From Octopus vulgaris (Eukaryota), in assembly GCA_951406725.2 (NCBI GenBank), contig OX597836.1, positions 31,744,001 through 31,808,000 on the forward strand: 64,000 nt of DNA, written 5' to 3'. Shown here piece by piece: positions 1 through 64,000 of the stretch (within the stretch, counting starts at the first letter, position 1; every line of letters begins with the position of its first letter). The notes below the pieces were generated by a model. It did not search any database and was not told the DNA's origin. It saw nothing but the letters and a program-made list of their open reading frames with translations. The translations under genes were made by a program, and so were the position numbers.

Positions 1-741
1 GATATTCTGAAGAATTAAGACAGACAACTGCAGAGATACAATACTGAAGATACACTGGCATGAACAGATTAAATGGCTATAAAAAAATATAAAACAAATG
101 AATATGGCAATGACTAGTAACCTAACTAACAAAAGCATAGAATGACTTTCAAAAAAAAAAAGTATTTGTTTCATTTGGTTTGATTTATTTTGCTTGAATT
201 TTCCATTCCTTCTGCTTGAGTTTTCTATTCCTAGTGTCACATATAATTACATATGAGTTTGCAGAAAATAAGAGATTTCAGGTTTTGTCTTTGATTAGCC
301 AAATCCAATGACAAATCTCTTTCAAAGATATATTATTTGTGATGAGCTTGTACAGAACAAAGAAAGAATACACCAAAGAGATCTCCTTTCTATTTTGATT
401 TCCTTTCTGTTTTGCTTCAATTGCAAACTGGAAAACCACTGGCCATTTGAATCATTTAGAGATTTTTGTGATGTTAGTTCTGAACAAAACTGAAACAAAG
501 TATTCCCAAGCACTTACTAGCATTTTCCTCTCCAACAATAAGAACTCAGAGTATCCCATTAAAGACCAAATCCCTTTGCCAATTTCTTTTTGCAACCAAA
601 AGCATATAATTAACATGCGAAAAAAAACTAGATCCTTCATTAAGTAATTAGACTGAATAGTTATTCTTCAAGAATACTCACAGAAAATACCTTAAGATTG
701 TCAAAAATATTTCAAAATAAATCTTTGAAAGCTGAACTTAC

Positions 742-775
742 TTTTCCCTGTCTGGAAACTTCTCTGGAATTACAC
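742..775 (-). CDS. ENPP: ENPP-family gene micro-exon (GVIPEKFPDRE)
   Basis: Acceptor attacag and donor GTAAGT; 34 nt, phase 1/2. Continues the G..P motif after WPG. The gene continues left of the window. Confidence 0.75.
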
Positions 776-1727
776 CTGTAATATATGCAGAAGACAAGGT
801 TTTAAACTAAACCTACTTGAAAGTCGTTACTTGGAAAGAATGCATACTTTCAAGGTTAAGTGTGCATACATGTGTATAAAAAAGGATGAAGCTCAGTCTT
901 GAGTTGTATAGACGCATAAAGCTGGTTTCCTAGATTCTGTGGTGTATATATATTTCCCCTGGACAAGATGCCAGTCTACTGCAAGAATATTCATTTTTGC
1001 CACCTGAGTGGACTGGAGCAACATGAAATAAAATGTTTTGTGGTGTGTTTACGTCCCCGTAACTTAGCAGTTCAGCAAAAGAAACCGATAGAATAAGTAC
1101 TAGGCTTACAAAGAATAAGTCCTGGGGTTGATTTGCTCGACTAAAGGCGGTGCTCCAGCATGGCCGCAGTCAAATGACTGAAACAAGTAAAAGTGTAAAA
1201 GAGTAAGAGTACATTGCCCAGTCCAAGAATTGAAACCACTATCTTATGATCGCGAGTCCAAAACTCACCACTAAGCCATGCACCGCCCACTACACTCTCA
1301 GAGTGGTTGGCATTAGGAAGGGCATCCAGCTGTAGAAACACTGCCAGATCAGACTGGAGCCTGGTGCAGCCTCCTGGCTTCCCAGACCCCAGTTGAACCG
1401 TCCAACCCATGCCAGCATAGAAAACAGATGTTAAACGATGACGACAATGATGATTATGTGTATGTATGCATATGTATTGTATAGTACATGACTATTTCAG
1501 TGCAATTTCCGACACAGTTATGTTATTGTAGAATTGTATACTAATGTATTCATGTATGCTTGAATGTATGTATGACTGAGTGTATATATATGCTTGTGTG
1601 AGTTCATTATGATAACTGTATTAAGTTACTGATTTGTATCTTAAAACTGTTCTTTATTATTTGTCATTGAATGTTCCACCACTTATTACATTTGAGCTAT
1701 GTGCTATTCATGTTCTGATGAATATCA

Positions 1728-2083
1728 GAGAGCATAATCCTATGAACCCAGAAAATTTAAAACAGAGGGTTACCTAATTGCAAACAAATGTGGTAACATG
1801 TAACATCATTGACCAAGGTAACTGTGGTCTTTTCTGTAGGCTTTTATTCTCACGGATAAACCTTATCTGCTTCCCCCTTTACACTTTACACCATGACACT
1901 GTGATACATGATCCCTATTGATCGTTTTTTTCCCCTTTTTTTTTCTTCTTTCCCTTTTACGATCCCTTTTGATCGAAAACCTAACCCACCTTTGTTTTTT
2001 TTTTGTCTCCCCCAAAAAGAAAAGCTCTACTTTGTAATCTGTCCCGTCTGTGTGCAGCCCTGTGTGGCTAATAAAGAAACGTA
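1728..2083 (+). mobile_element. 5'-truncated LINE 3' end with 14-bp TSD
   Basis: TSD tctgatgaatatca at 1714-1727 and 2084-2097. The 3' end tgtcccgtctgtgtgcagccctgtgtggctaataaagaaa resembles the family-B SINE tail. Confidence 0.6.
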
Positions 2084-2283
2084 TCTGATGAATATCAAAC
2101 TCTCAGGTACGTTTACCTGTAAATAAACACGGAACTGTCTATAAAGTATACAACATGAATCCTCTTGTTTTGAAACCTCTCTAATTTACCTCAGTAAAGC
2201 TCTTTAAAGTTTTTTTTCTGAGAGTCTTACATAACATTCATTAAGCTGTTTTTTTGAAACATAACTTATAAAAAGGTTCCTAC

Positions 2284-2384
2284 ATTAAGATGAAAGAATT
2301 TAGTTTGAATATTTACATTTTAAGGCATGAGGATTAAGATGAAAGAATTTAGTTTGAATATTTACATTTTAAGGCATGAGGATT
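2284..2384. repeat. Perfect 49-bp tandem duplication
   Basis: attaagatgaaagaatttagtttgaatatttacattttaaggcatgagg x2. Confidence 0.9.
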
Positions 2385-3050
2385 TTGTATCAGAGAACCA
2401 GAGCCAGGGCCAGGAATTAATTCTGCACAATATATTATCTGCACTGAAAACAGGGGCTTCAGAGTGCAAGTCACTTATAGTAATGAGAATATAATTATAA
2501 ATCTTTGTTAGCAAATCATCTCAAATGGAGCCAAGCAAGATTTAGTAATGGTCTCATAATATGAATTTTAAATCTATTATTAATTATATCTCTGCTGCAA
2601 TGGCATTAATGTTGGTATTAAAACTTAATGGACTCAGATGGTTGTGCTGTTAAGATCTTTGCATCATTATTGTATGGTTCTGGGTTCATCTCCACTGCTT
2701 AGCACATTGGAAAAGTGTCTTCTATTATAGTCTCAGATTGATCAAACTCTTGTTCATGAAATTCGGTTCAAATTTTGGCACAAGGCCAGCAATTTTGGAG
2801 GAGGGGTACATCAATCACATCGACCTTAGTGTCCAACTGGTACTTATTTTATCGATCTTTTTGAGGATGAAAGACTAAGTCAACCTTGGCAGTATTTGAA
2901 TTCAGTATGTAAAGATGGATGAAATGCCGCTAAGCATTTTGCTCCTGTCAGCTTGCTGTCCTCTAGTTCATGAAACTAGGTTCAAATTTTGGCACAAGAC
3001 CAACAATTCCAGAGCGAGGATGAGTCAATTACATCGTGTCCAGGGTCTAA

Positions 3051-3783
3051 TTACCTCTTCCTTAGCAAAGGTAGTGGTATTGTTTCCAGTTGTGTTTGCT
3101 TGTCCTTGGACAAGATATCTCAAAAACCACTGGATGGATTCAGATGAAACTTTCAAGAATGTTTGGCCTCATGACTGGCACAAACGGATTAGATTTTGGG
3201 ATCGATCCGGTATTGGACAAGGATTCTGGATTATTTTTCCTGTTAGGTTCATTTTAAGTATTCTCGTTTGTGAGAGCAGTCAAGTTTATTTCAGACTAGC
3301 AGTATCGCCCGGCATTGCTCGGGTTTGTAAGAGAAATAACTATATGAGCATTTTTAGAGAGTTATAGCCAAAAAATAGCAAAAAAATGCATTAAAAATGG
3401 AAAAAAAATGATGGTAAATTTTTTTTTAAATCGTTGACTCATCATAGACATTTTTAGAGAGTTACTTCCCTTATATAATAGCGAAAAAATGCATTAAAAT
3501 GGAAAAAAATTATGGTAAATTTTTTTAAAATCGTAGACTCATCGTAGACGCGTGCTAAAATCCAGAAGGGCTCAATATGAATCACGACTATAAGATACCC
3601 ACTTTTGGTTACACTGCACCGCAAAATGTGGGAGTAGTTAGGAATCTAAATCGTAGGAGACAGACACACAACCTCTCTTTTATATATAAAGATATTCTCA
3701 TTTTAAAAATCCTCTCCGGTTAATCATTGAGAGGACATTGGTGTTGCCTTGGCGGAGGTTTGCACTCTCTGAGTGCTCTTGTT
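3051..3783 (+). mobile_element. Non-autonomous Helentron/HINE-like element, interrupted by a Helitron
   Basis: Starts ttacctc; ends ggcggaggt plus a gcactc/gagtgc hairpin; splits a family-B SINE. Confidence 0.55.
3296..3692 (-). mobile_element. Non-autonomous Helitron
   Basis: Minus strand: 5' TC(tttatatata), subterminal hairpin cccg..cggg, 3' CTAG; inserted between A and T with no TSD. Confidence 0.8.
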
Positions 3784-4139
3784 AGTACTTATTTTAATGA
3801 CATTTTTGGGGATGAAAAGCAAAGTTGACCCCAGCAGCATTTGAACTTAGAATCTAAAGACAGATGAAATGCTGCCAAGCATTTTTCCCTGCATGCTAAC
3901 AATTCTGCCAGCTTGTCACCCTTTTCTACGTGAAATTGAATAAATAGAAATCATGTGAAAGAACCAAAGGTAATAGGTTTAATCTATCATCCAGTTTTGC
4001 ACCATCACTTGGTCCTTAGGCATCTTCAGCCAGCATTCAAACTGGGTTCTTTGGTCATAGGATAACCTAAAAGACTTTATTACACCTGTTTCCCAAGCCA
4101 CAAGACTTATACCAAATCCTCTGATGAAGCCATGAATAA

Positions 4140-4595
4140 AAAAAGGGGGAGAAAGGAAAAGAAAAATGGGAGAAAGAAAATAAAAAAGGGGAAAGGAAAA
4201 TAAAAAAGAGGGTAGGAAAGGAAAAAGTGAAAGGGAAAGAAAAAAGGGGGAAGGAAAAGAAAAAAGGAGGAAGGAAAAAAGGGGGGAGGAAAATAAAAAA
4301 GGGGATAGGAAAGGAAAAAGGTGAAAGGGAAAGAAAAGGGGAGAAGGAAAAGAAAAGAGAAAAGGAAAAAAGGGAAAGGAAAATAAAAAAGGGGGAAGGA
4401 AAATAGAAAAGGGGGAAGGAAAAGAAAAAAGGAGGAAGGAAAAACGGGGAAAGGAAAATAACAAAAGAGAAAGGTAAAGAAAAAAGGAGTTAGGTAAAGA
4501 AAAAGGCGAAAGGGAAAGAAAAACGGGGGAAGGAAAAGAAAAGAAAAAAGGGGAAAGGCAAAGAAAGAAGGGGGAAGGAAAAGAGAAAAAAGAGG
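4140..4595. repeat. Polypurine (A/G) low-complexity tract
   Basis: Degenerate ggaaaagaaaaaagggg units. Confidence 0.9.
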
Positions 4596-4675
4596 TATAT
4601 TTCTAATTCAAAAAAACTTTCTTGCAAACCAGAAAACAAAATGACATTGGTTTAGTTTGATTTATTTCTTCTTAC

Positions 4676-4745
4676 CTGAAATGTTGACTTTTGCACCTGG
4701 CCATCCAAAAGAGATTGCTTTCTTTCGGCCTACTTTCACCCAAAT
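4676..4745 (-). CDS. ENPP: ENPP-family gene exon (IWVKVGRKKAISFGWPGAKVNISG)
   Basis: Acceptor gttattcag and donor GTAAG; 70 nt, phase 0/1. Matches ENPP IWVT...FFWPGSDV.I.G. Confidence 0.9.
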
Positions 4746-4934
4746 CTGAATAACAACAGCGACAACAAATAAACTTAAGGCATAAAATAAAATGTAAGAT
4801 TTTAAACAAAGAATAAAAAAATTTACAAGACAAGATATTTAAAAAAAATTTTCTTAAATCTTAAATAATATAAGTATTTCTATTGTGATACATATCTTTG
4901 ATTTTTTACTTGTTTCAGCCATGCTCAATTCTGC

Positions 4935-5565
4935 TGCATACAGCAGTGTTTGGAAGGAACGTGTGTAGCGTGTGATCATCACAATGATCATGACAGAGAA
5001 AGCTAAGCTGAGAATCTGCATCAAATTTTGTCAAAAGCTTGGTGTTACCTGCACAGAGGCTTAAGCAGAGTTTTCATTATTCTCAACTCAATCAAGGAGA
5101 TTTTGTACAACTGAAACCTGAGTGTCTTTTTGATCAGCTGAAAACAGTTTTGGCACAAACTTGGCAGACACGTGTCTCATACCCAAATCTTCAGTGATAA
5201 TGGATTGAACTGAACCGTAACTAATCTGCACATCCTCTGATAACTCATGGATGATGATTCAACGATTTCCCCTCACAGCTGCATGCACATCTGCAATGTT
5301 TTTCTCAGTTCTGCTGGTTGTATGTCTCCCAGAATGTTCATCAATATTGACATTTTTTCAGCCATCTTGGAAACGTCTGAACCTCCTGTACACTTGTGTG
5401 CCGCTCATACACTCCTCTCCATACACTTTCTGCAACTTTGTGTAGGCCTTTGAGCAGGTATCACCACGACAACTTTCTCTGTCATGGTATCACCACGACA
5501 ACTTTCTCTGTGTGCTTTAGCTTTGTTACTATGGCAACAGTCCGGATACTTATTGATCAAACCAT
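4935..5565. mobile_element. Mariner transposase relic with internal inversion
   Basis: Plus strand MTEKAKLRICIKFCQKLG. Minus strand KLQKVYGEECMSGTQVY...FQDG..NVNIDEHSGR...LGMRHVSAKFVPK, with stops. TIR-like cagtccggatacttattgatca near 5540-5560. Confidence 0.8.
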
Positions 5566-5844
5566 GACTCTACCAAAAAGAAATTGCGTCAGCTCAATAT
5601 ATGGTCTGAGATCAAGTCACAAGACAATCAAGTAGAGATCAGAAACTATTGTTTTTTTTATAGTCTATGAAGAATATAAAAAGTTCCATAAATATATGTA
5701 GTATCAGTATCTATAGTTTGCATTTTATGACAGAGCCAAATATTATTGTTTTATTAACTCACAATATAACTGGAAATTTATTTCAGAATCAAAAATAATA
5801 GCTAGCTGTAAAATCTGAAGAAGAGATCAGAATAGTAACTATAC

Positions 5845-6900
5845 TAAAAAGTAAAGTCAGTTGCTACATCAAAGTGGCAGTTCCATGTTAATTCTAGTTT
5901 AACCCCAGGCAGATCTTTTGCCAGCTGGTTATCAGTGCAACAGTGGAGGCGCAATGGCCCAGTGATTAGAGCAGCGGACTCGCGGTCGTAAGATCGCGGT
6001 TTCGATTCCCAGACCGGGTGTTGTGAGTGTTTATTGAGCGAAAACACCTAAAGCTCCACGAGGCTCCGGCAGGGGATGGTGGTGATCCCTGCTGTACTCT
6101 TTCGCCACAACTTTCTCTCACTCTTTCTTCCTGTTTCTGTTGTACCTGTATTTCAAAGGGCCGGCCTTGTCACTCTCTGTGTCACGCTGAATATTCCCAA
6201 GAACTACGTTAAGGGTACACGTGTCTGTGGAGTGCTCAGCCACTTACACGTTAATTTCACGAGTAGGCTGCTCCGATGGTCGGATCAACCGGAACCCTCA
6301 TCGTCGTAACCGACGGAGTGCTTCCATCCATCAGTGCAACACTGCATCCTTTATATACAAAATATATCGTTAGCAGGGAGAGCAAACACTTACCTAGCAA
6401 ATAAAAGGATTCCAGCACTGACTCAGTTTTGAGTTATTTGGCTCATCCTCAGTTGTGCACACCTGGATGCCTGAGCGACAGCCTGAATAGTAACGTGGAA
6501 CAGCCACTTGGATGTTGGTGACTGACTTTATTTTTTAGTATAGTTACCACTCTGATCTCTTCTTGAGGTTTAACAACCAGCTACTTTACTTGTTGCAAAT
6601 CAGTGACTGATGGTTGCTTTGTTTACAATATATTGCTGGCTGGAGTGGACTCTGGTCATTTCTCTGGCAACCAGGTACTGGTGACTGCGGACGAGCCAAA
6701 TAGCTCAAAACTGAGTCAGTCTTGAGATCCTGTTATCTGCGAAAGGATGGTAGTGGTTTGCTCCCCACTGCTTGCAATATATATTGCATATAAAGGGTGC
6801 TGTGTTGCACTGTTAACCAGCTGGCAGAAGATCTGCTTGGGGTTAAACTAGGAGTAAAATGGAACAGCTACTTTGATGTGGTGACTGACTTTACTTTTCA
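5845..6900. mobile_element. Fold-back/MITE with about 200-bp inverted arms, left arm split by a SINE
   Basis: 5845-5942 plus 6342-6453 is the reverse complement of 6683-6900. Confidence 0.75.
5943..6329 (+). mobile_element. tRNA(Arg)-derived SINE (OR-like), tail type 1, 12-bp TSD
   Basis: A box tggcccagtg, TCG anticodon loop, B box ggtttcgattcc. TSD atcagtgcaaca at 5931-5942 and 6330-6341. Confidence 0.9.
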
Positions 6901-7164
6901 AAGATAATACTTATTCTTTTAGGTTAATGAATTCTAAATGATTGTTATTCTATTTGAAACCATTATCACATTCTTGTTCTGGATATAGTCGATTACATCG
7001 ACCCCAGTGTATATCTGGTACTTATTTCATCAACCTCGAAATGATGAAAGGCAAAGTTGATCTCAGCAGAATTTGAACTCAGAATGTAAGAACGAACGAA
7101 ATGCCACTAAGCAATTTCCCTGGCAATCTACCGATTCTGCCCCCCAAAGGGAATGAAAACTTAC

Positions 7165-7287
7165 TGGTTCTCCTTGCCACCATCTTGGGTCTAAAGTTGA
7201 AGAAACATTGTTGGCATCAAATTTGGGTTTGATTTTGGAATCTACCATCACATTATTTGTGATTCCATGGGATTCTGGATACAAACC
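7165..7287 (-). CDS. ENPP: ENPP-family gene exon (GLYPESHGITNNVMVDSKIKPKFDANNVSSTLDPRWWQGEP)
   Basis: Acceptor tttcctgttttag and donor GTAAGT; 123 nt, phase 0/0. Diagnostic GLYPESHGI..N and W..GEP motifs. Confidence 0.95.
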
Positions 7288-8756
7288 CTAAAACAGGAAA
7301 GAAAATTGAGAGAGAGTTATATTATGTTAATTCATCTTCAGAGAATAACATAGATGTTAGTCTACTTCTTTATAACAGAAATCTTCAGAAAATAATTTTT
7401 TTTAATGACGCAGTAGGGAATAAGTTAATTATTTAAAATATGTCATTATCTGAAGATTTTATTTGATAAAAAATTTCTACTTCATGTATACACATACACA
7501 AAAATGGATACGCATTTATGCATATATAAATATTTACCTATATTTGATAAAACTGACTCCATAGAGGCTGGCGTTGTTCTGAATCAGCAAAACTCATATT
7601 GTAGAATAAAATCAATGAAAAAAAGCTACAGTTCCATCCAAAACGTTGCTGCTTCCACAGTTAACATTCAAAACTCTTCTTTTCTAATTGTTCTCCTTCC
7701 CCTCCATACATTAACACAGAAGGAAAGGAGAACTGTCTGAAACTTTGAATTTTTCACTCCTCACAGCAATTTCACTATACACTTTTTAATGACTTTACTA
7801 CACACACACTCACACACACACATACACACACACATTGATGTATGTTTCTATGGTATAATAAAAACAGTTTTGCATTCAACTGGAAAATTACTCAATACAT
7901 TTGTTAGAGTATGAATTTATTAATCTAAGTCACTGTCTATTATATTATTCACATTAAAGAACAATAAATTTGTATTGAATGAATTAAACCTATTTTTCCT
8001 CATATGATCTATTATTCCTTTAACACAGTAATTTTTTTAGCCCAGACATCCATAATAATTCATAATATGTGTGTGCCTTATTTGTCCTATTCATCCATGT
8101 TTAATTTCATTTTTTCCTCTGCTCCACATGAATGACATCAAGCTTTTCACCCTATTTAATACCAGTGAGTTCATCTCCTTCATGGAATATACCAATTTCT
8201 TGGACACTTCTTACCATCTGTTAGACATTCTATCAATTTGTATAGACATTTTACCATTGTTGTGTATTTTCCATGATTTTTTCTCTCTCTTTACAGACTT
8301 CAAGCCTTTCCAGTTTTTAGTTTAAGCTGTCCCTCTTTGTTAAAAAATGGAACAGCCAATTTGATGTGGCACCTGACTTTACTTTTTAAAGATAATACTT
8401 TTTCTTTTATGTTAATGAATTCTAAATAATTACTATTCTATTTGAAACTATTATCACATTCTTGTTCTGGAAATAATTTAAAACTGTATTTGGTAGCGGG
8501 ACCCTGGTTTGGCAGTTCTGATCTTTTAAGGAATGTGGAACCACCATCTGCCTGCTATTGTTCTTCAGTCTACTCTGATTTGTCACAGCCCTGCCTATGG
8601 GTTAATTAGTAATTAAGTTAATTAGCATGTCAGAAAATTGCCTCTATAAGAAGGCCATCGAATGACACCCTAATGGACAACGATGAGGTGCATTAGGTTT
8701 TTAGCTGCTCATCTAAGAGAAGGTAACTCCATACAACACCTGCATTCTGATAAGTT

Positions 8757-8990
8757 CTTATTTCTTTATTGCCCACAAGGGGCTAAACATACAGGGGACA
8801 AACAAGGACAGACAAAGGGATTAAGTCGATTACATTGACCCCAGTGTGTAACTGGTACTTATTTAATCGACCCCGAAAGGACAAAAGGCAAAGTCAACCT
8901 TGGCGGAATTTGAACTCAGAATGTAGTGACAGGTGAAATACTACTAAGCATTTCGCCCAGCGTGCTAACGATTCTGCCAACTCACCGCCT
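8757..8990 (-). mobile_element. Family-B SINE
   Basis: Reverse complement of the 29233 copy; ataagttc flanking repeat. Confidence 0.85.
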
Positions 8991-9342
8991 TATAAGTTCC
9001 TGATAAGTTCTGTTCTCATGACAACTGTTGAACCAAAAAAATGTTTTCTCACCACTATGTGCTTTTGTTATGCACTTGCACATACATTAAATGCTCCTTC
9101 CACCTGTCTCTTTTGGTCTCATGTACTTTATCATTACTTCTATTCCCTTGAACATTCTCTCATATTCTCACATACATTCTTTCACACTGCGGACAACACA
9201 AAACTTGCACACCCCACATATAACCACACCTCTATATTCATATATACCCGAAACAAACCACTTCCACTATGTTTGCTTAGACACACAGATATATATATAT
9301 ATACCCTGATAATTCTTAATGTTTATTTTCTTTACACCACAC

Positions 9343-9359
9343 TGTGTGTGTGTGGATGT

Positions 9360-9408
<49 letters not shown>

Positions 9409-9501
9409 CATACATGTATATATATATACATATATACATATATACATATATATATACATACATATATACATATATATATACATACATATATACATATATA
9501 T

Positions 9502-9546
<45 letters not shown>

Positions 9547-9602
9547 TATATGTGTATATATATGTATATATATGTATATATATATATTCATGTATATATA
9601 TA
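9343..9602. repeat. (CA)n/(TA)n/(TACA)n microsatellite
   Basis: Direct reading. Confidence 0.95.
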
Positions 9603-10439
9603 AGAAAGGATGCAAAAGACTATGATGATGATGATGTGAACATCAGCAAGAAAACTGAGTGGTCATTGCTTTCAAATCTTATAATAATTCTGCTTGTCAC
9701 TGTGTTACTTAGCCTGTTGGTAATGCTTTCACATGATTAGAGAAAAAGAGGAAGAAAGAAAAGAGGGAGAGAGAAAAAGAGAAAGAGAGAAGTGTCCATG
9801 ATGTGAGGAAGAGGGAATGTCGTTTTAATGCTTTTAAGTGATTAGTTGAAGGGAAAGGGAGGAGAAAGAAAAAAGTGAGAGAAAAAGAGGATAAGGCAAA
9901 GGAGTGAGACAGAAAGAAGGAGAGAGAAAAAGAGTATCCATGACATGTGGTAGGGGGAATGTAATATTTATTACGTGGTTTAAAAAGTTAGTTGAAGGTA
10001 AAGAAGAGTTAAAAATATAATTTTAGCAGGGGGGTGATGTTCTGATGGTGAAGTTAAAGAAAAGCAGAAAGAGAAGAGGAAAGAGAGGAGGAGAGAGAGA
10101 GAGAGTGGGGAAAGGGAAATGATGATGATGATGATGGTGGAGGTGGCAGTGGTGCATGGATAGTGAAAAGTATATTTTTTTTAAATTGAACTAAGATTTT
10201 TATATCATCTATCACTTAACACAGGTGTGCAAGTGCAATTCTATGAAATATTCACACTTATTTATGTGGCAGAAATATGCAATTTAACTAAAGGTTGTAT
10301 CATACATACGGGAAATATTTTGTTTTGGTTATGAGAAAAATGGAAAAATAAGAGCGAATATTTATTTTATGAGTTCTGTGTTTTAAGTCTATAAAATTGC
10401 ACACAAAGTATATAAAGTGTATATATAAAGTGCATTAAG

Positions 10440-10855
10440 GTGTAGGATTGGCTGTGTGGTAAGTAGCTTGCTTACCAACCACATAGTACCGGGTTCAGTC
10501 CCACTGCGTAGCACCTTGGGCAAGTGTCTTCTACTATAGCCTTGGGCGACCAAAGCCTTGTGAGTGGATTTGGTAGACGGAAACTGAAAGAAGCCCGTTA
10601 TATATATGTATATATATATATATAGGTATGTGTCTGTGTATATGTTTGTGTGTCTGTGTTTGTCCCCCCATCACTTGACAACTGATGCTGGTGTGCTTAC
10701 GTCCCCATAACTTAGCGGTTCGGCAAAAGAGACCAATAGCATAAGTACTAGGCTTACAAAGAATAAGTCCTGGGGTCGATTTCCTCGACTAAGGGCGGTG
10801 CTCCAGCATGGCCACAGTCAAATGACTGAAACAAGTAAAAGAGAGCAAAAGAGTA
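10440..10855 (+). mobile_element. Family-A SINE (tRNA-like head, internal (TA)n/(TG)n, tail ...ctgaaacaagtaaaagag)
   Basis: Consensus ggagtggctgtgtggtaagtagcttgc...accttgggcaagtgtc...ggtgctccagcatggcc. At least 15 full or partial copies in the window. Confidence 0.9.
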
Positions 10856-11309
10856 AGTAATCATCGTACTCCAATTTGTTTTACTTTTCAGTGAGTAGCA
10901 GATGAGCGATTATCTTTCCATACAGATGACGCACAGACTTCACTTTCAGGTTCTTTGGATAAAGTTTTCAGAAATAACCAAATAAATTTACCATTAATTC
11001 CGTGAAATATTCATAGGTCCTGCTGGTTAAAATAATCTGTCAATAAATGACATTTTCCTTCACAATGAATAGTAAAATTAATCCCTTGTCAGTAATCTGT
11101 TTCGATTAATTATTGAAAATGAATGGACTTATTTAAGAGATAAACAAGATTAACAAAAAGGAATCATGTTTTGGGTTGGCAGAACTATTACAGTGTCAAA
11201 CAAAATGCTTTGAAGTAATTCAAATCCAACAAAACAAACTCTGCCTTCATCCTACCAGGGTTAATGTAATAAATTAACATGTGTTCTCTTGAGCACCACC
11301 AGCAAAAAT

Positions 11310-11490
11310 ATTTTTTTCCTCTGTCTTCCCTTCTCGGGATCTTTCCTTCTCCTTTGTTTCCGACGAAGAGCTCCGCTCAAAACGTTAAACCCTCCTTCCC
11401 TTCTTTCCTGAGCGTCAAATAATACTTTAATTGTTCCATGTCCTCGCGTTGCTGTGTTTTTTTCTGTGTTTTCTTGTTTGGATTAACTTA
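11310..11490 (+). mobile_element. Penelope-like pseudo-LTR fragment with minimal HHR motif (11356-11390, GAAA decayed to AAAA)
   Basis: gttt-ccgacga-a-gagc-tcc-gctc-aaaacgtt-aaac. Homologous to 18680-18865 and 22590-22755. Confidence 0.6.
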
Positions 11491-13767
11491 ATGTAATAAA
11501 TATTGGTCAAGTGCTAATTTTATGGAACCATTGGAACTCTTTCTCACTTTCTCCCCTAAAGTACTAGATATACACTGGGGTCGATGTAATCGACAAGCCC
11601 CACTTCCCCCAAATTTCAGGTCTTGTGCCTATAGTAGTAAAGATATTTAGAGACAATTATTGCCTGTGTTGTGGGTGGTGATCAGGGCCATCTTAACAGC
11701 ATTATAGGCCCCTAGAAAATTCAGTGCACAGAGCCCTGTAGTATTTATTTATTGACAGCAAGCCACAGCATACATAGATCAGCATTTGGCCCCTAGACCT
11801 GTGAGGGCCCCCAGGCAAATCAATGTACTGGACTACTTTTCTACTCCACCCCTTCTCTCATACCTTAATCCTCATCAAGCATAAAGATGCTCCCCTACAA
11901 CCTCTCCTTGGGGCCTTGCAGACTTGCAAGCTGCATGGCGACCTCACTAGTGCCAGTGGTATGAAAAAAGAAGCATCAGATATACATTGAAAACAGGTTA
12001 GCATTAGGAAGGGCATCCAGTTGTAGAAACCATGTTACATCAAACACTGGAGCACAAAGCAGTCCTTAGCCTCAGCGGATCTTGTCAAACCCATCAACGT
12101 ATGGAACATGGAAGTTAAATGACAATGAAGATGCATAAAGAATTATGACAGAAGATCGAGACTAGATATATGGATGTCTATTACTTTTGGTGATGAGTAT
12201 TCATTTGTTCCAACAACTGAACAACCAGCGGGTTTCCACATAATTTCCACAGTTTCCACTCATCCAAATTTTTCTGCAAAGCCTAGGTTGACTTATAGCA
12301 ATGGTAAATAAATGACACTTACCAAAGAGATCTAATCCAGGACCAAGCTATGTCCATTGAGCCCAGGATATGAATAAATGGTCTTTTGTCTGTTAGTAAT
12401 TTTTTTTTTTTTGTGATTAACCATTCACAAGAGAAGACATGAAAGCTTTGTTGTGTGGTAAGAAGTTTGCTTCCCAACAACATGGTTTAAGGTTCAGTCC
12501 CACTGAATGGCGTCTTGAGCAATTGCTTCTACTACAGCCCTGGGCTAACCAAAGCTTTGAGGGTGGTTTTGGTAAACAGAACCTGATAGAAGCCTGTTAT
12601 GTGTATGTATACATACACACATACATACATACATAATATATATAAATATATATATATTATATATATGTATATATATATCTATCTATCTATCTATATATAT
12701 ATATCATCATCATCATCATCATCGTCGTTTAGCATCCGTTTTAAACGACGATGATGATGATGATGATGATATATATATATATATATATATATATGTTCTA
12801 CAAATGAGGCTTCAGTAGAAATAAAGCAGTAATCATATAATCATGTTCAATGGACTCGAACATGTCTCTTGAGGCCTGCTGGTACCTTGCAAACCTTTTG
12901 GCCAGTGGAACAAGTCAAGGACTCAGTTTGCTTGAGTGTTTGTGGATCATTTGCTATGTGTTTTCTTTAGTGGATGGCAAGGCCAGCTTTGCTTCATAAC
13001 ACAAAACCACAATGGCAGGTCAGGTTTCTATTTAGCGGAGCAGCATTTGGCCAGTGTGCCTGTGGATCATTGGCAAATTTTCTCCTCCGTCTTCCTTTTC
13101 TCTTGGTCTCTCCTCTGTCTCCTATTTCTGACAAAGAGCTTTGCTTGAAATGTAAAACAACCTTTCTTTCATTCCCTGAGCATCTGCTATTACTTTGCAT
13201 AAGCCATGTCCTTGCATTGTTGCATTGCTGTGATATTCATAAATGATTGTCACTATCATACAAGCAGCGTCATTCATTTTCAATCACCTGCGAGAACTCG
13301 TCAGGTCATGGGGAGATATTACTTTGCTTGGAAACAGGTGAGGGTTGGTGACAGAAAGGGCATCTGGCCATAGGCCATAGAAAAATCTGCCTCAAATAAA
13401 CTCCATCAGACCATTGCTAGCAGGAAAAAAGGGGATCTCAAATGATAAGAATGATGACGATAATAATAATGATGATGATTTTGATGATGATAAGAGATAA
13501 AATTCTTGTCAAGAAGGGTTAGAGAGATGTGGATATGGCACAGGAATACAGAAAATTTCAAACTGCTCCCCCCAACTCTGACCATACCATCTTATAGTCA
13601 TTGTTATTTGTTAATTGTTGGCTTGAGTTGAAGAAATTCAATTCACTCTTTTGTATAATTGCATTAATGAGACTTAAGAATTTAATGTTGAAGCTAACGA
13701 CTTAAGTTTTCTGTGAATTATTCTCAACAAACTACTTGCCATTGTTCTCTCTAAGCAACATATATAG

Positions 13768-14218
13768 ATGTGTGTATGTATGCACGTGTGTGTGTGTGGG
13801 TGTGTGCATGTGTGTGTGTGTGTGTGTGTATGTGTGTGTGTGTGTGCGTGTATGTGTGTGTGTGTGTGTTTGTGTGCACTTTTGTGTGTGCGTGTGTTTG
13901 TGTGTGTGCATTTGTGTGAATGTATGTGTGTGCATGTGTATATATGCATGTATGTGTGTGTGTGTGTGCATGCGTGTATGTGTGAGTGTGTGCGTGTGCA
14001 TGTGTGTGCATGTATGTGTGTGTGTGTATATATGCATGTGTGTGTGGGTGTGTGCATGCGTGTATGTGTGAGTGTATGCGTGTATGTGTGTGTGTGTGGG
14101 TTGGTATGTGCATGTGTGTGTGTGTGCATGTATGTATGTGTGCGTATGTGTATACGTGTATGTGTGCATGTGTGTGTGTGTGTGTGTTCGTGTGTGTGCA
14201 CATTTGTGTGTGTGTGTA
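13768..14218. repeat. Degenerate (TG)n microsatellite
   Basis: Direct reading. Confidence 0.95.
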
Positions 14219-14632
14219 AAAGGTAGCAAAAACAAAGCATCAAACAAAACTACTTAGTGACAATAATCCATTCCACCTCAGTGGCTTTCATTCATCTTCA
14301 CTCAACTGTGCTTCTCTACTTCATGAGTTACGTATATATATATATATCTTTAATCTTTTACTTGTTTCAGTCATTCGACTGTGGCCATGCTGGAACACTG
14401 CCCTGGAGCATTTTGGTTGAATGAATCAAGTCCAGAATTCATTAATTCATTTTCTCTTTTTAAACTTAGTACTTATTCCTATTGGTCATTTTTTTTTTGG
14501 TTGAACTGGTCAGTTATGAGGACACAAAAACATCCACACCAGTTGTCATGTGGTGCCAGAGAACAAATACAGACACAAAGACACTTACGTATGTGAGTGT
14601 TTGCATGCGTGTGTGTGTGTAAGTGTGTGTGC

Positions 14633-15288
<656 letters not shown>

Positions 15289-16751
15289 TTATTTATAAGA
15301 GACTAACGTGTATATACTCCACAATATGTATATAAAAAGGGATACAAAAACTGGGACAAGAATGCAAAACATTCAAACAGATGATACAAAAAAGGGACAA
15401 AAAAAAAACAAGGACCGGTCATTCAGAGTTTTCTTTTCTGAGTTGAGTTCCAGTTTATCTTCACAATTTCGGCTGGTTATACTCGAAATTGCTCCAATCT
15501 GGCCAGACCCAAGGAAAAACTAAGCTAAGAGCATTAGATTCCTTGAAAGAAAGCAGTGAATGTATACAAAAACAAGGACAGAAAAAAACCTCGGAGAAAT
15601 GGTACACAAATACAAATGCAAATAACAAGACATGAACAACAGGTGTCTTTCGACTACAGCAGCAGCAGCATTATTTAACATGCATTTTCCATGCTGGCAT
15701 GGGTTGGACGGTTTGACAAGAGATGGTAAGACCAAGGTCATACCAAGCTTCATTGTCTGTTCTGGCATGGTAAGTATGCCTGAATGCCCTTCCTAAAGCC
15801 AACCACTTTACAAAGTGTACTGGATGCTTTTTACATAGCACCAAGACTTGTACTTTTAATGTGGTATGAACACGGGTGCTTTTAATGTGGATCCAGCACC
15901 AATGCTTTAAATATGGCACCAGCACCAGTGCTTTTTATAAGACACCAGCACCAGTCCATTTTAATAGACACTAGCACCAGTGCTTTTTACATGGCACCAG
16001 GACCAGTGTGTTTTACATGCACAAGTACCAGTGCTTTTATAGTGACACCAGCACCAGTGCCTTTTACAGGATACCAGGAGAGACAGGAGAAAGTAAAAGG
16101 AAAAGAAAAAGAACAGCATGAAGAAGAATGAAGGAAACGAAGATAAATTGCAGGAGGGAGGGAGGAGAATTTATCAAGAATAGAAACTAAGGAAATATAT
16201 ATTTTTTATTTTATCATCAGACACAAAAAGGTGACAAGCTATAATAACATTTATGAGATTACAACAATTCATAGGAAATAACATTCAAAATGTTGCAGCT
16301 GTACTAACATATGAAGTGAGATCTATATAATATGTTTAGTTCCTCTTTCCTTCATTTGATTATGAGAGACACAAATAAAATAATAAAAAAAGGAGAAAAA
16401 TAAATCAATAGCAGTATTTGTTTCTTTATTATTAAGTTAGCAGACATTGGAGCATTTCACAATTTTTTTTTCAGAGATCTGTCAAACCATTCAATCCATG
16501 CTAGTAGAGAAACAGGTGTTAAGAAATGATCATGATCTACAACATCATCATCATGATAATTGCCTTAATGTCCCTTTCTTCATGCTTGCATGAGTTACAG
16601 GGAGTTTATTGAAGCAGTTACTCTACAGTTGGATGCCCTTCCTGTTGCCAATCCTTGTTTCCAAGAAAAGAAATATTTCTTTATGACCAGGAATGTTTTT
16701 GCAGAATATTGGAAAGGAGTGTCATTGCTTGTATAACAATAACACATGCAT

Positions 16752-16837
<86 letters not shown>

Positions 16838-17091
16838 ACACACACACACACAAATATATAAAGGTATAAATATATACATATACACTTCTTATAAACAAAC
16901 AAACAACATATCTATGTATATGTGTGTGGTGGGATGGGTATGTGTGTATGTATGTCTGTTTTATTGTGTTAACCATTCTTGTTCTGAAAATATAAGATTT
17001 ATATCCATACATATATATATATGTGTGTGTGTGTATACACACATACATTTATATAAACATAAATACATGAATAAATACATACATGCATGTG

Positions 17092-17123
<32 letters not shown>

Positions 17124-17143
17124 CAGAGATACACATACACATA

Positions 17144-17187
<44 letters not shown>

Positions 17188-17436
17188 CATACATAAATAT
17201 ATATATATGTATTCATAAATACATACACACACACTGAAGCATGCACACACACATGACAGGCTTCTTTCCGTTTCTGTCGATCAATCCACTCACAAGGCTT
17301 TAGCTGGCCTGGTGTTATAGTAGAAGACACTTGCCCAAGATGCCATGAAGTTGGACTGACCTCAGAGCCATAAAGTTTGAAAGCAAACTCTTAAACACAC
17401 AGCATTGCTTGAGACTAAATAAAAAAGTATATATAT

Positions 17437-17786
17437 AGGAGTGGCTGTGTGGTAAGTAGCTTGCTTATGAACCACATGATTCTGGGTTCAGTCCCAAGTG
17501 TCTTCTACTATAGCCTCGGGCTGACTAAAGCCTTGTGAGTGGATTTGGTAGACGGAAACTGAAAGAAGCCCATCGTATATATGTATATATATGTATGCAT
17601 ATGTATATGTTTGTTCCCCCAACATCGCTTGACAACTGATGCTGGTGTCTTTATTTCCCAGTAACTTAACAGTTCGGCAATAGAGACCGATAGAATAAGT
17701 ACTAGGCTTACAAAGAATAAGTCCTGGGGTCAATTTGCTCAACTAAAGGCAGTGCTCCAGCATGGCCACAGTCACATAACTGAAAC
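17437..17786 (+). mobile_element. Family-A SINE
   Basis: Matches 10440-10855. Confidence 0.85.
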
Positions 17787-18604
17787 ACATATTGTGTGTG
17801 GGTATAAATATATGTGTGTGTGTGTGTGTGTATATATGTCTATATTTAAGAAAATAAGAAAATAGAGTTAATTAATTATTATTTATTAATTACAAACTTG
17901 GGCATCATCTCTGACTTCTGTTTCAATTCAAAAACTTTAGGAATTAATTAGTATATTTAGTAACATAATAAAGTTGAATCACGTCGAAGGTAGAAAGATA
18001 TACCATTACATTTTCATATTATTTTGTTTTGAGTGTATGGAGCAAATCCGCTAACTGATAATTGTTTAATAGAAAGAACATTGTATTAAGTTTACCAAGG
18101 TGGTGGGGGGGGGGGTGAAGGTAGTATATTTAGAGAATTTATTATAAAAGTGAAAATAAAAAAAAGGAATAAGATATGATAATAAAACATATATATCTAA
18201 AGTATATTTAAATATCAAATAAAAGTAATTGTGATAATAAAAATATAAGTAATAATATTTTATGAGAAGTTATTGATATCATAATGTAAGCAGTGTGTTA
18301 ATTTATTTCATAATAAACAATTAGGAATTATATTTCATATAAACAATTAGGAAGAGAAACATTAAGGTGAATATATTTGAAATATTGTTATATTTCGGAA
18401 TGGTCATATTGCCAGTTTAGTTTGAAATAGTTTATAATCTTTGAAGGAATTAAGGTGTATAAATAAGGGAATAAAATAGATACAAAACGAGTAATATAAT
18501 AGGTTAAAATATATATTTTTATACACATACATAATTCATTCCATATGTATGGCTTTTTGACTTTTGTTATTTTGTTATTTGTTATTCTTAATTTTTGATT
18601 TACC

Positions 18605-18637
<33 letters not shown>

Positions 18638-18679
18638 ATGTGTGTGTGTATGTGTGTGTGACCATGTGTGTATCATTGG

Positions 18680-18865
18680 CGATTTTCTTTCTCTGTCTTC
18701 CCTTCGTTGGACCTTTACTTTTTCTGTGTTTCTGACGAAGAGCTCCGCTCGAAATGTTAAATCCTCCTTCTTTCTTTCCTTTCCTGAGCGTCCAATAACA
18801 CTATACTTGTTCCATGTCCTCGCGTTGTTGTGTTTTCTCTTTGTGTTTTCATATATGGATTAACT
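18680..18865 (+). mobile_element. Penelope-like pseudo-LTR fragment with minimal HHR motif (18728-18762)
   Basis: gttt-CTGACGA-a-gagc-tcc-gctc-GAAA-tgtt-aaat; ends in (TA)n. Confidence 0.6.
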
Positions 18866-19097
18866 ATATATATATATATATATGGAGAAATATACAGGGT
18901 AGGAAAATTATAGAAATTTTTCTACCAGTGGCCTAGCATATATATAAAATAGTCAATAGACAATATATTTTTCATATAAAATGTGTGTGCATTTAAACAC
19001 AAAAGTTACTCTTAACCATGGTTTGGATTTTGACTGTTCCTTCTAGCATGTGAGGTGTCCTGTTAAGGTCACCTCTTTTGTGCTTAAATGTACACTA

Positions 19098-19130
<33 letters not shown>

Positions 19131-19135
<5 letters not shown>

Positions 19136-19840
19136 CCAAAGTGTATGTATGACTCTTATTCTTTCATTCTTTCAATCAGCTTCATTCAATTCCACTCTTC
19201 TTTCTTTCGTTCCTCTCTCTCACATTTCCTGGCTTTCACTTCATTCTCACCTTCCCTCCTCTTTCACTTCACTCTGTCCCTTTTCTTTTTTTCTCATCCC
19301 TCCCTAATTCTTCTATCCCTCTGCCTCTACCTCTCTCCTCTCTCTCTCTCCACATGACTGGTGTTCAGACAAGCCTGACCTTTCTTTCTTGGTTCGACTA
19401 CCATCCGTGCAACATCTATATTCCTCCCCATGTCTGTCATCTCTTATGTCCCTGCCATAAGGCTTCCCTTCCACACATGCCAGCTTAATTTAATTCTTCC
19501 TTAGTTGAACGACATCTGTTGTTAATGTCCTGTTTTTTGCATTTGTATTTGTGTACCATTTCTCGTTTTTTTTTCTGTCCTTGTCTTTGTATACATTCAC
19601 TGCTTTCTTCCAAGGAATCTAGTGCTCTTAGCTTAGTTTTTTATTGGGACTAGCCAGATTGGAGCAATTTCGAGTATAACCAGCTGAAATCGCAATGATA
19701 ATCTGGAACTTGTCTGAGGAAAGAAAACTCTGAATGACCCATCCTTGTTTTTTCTTGTCCCTTTTTTGTATCATCTGTCTGGATGCTTTGTTGTCCCTTT
19801 TTCATGTTATCTAACTGTCTGGATTTATATTTATATATGC
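19131..19840 (+). mobile_element. Unclassified (TA)n-associated interspersed repeat
   Basis: About 350 bp at its right end occurs in reverse complement at 15325-15655 and 32200-32530. Confidence 0.65.
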
Positions 19841-20289
19841 TGAAAGCCCCTTCAGTCATGACTGACTATGGGATTGCACCTAGAAAGTTACCCTCTCAGG
19901 CACAAGTCCAGGCAAGGTTGTTTATGGAAGACCAACAGCCGCCCATGCATACCAGCCACCCCACTCCATGCCATGCCACTTATGTTATCCAAGGAAAAGG
20001 CAAAGGCCAATACAGCTTGGCACCAGTGACATCGCAACTCATTTCTACAGCTGAGTGAACTGGAGCAACGTGAAATAAAGTGTCTTGCTCAAGAACACAA
20101 CACGCAGCCCAGTCCAGGATTCGAACTCACAACCTCACGATCATAAGCTCGACGCTCTGACCACTGAGTCATGCACCCTATATATATATATATATACATA
20201 TATATAAATCATCATCATCATCATCATCATCGTTTAATATATATATATATAGGTATTATTAAATCTCATATATATGTATGTATGCATAT

Positions 20290-20602
20290 TCTTTTCTTTT
20301 CTTTTCTCGTGACCGACCAGACCATCAGATGTTTTTACACATCGCTGGTCACAATGCGTTCGCATTGTTTTAGCCTTCGAATGATGCCACCCCGCTGGCT
20401 AAGCGAGCAGGCCAACAGAAGAAAGAGTGGGAGAAAGAGTGGTGAAAGAGTACAGCAGGGATCACCACTCCCTGCTGGAGCCTCGTGGAGCTTTTAGGTG
20501 TTTTCGCTCAATAAACACTCACAACGCCCGGTCTGGGAATCGAAACCGCGATCCTGCGACCGCGAGTCCGCTGCCCTAACCACTAGGCCATTGCGCCTCC
20601 AC
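20290..20602 (-). mobile_element. tRNA(Arg)-derived SINE, tail type 2
   Basis: Same head and body as 5943; different 3' tail (tgttggcctgctcgcttagccagc...). Confidence 0.85.
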
Positions 20603-20619
20603 ATGTATGCATATATATA

Positions 20620-20652
<33 letters not shown>

Positions 20653-21019
20653 ATATATAATACTTTTAATGATATGTTATTATTTATGTAATTATGTGTA
20701 TGACATTATTGAATGTTATTATTGTTTGTTATTGACAAAAGTAGAAGCAAAAATAAAAACAAAAGTAAAAACAAAAAACAACAATTTACGTTCTTCAATA
20801 ACGGTTTCCATCATCTCTTTTTTAAAGATCTGATCTGAAAGTTAATACAATGTGAATTAACGACTTATTTACTGTAGCTTTTCTCTTTTTTTTTTTTTTT
20901 TCTATTTTTTCCTTTTCTGTTTAATCTATTATAAACATTTACAGATGTTCAATTGAATGAAAAAAGAAAAAAAAAAGAAAAAAAAATTTACACAAATATA
21001 TTTGTCATAGATTGTGAGA

Positions 21020-21114
21020 TCATCTCCATCACCAATAACCTCTTCCTCCTCCTTTTCCACCTCCACCTCCTCCCCATCAACATCACCACCACCACCGCCA
21101 CCACCACCACCACC

Positions 21115-21148
<34 letters not shown>

Positions 21149-21234
21149 TCATCACCACCACCACCACCACCACCACCACCACCACCACCATCATCATCAC
21201 CATCATCATCACCATCACCACCACCACCACCACC

Positions 21235-21265
<31 letters not shown>

Positions 21266-21324
21266 CCACCACCACCACCACCACCACCACCACCACCACC
21301 ACCACCACCACCACCACCACCACC

Positions 21325-21358
<34 letters not shown>

Positions 21359-21383
21359 TCACCATCACCACCATCATCATCAT
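21020..21383. repeat. Compound (CAC)n/(CAT)n trinucleotide repeat
   Basis: Alternating CAC and CAT blocks. Confidence 0.95.
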
Positions 21384-22058
21384 GCGGCAAAAAAGGCAAA
21401 ATAATGTTGACCTAGTTAAAAGAACAGAGCTTGCAAAAATGTTGACAAGACACGTTTTTGGCTTTGAATTAGGAACGAAGTTTTATTTGCTTATTATTTC
21501 ATTTGTGGCATTATGCTTTGTGAAAACGTTGAACTGTTTTGTTATAGATTTCTACTGTTGGAGACAATCATTGACTCGTTTGGATTTTCCAATGGTGAGA
21601 ATGAATGACACAAAAGTGGTTTTTGCAACTTCTGCAGAATATATATACCGCATTGGAATTTTTGCTCAATGCATCAATTTATTGGTCTACTCAATGATGC
21701 GTATATCTTTCATTACATATATCCATATCAGCATCGTCATTTTCATCCATATTTAATTCTGACATTGGACACACACACACACACATACACACATACACGC
21801 ACACACGTATACTGTAATAATAAGGAACAGACAAATAGTAAATGGTACTTCTAAGTCTTCTATATACACATTTGGAATATTGAAGTATTGAGTATGGAAC
21901 TGGTTACTTATCTCAGTTTATCTGGTTATGTGTTGTGCCTTGCAGCACACTTTTATCTCTCTCTCTCTCTCCGTCCCTTTCTTTCTCTCTCTCTCTCCCC
22001 GTCTTTCTCTCTCTCTCCCCCCTCTCTCTCTCTCTCTCTCTCTCTGTATATTATATAT

Positions 22059-22178
<120 letters not shown>

Positions 22179-22589
22179 CATATATATACATATATATATA
22201 TACATACACTACCACTCAACACACGCTGGCACGCTACATACGCCCCCACCCCTTCCCCTCCCTCCCTTCCTCCTTCCTCCCTTTTCTCACTACTGACCTT
22301 TGTCTGCTATGCTGCTGCTATGCTGACCACCGTCTCGCCCTACCTCACACGCCTACACACAGACGCACACACTAACACATACATATATTTTTTGTTTTTT
22401 TACCTCGCCTCACACACACACATACACACACGCACACGCACACACTCACACATACACACACATCTGTTGCGTTACCAACCTTGTCTCCACTCTTTTGCCT
22501 TTAAAAACCCACTTTGCTCTTGTTATCGTAAACATCCGCCTTTCACCATGTGCTTCTGCTAACACCAGCCGTTTTTTTCTCTATCTCCG

Positions 22590-22755
22590 TTGCCCGCTCC
22601 GGGATCTTTCTTTCCTCTCTCTTCCTTCTTTATGTTTCCGACGAAGAGCTCCGCTCGAAACGTCATACCTTCCTGCTTCCATTTCCTGAGCGCCTATTAA
22701 TAATAATACTGTAATTGTTCCCTTGTTGTTGTTTTTTTGTTTCCCGTTTGGATTA
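22590..22755 (+). mobile_element. Penelope-like pseudo-LTR fragment with minimal HHR motif (22634-22668)
   Basis: gttt-ccgacga-a-gagc-tcc-gctc-GAAACGTC-atac; ends in a TA-rich tract. Confidence 0.6.
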
Positions 22756-22950
22756 AAATTATATATACATATATATACATGTATATATGCATATATATAT
22801 ATAGAGAGATATATATGTATATATATATGTATATGTATATATATGTATATGTATCTATATACATACATATGTATATATATGTATATGTATCTATATACAT
22901 ACATATATATACATATATATATATACATACATATATATGTATATATATAC

Positions 22951-22995
<45 letters not shown>

Positions 22996-23078
22996 GGTCC
23001 CGGGTTGATTCGGGGTTAACCACAGTAAATAAGGTACTCAATACATAGCAGAGTAAAATTAATTTATTATATAGAAGG

Positions 23079-23129
23079 AGCTTCTACAGGACTAGAACTG
23101 TTTCATTCAAGAGAAATCTTCAGGAAGCT
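23079..23129 (-). ncRNA. Type I hammerhead ribozyme (reverse-complement copy of 25985-26035)
   Basis: Identical motif on the minus strand, sense to the ENPP pre-mRNA. Confidence 0.75.
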
Positions 23130-24219
23130 AGTTAACAAGAATTGTATTGGCATTTATACATTTAGGCAGGTTTAAAGGGGTGTTGGTGGGGGACTTTTTG
23201 GGGGTAGGCATAGCGCAAAATATCATACTTGGGGGAGTGGTCAAGGAGTCAGTGTTAAATTAGATAGAAGAATAAATAAAAAAAAAGTAAAAAAATAAAA
23301 AAATAAAAAAATAAAAAAAAAAAAAAAAATCTATATATAAAAAAAAGGGGAATAGAGTTTTAGGTAAATAAGGAGATTCTCACTTATACCTATGCACACA
23401 TGTATACATACATACACACACACATACAAACATATATACATATACATACGCACATACATACACACACATATATATATATATACATATATATACACTTACA
23501 CATACATATACATATCTACACATACACATATATGTATACATACACACACTCACATGCATACACGTATACACACATGTATATATACACACACGACCACACA
23601 TACATATACGCACAGAAAAATATATATACACATACACACATATACTCACATACACGCATACACACACATATATATATATCCACACACACACATGCACACA
23701 CAGCACACTGGTCCCTATATACACATACACACACATATACACACACACACATACATACATATACATACATGTATATATATATATATATACATATATATAC
23801 ATATGTGTACCTATGCATACCTACACACACACACACATATATATACACATACAAATACAGACCCATTCCCTAATTTTAATTTTATTATCTTCGTTTATTA
23901 CTTTTGTTATCTTTGGCCGCTTGGTCACAAACATCTTGGCTATGACAGCCAGTCCATTTATCTGTCTACTGGAAAACAAGCACTCATTCACTCACGCACA
24001 CTCTTTAGCACGTACACTCACTCATTCGTACACTCATACACATACACGCACGCACGCGGTATATTCATACATACATACATCTACATACATTCACGTATAT
24101 ACACATACGTACGCGTACCTACAGATTCATGTCTACACTCTTAGAGGGCTAGTCTATATATATACACCAATAAATATAAATACACACACATACATATACA
24201 CCTACATACAAATACATAC

Positions 24220-24271
<52 letters not shown>

Positions 24272-24484
24272 CATATATACATACACGCATATATACATAC
24301 ACATATACACATACACACACATACGCATACACACACATATACATATATATACACACATACACATACATACATATACACACATACACATACATACGTATAC
24401 ATACATACATACATCCATACATCCATACATACATACATTTATACACATACACACACCCACATACATACATATATATACACGCGC

Positions 24485-24549
<65 letters not shown>

Positions 24550-24947
24550 CACATATACATATACATTCATACACACACATACATATACATACATACATAC
24601 ATATACAAATATGCGCACACACATACATACATACTCATATACCCATACACGCACATACACATGTACATGCGTACCCATACACACACACACACACGCGCAT
24701 CCATATATACACATAAGTACACCCATGCGTAAAAGTATACATATATCTATGCTTACACATACACACACACACACGCGCCTCCTTATATTCATACTTACAT
24801 GCATACTCAAAAAATAAGTAAATAGTAAAATATATATACGCGCAGTTATTCATACATGCATACTCAAAAAATAAATAATAAATATTAAGTATATGTACGT
24901 GCAGTTACCTATTATATAGACGGATACATACATATAAACTTACACAC

Positions 24948-25002
<55 letters not shown>

Positions 25003-25081
25003 TACATACATATATACACACACATATACACACACACATATACATACATATATATATACACATACACACATACACATATAT

Positions 25082-25121
<40 letters not shown>

Positions 25122-25311
25122 TTACACACATGTACATATAAATACACACATAGATAACTCTACGTACCTACATATACATAAACACACGAGCGTACGCGTA
25201 TATGTACATATACACATACACATACACACACATATATATACATACATACATACACATACACACATGTATACACACACACACATCCACATATATATACATA
25301 CACACACATAT

Positions 25312-25382
<71 letters not shown>

Positions 25383-25657
25383 CACATACACACACATGTA
25401 TACCTGTGTGCAAACATACATACATTCTCATACAAGCACACACACTTACATTTACATATATACACACACTTACACACATATATATACACATACACATGTA
25501 CATACATACATACGTAAATGCATACGTACACACACACACATATATATATATATATACATATATACACATACATACATACACATACACATACCCATACATA
25601 TATATACACACATATATATATACACATGCACATACTTATATCTCTACATACTCGCAT

Positions 25658-25706
<49 letters not shown>

Positions 25707-25984
25707 CACACACATACACATACCTATATACATGTATATATACACATACATATATATACACATCTACAATTTGTATCTACACTCACATACCTGCACATAC
25801 ACATAACTCTACATACCTACATATACATCGACATACTCGCGTACACTCATATATATACACACTGACTCCTTGACCACTCCCCCAAGTATGATATTTTGCG
25901 CTATGCCTACCCCCAAAAAGTCCCCCACCAACACCCCTTTAAACCTGCCTAAATGTATAAATGCCAATACAATTCTTGTCAACT

Positions 25985-26035
25985 AGCTTCCTGAAGATTT
26001 CTCTTGAATGAAACAGTTCTAGTCCTGTAGAAGCT
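25985..26035 (+). ncRNA. Type I hammerhead ribozyme
   Basis: Stem I agcttc/gaagct; CTGAAGA; short stem II ttc/gaa; GAAA; stem III acag/ctgt; GUA cleavage triplet ending at 26029. Confidence 0.75.
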
Positions 26036-26049
26036 CCTTCTATATAATA

Positions 26050-26152
<103 letters not shown>

Positions 26153-26540
26153 CACACACACACACACACACACACATATGAATATATATATACGAGAGGG
26201 TGCTGAAAAGTTCCTGGTTTCAGGTAAAAGAAAATACAGAAGAATCAATTAATTATGAGTTTATTTAACATATTCCCCTCTCGCAGATTCACACACTCAC
26301 TGTAGCAGTCTTTCAGTCTTTCAGCCTTTCTTATTTCTTTATTAACCACAAGGGGCCAAACATAGAAGGGACAAACAAGGACAGACAAAGGGATTAAGTC
26401 GATTACATCGACACCAGTGTGTAACTGATTCTTAATTTATTGACCCCGAAGGGATGAAAGGCAAAGTCGACCTCGGTGGAATTTGAACTCAGAACGTAAC
26501 AGCAGACGAAATGCCTATTTCTTTACTACCCACAAGGGTA

Positions 26541-26710
26541 GTTAACAACAACAACAACAACATCGAAAAATATCTTAGGAATGAGAACCCAGGTTCAAAA
26601 TTTCTCCAAGACACCGGATGAAGGCTGGAAGGTATATCAGCTGAAACGTTGTTAACAACAAACAAGATGAGGACAAAATTCCGTCAAATGTAAATAATGT
26701 AAATAATGCA
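26541..26710 (+). mobile_element. Penelope-like terminal fragment with minimal HHR motif (26611-26652)
   Basis: acac-cggatga-a-ggctgg...tcagct-GAAACGTT-gt; gttaacaacaa is repeated at 26541 and 26651. Confidence 0.5.
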
Positions 26711-27787
26711 AAAAGGATAATGTTTGAGGGGGGGGGAATAAATCAAAGAATTTCATGAATGTTTTGGATGGTGTTCTAGTAACAGTAGTATTATTAGGAT
26801 ATGTGCTGCATCCACTATTTGTTGGTGATCCCCTATTTCTCCTGGTGGATGATGCCTTTGCATCACTCAGGCAACAACCCTTTACCACATGGGTGTGTTT
26901 GGGTAGCTGCTGCTGGTGAGGGTTTTATGAAGCAGGTGTGCAAATCCTACCTCAACCTCTAATAGTCACCTTTGACAACATGCAAATGAAATGTCGAGTC
27001 TGTTCTTTGACATGTCAGAGCCTACACAGTACTGGAGCAACTTGAAATGAAGTGTTTTGCTCAAGAACACAGCACACACCCTGGTCCAGGTTCGATCTCA
27101 CAATCTAATGGTCATGAGGGCAATACCCAAAACACTAGGCCACGTGGTAGTGGGGAGACATCTGTTTGTCAGTCAATTTGAGAATAACTAACCGAACAGA
27201 CTTGTCTCACGTCTGAATATGGTGATTTTAGCTGACCACTCGTTTTAGTTCTCATTTCTTCTGACATAAGTATGCTTAAAATGGAAGAAACTCACTGCAG
27301 TCGTTGTTCTGGAAAACTTTTAAATCAATTTATGCAAAGATAATGAATGGTTAATGAATTCAGATGAAATCTTGACTCATACAATAAAGTTTGTCGTGAC
27401 AAAGATTGCATTTATATGTTACGAAGAAGCCAAATTAATTTCTCATGTCAACACTAACTCACAACTGAAAGCTGCTGCTGTTGGCTGCCGTCGTACTTTC
27501 TGACTGACACTCTACTTAATTGAAGCATTTTAAAAGCATGCCGTGAAATTATCTCGAGATCAGATCTTGTTGTTCAACAATAAAACACTGTAATGTTGGT
27601 GAGTTTTTGATTCTGGTCCACCAGACAGACAACAACACAATGTGTGTGTGTGTGTGTGTGTGTACATGCATTTCATTTCTACAGCTGCATTGTTTTTTTT
27701 TAAATTTTGGATTAATTAGATGGGGTTTCCTAGTCTATATTCCACAGATGGATGTCCCCTTGATGCCATTCCTTACTTGCTTTTCAA

Positions 27788-28026
27788 ATACCTATTTCTT
27801 TACTACCCACAAGCGGCTAAACACAGAGGGGACAAACAAGGACAAACAAACGGATGATTAAGCTGGGTATATCGACCCCAATGCATAACTGGTACTTAAT
27901 TTATCGATCCCGAAAGGATGAAAGGCAAAGTTGACCTCGGCGGAATTTGAACTCACAACGTAACGGCAGACGAAATACGGCTACGCATTTCGCCTGGCGT
28001 GCTAACGTTTCTGCCAGCTCGCCACC
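27788..28026 (-). mobile_element. Family-B SINE with TSD cttgcttttcaaa
   Basis: Reverse complement of the 29233 copy; 13-bp flanking direct repeat. Confidence 0.85.
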
Positions 28027-28407
28027 TTGCTTTTCAAAAATAGTTTATTCCACTGATTCCTATGCATTGGACTTGCAAGCTGCATAACTTTTAATGAGAG
28101 CAGGACATAAACAAACAACACTGTTGATCAAGCATTGTCAATGCAATGACACCTAGAAACGAACACAATTGCAAACAATACAATAACACATGGGTGCAAC
28201 GGGCAGCTTGGTGAATAATGATTCGCCAGAGGTGGATGGATGCACTCAGCGGGTCAGGTGTCTTTGTGCATGAAAGTCGGGAACACCTGCAGTCTCAGTC
28301 ACTGGGGTCACATGAAGCCGTAGCCTGTGCCGCGGGTACTTCTGATGTAGTGGCTCCTCTCCACACTAATATACCGGGAAGTCTCTGTGCCCTGAGCTCA
28401 CGTTCAC

Positions 28408-28795
28408 ACTGGCTGTGTGGTAAATAGCTTGCTCACAAACCACATGGTTCTGGGTTCAGTCCCACTGCATGGCACCATGGGCAAGTGTCTTCTACTATAG
28501 CCTCGGGCTGACCAAAGCCTTGTCAGTGGATTTGGTAGATGGAAACTGAAAGAAGCCTGTTGCATATATGTGTGTGTATATATGTTTGTGTGTCTATGTT
28601 TGTCCCCCCAACATCACTTGACAACCGATGTTGGTGTGTTGACATCCCCGCAACTTAGTGGTTTGGCAAAAGAGACCAATAGAATAAGTACTAGGCTTAC
28701 AAAGAATAAGTCCTGGGGTGGATTTGCTCGACTAAAGGCAGTGCTCCAGCATGGCCACAGTCAAGTGACTGAAACAAGTAAAAGAGTAAAAGAAA
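28408..28795 (+). mobile_element. Family-A SINE
   Basis: Matches 10440-10855. Confidence 0.85.
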
Positions 28796-28822
28796 GTATA
28801 AGAGTATACACATGTGCTTGTG

Positions 28823-28892
<70 letters not shown>

Positions 28893-28949
28893 TGCACATA
28901 TATACCTTATTCATGGGATAACCAGATTCATGGGATTTCACATGCACAC

Positions 28950-29527
28950 AGTATCAAGCAGTGAGACTGAATGCTCAACACTGCATTGGTGGATAAATAA
29001 TATTCTTCATTTGTGAGATAACCAGGCTACCATTGGTTTTATGTTGAGAGAGATAACACTTAGCAATTATTCAAGTCCATCACATGGGATGTTGGTGCTT
29101 GTCTCCATCTTGAATAAAACCAACGTCCTATGTGGCAGACTTCAATAATTGTTGAGAGACATCTCTCACAGCATGAGACCAATGATAGTCTTGTTACCTC
29201 ACAAATAAAGAATATTATTAAATATTATTTAAAAGGCGGCGAGCTGGCAGAAACGTTAGCACGCCGGGCGACCTGTGTAGCCGTATTTCGTCTGTCGTTA
29301 CGTTCCGAGTTCAAATTCCGCTGAGGTCGACTTTGCCTTTCATCCTTTCGGGGTCGATAAATTAAGTACCAGTTACGCACTGGGGTCGATGTAATCGACT
29401 TAATCCCTTTGTCTGTCCTTGTTTGTCCCCTCTGTGTTTAGCCCCTTGTGGGTAGTAAAGAAATAAATAAAGAATATTATTTATCCACCAATGCATCGTT
29501 GAGCACTCATTCTCGCTGTTTGATACT
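28950..29527. mobile_element. MITE with about 55-bp TIRs, interrupted by a family-B SINE
   Basis: gtatcaagcagtgagactgaatgctcaac...ggtggataaataatattctt is inverted at 29470-29527. Confidence 0.7.
29233..29465 (+). mobile_element. Family-B SINE (ggcggcgagctggcagaa...gcctttcatcctttcggggtcgataaa...gtagtaaagaaata)
   Basis: B box gagttcaaattcc; flanked by duplicated aaataaagaatattatt; inserted in a MITE. Confidence 0.85.
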
Positions 29528-29942
29528 AATGTGTGTGTGTGTGTGGGCACAAACATAGCTGCATAGATAAGAAGTCTAAAATTTTGTCTTGGCACATGTA
29601 AAAAGCACCCAGTACACTCCATAAAGTGGTTGGCATTAGGAAGGGCATCCAGCCATAGAAACCATGCCACAACAGAAAGCTGGAGTTTGGACAGCTCCTT
29701 GCTAGCTGTTTCCTTTTAAACCATCCAACCCATGCCAGTATGAAAAGCGGACATTAAATGATAATGCTGATGATGCCGATGGATCTCATAGCTAGGGGTT
29801 CAGTTCTGCTGTGTGAATGCTGTTGGCTAGCATTTATTCTGTTATAGCCATGGATCAATCAATACCTTGTGAGTGACTGTTAGTAAATGGAAACTAAAGA
29901 AATATGTCTGTCTGTCTGTATGTCTGTATGTATGTATGTATG

Positions 29943-30000
<58 letters not shown>

Positions 30001-30442
30001 CCTATCTATCTTTTACCCTCATGTGAGGCCAGATCAGACAGACTTGCTATATATATATATATACATTACTATACCCTTAATGTAGTTAGCATGACACAAA
30101 ATGTGACAAGGATGATTCTTTTGAAATACTGGCACTACTCATTTATGCCAGTTGAGCGAACTGGAGCAAAACGAAATAAAGTGTCTTGCTCAAGGACGCA
30201 ATGCGATGCTAGGAATTGAACTCACAATCATGAATCACAAACCCTAACCACTAAGCCACATGCCTTCATGTTTACATTTGTCTACACTATAATTCTACAT
30301 CAAATTGTATGCCAGAAGATAAATATGATATTGGAATCTATATGATCAAGTAAGACCCTTCAAGGTGGTGCTCCAGCATGGCCCCAATCCAGTGACTGAA
30401 ACAAGTAAAAAGATAAAAGAATAAAATAAAATAAAAACTTAC

Positions 30443-30614
30443 TGTTACGATTGAGTACAGATTTGGTGAGCTCAGCGTTGGATAGACGCTCTGCATATAT
30501 GTTGCATGTACACCTTCCTGGGCCAACATTTGTAGTGTTTTTGTGACATTTCTATCAAGGTAATTTGCTCTGAAATGTCCTATGGCTATTAGCAACAACG
30601 GATGTCTGTCAGAA
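30443..30614 (-). CDS. ENPP: ENPP-family gene exon: start of phosphodiesterase domain (SDRHPLLLIAIGHFRANYLDRNVTKTLQMLAQEGVHATYMQSVYPTLSSPNLYSIVT)
   Basis: Acceptor ttttttag and donor GTAAGT; 172 nt, phase 2/0. Aligns to the ENPP motif PLLLISLDGFRAEYL...MRPVYPTKTFPNHYSIVT. Confidence 0.93.
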
Positions 30615-31606
30615 CTAAAAAATAAAATGATGTAAATTGATAACCGAAAGATAAAGAACTAAAAGATGGTAAAACTATACTATTATTTTGTTACAGTGGA
30701 TCTTGAAGCATATAAAGCTATAGTTAACAACATGTAAATACTAGGTTGAAAAGTTCTCGTGGAGAGAAAAAATCAAAAGCTATCCATATAACAAGACCCT
30801 GCATCTCCTACAGACACAACAACCTTTGACATTTTCTGTCCAAAAATGTTTTCCAACCCAATTTTTACATGCTGTTATTTATAGCTCTATGTGTTTCAAG
30901 ATCCATTGTTCCAAAAAAAAAAACAAACATTATTTTATATTCTCTTTTAAGTTAATAAATACTTTTGATGTTGACATCATTATTTCAATTTTAGGTAGAG
31001 TACAATGATCTTTTGTAAGGAGAATACCTTAACTTCCATCTACCATAAAAATGTACCTCCATCCCACTCCTCAGGTTTTGTAGATTTGTGATTTGCATGA
31101 CTTCCTCACTAATGCCAGTTGTGAGAAGAAAACACCCAGTATAAGCTGTAAAGTGGTTGGCACCAAGAAGGACATCCAGCTGTAAAAACCCTGTAAAAGC
31201 AGACACTGCAGGTCGACGCAGTCCTTGGGCCCAATGAATCCTGTTAAGCTGTCCAACCCATGCCAGCATGGAACATGGACATTAAACGATGATGATGATG
31301 GTGGTGATGATGATGGTGTTGTGTAATGGTTCTACCAGTTTTCATGCGAGTTGGATGGTCATATCAAAATAAGTCAATACAATGTAAAGCTTGTTTGATG
31401 ATGGAAAAAGTGGCCACTGATGTTCTGTACAGGACTTGTTTGGTTTTTCATAAGTTTTGACTGTAGGTCTGTATCAATTATGAAAATTGCGTTTCATAGC
31501 ATATTAAGTATCTAATTGTCTGAGATGAGTTCTTGTTAATACAATTAGACTGTTTTGAACTTCTAACCTCATCTACAGAGAACAAATAACTTTTAATATT
31601 TACATA

Positions 31607-31873
31607 TAGGCATAGGAGTGGCTGTGTGGTACATAGCTTGTTTACCAACCACATGGTTCTGGTTCCAGTTCCACTATGTGGCACCTTGGACAAATGTCTT
31701 CTACTATAGCCTCGGGCCAACCAAAGCCTTGTGAGTGGATTTGGTAGATGGAAACTGAAAGAAGCCTGTCGTATATATGTATATATATTTATATATATAT
31801 ATTGATAAAAATGGTAAGACAGCAAAAGAATGAAAGAGACCTCAATAAATTCCTCTATTTAGATATATGTATG

Positions 31874-31904
<31 letters not shown>

Positions 31905-31980
31905 GTTTGTGTATCTGTGTTTGTCTCCCCAACATCACTTGACAACCGATGCTGGTGTGTTTATGTCCCTGTAACTTAAG
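31607..31980 (+). mobile_element. Family-A SINE, 3'-truncated
   Basis: Matches the 5' two-thirds of the consensus. Confidence 0.8.
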
Positions 31981-32527
31981 CAAATGAAGAGATGACAGAT
32001 AGGTCATGAACTAGCATAACTGAATGGTTAAGAGGCTTGCTTCTCAACTATGTGGTCTTGGGTTCAGTCCCATCGTATGGCTCTTTGAGCAAGTGCCTTC
32101 TACTATTTCTTCAAATCTAACTAAGTCTTGTGAGTGGATTTGATAGATAGAAACTGAAAGAAGTTTGTCATGTGTATGTGTGTGTGTGTATATATATATA
32201 TATAAAAAGGAATACAAAAAATGGGACAAGAATGCAAAACATCTAGACAGTTAGATGATACAAAAGCGGGACAAGAAAAAAACAAGGTTGAGTCATTCAG
32301 AGTTTTCTTTCCTCAGTCGAGTTCCAGATTATCTTTGCAATTTCAGCTGGTTATACTCGAGATTGCTCTAATCTGGCCAGCCCCAAGGAAAAACTAAGGT
32401 AAGAGTGCTAGATTCCTTGGAAGAAATCAGAGAATGTATACGCACACAAGGATGGGAAAAAAACGCAAATAACAGGACATTAACAACAGGTGTCTTTCGC
32501 CTAAGGACAAATTAAATTGAGCTGGCG

Positions 32528-32571
<44 letters not shown>

Positions 32572-32575
<4 letters not shown>

Positions 32576-32745
32576 CAAATTTACAGAAAATAAAAGATGG
32601 AGAGAGGTGAGGGTACAGCAAGCAAGTGTATTATTTTAACGCTCAGGAAGAATGGCAAAGTCTTTGACGTTTCAAGCCTATGCTCTTTGACAGAAAGGAT
32701 TGAGAGGAAAAAAATGGAATGAGAACAAAATCATGGAGAGGAAAA
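32572..32745 (-). mobile_element. Related pseudo-LTR fragment with degenerate minimal HHR (32662-32697)
   Basis: Minus strand reads cttt-ctgtcaa-a-gagc-atag-gctt-GAAACGTC-aaag. Shares cctgagcgt..aataatac with the 11310/18680/22590 family; abuts (TA)n. Confidence 0.5.
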
Positions 32746-33524
32746 AGTATATACATGTTTGTATGTGTGTGTGTGTGTGTATGTGTGTGTGTATGTATCT
32801 TTATGTATCTTTGTGTTTGTCCCTAATCACCACTTGACAACAGGCGTTTGTCTGTTTGCATCCCAGTAACTTAACAGTTCAGCAAAAAAGACCGATAAAA
32901 TAAATACCAGTTTTAGAAAAATTAATACTGGGCTCAATCTGTTTGCCTAAACCCTTGAAGGAGTTGCCCCAGCATGGTCACAGACTAACGTCTGAAACGA
33001 GTGAAAATACACAGGAAAGCCAGAACGGCTCAGTCTGTCCTGGCCCATGGCTAAATAACAAAGAACAGACACACTTATAAATTTTTTGAGAATTGATATC
33101 TCATATAAAATACTCCTAGCTCGTTCCTGTCACCCCTACCAACCACCACCACCAGCACCAGCACCACCACCAGCACCACCACCAAATCAAGAGAGAATGT
33201 CAAAACAAATTTTCTCTGCGTCATTGAATAAAAGTTATGATTTATTTGGAATTATGAAACCCAATAAGAAAAGTTCTTCCATTATACAAAATTCTTTGGT
33301 TTTCTGTGTCTGTGTGTGTGTGTATGTGTGTGATTAATTTCATTGGAACATATTTATTCTTAGTGATATTGTCTGCAGAGTGTATGTAAGTCTTGTAAAA
33401 CGTGCTTGTTTTCTGGAGACATTCTTGTAGTCTTAATGCTATTACTGAACAGGATATATTCACGAACAAATGAATGGAACTCAATAAATGTTTTTTTTTT
33501 TATCTTTAAACTATTCTTGTTTGT

Positions 33525-34925
<1,401 letters not shown>

Positions 34926-35409
34926 ATGTATATAAAATTAGCATACATTTAAACACAATAGAGGCGACCCTTAACAGGCAGCCTTACATTCTAGAAGTAG
35001 AAGTCAAAACGACCAAAACCACATTTAAGAGCAATTTCGAAGGGAATGAAAAATAAAAAAAGTTTTACCTTGTATCTTTATAGCCATACCTAGGTTTCAA
35101 ACTCTATTTTAGTAATTTGCTAGGCGAAGTTCTCATCATTGGCTACGCCAAAACATTAACATATAATTTAGAGACAGAATATCATGTCTCATCATTATAT
35201 ATTATAATTTTTCAAATTCACTGCAAGTGCAGTTTCAATTGGCAGGAAACCAGCAAATTAATATCTATGCAATCCAGTAAGAAATAGCAGCCAAATATAC
35301 ACAAAATTATACTTTAGTGGACTCCACTAAAATCATCCCGAATATTACGTGGTAATGTGTTAAATCAATTGAAAATGGATGAAGGTGTTGTTGACCTAGT
35401 TGTAGATGT

Positions 35410-36025
35410 AGTAGAGATGTTTGTAGAGAGCAGAGGCATTGGAGGAACTTGTAAAGAACGGAGGCATTTGTAGAGAGTGGAGGTACTTGTAGAGAATGGA
35501 GTCATTTGTAGAGAGTGGAGGCACTTGTAGTGAGTGGAAGCATTTGAAGAAAGCTGAAGCATTTGTAGAGAGTGGAGGCATTTGTAGAGAATAGAGGCAT
35601 TTGTAGTGAGTGGAAGCATTTGAAGAAAGCTGAAGTATTTGTAGAGAGTAGATGCATTTGTAGAGAGTGGAGGCATTTGTAGTGAGTGGAAGCATTTGAA
35701 GAAAGCTGAAGCATTTGTAGAGAGTGGAGGCATTTGTAGAGAATAGAGGCATTTGTAGTGAGTGGAAGCATTTGAAGAAAGCTGAAGCATTTGTAGAGAG
35801 TGGAGGCATTTGTAGAGAATAGAGGCATTTGTAGTGAGTGGAAGCATTTGAAGAAAGCTGAAGTATTTGTAGAGAGTAGATGCATTTGTAGAGAGTGGAG
35901 GCATTTGTAGTGAGTGGAAGCATTTGAAGAAAGCTGAAGTATTTGTAGAGAGTAGATGCATTTGTAGAGAGTGGAGGAACTTGTAGTAAAGAGCAAGGAA
36001 ATTTGTAGAGATTAAAGCATTTGTT
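35410..36025. repeat. 19-bp minisatellite with 76-bp higher-order repeat
   Basis: Unit gcatttgtagagagtggag with five variants in ordered tetramers. Confidence 0.9.
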
Positions 36026-36533
36026 GCCAGGTTAGCAGCTCCCTTGTTTTTATTTACACTGCAGAAGGCTACAAACCTGTAACAGACTTTAGATTCTTAA
36101 TGATAAGCAAATTTAATGACATTCTGTACACTCTCACTTGCAAGACATTTTGTCTTGTACTAACATTTCTCTTATATCTCTAATCTGATTAGATGAATAA
36201 TAATTTATTTAACTATTGACTAAGTTAATTCTCAAAGATCTGAAATATCACTGGCAGAATTAGTCTCCACAAGTACATCATTAGTAATTATGTTATAAAA
36301 CCCCAGAGTGACAGGACACAAAGTTTACAATGGAGCATAATTAAAACTTATTGAGGTGTAGATTTGGTAGTGTGGTTAAGAAGCCTGCGTGTCAAAACCA
36401 TGTCATCTCAGGTTCAGTCCCACTGCACAGCATCTTGGGTAAGTGTCTTCTAAAATAGCTCCAGGTTTACCAAAGCTTTGAAGCCTGTTATGGAACTTAG
36501 TGGTTTGGCAAAAGAGACCAACAAAATAAATAC

Positions 36534-36566
<33 letters not shown>

Positions 36567-37164
36567 TGTTTAACATCCGCTTTCCATGCTAGCATGGGTT
36601 GGATGATTTGACTGAGGACTGGCGAACCAGATGGCTGCACCAGGCTCCAATCTTGATTTGGCAGAGTTTCTACAGCTGGATGCCCTTCCTAACGCCAACC
36701 ACTCCGAGAGTGTAGTGGGTGCTTTTACATGCCACTGTCATGAGGGCCAGTCAGGCGGTACTGGCAATGGCCAAGCTCAAATGGTGTTTTTTATGTGCCA
36801 CCTGCACAGGAGCCAGTCCAGCGGCACTGGCAACGACCTTACTCGAATGGTTTTTCACGTGCACCATGTTTAAAACAATAAAAAAGTACTTGGGTTAATT
36901 CATTTGATTAAAAGTTATTCAAGGTGGTGCCCCAGCATGGCCACAGTCTAATGACTGAAACAAGTAAAAGATAACTATCCAGAGGGAAATATATTTATTA
37001 ACAACTGTATAAACTCACAGGTTTTTGACCTGTAACTAGTTTGATACGTGCCTACGCACAAAACTCTTGGACCTTGAGCCACTCGGCTACTACAGTGTCT
37101 ACTCTTCACTACCAGTGAACTAAGGTAACACCCTTTATTTTTTGAGCACCAGCCAGTGTATTTG

Positions 37165-37250
37165 AGTGGTTCCAAGCAGTGCTGTTTTCTGCAAGTGCTC
37201 CACCCTTATTGTAGCCCCTATTTGTACCATGTACTTCTCGAGATTATTAT
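37165..37250 (-). mobile_element. R4/Dong-like non-LTR retrotransposon C-terminal fragment
   Basis: LEKYMVQIGATIRVEHLQKTALLGT resembles the RLE-element C-terminus LQKTALLGTARIL; adjacent to (AAT)n. Confidence 0.55.
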
Positions 37251-37624
37251 TGAGTGAGAGAGCAGTGCATGCCATCAAAGTGACACTGGGGTAAAATATA
37301 TGAAGCCCAGTATACTCATCATGACTACCTGTCTGATAAGGGTACACTAGGCACATGCATCACAACCATGTGTGCACAACATGGTGATCTCATATCAAGA
37401 TAAACAGCACATGACCTTGCAAGTGGGGCTCAGTTAGAATTTTCTTCTGGTCGAGTAACCCATTCCGCTCAAAAGATCCCTGAATAAGGATGTTGAATGA
37501 AACACCCATGTTTCCAGAGGTGAATTATTCGAACCCCAAAGAATCCCTCTCAATACATGGCTATGATGCTTAAGAGAATCGTGCCAGTGACCAAGTTAGT
37601 GAATGGAGTAAAGCTTTTCAATAT

Positions 37625-37662
<38 letters not shown>

Positions 37663-38395
37663 TTAATGTCCGTTTTCCATGCTGGCATTGATTGGACAGT
37701 TTACCAAAATTGGTAATCCAGGGAGCTGCACCATGTTCAAATTGTCTGTTTCGGCATGGCTTCTACAGCTGGATGCCTTCTTAATGCCAACCTCTTTACA
37801 GAATGAACTGGGTGCTTTCTATGTGGCATCAACATGGTTGTTTTTGTGTGTGGCACCAGCATAGGTGGTTTTTATGTGGCACCAGCACAGGTGGTTTTAT
37901 GTGGCACCAGTATAGGTCGTTTTTATGTGGCACCAGCATAGATGGTTTTTATGTGGTACCAGTACAGGTGCTTTTTACAGGACACCAGCAGCAGCAGGTT
38001 GCCATGTAGCTTGCAAGACAGAGACCTTTCAGCTGAGAGAGGGAGTGGAATTGAAAAAAGTAGTTGTGTACCTGGTGAGAGGTAGAAGTATGATAGAGGG
38101 ACAGAGACAGTTGTCTTACCAGAGGGGAGATACTTGGCTATCCCAGTAGGACAAAGGAGAGGAAGATGAAAGAGTGAAAGATATAGAGATAGAGTGAGAG
38201 AGAAATAGAGAGAGAGTGAGGACCTACCCACTATAAACAGTGGTGGGTGTGCAACATGAACATTTGAGGGAATAGAGGGGAATGTTCCATAAGAATGTAG
38301 TGGGAGGTGTTTAGAGACACCAAGTGTTGGTAAGAGGAATTGGAGTGGCCAAGGGTGGGTAATAAAGAGATAAATGAAAAGCGAATGCAATAGAG

Positions 38396-38940
38396 TCGAA
38401 GGTTATAATGGACACAGGTTCATGTGTCACACAGCTAGCTAGAGGCGATGGCCTCTTGGTGCTAATCAGGGGCAACATTTGTCCTATATTTCTGGACTGC
38501 CATATTAGCTTGGCAATAACTATTAATATCCGGTACTGCTGCTGTAGTCTCCTTTAGAGAGACTTAGAAATATTAATATTTCTATTTTTGAAAACCAGTG
38601 GATATATTCCACTGAATTTCGGTAAAAAATCCTTCGAACAGATGGTTAGTAGCGACGCCTGCTGGTTTTGGATGCTCTGCATTGACAAGGGGCAAATACC
38701 CTGAAACTAGTCTGCAGATAACTGACCAGCAAGGGGAAGTGGCTGACCTCCCCTGTTCGAAGGTTATAATGGACACAGGTTCGTGTGTCACATAGCTAGC
38801 TTGAGGCGATGGCCTCTTGGAGCTAATCAGTGGCAGCATTCGTCCTATATTTCTTGATTGCTATATTAGCTTGGCAATAACTATTAATATCCAGTACCGC
38901 TTTGGAGAGACTAAGAAATAATAATAATATTTCTGTTTTT
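38396..38940 (+). mobile_element. Retrozyme-like tandem repeat (361-bp monomer, about 1.5 copies) carrying a hammerhead ribozyme
   Basis: tcgaaggttataatggacacagg occurs at 38396 and again at 38757. Many internal hairpins; HHR at 38676-38718. Confidence 0.8.
38676..38718 (+). ncRNA. Type I minimal hammerhead ribozyme (U3-A8 variant)
   Basis: Stem I tctgca/tgcaga; core TTGACAA; stem II gggg-caaata-ccct; GAAA; palindromic ACTAGT stem III; GUC cleavage site after 38712. Confidence 0.8.
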
Positions 38941-39338
38941 CTTTCCTTTTTACTCTTGTTGTTGATCTTAAAATGATTAAAATGACTCTTCCATGATGCA
39001 ATTGTTCCATTTCCAGTCATTTGGCAAACAATTAATAGCTCTGAAATATTTAATGAAGTGTGTGAGAGTATATGAGTATATGTATTGTGAAGGCATGTGA
39101 CCTAGTGGTCTGAGTTCAAAATTCCACCAAGGTCGACTTTCACCTTCACCCTATCAAGGTCAAGTATATAAGTACCAGTTGAACACTGGGGTTGATGTTA
39201 TCAACTTACCCCCCCCTTAATTGCTGGCCTTGTGCCAAAAATTGAAACCAATATATCAAAAGTGAGATTTGAAGATTGTTATTACACACTTTCAGTGTAA
39301 ATAGAAAGATCTTGTTTAAATTAAATTAAATTGCTTAC

Positions 39339-39478
39339 GCTTTTAATGGTGTTGTAGTAGTTGGTATTTTTGTCGTTGTTGTTGTTGGCTTTGTTTGGTT
39401 TAAGGCTTCTACATTCTTGTGTGTTTTCCCAGTAACATGTATTCCAACACCAACTCCTATAGCTGTGCAAAGAAGAGT
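39339..39478 (-). CDS. ENPP: ENPP-family gene exon: end of TM helix plus Thr-rich stalk (TLLCTAIGVGVGIHVTGK...KPTTTTTKIPTTTTPLKA)
   Basis: Acceptor ttcttctgtgttgcag and donor GTAAGC; 140 nt, phase 0/2. Phase-compatible with both flanking exons. Confidence 0.8.
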
Positions 39479-40006
39479 CTGCAACACAGAAGAAATAGGA
39501 AATTTGAAATTTGCAAAAAAAAAAAAGAAAAGAAAAAAAAACAACAGGAAAAAAGTGCTACATTTGGAGTAAAAGTTGTTTGCTTGGAATTACATTTTTG
39601 GTATAAAGTGTTCGAAATTTTCAACAGACAGGAAATTAGAGAAACCAGAGAAAAAGGGGAAAAGAAAAAAAACATAACATATTCTTTAAGAAGAAAATAA
39701 TTTAAAGAATTCAAGTGAAAGACTGAAAACCAAGAAGTGAAATGATATTCTAATATATTCAAATCGAAATAAATTCTGTGAGGAGTTTTCTTCATAACCA
39801 GGTGTTTCTTGGTAGAATCCCATGTAAAATAATTGTTATAATATCGACAGATATGGAAAGAGAATTTATAACCTATTCTGTAGCACCTCTGACAACTGGC
39901 TTCCGCTGTAAGCTTAATCAATAATTTGCACGTAGAATTGATAGACAAAATTGTGCAGCAGCACCTGGCTCTTCCTCTGTCTCTGTCTCTCTCTCTCTAT
40001 ACATAC

Positions 40007-40048
<42 letters not shown>

Positions 40049-40689
40049 AATAATATGTATATATCATTTATATTATATAACTGAACACCACGCATCTTCC
40101 TCCAAGTAAGTTTTATCTTAATAATTCTGATGCGCACTCTATACAATCTTTTTATTCTTTCATTTCTCTCTCTTATTCTTTTACCTCCTCTTCTCAATTC
40201 TCTATCTCCCTCACTCACATGGCTCCCAGGGGACCATCGGCCATCTTTCTTTCTTTCTCTCCATTGTAGCTGGAACAAGGAAGACGTGTTCTTGTTTGTC
40301 GCCTGTCCAAGCTTGATTTACGCATTCACCACCACAACCTTGTTTAGGCTTAGCAGCCCTTCCTGTTTGTTTTCACTGTCCTATTTGTGTTACCTAAAAT
40401 TCCAAATTTTATATAATTTGCTTTGCAGGAGCAACTGTTTTATCGAAAGCATATATTGTTGTTAAATGCTCGAAATACGAGACTAGAAAAACAGCCAACA
40501 CCTGATAATGGGTCGTTCTTTATATTTGTTTTGTTTTCCATTTGTGTTTTTCATTGTTTGAAAGAATAGTTCATGTTCCATGTACTTGTACTTTGTACAC
40601 TTTTGTTGTACATATTTCATGACGTCCTGCGCCCACATATGCATATATATACATATTGATGTAAGTATGTACACATATGTATGTATATA

Positions 40690-40750
<61 letters not shown>

Positions 40751-40810
40751 TATATTATTATATGATCGAATGTCATACATCCTCTTCCAAGTAAGTTTTA
40801 TATATATATG

Positions 40811-40867
<57 letters not shown>

Positions 40868-41089
40868 CAAAATTAGAAAATGGAGAAACATACTTAAGTA
40901 TGTTTCTCCATTTTCTAATTTTGTATTATTAATTTACGGTAATATTTTTACCCTTGCCCACATAATACAGTAGATGAATTAATTGCACTGCAATTTTTAA
41001 CATTTATGTATTAGTCTTGTTGGGTACCTCTCTAGCAGTATATTGGATATATGTTATCCCATGGTGGGTTGAATTTTCAACCCCTATCT

Positions 41090-41121
<32 letters not shown>

Positions 41122-41629
41122 TTGAGTGATGTTTCTCTGTTACTTTTTTATGTTCCTTAACTCCTCCTCGACCATTGGTGTAAGGACAATGAAAGTCAAA
41201 CCAGCAACTCCCATAATCTCAGGGAATGTCCTAACAGGGTCTCTTTGTTTTAAGGGCCACCTAATTGTGGCCCCACAGACCCCCCCCCCTATTTTTATTG
41301 CATTTTAAACTAAATACATGGCATTGGTGTCCAAACCAGAGTAATAACAATGAATTTCATACCATGAACTTCCAGGGAGAATTGTAAGGAGGCTCAATTT
41401 CTGAAGGGCCACTTAAACAGGGTCCCCAGCATCAGTAATTAGCACATTTGCAGAAATAAGTTTGGGCATTCTAAATACCTTCACATACATTCAAATCGAG
41501 ATAAAGAGTTATAACAGGTACGTTTCAAGTGTGGTAGTGTGCATATTTACATTTTGTAGTTTATGAAACTGATGTCTAGGTGGAAAACTAATCTTGTTCT
41601 GGTTACATATTGGTGCTGAGATAGGTGGG

Positions 41630-42035
41630 ATACTCTTTTACTCTTTACTCTTTTACTTGTTTCAGTCATTTGACTGCGGCCATGCTGGAGCACCGCCTTT
41701 AGTCGAGCAACTCGACTCCGGGACTTATTCTTTTTTTGTAAGCCCAGTACTTATTCTATCGGTCTCTTTTTGCCGAACCGCGAAGTGACGGGGACGTAAA
41801 CACACCAGCATCGGTTGTCAAGCAATGCTAGGGGGACAAACACAGACACACAAACACAGACACATATACATATATACGACAGGCTTCTTTCAGTTTCCGT
41901 CTACCAAATCCACTCACAAGGCTTTGGTCGGCCCGAGGCTATAGCAGAAGACACTTGCCCAAGGTACCACGCAGTGGGACTGAACCCGGAACCATGTGGT
42001 TGGTTAGTAAGCTACTTACCACACAGCCACTCCCA
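41630..42035 (-). mobile_element. Family-A SINE
   Basis: Reverse complement of the consensus. Confidence 0.85.
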
Positions 42036-42189
42036 TGTTTCTTTTTTTTTTTTATTTTATTTTATTCTGACAATGAAAATTTGCAACACTTTCACAGAAT
42101 TATACGTGCTTCCAAACTCACTGTAGTAATTAATTCACTTCATGTCTTTAAACTTGAACCCCCATTCGTACTAAGCAAGTGAAATGTTT

Positions 42190-42325
42190 ACGGAGTGGTT
42201 GGCGTTAGGAAGGGCATCCAGCCGTAGAAACACTGCCAGATCAGACTGGGCCTGATGCAGCCTTCTGGCTTCACAGACCCCAGTTGAACCGTCCAACCCA
42301 TGCTAGCATGGAAAACGGACGCTAA

Positions 42326-42355
<30 letters not shown>
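42190..42355 (+). mobile_element. RTE-tailed SINE/LINE 3' end with (GAT)n tail (family C)
   Basis: gagtggttggcgttaggaagggcatccagc...ccaacccatgctagcatggaaaacggacg-(gat)n. Related copies at about 1290, 11990, 14870, 15670, 29590, 31130, 36535, 37625 and 56140. Confidence 0.8.
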
Positions 42356-42356
<1 letters not shown>

Positions 42357-42762
42357 GGATCATAGCTATCATAATTTTTCCATCACTTCACTCTTTCTGA
42401 AAAAATATCAAAACGAGCTTGAGATAAAATGAATAGATTCCATTTCATCCCAATCTCATTCTAACTTCTATAAAAATCTTTAATGTGGATACTATAACTG
42501 GAACAGGGAAATTAATTTTCTATTTAGACATAAGTGTCATAAACTACAAAATGTAAATATCCACACTACCACACTGTAACCGGAACTGGCCTCACTGACC
42601 CCTACCCACTATTTTTACTGCATTTACATTGCTCCTACCATTATTAATTAAACTATGATACCAGATAATTAATACCTGGAGATACATATACGATGAATGT
42701 GTTTGAGTCCATTACAACACACAAGGGTAGACAGCTGTGGAAGCGGCCTGATAATATATATA

Positions 42763-42817
<55 letters not shown>

Positions 42818-42818
<1 letters not shown>

Positions 42819-43290
42819 TAGTAATTAGGAAGGCAGACAAATCACAGATCCCTTCAGATAGATGGTGCTCAATCTATAAGAAAGGCTAAGGTAGAAACTC
42901 CATAAGATATACCTGGTGTAAGCTATGGACACATTAGAAGTGCAGCAATATCAAAGGAAGGTTAACTGAGAAGATAGTTTTTGTGTGTGGCAATACACAG
43001 GGGCAATAAACACTGAAGATATACAGAAAACAGATTCCGTCACATGCCAAAGGGAAAAACTAGAAGTAGTTGATAGCTTCTGTTACCTAGGTGACAAAGT
43101 CAGTAGTGGGGATGGATGTTCTGATAGCATAGCTGCTTGAATAAGAATAGCCTGGGCAAAGTTCAAAGAGCTCCTACCTCTGCTGGTAACAAAGGGCCTG
43201 TTTCTCAGAGTGAAAGGTAGACTGTACGATGCTTGTGTGTGGACAGCCAGCATGAAAAGCGGACATTAAACGACGATGATGATGATGATA
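42818..43290 (+). mobile_element. RTE-clade LINE relic (RT C-terminal part) fused to its (GAT)n tail
   Basis: EKLEVVDSFCYLGDKVSSG...IRIAWAKFKELLPLLVTKGL.LRVKGRLYDACV, then gcatgaaaagcggacattaaacgacgatgatgat. Confidence 0.85.
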
Positions 43291-43300
43291 ACTGAAAAGA

Positions 43301-43596
43301 TTGGAATCAACAAGGAGGATGGTTGAATTTTTTTTTTTAATCACTACAATTGTTTCCGCGCAGTGTAATTCTCCAGGCATGCTGGTAGTTGATTATGCAA
43401 CTGTTTCCCTGCATTGTGAGATCTAGTTGTATTTCCTCAGGAAGAATATCACCTGATGAAATGCATCTAGATCTGATAATGCAAAGAAACAGTTGCATAA
43501 TCAACTATAAGCATGCCTGGAGAATTACAATGCGTGGAAACGATTGTAGTGATTAAAAAATAAATATTCAACTGTACTCCTTCTTGTTGATTCCAA
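43301..43596. repeat. About 300-bp quasi-palindrome (about 140-bp arms, 10-nt loop)
   Basis: ttggaatcaacaag...tttcctcagg / cctgatgaaa...cttgttgattccaa. Confidence 0.85.
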
Positions 43597-44001
43597 CTTT
43601 ACATATATCTATTCTCACATGACAGATTGTTGACATGTGGGATTCGTGCATGAAAAAGTGATGGAAAATAAACAAACTACATCAGTTTAAATATAACTGA
43701 GACATTTTTGAACTGATTTAGAATTTGTTTACACACACACACACAAACATAAATATTGCTCTTACATTATATCACTCCTCAAAATCCTTAAAGTGCAAAC
43801 TACATTAAAGTGACATTAAAATGTTTATTTTTAATAATTCTTGCATCTTCAGATATTTCATTCGAATGGGAAGTAAGCAACAAAACTGAAAGCTTGGAAG
43901 TAAGTGCCTCGAAGAATTCTTCTCTGTTTCAACAATGTTTATTGTATGCTTGGCAATTATATTAACAGACAGTAATTGTAGAATTACTGACACTTGAACG
44001 A

Positions 44002-44066
44002 TCTCTCTAGATCTCTCCCTCTCCTTCTCTCTCTCACTCTCTCTCTCTCTAGCTCTCTCTCTCTCT

Positions 44067-44101
<35 letters not shown>

Positions 44102-44505
44102 GCTCTCTCTCTCTCTCTAGCTCTCTCTCTCTCTCTAGCTCTCTCTCTCTCTCTATCTCTCACTCTGTATAGCTCTCTCTCTGTCTCTAGCTCCCCCTCT
44201 CTCTCCCAAGCTCCCTCTCTCTCTAGCTCTCTCTCTCTCTCTCTAGCTCTCACTCTCTCTCTCTAGCTCTCACTCTCTCTCTCTTGCTCTCACTCTCTCT
44301 CTAGCTCTCTCTCCCTCTCTCTTTCTAGCTCTCTCTCTCTCTCTAGCTCTCACTCTCTCTCTAGTTCTCTCTCTCACTAGCTCTCTCTCCCTCTCTCTCT
44401 CTTTCTAGCTCTCTCTCTAGCTCTTTCTCTCTCTAGCTCTCACTCCCTCTCTCTCTAGCTTTCTCCCTCTCTTTCTCTCTCTCTAGCTCTCTCTCCCTCT
44501 CTCTT
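44002..44505. repeat. (CT)n tract punctuated by AG (ctagctctctct units)
   Basis: Direct reading. Confidence 0.95.
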
Positions 44506-44599
44506 TCAGTGTGTGTATATAACCAAAGGAGAAGATGAATAAAAGGAAGACAATATCATATATTTATCAAAATATACTACTGGTTTTAATTGTTTAAGC

Positions 44600-45011
44600 C
44601 ATAGGTTCTCAAAGTGGGTGCTACTGCTACTCCTCCAATGAATGTCAAGATGGTTCAGGTGGGCGCTGGTGCCTAAGGGGCGGTGGGTGGGTAGGAAAAA
44701 AGAAGGCATTGGGAAGAAGGCAATGGATTGGGGGGACACAATGAATTTATTATAATATTACTATATTATTGTATACAAATTATATATTATATTAAATATC
44801 AAATGATTCATAGTATATATAAATTAGTAAATACAAAGTATTTATAGGCGCAGGAGTGGCTGTGTGGTAAGTAGTTTGCTTACCAACCACATGGTTCCAG
44901 GTTCAGTCCCACTGTGTGGTACCTTCGTCGAGTGTCTTCTACTATAGCCTCAGGCCAACCAGAGCCTTGTGAGTGGATTTGGTAGACAGAAACTGAAAGA
45001 AGGCCGTCGTA

Positions 45012-45076
<65 letters not shown>

Positions 45077-45358
45077 GTGTATATGTTTGTGTGTCTGTGT
45101 TTGTCCCACCAACATCACTTGACAACCAATGCTGGTGTGTTTACGTCCCTGTCACTTAGCGGCTCGGCAAGAGAGACTGATAGAATAAGTACTAGGCTTA
45201 CAAAGAATAAGTCCTGGTGTTGATTTGCTCGACAAAAGGCGGTCAAATGACTGAAACAAATAGAAGAATAAAAGAATATCTATTTATGCATAAAAATAGG
45301 GGTGGGGGCGCTGAGGGCCATGAGGTGGGCAGTGGCCCAAAATGTTTGAGAACCTCTG
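44600..45358. mobile_element. Non-autonomous hAT element
   Basis: TIRs cataggttctcaaa / tttgagaacctctg; 8-bp TSD gtttaagc at 44592-44599 and 45359-45366. Confidence 0.8.
44846..45277 (+). mobile_element. Family-A SINE nested in a hAT MITE
   Basis: Matches the consensus. Confidence 0.85.
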
Positions 45359-45524
45359 GTTTAAGCTAACTTAGTGACAGTAGGGAAAATAAATTGAATC
45401 AAAGTAAATTAATGTTTTGTGACGGCTGTTTTGGAGGTTTTCATGTTTCTATTGCAAAATTCACATGATTGTAATTGGTGGTGTTTTTCTGAAAAAAGCT
45501 GCTGGGTCATAATAGCAGTTACTC

Positions 45525-45778
45525 TATCTTGTTTCAGTCATTTGACTGAGGCCATGCTGGAGCATCGCCTTTTGTCGAGCAAATCGACCCCAGGATTTAT
45601 TCTTTGTAAGCCTAGTACTTATTCTATCGGTCTCTTTTGCTGAACTGTTAAGTTACCGGGGTGTAAACACACCAGCAAGCAATGGTGGGGGAACAAACAC
45701 AGACACAAACAAAAACACACACATATACATACATATATATATATATATATCATCATCATCATCATCGTTTAACGTCCG

Positions 45779-45813
<35 letters not shown>

Positions 45814-45985
45814 TATAATACGACAGGCTTCTTTCAGTTTCTGTCTACCAAATCCACTCACAAGGCATTGGTCAGCCTGAGGCTATAGGAGAAGACACTT
45901 GCCCAAGGTACCATGCAGTGGGACTGAACCCGGAACCATGTGGTTGGTAAACAAGCTACTTACCACACAACCACTCCTGCACCTA
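45525..45985 (-). mobile_element. Family-A SINE
   Basis: Reverse complement of the consensus. Confidence 0.85.
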
Positions 45986-46767
45986 TAAAAAATGTGCCAA
46001 CCACCGGATGCCGAAACCCAGGATCAAACCAGGGACCTTTAGTTATAATATTTGTTTTTTTTTTTTTTGCAGTGGTAGCATGTTTTATTTGAAGATAGTT
46101 TCATAAATGTTGGTATCTGTTCATATTCGAATTCATTAAAGAGCAATAACAGAGTAACAAGAGAGAAGAGAGATGGGAAAGGAAAGAAAAGTAAAAAGAA
46201 AAATGTTGGGGGGGATATGGGGTAAAGCAGTAGAAGATGGAGTGGAGTAGGGTGCTCAACTACACACTTCAGTAATGCTTGTGACGGCATTGCCACAGAG
46301 AATGGCCAGTAACACTTGCTGCAATAGTTGCACCACCTTGCAGAGCTTACTTCTCCAATAGGCCACCGTTATCCCTATCTTATGAAGGAAAATGGTAGTA
46401 CAGAGTCTTAAATCACCAGATGTCTCAACAACAACTAGCAGAAACTGATAGCAGCTGGCCAGGCTCCTGTGTTTATTTGTATTTATTGATTTCTACTCCT
46501 TCACATTACAGGTGGCAACACCAGGGTGTGCAGTAGATGCTGCCAGGTTTCTTGCTGGAAATGTTGATATTAAGGAGTGGTGCTTAATGGTGGTGGAGTT
46601 AGTAGTAGCAGCAATTGTAGTGGCTGTATCAGTCTCACTAGTTTAAGCAAGTTATGTAAATTCATGTAGCATCAAATATGTCAGGAATGGTCATTAAAAC
46701 TGTAGATAAGAATTTTCCCACTTCTAGCAGATATAGTAAAGATATCTAATAAACATACTGTTGTCTA

Positions 46768-46926
46768 AAGGCACAGGCATGGCTGTGTGGTAAGGAGCTT
46801 GCTTCCTAACCACATGGTTCTGGGTTCAGCCCCACTGCGTAGCACCTTGGGCAAGTGTCTTCTACTATAGCAGCCGACCAAATTCTTGTGAGTGGATTTG
46901 GTAGATGGGGACTGAAAGAAGCCTTT

Positions 46927-47006
<80 letters not shown>

Positions 47007-47180
47007 TGTATTTGTCCCCCGCCCCACCATTGCTTGACAACTGATGTTGGTGTTTCTAAATTCTTGTAAATTAGCAATTTGGCAAAAGAGAATAAGCTCT
47101 AGGTTTCCAAAGAATAAATCCTGGGGCCAATTTGTTTGACTAAATGACTGAAACAAGTAAATGAATAAAAGAATAAAAGA
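46768..47180 (+). mobile_element. Family-A SINE (diverged)
   Basis: Matches the consensus with deletions. Confidence 0.8.
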
Positions 47181-47714
47181 ATAGTGTGAAATTCGCATAT
47201 TCCACTACACTTAATGTAGCAGATGTTATAATGACTAACAACATGAAAAAAAATGGAATGCCTTCAGAATGAAGGAATATACAAGTACTCATTCTGAAAC
47301 TTTTGAACAAATGTACACATAATATACATATACACATTATGCATACATATACATGTATACATATAAGTACATACACTTAACACACACACGCAAACACCCA
47401 CACACAAATACACATACACACACATACACACAATATTTCTATGCGTTTGTTGTATGACAGACTGGTAGATTTATTTCCCAGCATTTTCTTTGTTCCAGTT
47501 CTATAGCTGTTTCCATTATCCGTCTGAAAACTTTGTCAGCTATATAGTAATTGCATAATTAATTGCTGTTATTAAATTAATTTAGTTGAATGTGATGTGG
47601 ATGTTTTTGAAATATGAAAGTGGTATCACCATTTCTGTTATAAACATAACAAAAGAGCATATATATAAAAAATAGGTATAATAATAAAATATATACTGAG
47701 TTATATATAATAGC

Positions 47715-48435
47715 AGTACTAAACCATGGCTCTCATGGCTTCTGATCTTAACTGATTGGAAGTGTTATCATGTACATTGTTTTGTCTTGGTATAAAAGAT
47801 GGGCTACAGCAAATATTTTGCTCAATACCACAGATTTGCTTGTCAGTATTTTGACCATAACCAGTTGAGCAAGTCCCTTAGTGGCTGACAATATGTGCAT
47901 TTCTGATCACGAGCAAAAGTAGTGGGGGAACATCATAGCCATGGGTTCTTTGGAGTTTGAATAATTCATCTCTGGAAACATGGGTGTTTCATTCAATATC
48001 CTTAAACAAGCCTTATTCAGGGACCTTTTGAGCAGGATGGGCTACTCAACCTGAAGAAAATTCTAACTGGGCTCCACCTGCAAGGTCATGCACTGATTAT
48101 CTTGATGTCAGATCACCATGTCACACATGTATGGCTGTGATGCACGTGCCTGGTGCACCGTCATCAGATGGGTAGTCATAATGAATATATTGGGCTTTGT
48201 ATATTTGTACCACAGTGTCACTTTGATGGCATGATGATAACCACAACAACAACAACAAAAATAATAATAATAAATGTCCTGATGTAGTAGCAGGCAGTGG
48301 CTCTCATGGCTTCTCATCTTAACTGATTGGAAGTGTTATCATGTACATGTTTTGTCTTGGTATAAAAGATGGGCTACAGCAAATATTCTGCCCAATACCA
48401 CAGATTTGCTTGTCAGTTGTTTGACCTTAACCAGT
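47715..48435. mobile_element. Additional SINE-like family, one long plus one partial tandem copy
   Basis: tggctctcatggcttct..atcttaactgattggaag at 47727 and 48298; 47940-48235 is the reverse complement of 37265-37570. Confidence 0.7.
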
Positions 48436-48614
48436 GTATTCAAGGAGAAAGACAGACTTATTACAAAAGTTTCTCATATTGCTATAAATCATTAAGTGCC
48501 ACGTCAGCGATATATATATATATATGTATATATATATACATATATATATATATATTTTTTTTTTTTTGTACTTGTTTCAGTCATTTGACTGCGGCCATGC
48601 TGGAGCACCGCCTT

Positions 48615-48785
48615 TAGAGTGGTGAAAGAGTACAGCAGGGATCACCACCATCCCCAGCCGGAGCCTCGTGGAGCTTTTAGGTGTTTTCGCTCAATAAACA
48701 CACACAACACCTGGTCTGGGAATCGAAACCGCGATCCTCCGACCGCAAGTCCGCTGCCCTAACCACTGGGCCATTGCGCCTCCAC
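48615..48785 (-). mobile_element. tRNA(Arg)-derived SINE, truncated and fused to a family-A tail
   Basis: Head identical to the 5943 family; joins aaggcggtgctccagcatgg. Confidence 0.75.
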
Positions 48786-48811
48786 ATATATATGTATATA
48801 TATGTTGTATA

Positions 48812-48872
<61 letters not shown>

Positions 48873-49024
48873 ATACACTGTACATTTAAACACATAAGAG
48901 GTATCCGTCATAGGATTCCTGGCATGCTAGAAGGAATAGCCAAAATCCAAACCACTATTAGGGATAAACTTCAAAGTCTTCAGTCTTTGCTTTCTTTCTG
49001 TTTGCATGTATGTATATATGTATG

Positions 49025-49151
<127 letters not shown>

Positions 49152-49330
49152 AAAGTAGATAAATGGTACAACAAGGCACCAATGTTTACTGGAAAATAGC
49201 AATCGATATAAATACGACTCTATTGTATAGCTTCACTGTGTATATACTAGCAAAGATGTGTGTGTGCAACAAATATGAAAAAAATTTGTCTTACCTCTAG
49301 GAAGAACATTTGATAAATGGACAACCTAGA

Positions 49331-49387
<57 letters not shown>

Positions 49388-49545
49388 CATATATATATAT
49401 ATATTGTATACAAACCCAAGCTGTTATATTTGATTTGTTTGCCTGCATAATATATGAATGTACATATACAGATGACACACACAGACACGCAGACGAAAAC
49501 TGCATACATAGACAAACATATAATTCAGTAGAAACATACACAGAC

Positions 49546-49932
49546 AGGCGCAGGAGTGGCTGTGTGGTAAGTAGCTTGCTTACCAACCACATGGTTCCGG
49601 GTTCAGTCCCACTGCGAGGCATCTTGGGCAAGTGTTTTCTGCTATAGTCCCGGGCCGACCAATGCCTTGTGAGTGGATTTGGTAGACGGAAACTGAAAGA
49701 AGCCTGTCGTATATATGTTTATGTATATATATATGTATGTGTGTGCGTGTATGTTTGTGTGTCTGTGTTTGTCCCCCCTAGCATTACTTGACAACCGATG
49801 CTGGTGTGTTTACGTCGCCGTCACTTAGCGGTTCGGCAAAAGAGACCGATAGAATAAGTACTGGGCTTACAAAGAATAAGCATGGCCGCAGTCAAATGAC
49901 TGAAACAATTAAAAGAGTAAAGAGTAAAAGAG
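49546..49932 (+). mobile_element. Family-A SINE
   Basis: Matches the consensus. Confidence 0.85.
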
Positions 49933-51666
49933 AGGGACACACACACACATGTGTACATACACATACACACCTTTAAATGTGTATGACCCTTTAAATGTGT
50001 ATGACCCTTTAAATGAGCAATAATCAATTATTGCAAAGTTACTTTCAGACTTACCCTTCTTCTTACACAGACTATGTGTGATGTTACTATTTGATTTAGA
50101 GACTTTAATAGACTTGCAGCTGTCTGGAGACTCAAAAGTTTGAAGATTTACATTAGGAAAATTACACGACTAGAGCTTAAGAATGATTGGTAATTTGACT
50201 GATCAACTGTCTTTTCTTTTAATGATGATTTATACTTGTCTTTTTCTCTGTTTAGGTTACAACAAAACTTGTTTAAGTGAGTTTTATATCATTTAAGTTA
50301 CAGTTAGATATATATTATTCAAAACTTTGCTCTCATATTTCTTTTCCTTGATGTCACTCTAAATTTAAATTGTCTGTTATAAACCTAGTAAAACTTTACA
50401 CTATATAAGTAATAAATCTAACCATCCTAAAGCTATAATGAATTGAATTATCTAGTCAGAAACCTCTTATTTCCTGTTGAGATGTGCCAAATTTACTGAA
50501 GCAATGTGATTTACAAAAAATACAAATCCCATCTTTTTGGTAGATATCTAACATCATTACTGAGAGACTTACCAGGAAATTTAATTTTACAGTGAAAAAG
50601 TTAAGGGATCTTGTCAAACCTGTGATCAGAGGCATTCCAACCATGACTGTCCTGTATTTTTTCCAGATACACTGAATTCAGAACCACATTATCCAATATC
50701 TCCGACTTTTATTTTAATGCTTTTACTGTGGAAATCAGATATTTCCACTCAAAATTTCATTACCCTCAACTGTGGAAGGTAGTTTTTTTATGCCAATCTA
50801 TCTTTTGTTGAGGAATGTCATGTTTGAAACGCTTTTTATTGAGATACATCAGTTTTACTGAGACAGTGTAACTTGCAGAAAATAGCAATTCTATTTTTTT
50901 AGAAGACTTTTAACATCATTATTGGAATGAGCATGAAATTTAATTTCACAGGTAAAGGGTTAAATTAAGAGAAAGGAAAAAAAAAAGAACCACAAGATTT
51001 TTATTGATTGCTGATAGTAAAATTCTTCAAATTTTTCTAATTACCCAAAATGAAACAATGATGGCATTAATATTAAAGAAATGACAGACAATAAATTAAG
51101 CAATAATAATACTAACGAGAGAAAAAAAGACTAACGATAAAGTATCTGTGAATGCAGGATAATACAAATGTGATATATTTAAACTTATTTTATATTTTTC
51201 TTTTATAATTAATTAATTAATCGCTTTAATCAATCTGGTTTTATTTTAATCCATCATTTTAATTTGTTACATTTGGTTTCCCATTTATTTTTTCATATTT
51301 AGTTTTAAATTTATTCTGAAATTTATGTGTGCTCAAATATGAAATATTTACGTTTATATTGGTTTGTTTGTCTTAGTTGTCTATACATTTGTGTGTATAT
51401 GTGGTATATGTATATGTATGTGCATGTGTGTGTGTGTGTATTCTTTTATTCTTTTACTTGTTTCAGTCGTTTAACTGCAGCCATGCTGGAGCACTGCTTT
51501 AAAGGATGTTAGTCGAAGAAATCGCCCCCCAGGACTTATTCTTTGTAAGCCTAGCACCTATTCTATCTGTGTCTTTTGCTGAACCAGAACACACCACCAT
51601 TGGTTGTCAAGTGATAGTGGGATGATAGACACAGACACACACAAATATATAGACAAACACACACAC

Positions 51667-51696
<30 letters not shown>

Positions 51697-51697
<1 letters not shown>

Positions 51698-51824
51698 CTT
51701 TATTTAAAGCAGCAGAAAATTCTACAAAACCTGTCACTCTGAGTTTCGCGTTGCCGTTCATCGGACAGGTATTTGAGTACTCTTTTTTTCCACCTTGTTT
51801 CACATTTATGTGTTTACTCCGGTA
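51697..51824 (-). mobile_element. Short (TA)n-embedded element with HHR motif (51729-51770)
   Basis: Minus strand reads acctgt-CCGATGA-a-cg-GCAA-cg-c-GAAA-ct-cag-agtg-acaggt. Homologous to 60881-61020. Confidence 0.55.
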
Positions 51825-52428
51825 TATATATATATATATATATATATAAATATAGGGATGGTATTATTAAAATACCATCACAAGTGGTAAGCGAATTATC
51901 AGCCGTAAAGGCAAATTAATAAAATATATTCATACAATATTAGATATGTACATATATACACAAGGGTACTACATGAGTACCTATATCGCCAATGATAGAA
52001 GTCAAAAAATACTTCTGTACCACCGAAAAGTCACAAATCTATTACAGACAAGATAGGCAAAAATATCAGTGAACAATAATAATGTCTTACCTCAAATGGG
52101 TCAGAACAAGTAAATGCTAGTCAACATGGTACCGGTTTCGAAATTTAGCACCATGCTACCTCCCATGATCTCAACACAACCCTGGTTTGGGTGTTTTCCA
52201 GGTTCTAGGTCTGGCCAAGGGGCCCCACATGTGACTTGGTTCAAGGTTGTTTGTTCTCAGTTGACCTTCATTCATATGCTAATTTAATCCAGAGCTGGTA
52301 TCCTGACCATTGTTACTACTCCAGGCCAGAAAAAAAACTTAGAAACAATAGTATCTAAGAAGTGGTTCCACAATCCTGGAAAACACTGAAACTCCTGAAC
52401 GAGGGCCCCACTACTGGATGTAGCTTAA

Positions 52429-52639
52429 CCTTGTAGCATTCAGATTATTGTCAAATGCTTATTTATTCACATTGTTTTCAATTAATCATACAATATCTTG
52501 TAGCTTCGAAATTTTGATGACAAGATTGTTTTTAGAATGGCATTGTAGGGTAAGATGTGAGAGGTCTCATATGGCCAGTTTGAACATAAAACAGACAGAA
52601 TTTTGGGGCCATATATAACTGGTTTAAATGCTAAAAGGG
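52429..52639. mobile_element. TTAA-flanked piggyBac-like MITE
   Basis: ttaa|ccttgtagcatt ... aatgctaaaaggg|ttaa; related fragments at about 55020-55225 and 61895-62030. Confidence 0.65.
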
Positions 52640-53082
52640 TTAAAGCCATGCTCAGTATTTCAAATTGTTTTGACTAAATCAAGTAATTTCGATGCTAAAT
52701 TGAACAACTCATAAACTATTTTCATTAACCTAATTGATTCTTTCAGAACAGAAAAAGAAAGGAAAAAATTCACAAGGCATAAAGGCCTTTAATCAAAGCA
52801 AATAAATAAATAAATAAATAATTAATAGCTTCTGTTCTTTAACGATGGAGATGTCAAACTTAAACAGCAAACTGAAAACCACTCACTTCATTTAGTTAAA
52901 GTGAATTGTTAAATACCTTCTTTTAATTTAAATGAAACAGAGAAGTTAATAAAATGTGATTCAGTAGAATTAATGCATTGCTCATTTTTTTCATTCATAG
53001 CAGGACCTTTCTTCACTAAATTTTATTATTAATTTCAAAATTATTGAAATTAATTATTCTTTCAAAATATTAATCTATGATG

Positions 53083-53135
<53 letters not shown>

Positions 53136-53166
53136 GCACGCACACACAAAAATTTGACCAACATAA

Positions 53167-53229
<63 letters not shown>

Positions 53230-53507
53230 CATATATTTCTTGTCCAACATCATTGCAAAGGAAGAAGAAACAAGACTTTGGTCAACCTGGGGCTATAGTA
53301 GAAGATAATTACCCAAGGTGCTACACAGTGGAATTGAACTCAGAATCATGCGGCTGGGAAGCAAGCTTCTTACCACACACCCATGTCTGCACCTAAAAAT
53401 TTCTTTGAACCCCACCCCTTCACTTTATTGTTGAGAAAGGAAACTTTACCTCCTTATGTTTCTTCTTCCTTTGCAATGATGTTGGACAAGAAAGAAGCCC
53501 GTCGTAC

Positions 53508-53559
<52 letters not shown>

Positions 53560-53856
53560 GTGTGTGTATATGTTTGTGTGTCTGTGTTTGTCCTCCCAAC
53601 ATTGCTTGACAACCAATGCTAGTGTGTTTACGTTCCCTTAACTTAGCAGTTTGGCAAAAGAGACCAATAGAATAAGTACTAGGGTTACAAAGAATAAGTT
53701 CTGGGATCGATTTGCTCGACTAAAAGTGGTGCTCCAGCATGGCCGCAATCAAATGACTGAAACAAGTAAAAGAATAAAAGAATAAAAGAGTACACATACA
53801 CACTCACACACATACACACACATACACACACACACACGTGTATATATATATAAAAA

Positions 53857-54163
53857 CGCAGCCCTTTAAAAGCCTAGCCAGGCTCATGGGCCCAGTTTCC
53901 CGGTTTCTGTGGCGTATGTGTTCCTCCCAGCTGGACGGGACGCCAGTCCATTGCAGCATTACTCAAGAAACAGGAAGAGAGAGTGAGAGAAAGTTGGGGC
54001 GAGAGAGTACAACAGGGGTCACCACCACCCTCTGCTGGAGCCTCGTGGAGCTTTTTTATGCGTTTTCGCTCAATAAACACACACAACCCCTGGTCTGGGG
54101 ATCGAAACCATGATCCTCCGACCATGAGTCTGCTACCCTAACCACTGGGCCATTGCGCCTCCA
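53857..54163 (-). mobile_element. tRNA(Arg)-derived SINE, tail type 3
   Basis: Same head; tail ...ccagctgggaggaacacatacgccacagaaaccgggaaactgggcccatgagcctggctagg. Confidence 0.85.
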
Positions 54164-54165
54164 TG

Positions 54166-54202
<37 letters not shown>

Positions 54203-55424
54203 ATATGGAAGATTTTTGGTCAGCTGGGCAATCATTTTAGCCTGAATGCTCCTTGCTGCATAAAGCATACATGTAGTTAGAAATCTGGCAGAGTAATTAA
54301 TGCTGAGTCTTTATTTTGATGAAGTGTTTAATTTTATTTTCTGACACTAACACAAATTTCATATAAGTTTTATGGAAATTAAACATCGTGTATTTGTGCT
54401 CGTATTACTATAAATGTAAATTCTCTCTGTTATTTCAGTATTATACACGAAATTTTAATGTCATTTAGTAACATGATTCCATGCTATAAAACATTGACAA
54501 AGACATTTAAATACATCTAACTAATATATTTACATTATTTGGAAATGTTTATTAAAGATGTTTTTTTTTAGACATTTGAAATTAGAAACTTAGTATATTG
54601 AATATTTCTAATGCATACAAACCAGACATACACACTAAATATTTACAATCACTCACACAAAATATCTAAAATAAATTAGCAAAATTTTTTCATTTACATA
54701 TGAAATTTTTTTAAAGTTTTAGAATATTTTGTTTTTAATATATATTTTGTAACTTTTATTTATAATTATTATCAAGATTGATTATTTTAAAACTATTCTA
54801 ATTAACTGTATGTCATAGCAACATTAATAACGATGCTAAATTATCATTAAATAAGCACATGCGAGGAAAATATGAATCTGAGATGACTAGCAACAATTGG
54901 CTTCTGCAAAAATCATTTAACCTTAATAAATGTTGTAAAATGATATACCTGTGTGACTGATGAAGAACTCCTGACTGAAATATTGGCATTCATTTGTCCT
55001 CAAGCTACAGGAATTTCCAGAAATATTTAGATAACTCTATCAAATGTAATGCTTATTTATTCACATTGTTTTGAATTGATCATGCATTCTCTCTTAGCTT
55101 CAAAACTTCGATGCCATAATTGTTAATATTTCCATTGATATAAGAGGTCACATCTGACTGATTTGAACACAAAACAGGTAGAATATTTGGGTTGGATATG
55201 GATGGTTTAAATGCTAAAAGGTTAAATTAATCACCAGTTTGCTTTGATATCTGTTAAGTTAGTTATAGATTAATTTCATTCATTTATTTATTTATTTATT
55301 TAATTATTCATAGTCTGCTTCTTGATTCCATTGACAAAACAAGGTATTCCTGATCTCATTAACTTTGGTTTTAAAACAAGGAAATAATTACAGTTAAACG
55401 AAGATTAGGTGTGATTACAAGGCC

Positions 55425-55635
55425 ATGAGCTGGCAGAATCGTTAGCACGCCGGACGAAGTGCTTAGCAGTATTTTGCCCGTTGCTATGTTCTGAGTTCAA
55501 ATTCTGCCAAGATCGATTTTGCCTTTCATCCTTTTGGGGTCGATAAATTAAGTACCAGTTGTGTACTGGAATCAATCAAATCGACTGGCTCCGTCTCCCC
55601 AAAATTTCAGGCCTTGTGCCTATAGCAGAAAGGAT
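55425..55635 (+). mobile_element. Family-B SINE with alternative tail (aaatttcaggccttgtgcc)
   Basis: Same head and centre as 29233; different 3' end, also seen at 2760-2945 and 11570-11640. Confidence 0.75.
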
Positions 55636-56412
55636 TAGGTATGATTACTTACATATAAGTGATATTGCTTGTGTTGTGCCATCTTTAAATCCTAAAACTT
55701 AACATTTTAACAAATAGAATTCAAGAAAATAAATATGAGCCTGAAAAACTGGGATTATGATCAATCAAAGCCCTTGAAATAAGCATCTCAGTGTAACCAC
55801 AGTCTCATGTGCGCAAGCAAAAATATGAATAAACACACACACACATGATTTAGTTATAAGAATTCATGAGAATCAAAGCACATCAACACATACGATGCCA
55901 GAAATGGTTTGATATGATAACATAGAGCTCACAGTGAGCTAAAAAGGAAAAACCATTAAAGATGTGATTTGAGTTTACTAAGGCACCAGGTATCTTGGTC
56001 CTTTGTCAGCTGAACCCTTTAGATGAGATGACTAAGGACTGAGATACCTGATGCCTTGCTGTACCTGAGAAGACCTGTCCTCCACGGCAGAAGTGTTAAG
56101 GCCACATCCCCTGGTGGAAAGGATTGGTCTGCAAAATTCCTATGCTGGTGCCACATAAAAAGCACTCATGCCTATGTCACATATGGGTGGTCTTGCCAGT
56201 GCCATGTTAAAAGCACCCAGCACAACACTTTAAAGTGCTTGGCATTAGGAAGAGCATCCAGCCATAGAAACTGAGCCAAGGCAGATTGAACCTGATGCAA
56301 CTCTTTAACCTGCCAGCTCTGGTCAAACCGTCCAAATCATGCCAGCATAGAAAATAGATGCTAAAAGAAGGATGATGATATGTGCGTGTGTGTATTTATG
56401 TGTGTGTGCATG

Positions 56413-56983
56413 AGTGATCGCCAGCAATGGTGACGTAATGCTGCCTCCATTCATATTTTCACATGGCCTCAGACTCAATACAGAGGCCTTCATCAAGTGC
56501 CTGGGGGAGATAGTGTTGTCCTTGGTCAAGTGGGTGGTTGCTGGAAGACCCTGTGTCTAACAACAGGACTCCGCACCATGCTACACAAGCAGGAGAACCA
56601 AGTCATGGCTGTCAGACAATTTCTGCGACCACATTACCCCTAAAATCTAGCTACTTAACCCCCAGACTGCAACCCCCTTGATTATTATGTGTGGAGTGCA
56701 GTTGAGCAAGAGACCAACGAAACTCTTTGTAACACTAAAGAGGCAAAGATTATAGCAGCATTCACCAACTTAAAGATGGAGACCATCCAGAAGAGTTGCA
56801 GGAGATTCTGAAGTTGTCTGGAGGCCATGGTTGAAACCAGTGGCGATTTTATAGAACAAATTTACTCTTTAGTATTCCAAGATAATTTTGTGCAATTTTG
56901 GTAAATATATCTCTTAAAATGAAATATCAGTGTTATTTTCATTTCTGTGTAATTTAGATGACATTTTATTCACTTCACCCTGT
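56413..56983 (+). mobile_element. Tc1/mariner (maT, DD37D-like) transposase pseudogene, 3' half plus TIR
   Basis: QQDSAPCYTSRRT..WLSDNF...PDCNPLDYYVWSAVE with stops and one frameshift. D-to-D spacing is 37 if the frameshift is corrected. Ends caccctg|ta. Confidence 0.8.
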
Positions 56984-56993
56984 ACATGTATAC

Positions 56994-57029
<36 letters not shown>

Positions 57030-57033
<4 letters not shown>

Positions 57034-57271
57034 TCTTTTACTTGTTTCAGTCATTTGACTGTGGCCATGCTGGAGCAGCACCTTTTAGTCGAGCAAATCG
57101 ACCCCAGGACTTATTCTTTGTAAGCCTAGAACTTATTCTATCAGTCTCTTTTGCTGAACTGCTAAGTTACAGGGACATAAACACACCAGCATCAGTTGTC
57201 AAGCGATGTTGGGGGGACAAACATAGACACACCAAACATAGACACACAAACATATACACACACATACGTAC

Positions 57272-57308
<37 letters not shown>

Positions 57309-57472
57309 TATACGATGGGCTTCTTTCAGTTTCCGTCTGCCAAGTCCACTCACAAGGCTTTGGTTGGCCCAAAGTTTATAGTAGAAGATACTTGCCCAAG
57401 GTGCCATGCAGTGGAACTGAACCCAGAACCATGTGGTTGGTAAGCAAGTTACTTACCACACAGCCACTCCTA
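57030..57472 (-). mobile_element. Family-A SINE
   Basis: Reverse complement of the consensus. Confidence 0.85.
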
Positions 57473-57902
57473 TATATATATACTGGATATGACATCTTTA
57501 TCTTTACAGTTAAATGTGGTTTATAGCAGAGCAAGAAATTGATACTAATTGAATGACAAGATATCAGCATATATAAGCAAATATCAAGATAGTATAACAG
57601 ACAACACGAGTTTTGGCATTTGTTGCTAGTTTAGGTTTTAGAATTTAAGTATAATGACAGTTGAAATGACAGACATAGAAAAGTGTTGAGACACTCAGAG
57701 AGGAAGAAAGTTTGTAGGTAAGTACCATTTGAAATCTTGTAAATCTATATTATGAAATGGAAGTATCAATACCCTTTGAACTGTGACGTTTATTCTTCAT
57801 TTAAATAATAACATGTGTATGACATTATATCTGGAGTTCATCGAGGAAGAAATGGGTAATGATTGAAAAGTCGAAAATGTATGAAAATAAAGAAATAGAG
57901 AA

Positions 57903-58284
57903 TCTCTCTTTATATAAACGGCAGTTTGTCTGTCTGCATGTCTGTGTGTCTGTTAGGTTGTACCCTCCCCCTGACCACGGCTTTCAACCGATTCTGATGA
58001 AACTTGACACACACATAGCCCAATGTCATAATTCAAAACTAACGTGGCGAAAATTTTGAAAAGTTCCCCCAGTTCTGAAAAAATCGATAAATTCGAGATG
58101 GGGTCGAGAATCAGAAACACAAATCACGGACTGTCTAGGGGACGCAACTCGACCTTTTTAACTCTCAAAAAAAATTTACCATAATTTTTTTTCCATTTTT
58201 TGCTATTTTTTGGCTATAACTCTCTAAAAATGCTTTATAGTTATTTCCCTTACAAACCCGAGCAACGCCGGGCGATACTGCTAG
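57903..58284 (+). mobile_element. Non-autonomous Helitron
   Basis: a|TCtctctttatata...cccgagcaacgccggg-cgatactg-CTAG|t; about 120 bp at the 3' end is shared with 3296-3692. Confidence 0.8.
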
Positions 58285-58542
58285 TTTTTAATATTTCTGT
58301 TAAGGCAGTGAGTTTGCAAAATTGTTAGCATACTAGGCAAAATACTGGCATTTCGTCCATCATTACAGTTGGAGTTCGAATTCTGCTGAAGCTGGCTTTG
58401 CCTCTGAGGGTTTTCTGAGAAAAGGCATTAATTGAGGGTGAATGATTGTTTTTGCTTGGAGGAGCCCATAACTCAGCAGTATTTAAAGCTTAATTTATGC
58501 TCCTTGAAGTATCAGCAATTATTAAGTTTCAAGAAATCCTAA

Positions 58543-58937
58543 ATACTCTTTTACTCTTTTACTTGTTTCAGTCATTTGACTGCGGCCATGCTGGAGCACC
58601 GCCTTTAGTCGAGCAAATCGACCCCGGGACTTATTCTTTGTAAGCCCAGTACTTATTCTATTGGTCTCTTTTGCCGAACCGCTAAGTAACGGGGATGCAA
58701 GCACACCAGCATCGGTTGTCAAGCAATGCTAGGGGCACAAACACAGACACACACACACATATATATATATATACGACAGGCTTCTTTCAGTTTCCGTCTA
58801 CCAAATCCACTCACAAGGCATTGGTCAGCCTGGGGCTATAGTAGCAGACACTTGCCCAAGATGCCACGCAGTGGGACTGAACCCGGAACCATGTGGTTGG
58901 TAAGCAAGCTACTTACCACACAGCCACTCCTGCGCCT
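58543..58937 (-). mobile_element. Family-A SINE
   Basis: Reverse complement of the consensus. Confidence 0.85.
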
Positions 58938-59148
58938 ATGGAGGAAAAAATTGTTTGAACCATGGAAAATGTTATTGATCATGGGTTGTACAGTTTGAGA
59001 GAATATGATGGATCCAAGTATTGTACCATGCCCCAGGTTAAATTTGTATTAAAATATTTATTTCAGAGAGAATTAAATAAAATAAACTAGAAATATTTAT
59101 GCGGTGAGGCAAAAAGCTAGGTAAGCTAGTGTTTAAATAAGTATGATA

Positions 59149-59541
59149 TGCAGGAGTTGGCTGTGTGGTAAGTAGCTTGCTTACCAACCACATTGTTCCG
59201 GATTCAGTCCCACTGATTAGCACCTTGGGCAAGTGTCTTCTACTATAACTTCAGGCCGACCAAAGCCTTGTGAGTGGATTTGGTAGACGGAAACAGAAAA
59301 GAAGCCCATTGTATATATTTATATGTATATATATGTGTGTCTATGTGTCTGTCCCCCCAACATCACTTGACAACTGATGCTGGTGTGTTTACGTCACTGC
59401 AACTTAGCAGTTCGGCAAAAGAAAATGATAGAATAAGTAATAGGCTTACAAAGAATAAGTCCTGGGGTCGATTTCCTTGACTAAAGGTGGGGCTCCAGCA
59501 TGGCCACAGTCAAATGACTGAAACAAATAAAAGAGTAAAAG
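59149..59541 (+). mobile_element. Family-A SINE
   Basis: Matches the consensus; inverted relative to 58543-58937, about 200 bp away. Confidence 0.85.
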
Positions 59542-60254
59542 CGTGTGTGTGTGTGTGTATGTGTGGTGGTGTGTCTAAGTGTCTTGGTATCTTAATGAAG
59601 CAGCTTGTAATGTCTAATTTGTTGGTATTTTGCATGTTAGTTGAAGTGTGCACGTGTGCATCGTGCATTGTACAAGTTCATTGTGCAAGTGGCGGGGGGG
59701 GGGGGGCTTAGCGAACAGGGTGGAGTCATGCTGGTGTAAGAGGTAGCTTCTAATTGGATAAGATAAACTTGTGTTGATGGGAAATTTCTACTAATCAATA
59801 TACTGAGTGTGTAAAGAAAGTATGTGTGGACGAGAAAATGTTAGAGCATTTGACCTTAACAAGAGAAAAGGAAAAAGGAATTGAAAAGGACAAGGACAAA
59901 AGAGTCCATTGTTTGAAAATTGCTGACTTTTCATAGGTCAAAACTATGGGAGAGTGGAGTGGAGGTAATGTAGCAGGAATATTGATGGAGTTCCAAATAT
60001 CAAACTCCACAGTAGGATTCTGTCGAGAATCGAAGTCATCAGTAAGTGACAACTTCACTTAAGTGTCCGATAAAAGTATTAAGAACTTGTTTTCATTAGT
60101 TACTGGGCTGACCATCAGAAATAACAGAACCAAAAAACGTTTAACCCATTAGGTCCTAATTGTGATAAACAACATATGAGATTGTCATTAACAATTTTGC
60201 TTTTGGTGCCTTTTCATTAACGGACTTTGGCTATATATAGACAGTGTGCCTGCA

Positions 60255-60287
<33 letters not shown>

Positions 60288-60471
60288 TATTATCATCATC
60301 ATCATCATCATCATGATCATTGTTTAATGTCCATTTTCCATGTTGGCATGGGTTGAAAGTCTGGAGAGCCAGTGACTGCACCAGGCTCTGATTAGATCTG
60401 GCAATTCAGTATGTTACGGAGTTTAATGATTATTACAATTCGATATACATGAGCATATTTAAATATAATAC

Positions 60472-60865
60472 ATTATAAGGAGAAAATGGAGGTTTTTAAC
60501 TAATAAAATTTAATTTATTAACAAATTGTCAAAATTCTCTGTTACCTGCAATCATTTCCATTCTCAGCTCATTCGATTACAAATTAATTAATTGAAAATT
60601 ATAAATTGCATCTTGAAATATTGAGTTAAGTATTTCCTCAGAGTGAGAATTAGACATAAAAAGAATCACATTATAATCGATTGGGTGGCCATCAACGGAC
60701 TCAATATGACAATAATGTGTATGCATGTTCATGTTAATTTATTAATTTATTAATTTGTAATCAAATGAGTTGAGTATGGAAATGATTGTAGGTAACAGAG
60801 AATTTTGACAAAATGTTAATAAATTGAATCTTATTAGTTAAAACTCTCTATTTTCTGCTTATAAT
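60472..60865. mobile_element. MITE with about 125-bp inverted arms
   Basis: tgtcaaaattctctgttacctgcaatcatttcc versus ggaaatgattgtaggtaacagagaattttgaca. Confidence 0.75.
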
Positions 60866-60880
60866 ATATATATATATATA

Positions 60881-61020
60881 TACCGGAGTAAACACATAAA
60901 TGTGAAACAAGGTGGAAAAAAGAGTACTCAAATACCAGTGGTAGAGTAATATGCTTTATTTAAAGCAACAGAAAATTCAACAGGTTTTGTTGAATTTTCT
61001 GCTGCTTTAAATAAAGTATA
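60881..61020 (+). mobile_element. Copy of the 51697 family ending in a fold-back hairpin (60954-61016)
   Basis: Shares ccggagtaaacacataaatgtgaaacaaggtgg and ctttatttaaagcagcagaaaatt; flanked by (TA)n. Confidence 0.6.
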
Positions 61021-61032
61021 TATATATATATA

Positions 61033-61456
61033 TATTGAGAAAAAGGAAACAGTCAGAATTTTGGATAATTCTTTATTTTGATTGTTTATCTAACTCGTCA
61101 AAACAAAATCAGAATGGTAAAAGCAGAATGTTTCGGTGTTCATTTATATGAATCAGATGCATTTTTTTTTTGCTTTGTTTAAAAGCGGAGAAAAATATTC
61201 TTGTTTTTTTTTGGTGGGAAAGGGGTAAGAGAGACCGAACAGCAAAGGGGGAGGCGGTTTTCTCTCATCTCTTTTTCCAAAAAATAAAAGCAAAAATAAT
61301 TTTTTACCCCTTTATAAACAAATGATTCACGTAAATGAACAATGACACATTCTGTTTGCCATTTTGATTTTGACTTTGTCTTGATGAGTCCAATAAACAA
61401 ACAAATGCGCTAATAAAGAATTATCCAAAATTTTGACTGCCTCCTTTTACTCAATA
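61033..61456. mobile_element. TA-flanked MITE with about 45-bp TIRs
   Basis: ttgagaaaaaggaaacagtcagaattttggataattctttatt versus aataaagaattatccaaaattttgactgcctccttttactcaa. Confidence 0.7.
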
Positions 61457-62111
61457 TACTGCCTCCTTTTACTCAAAAACCATCTCTGGCTCTGAGTACA
61501 AATGTCTTGTTTTCATAAGTTTTGAATTGAAATCTTCCACCAAACCTTAGTCACAATTTATGTTCCGAACACTAGCTTCATGATAACTAAGTTGTTTTAC
61601 TAAATTCTTTATTATATTTATAGTAATTGAAAGAAACACAGAGCATTTCAAAATAAATACAGTAATGAAAGGGTTAAACACTCTACACACACACATATAA
61701 GGTGAGATTCTGTAAAGTTTCTGTCCACTAGATTCTACTAACAAGTTATTGAGCAGCCTTGAGGTTATAGTAAAAGCTTGCTAAAGGCATTACACCACAG
61801 AATCAAACATAAGACTACATGGTACTGAACAAAACGTCTTAACCACACAGCCATGGCTGTGCCCATAAAATACGAACAACCTTATGAATATTCTTAACTG
61901 TTTAGCATTTGCACTTTTCTATCACATTGTTTTAAATTCATCATTCATCATCTTGTAGCTTTGAGATTTTGATGATGTGGCTGTATTTTTAGAATGACAT
62001 TGTTGGGTAAGTATGAAAGGCCAGATTTGTGCAAAACAACATCAATGATGGACAACAAACAATTCAGAACTTTGATCAAATCATCCTTTTCAAAATATTC
62101 AATGTAACATT

Positions 62112-62418
62112 TTAGAATTTTCTATGCGCCCTTTTCAAGCCTAGCCAGGCTCATGGACCCAGTTTCCTGGTTTCTGTGGCTTATGTATTCCCCCCAGCTA
62201 GATGGGACACCAGCTTTACTCAAGAAACAGGAAGAAAGAGTGAGAGAAAGTTGGGGCGAAAGAGTACAACAGGGGTCGCCACAAACCCCTGCAGGAGCCT
62301 CATGGAGCTTTAGGTGTTTTCGCTCAATAAACACACACAACGCCTGGTCTGGGAATTGAAACCGCGATCCTCTGACCGTGAGTCCGCTGCCCTAACCACT
62401 GGGCCATTGCGCCTCCAC
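62112..62418 (-). mobile_element. tRNA(Arg)-derived SINE, tail type 3, 12-bp TSD
   Basis: TSD caatgtaacatt at 62100-62111 and 62419-62430. Confidence 0.9.
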
Positions 62419-62475
62419 CAATGTAACATTCAAAAAAAAAAAAAAAAAAAAAAAGAAAATGAAACAATAACTTAC

Positions 62476-62520
62476 CATTATTCCAAAGAGGGCAAAAATT
62501 CTTCTGTTGAATTTTCTTTT
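62476..62520 (-). CDS. ENPP: ENPP-family gene, internal exon: basic cytoplasmic segment plus start of TM helix (KRKFNRRIFALFGIM)
   Basis: Acceptor ttttttccctttgttatag and donor GTAAGT; 45 nt, phase 0/0. Joins in frame to 39478 to give KRKFNRR-IFALFGIMTLLCTAIGVGVGIHV, a positive-inside type II signal anchor. Confidence 0.75.
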
Positions 62521-62899
62521 CTATAACAAAGGGAAAAAACAATTAAAATCACTCATATATCATGTGTCATATATATGTGTGTGTTATGTGTGTGTGTGTG
62601 TAGGAGCAGGTATGGGTAAGTGATCGAAAAGTTTGCTTTCCAGGCACATGGTCTTGGGTTTAATCCCACAGCACCTTGGTCAAATCTTTGGTCATAACCC
62701 TGGGCAGATCGTAATTTCGTGAGTGGATACATATATTGTTTATTATATATATGAGTGTGTGTATGTGTGTGTGCATGTGTGTGTGTGTGTGTGTGGGTTA
62801 CATGTGTATGTATTCTAATCCACAATGGAATCGATTACCAAAACTTCCATATGGTATGCTTGTGCAATTGTGAAGATCTCTGGACATGAAACTATTGAC

Positions 62900-63830
62900 A
62901 ACTTTACATAGTTGTCCTTATCCCTTCCCATTGCATGAGCAAACCAGCAGGGGTCTTCTCTTTTACACACTGCATTTGATTCCTCTTATGGCCATGCATT
63001 CTCCACATTTATTATCCTTTCATAGTAGCACAGCCATGCCTCTTTTCAGAATTCCCAAATGCAAGTGCACCATTTTCCATCCACACACACACTTTTCACC
63101 CAAAACACTTTGATTCTTTCAGACACACTGCCTTGCAATCTGGAACATCTCACACAGCCGATTCCTATGCAGTATAACATTGTTTTTTTCTGTTTGTTCC
63201 TTCTCAAGCCATGCCTGGCTCATAAGGGCCAGTTTCTCGGTTTCTTGGTGTATAGGTTCCCTACCTGGATGGGACACCGGTCCGTCGCAGGTGAGCTGCA
63301 AGATGCAGGAGGAAAGAGTGAGAGAAAGTTGTGGTGAAAGAGTCAGCAGAAGTTCGCCATTACCTTCTGCCGGAGCCGTGTGGAGCTTAGGTGTTTTCAC
63401 TCATAAACACACACATTGCCCAGTCTGAGATTCAAACCCATGATCCCTCGACCGTGAGTCCGCTGCTCTAACCACTAGGCCATGTGCCTCTACTGTAGAA
63501 CATTGGCAAATTCCTTGCTTACCGCTTCTCTCTTCACTATTTCAAACTATTGCTTAGCTTCTCATCCAGCTACATAATTCATTCCTTTGCTACTTCCATT
63601 TTACCAATCTTTCCAAGCCTGCATCTTAGCTTTAACGATGACTGTCTATTCCTCTGTTCCCCTACCACATCATGCTTGGCCTAGTTGGAACTTGGCTCTA
63701 GCAACAGATTTCTTCCATTGCTCTCTGTAGGTTGTCCTGAAGGAATTTCCAGTTCTCCTCTTTGTCTATACATCTCTATTGCTTCCTCCTCTTTCTCATC
63801 ATCAAATACCTCAACAAGTACTTCTCAAAT
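62900..63830 (-). mobile_element. Degenerate RTE-clade LINE ORF fragment interrupted by a SINE
   Basis: Minus-strand translation NWKFLQDNL...QAWKDW...KEFANVL / EMFQIARQCV...GEKCV...YYERIINVENAW, with many stops. Confidence 0.65.
63190..63492 (-). mobile_element. Older tRNA-derived SINE, tail-type-3 variant
   Basis: Diverged head and body; inserted in the RTE relic. Confidence 0.7.
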
Positions 63831-63897
63831 TTTTTTTAATATTCATTGGATCTTTAAGCCTCACATACATACATACATAGATACATGCATGAATGCA

Positions 63898-63931
<34 letters not shown>

Positions 63932-64000
63932 CATAAATACATACATACATACATACATGCATACATACATACATTACATTACATACATACATGCATACAT

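Follow-up and report, generated by a model that had tools for sequence, protein, structure and literature searches.

The exon at 30443..30614 raises the question of whether an ENPP whose active-site motifs have been rewritten is a dead enzyme, an enzyme with a new activity, or a part of something larger. From this exon and the following one, the initial annotation had proposed a candidate pseudoenzyme or a neofunctionalised ectoenzyme. Following the gene beyond the window (the whole 64,000-nucleotide stretch of octopus DNA that was analysed) leads us to a reading that we hold with good confidence: exon 5 encodes part of the first of three tandem modules in one ENPP frame, module 1 being likely a folded but inactive pseudoenzyme domain and module 3 likely catalytic.

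Exon 5 and the residues it encodes

Coding exon 5 (172 nt, minus strand 30614-30443) has AG/GT borders and an entry phase of 2, and its translation contains ...LLLIAIGHFRANYL...VYPTLSSPNLYSIVT. Its resemblance to ENPPs is not due to chance, because it matches a Xanthomonas NPP with an E-value of 3e-10 and PF01663 at 2e-8 (profile search of the 2.8 Gb genome). The codons behind AIGHFR and PTLSSPNL had been read correctly (minus-strand GGA 30580-30578, CAT 30577-30575 and AGC 30472-30470), and the assignment of the odd positions to the equivalents of D218, T256 and F257 was borne out by a match to human ENPP1 residues 210-265. On the numbering of full-length human ENPP1 (6wet; query 4-57 on chain 210-265, counted from both match ends), Gly100 corresponds to D218, His101 to G219, Ser136 to T256, Ser137 to F257 and Leu140 to the His of PNH. 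The N277 equivalent, said to be retained within HGITNN, is Asn157 in exon 6 (7287-7165).

The exon had also been described as in frame with canonical splice sites, which agrees with its AG/GT borders and with the joining of exons 5-7 in contigs of RNA-like runs, where 'RNA' is a guess at run type and the contigs carry neither expression level nor tissue. Contigs ending at the exon 5 edges occur in four of four runs from four studies (three span 30442-30614 and one 30476-30614), and exons 5, 6 and 7 are joined on a single contig, recognised by its equal length and depth at each exon, in two of the three RNA-like runs compared; in the fourth run compared, which is DNA-like, contigs read through the exon borders. 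An unexpressed locus with dN/dS near 1 had been named as one way in which the proposal might fail, and exon 5 is spliced in these contigs, with the same proviso on run type. Another, a canonical exon used in its place, was sought with a profile from 104 homologous exons over 454 kb, which holds only three such exons, one per module, and hence no alternative canonical copy.

Rescue of the altered codons by A-to-I editing was rejected: no A-to-G change yields Asp from GGA or GTG, Thr from AGC or His from TCT. The X1 contig is identical to exon 5, and the listed differences of X5 (two of its three), X7 and X8 fall on other codons. A homologue search with exon 5 alone among longer proteins gave nine candidates, none of which scored.

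Gene structure and order of the modules

Mapping the O. sinensis protein onto 454 kb of the genome gave a gene of 55 coding exons over 327 kb, with 54 GT-AG introns and one 6492-nt open frame of 2163 residues, which differs from Octopus sinensis XP_029649912 (2163 residues) at 39 positions over its 2163 residues. The window holds exons 3-8 of the 55, with a gap of 23 kb between exons 5 and 6.

Coding features of the gene. Positions are those of the window unless a contig or a side of the window is named.
Exons 1-2: 31882810 and 31827893, to the right of the window
Coding exon 3: 62476..62520, minus strand, residues 27-41; last part of the cytosolic tail and first part of the predicted membrane helix, AG/GT borders, identical to the Octopus sinensis protein
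Coding exon 4: 39339..39478, minus strand, residues 42-88; remainder of the membrane helix and Thr-rich stalk
Coding exon 5: 30443..30614, minus strand, residues 88-145; first exon of phosphodiesterase module 1
Coding exon 6: 7165..7287, minus strand, residues 146-186; GLYPESHGITNN, N277 equivalent Asn157 kept
Coding exon 7: 4676..4745, minus strand, residues 187-209; module 1
Coding exon 8: 742..775, minus strand, residues 210-220; module 1
Exons 9-55: G000:C23:31742261-31556057, to the left of the window; rest of module 1, modules 2 and 3

Along the chain a short cytosolic tail is followed by a hydrophobic helix, a Thr-rich stalk and three modules, each of a phosphodiesterase and a nuclease-like domain. 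The top eight hydropathy windows begin at residues 33-40, with the peak from residue 34, and this helix before module 1 is the sole anchor; the predicted topology is type II with an N-terminal anchor. PF01663 matches three stretches of the orthologue P0189, and PF01223 matches it with an E-value of 4.9e-21 (best stretch 547-752), the corresponding exons following each catalytic domain; a genome-wide PF01223 search gave no match, which fits the short exons and is not evidence of absence. No somatomedin-B domain (PF01033) was found on P0189 or P0187, the stalk being Thr-rich instead.

Thirteen matches to PF01663 were found in the genome. Three of them are copies of the first catalytic exon, all on one strand of contig C23 in a span of no more than 190 kb. 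In the second copy the motifs are LSLHNFN...YPYKSLPNL, in the third SLDGFR...FPSKTFPNH. The modules have 17 exons apiece, all 17 with entry phases identical across modules, which is a mark of internal duplication. The last exons of modules 1 and 2 contain no stop and run into a linker and a GT donor, and the stop comes only after module 3.

A search with the exon over 1.84 billion proteins returned as its top two matches molluscan proteins of about 2200 residues with three matches each, and a second search returned 47 long proteins that include XP_029649912 and a 2135-residue protein which we call cuttlefish, as its 90% cluster includes a Sepia pharaonis entry. This orthologue has the same three modules, and the Logan contigs that carry it, 6.7-7.1 kb long, are as long as a single spliced transcript. 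Among the octopus RNA-like contigs compared none crosses a module junction, the longest extending some 1000 nt beyond exon 7 and ending within module 1, and on that account a separate octopus transcript of module 1 alone may be conceivable. Three things point to a single octopus chain: its open frame, the RefSeq model and the length of the cuttlefish contigs (6.7-7.1 kb).

Some introns in the window are rich in repeats. Intron 5 holds a very long triplet repeat of CAT/CAC type at about 21040-21400 (more than 100 His codons if read), and the introns at 600-7500 and 29500-31500 are rich in high-copy short repeats with very deep contig cover in all runs compared.

Catalytic residues and constraint

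The catalytic positions are D218, T256, N277, D376, H380, D423, H424 and H535 (available text of PMC10761680). At these, module 1 reads G, S, N, V, E, D, H and S and so keeps three of eight, Asn157 and the pair Asp302/His303 (D423/H424), which is not the residue set of an active two-Zn NPP. It carries D218G, T256S, D376V, H380E and H535S, with Ser at F257; the last three of these five changes (D376 to V, H380 to E, H535 to S) and the kept D423/H424 pair came from the downstream exons that the initial annotation had proposed to recover. The replacements take in each of the three Zn1 ligands as well as the Zn2 Asp, four of six ligand positions in all, and octopus differs at Y340 and D326 too, in loops where the alignment is less sure. 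In mouse ENPP1, hydrolysis of ATP and cGAMP is lost on substitution by Ala at five of the six Zn ligands, and only the H380 equivalent is dispensable for ATP hydrolysis (accessible part of PMC9173814). Module 1 has replaced three of the five ligands given as essential there, plus the sixth, and because the mouse enzyme loses activity with Ala at those ligands, by that standard NPP activity is very unlikely in module 1.

By alignment, module 2 reads H, S, E, N, H, D, H and Y, three of eight; because a deletion follows the D376 position, its kept His is uncertain. Module 3 has all eight residues together with K255, F257 and Y340, as in an active two-Zn NPP. Judged by these residues, modules 1 and 2 are likely inactive and module 3 is likely catalytic, and the whole protein is probably not a pseudoenzyme, because the active site of its third module is complete. 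Exon 5 does not belong to a stand-alone ENPP. The proposal of an ENPP pseudoenzyme is supported for the module 1 domain, a candidate that is retained, expressed and more damaged than first seen (D376, H380 and H535 being replaced as well), and probably fails for the protein as a whole.

Separately, module 2 (G000:C23:31669584-31624385, L008-L012) has lost different residues in octopus and cuttlefish. The cuttlefish copy keeps the Zn1 ligands and has Asn at the nucleophile; the octopus copy has lost D376 and H535, with His at D218 and Ser at T256.

The initial annotation had further suggested that the new His and Ser might form an alternative metal site. The octopus and cuttlefish modules pair in our tree with support of 0.996 (module 1), 0.991 (module 2) and 0.997 (module 3). 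Cuttlefish module 1 has D218G, D376V and H535S in common with octopus and reads SIGGYR and PTLTQPNL, with Gly at the position of octopus His101, Thr at that of Ser136 and Gln at F257; the ligand losses are shared, the His and the Ser are absent, and this speaks against such a site. A fragment from Argonauta, the only further cephalopod protein among the best 120 of 4941 matches, also has D376V and H535S, still carries His at 380 and does not extend over the exon 5 region. Since cuttlefish shares the losses and lacks the His and the Ser, the D218G/D376V/H535S loss is, on the sequences compared, older than the octopus-cuttlefish split, at about 270 million years, and the His and the Ser came later. 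Nor does Ser136 indicate the alkaline-phosphatase-like switch of nucleophile that had been raised, because ENPP6 also has Ser, with the Asp kept.

Identity between octopus and cuttlefish is 44% for PDE1 (165/375), 47% for PDE2 and 49% for PDE3 (185/380), with no significant difference between PDE1 and PDE3 (Fisher p 0.21). Between the two octopus sequences there are 12 changes in 377 residues of PDE1 and three in 383 of PDE3 (p 0.019), and none in the 318 residues of the module 1 nuclease-like domain; the faster change of PDE1 fits relaxed constraint as well as a new job. Of the 120 columns in which 85% or more of 88 intact modules agree, 81 are kept in module 1, 86 in module 2 and 102 in module 3. 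An AlphaFold model of O. sinensis module 1, made without metal from an alignment of mostly active relatives, has a pLDDT of 90.3 and a TM score of 0.92 to NPP3 and ENPP1. Constraint thus acts on the fold of module 1, to a somewhat smaller degree than in the active module, and not on its active site. Module 1 does not have the marks of a pseudogene: the 55 exons are free of stops and frameshifts, splice sites are intact and exons 5-7 are spliced.

Molluscan relatives, alternative readings and known systems

Our family survey covered 42 proteins, 41 of the 47 matches and one from the earlier search, six fusion-like fish, fungal and metagenome entries being omitted. Twenty-nine were counted as molluscan, two of them by similarity only, and these have two to four modules per chain and 90 modules in all, of which 76 are intact, seven substituted and seven incomplete in the record. 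Among the 29, substituted modules occur in five (octopus, cuttlefish, Dreissena, Patella and Mactra), each of which retains an intact module, and only the two coleoid proteins have two substituted modules of three. The combination of D218G and H535S is shared by module 1 of the coleoids, module 1 of Patella and module 3 of Mactra, accompanied by N277D in three of the four sequences. The tree comprised 73 of 113 modules (40 were left out as partial or redundant), and in it long degenerate branches cluster at the base, so that coleoid and bivalve modules are not matchable by position. Mactra module 3 lies within an intact bivalve clade (support 0.99), and for this reason the Mactra case is independent; the placement of Patella is unsupported (0.43). 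The recurrence could also reflect the easiest path of decay.

Several observations from the survey stand apart. Mactra (P0184) module 3 and Patella (P0012) module 1 carry D218G, N277D and H535S just as cuttlefish module 1 does, apparently with more than one origin. Four-module ENPPs of up to 2960 residues occur (P0165, P0166, P0167/P0176; Littorina, Haliotis, Mya), and two-module ENPPs are found in annelids, a priapulid and nematodes (Caenorhabditis species). Six crustacean proteins of 1370-1600 residues (P0195, P0198-P0201, P0203) each have one degenerate ENPP domain (three to six of eight residues) and none that is intact, and in the three scanned the remaining chain is without a Pfam match.

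Elsewhere in the octopus genome there is an ENPP6-like gene on the minus strand (L041:556-723, L042, L043; G000:C17) with LDGFR intact and a Ser nucleophile (PTISYPNYY). A canonical short ENPP, presumably ENPP4/5-like, has most of its catalytic domain in one long exon (L021:5235-6128, minus strand; G000:C19), and L044 (G000:C5:30413000-30417500, plus strand) is a 1008-codon open frame with a PF01663 match, which we take to be a GPI ethanolamine-phosphate transferase from its appearance.

NCBI lists the molluscan multi-module proteins as uncharacterised. No description of tandem or pseudo-ENPPs in molluscs turned up in the accessible papers, a set with few subscription titles, and gene-family tables in supplements could mention them. 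An ENPP with a nuclease domain in Dreissena plasma increases 4.6-fold on exposure to poly I:C, the gene not being stated in the accessible part of PMC7148315; the salivary ENPP5 of the vampire snail is of another type, with 441 residues (available text of PMC4460706), and an octopus ENPP6 has been reported (PMC6635378, available text).

Other readings of the locus have to be set against that of a pseudoenzyme module in an active protein. It is very improbable that three adjacent genes, or a decaying pseudogene copy, have been misjoined in one model. The introns that part the modules, 37 (10.1 kb) and 21 (1.8 kb), are indeed uncrossed by the RNA-like contigs compared, but an uninterrupted frame through 55 exons, modules 1 and 2 that end in a linker and a donor, one membrane anchor for all three, the splicing of exons 5-7 and the single-chain three-module proteins of cuttlefish and many other molluscs all argue for one gene. 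Somewhat less remote, though still very unlikely, is that module 1 is a rewired single-metal enzyme with another activity, in which Ser136, Asp302, His303 and His101 hold a metal at the Zn2 position. All four residues are present in octopus module 1 and could in principle bind one metal, octopus module 2 independently has Ser at the nucleophile and His at D218, and in sulfatases the position following D218 holds a metal ligand. The cuttlefish orthologue, however, has Gly-Gly and Thr at those positions, D376 and H535 have become Val and Ser, so that no polar charged substitute is left for Zn1, and degenerate modules, crustacean ones included, almost all retain the Asp-His pair, which looks structural. 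Nor does S-S-P-N-L in octopus module 1 fit the sulfatase formylglycine signature C/S-x-P-x-R. One-metal members of the superfamily exist, such as a Pseudomonas arylsulfatase (available text of PMC3693508), and module 1 may bind one metal through Asp302/His303, Asn157 and the Ser and His near the old Zn2 site; new chemistry there is unlikely.

A regulatory role, in which the site was switched off and the module kept to bind a ligand or partner or to tune module 3, as do the pseudo-domains of other tandem enzymes, has a small chance of being right. It would suit both the recurrence of D218G with H535S in coleoid, Patella and Mactra modules, at least the last of them independent, and a conservation of module 1 near that of the active module. 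Normal nucleotide binding is made unlikely, though, by Ser (octopus) or Gln (cuttlefish) at F257 and by the changed Y340 and D326; Asp to Gly and Asn to Asp each take one base change and come about readily, and there is no known partner. A wider proposal, which has the recurrence of D218G with H535S as its main ground and which we offer tentatively and think rather unlikely, is of an undescribed molluscan family of concatemeric ENPPs in which single modules were independently made metal-free (D218G and H535S, often with N277D), two of the three coleoid modules serving as partner-binding or controlling units; if true, this would be the first natural pseudo-ENPP regulatory domain.

Under the preferred reading of a pseudoenzyme module in an active protein, the octopus protein would be a type II membrane ecto-enzyme at the cell surface, whose module 3, at the far end of the chain, would bind two Zn and cut extracellular nucleotides via its Thr nucleophile, as ENPP1 and ENPP3 do. 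ENPP1-3 control extracellular ATP, pyrophosphate and cGAMP, and the substrates of module 3 might include cGAMP since its H380 equivalent is kept. Internal duplication would have made catalytic sites redundant. Module 1, with all three Zn1 ligands gone, would not bind Zn1 and would be without the Zn2 Asp and the base-stacking Phe, a loss dating from before the octopus-cuttlefish split, the His and the Ser being later octopus-side drift in a dead site. Modules 1 and 2 would do no catalysis, and module 1 would likely have been kept for its structure, as a spacer or scaffold that separates the working module from the membrane. Chains that in nature carry from two to four modules, some of these inactivated in particular lineages, can test why a non-catalytic NPP module is kept and whether modules influence one another in cis; it also carries a warning for annotation, in that a dead-looking exon can lie within a probably active protein.

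Vertebrate ENPP1 and ENPP3 (6wet, 6c01, 9nir) are the best PDB matches of both the whole octopus protein and the module 1 model (TM 0.92) and likewise have an N-terminal membrane helix and PF01663 followed by a nuclease-like domain, whereas the octopus protein has three modules instead of one, a Thr-rich stalk without somatomedin-B and ligand-poor modules 1 and 2. Alkaline phosphatase has six conserved ligands (available text of PMC3693508); module 1 has the Ser of an alkaline phosphatase with four of six ligand positions replaced, and so does not have such a site. ENPP6 resembles module 1 in its Ser nucleophile (FPSLSYPNYY in 5ege) but keeps the Asp of LDGFR. The same tandem build is seen in uncharacterised molluscan ENPPs (among them Mizuhopecten OWF35917, Dreissena XP_052277762, Haliotis, Littorina, Mya and Patella), and every solved structure matched has one catalytic module. 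Pseudo and active domains stand in tandem in the receptor tyrosine phosphatases (D2), in JAK (JH2) and in ENPPs themselves, with their inactive nuclease-like domain. As in the octopus protein, D2 and JH2 are duplicated folds that lack catalytic residues beside a working copy; those are other folds, for which a regulatory role is proven.
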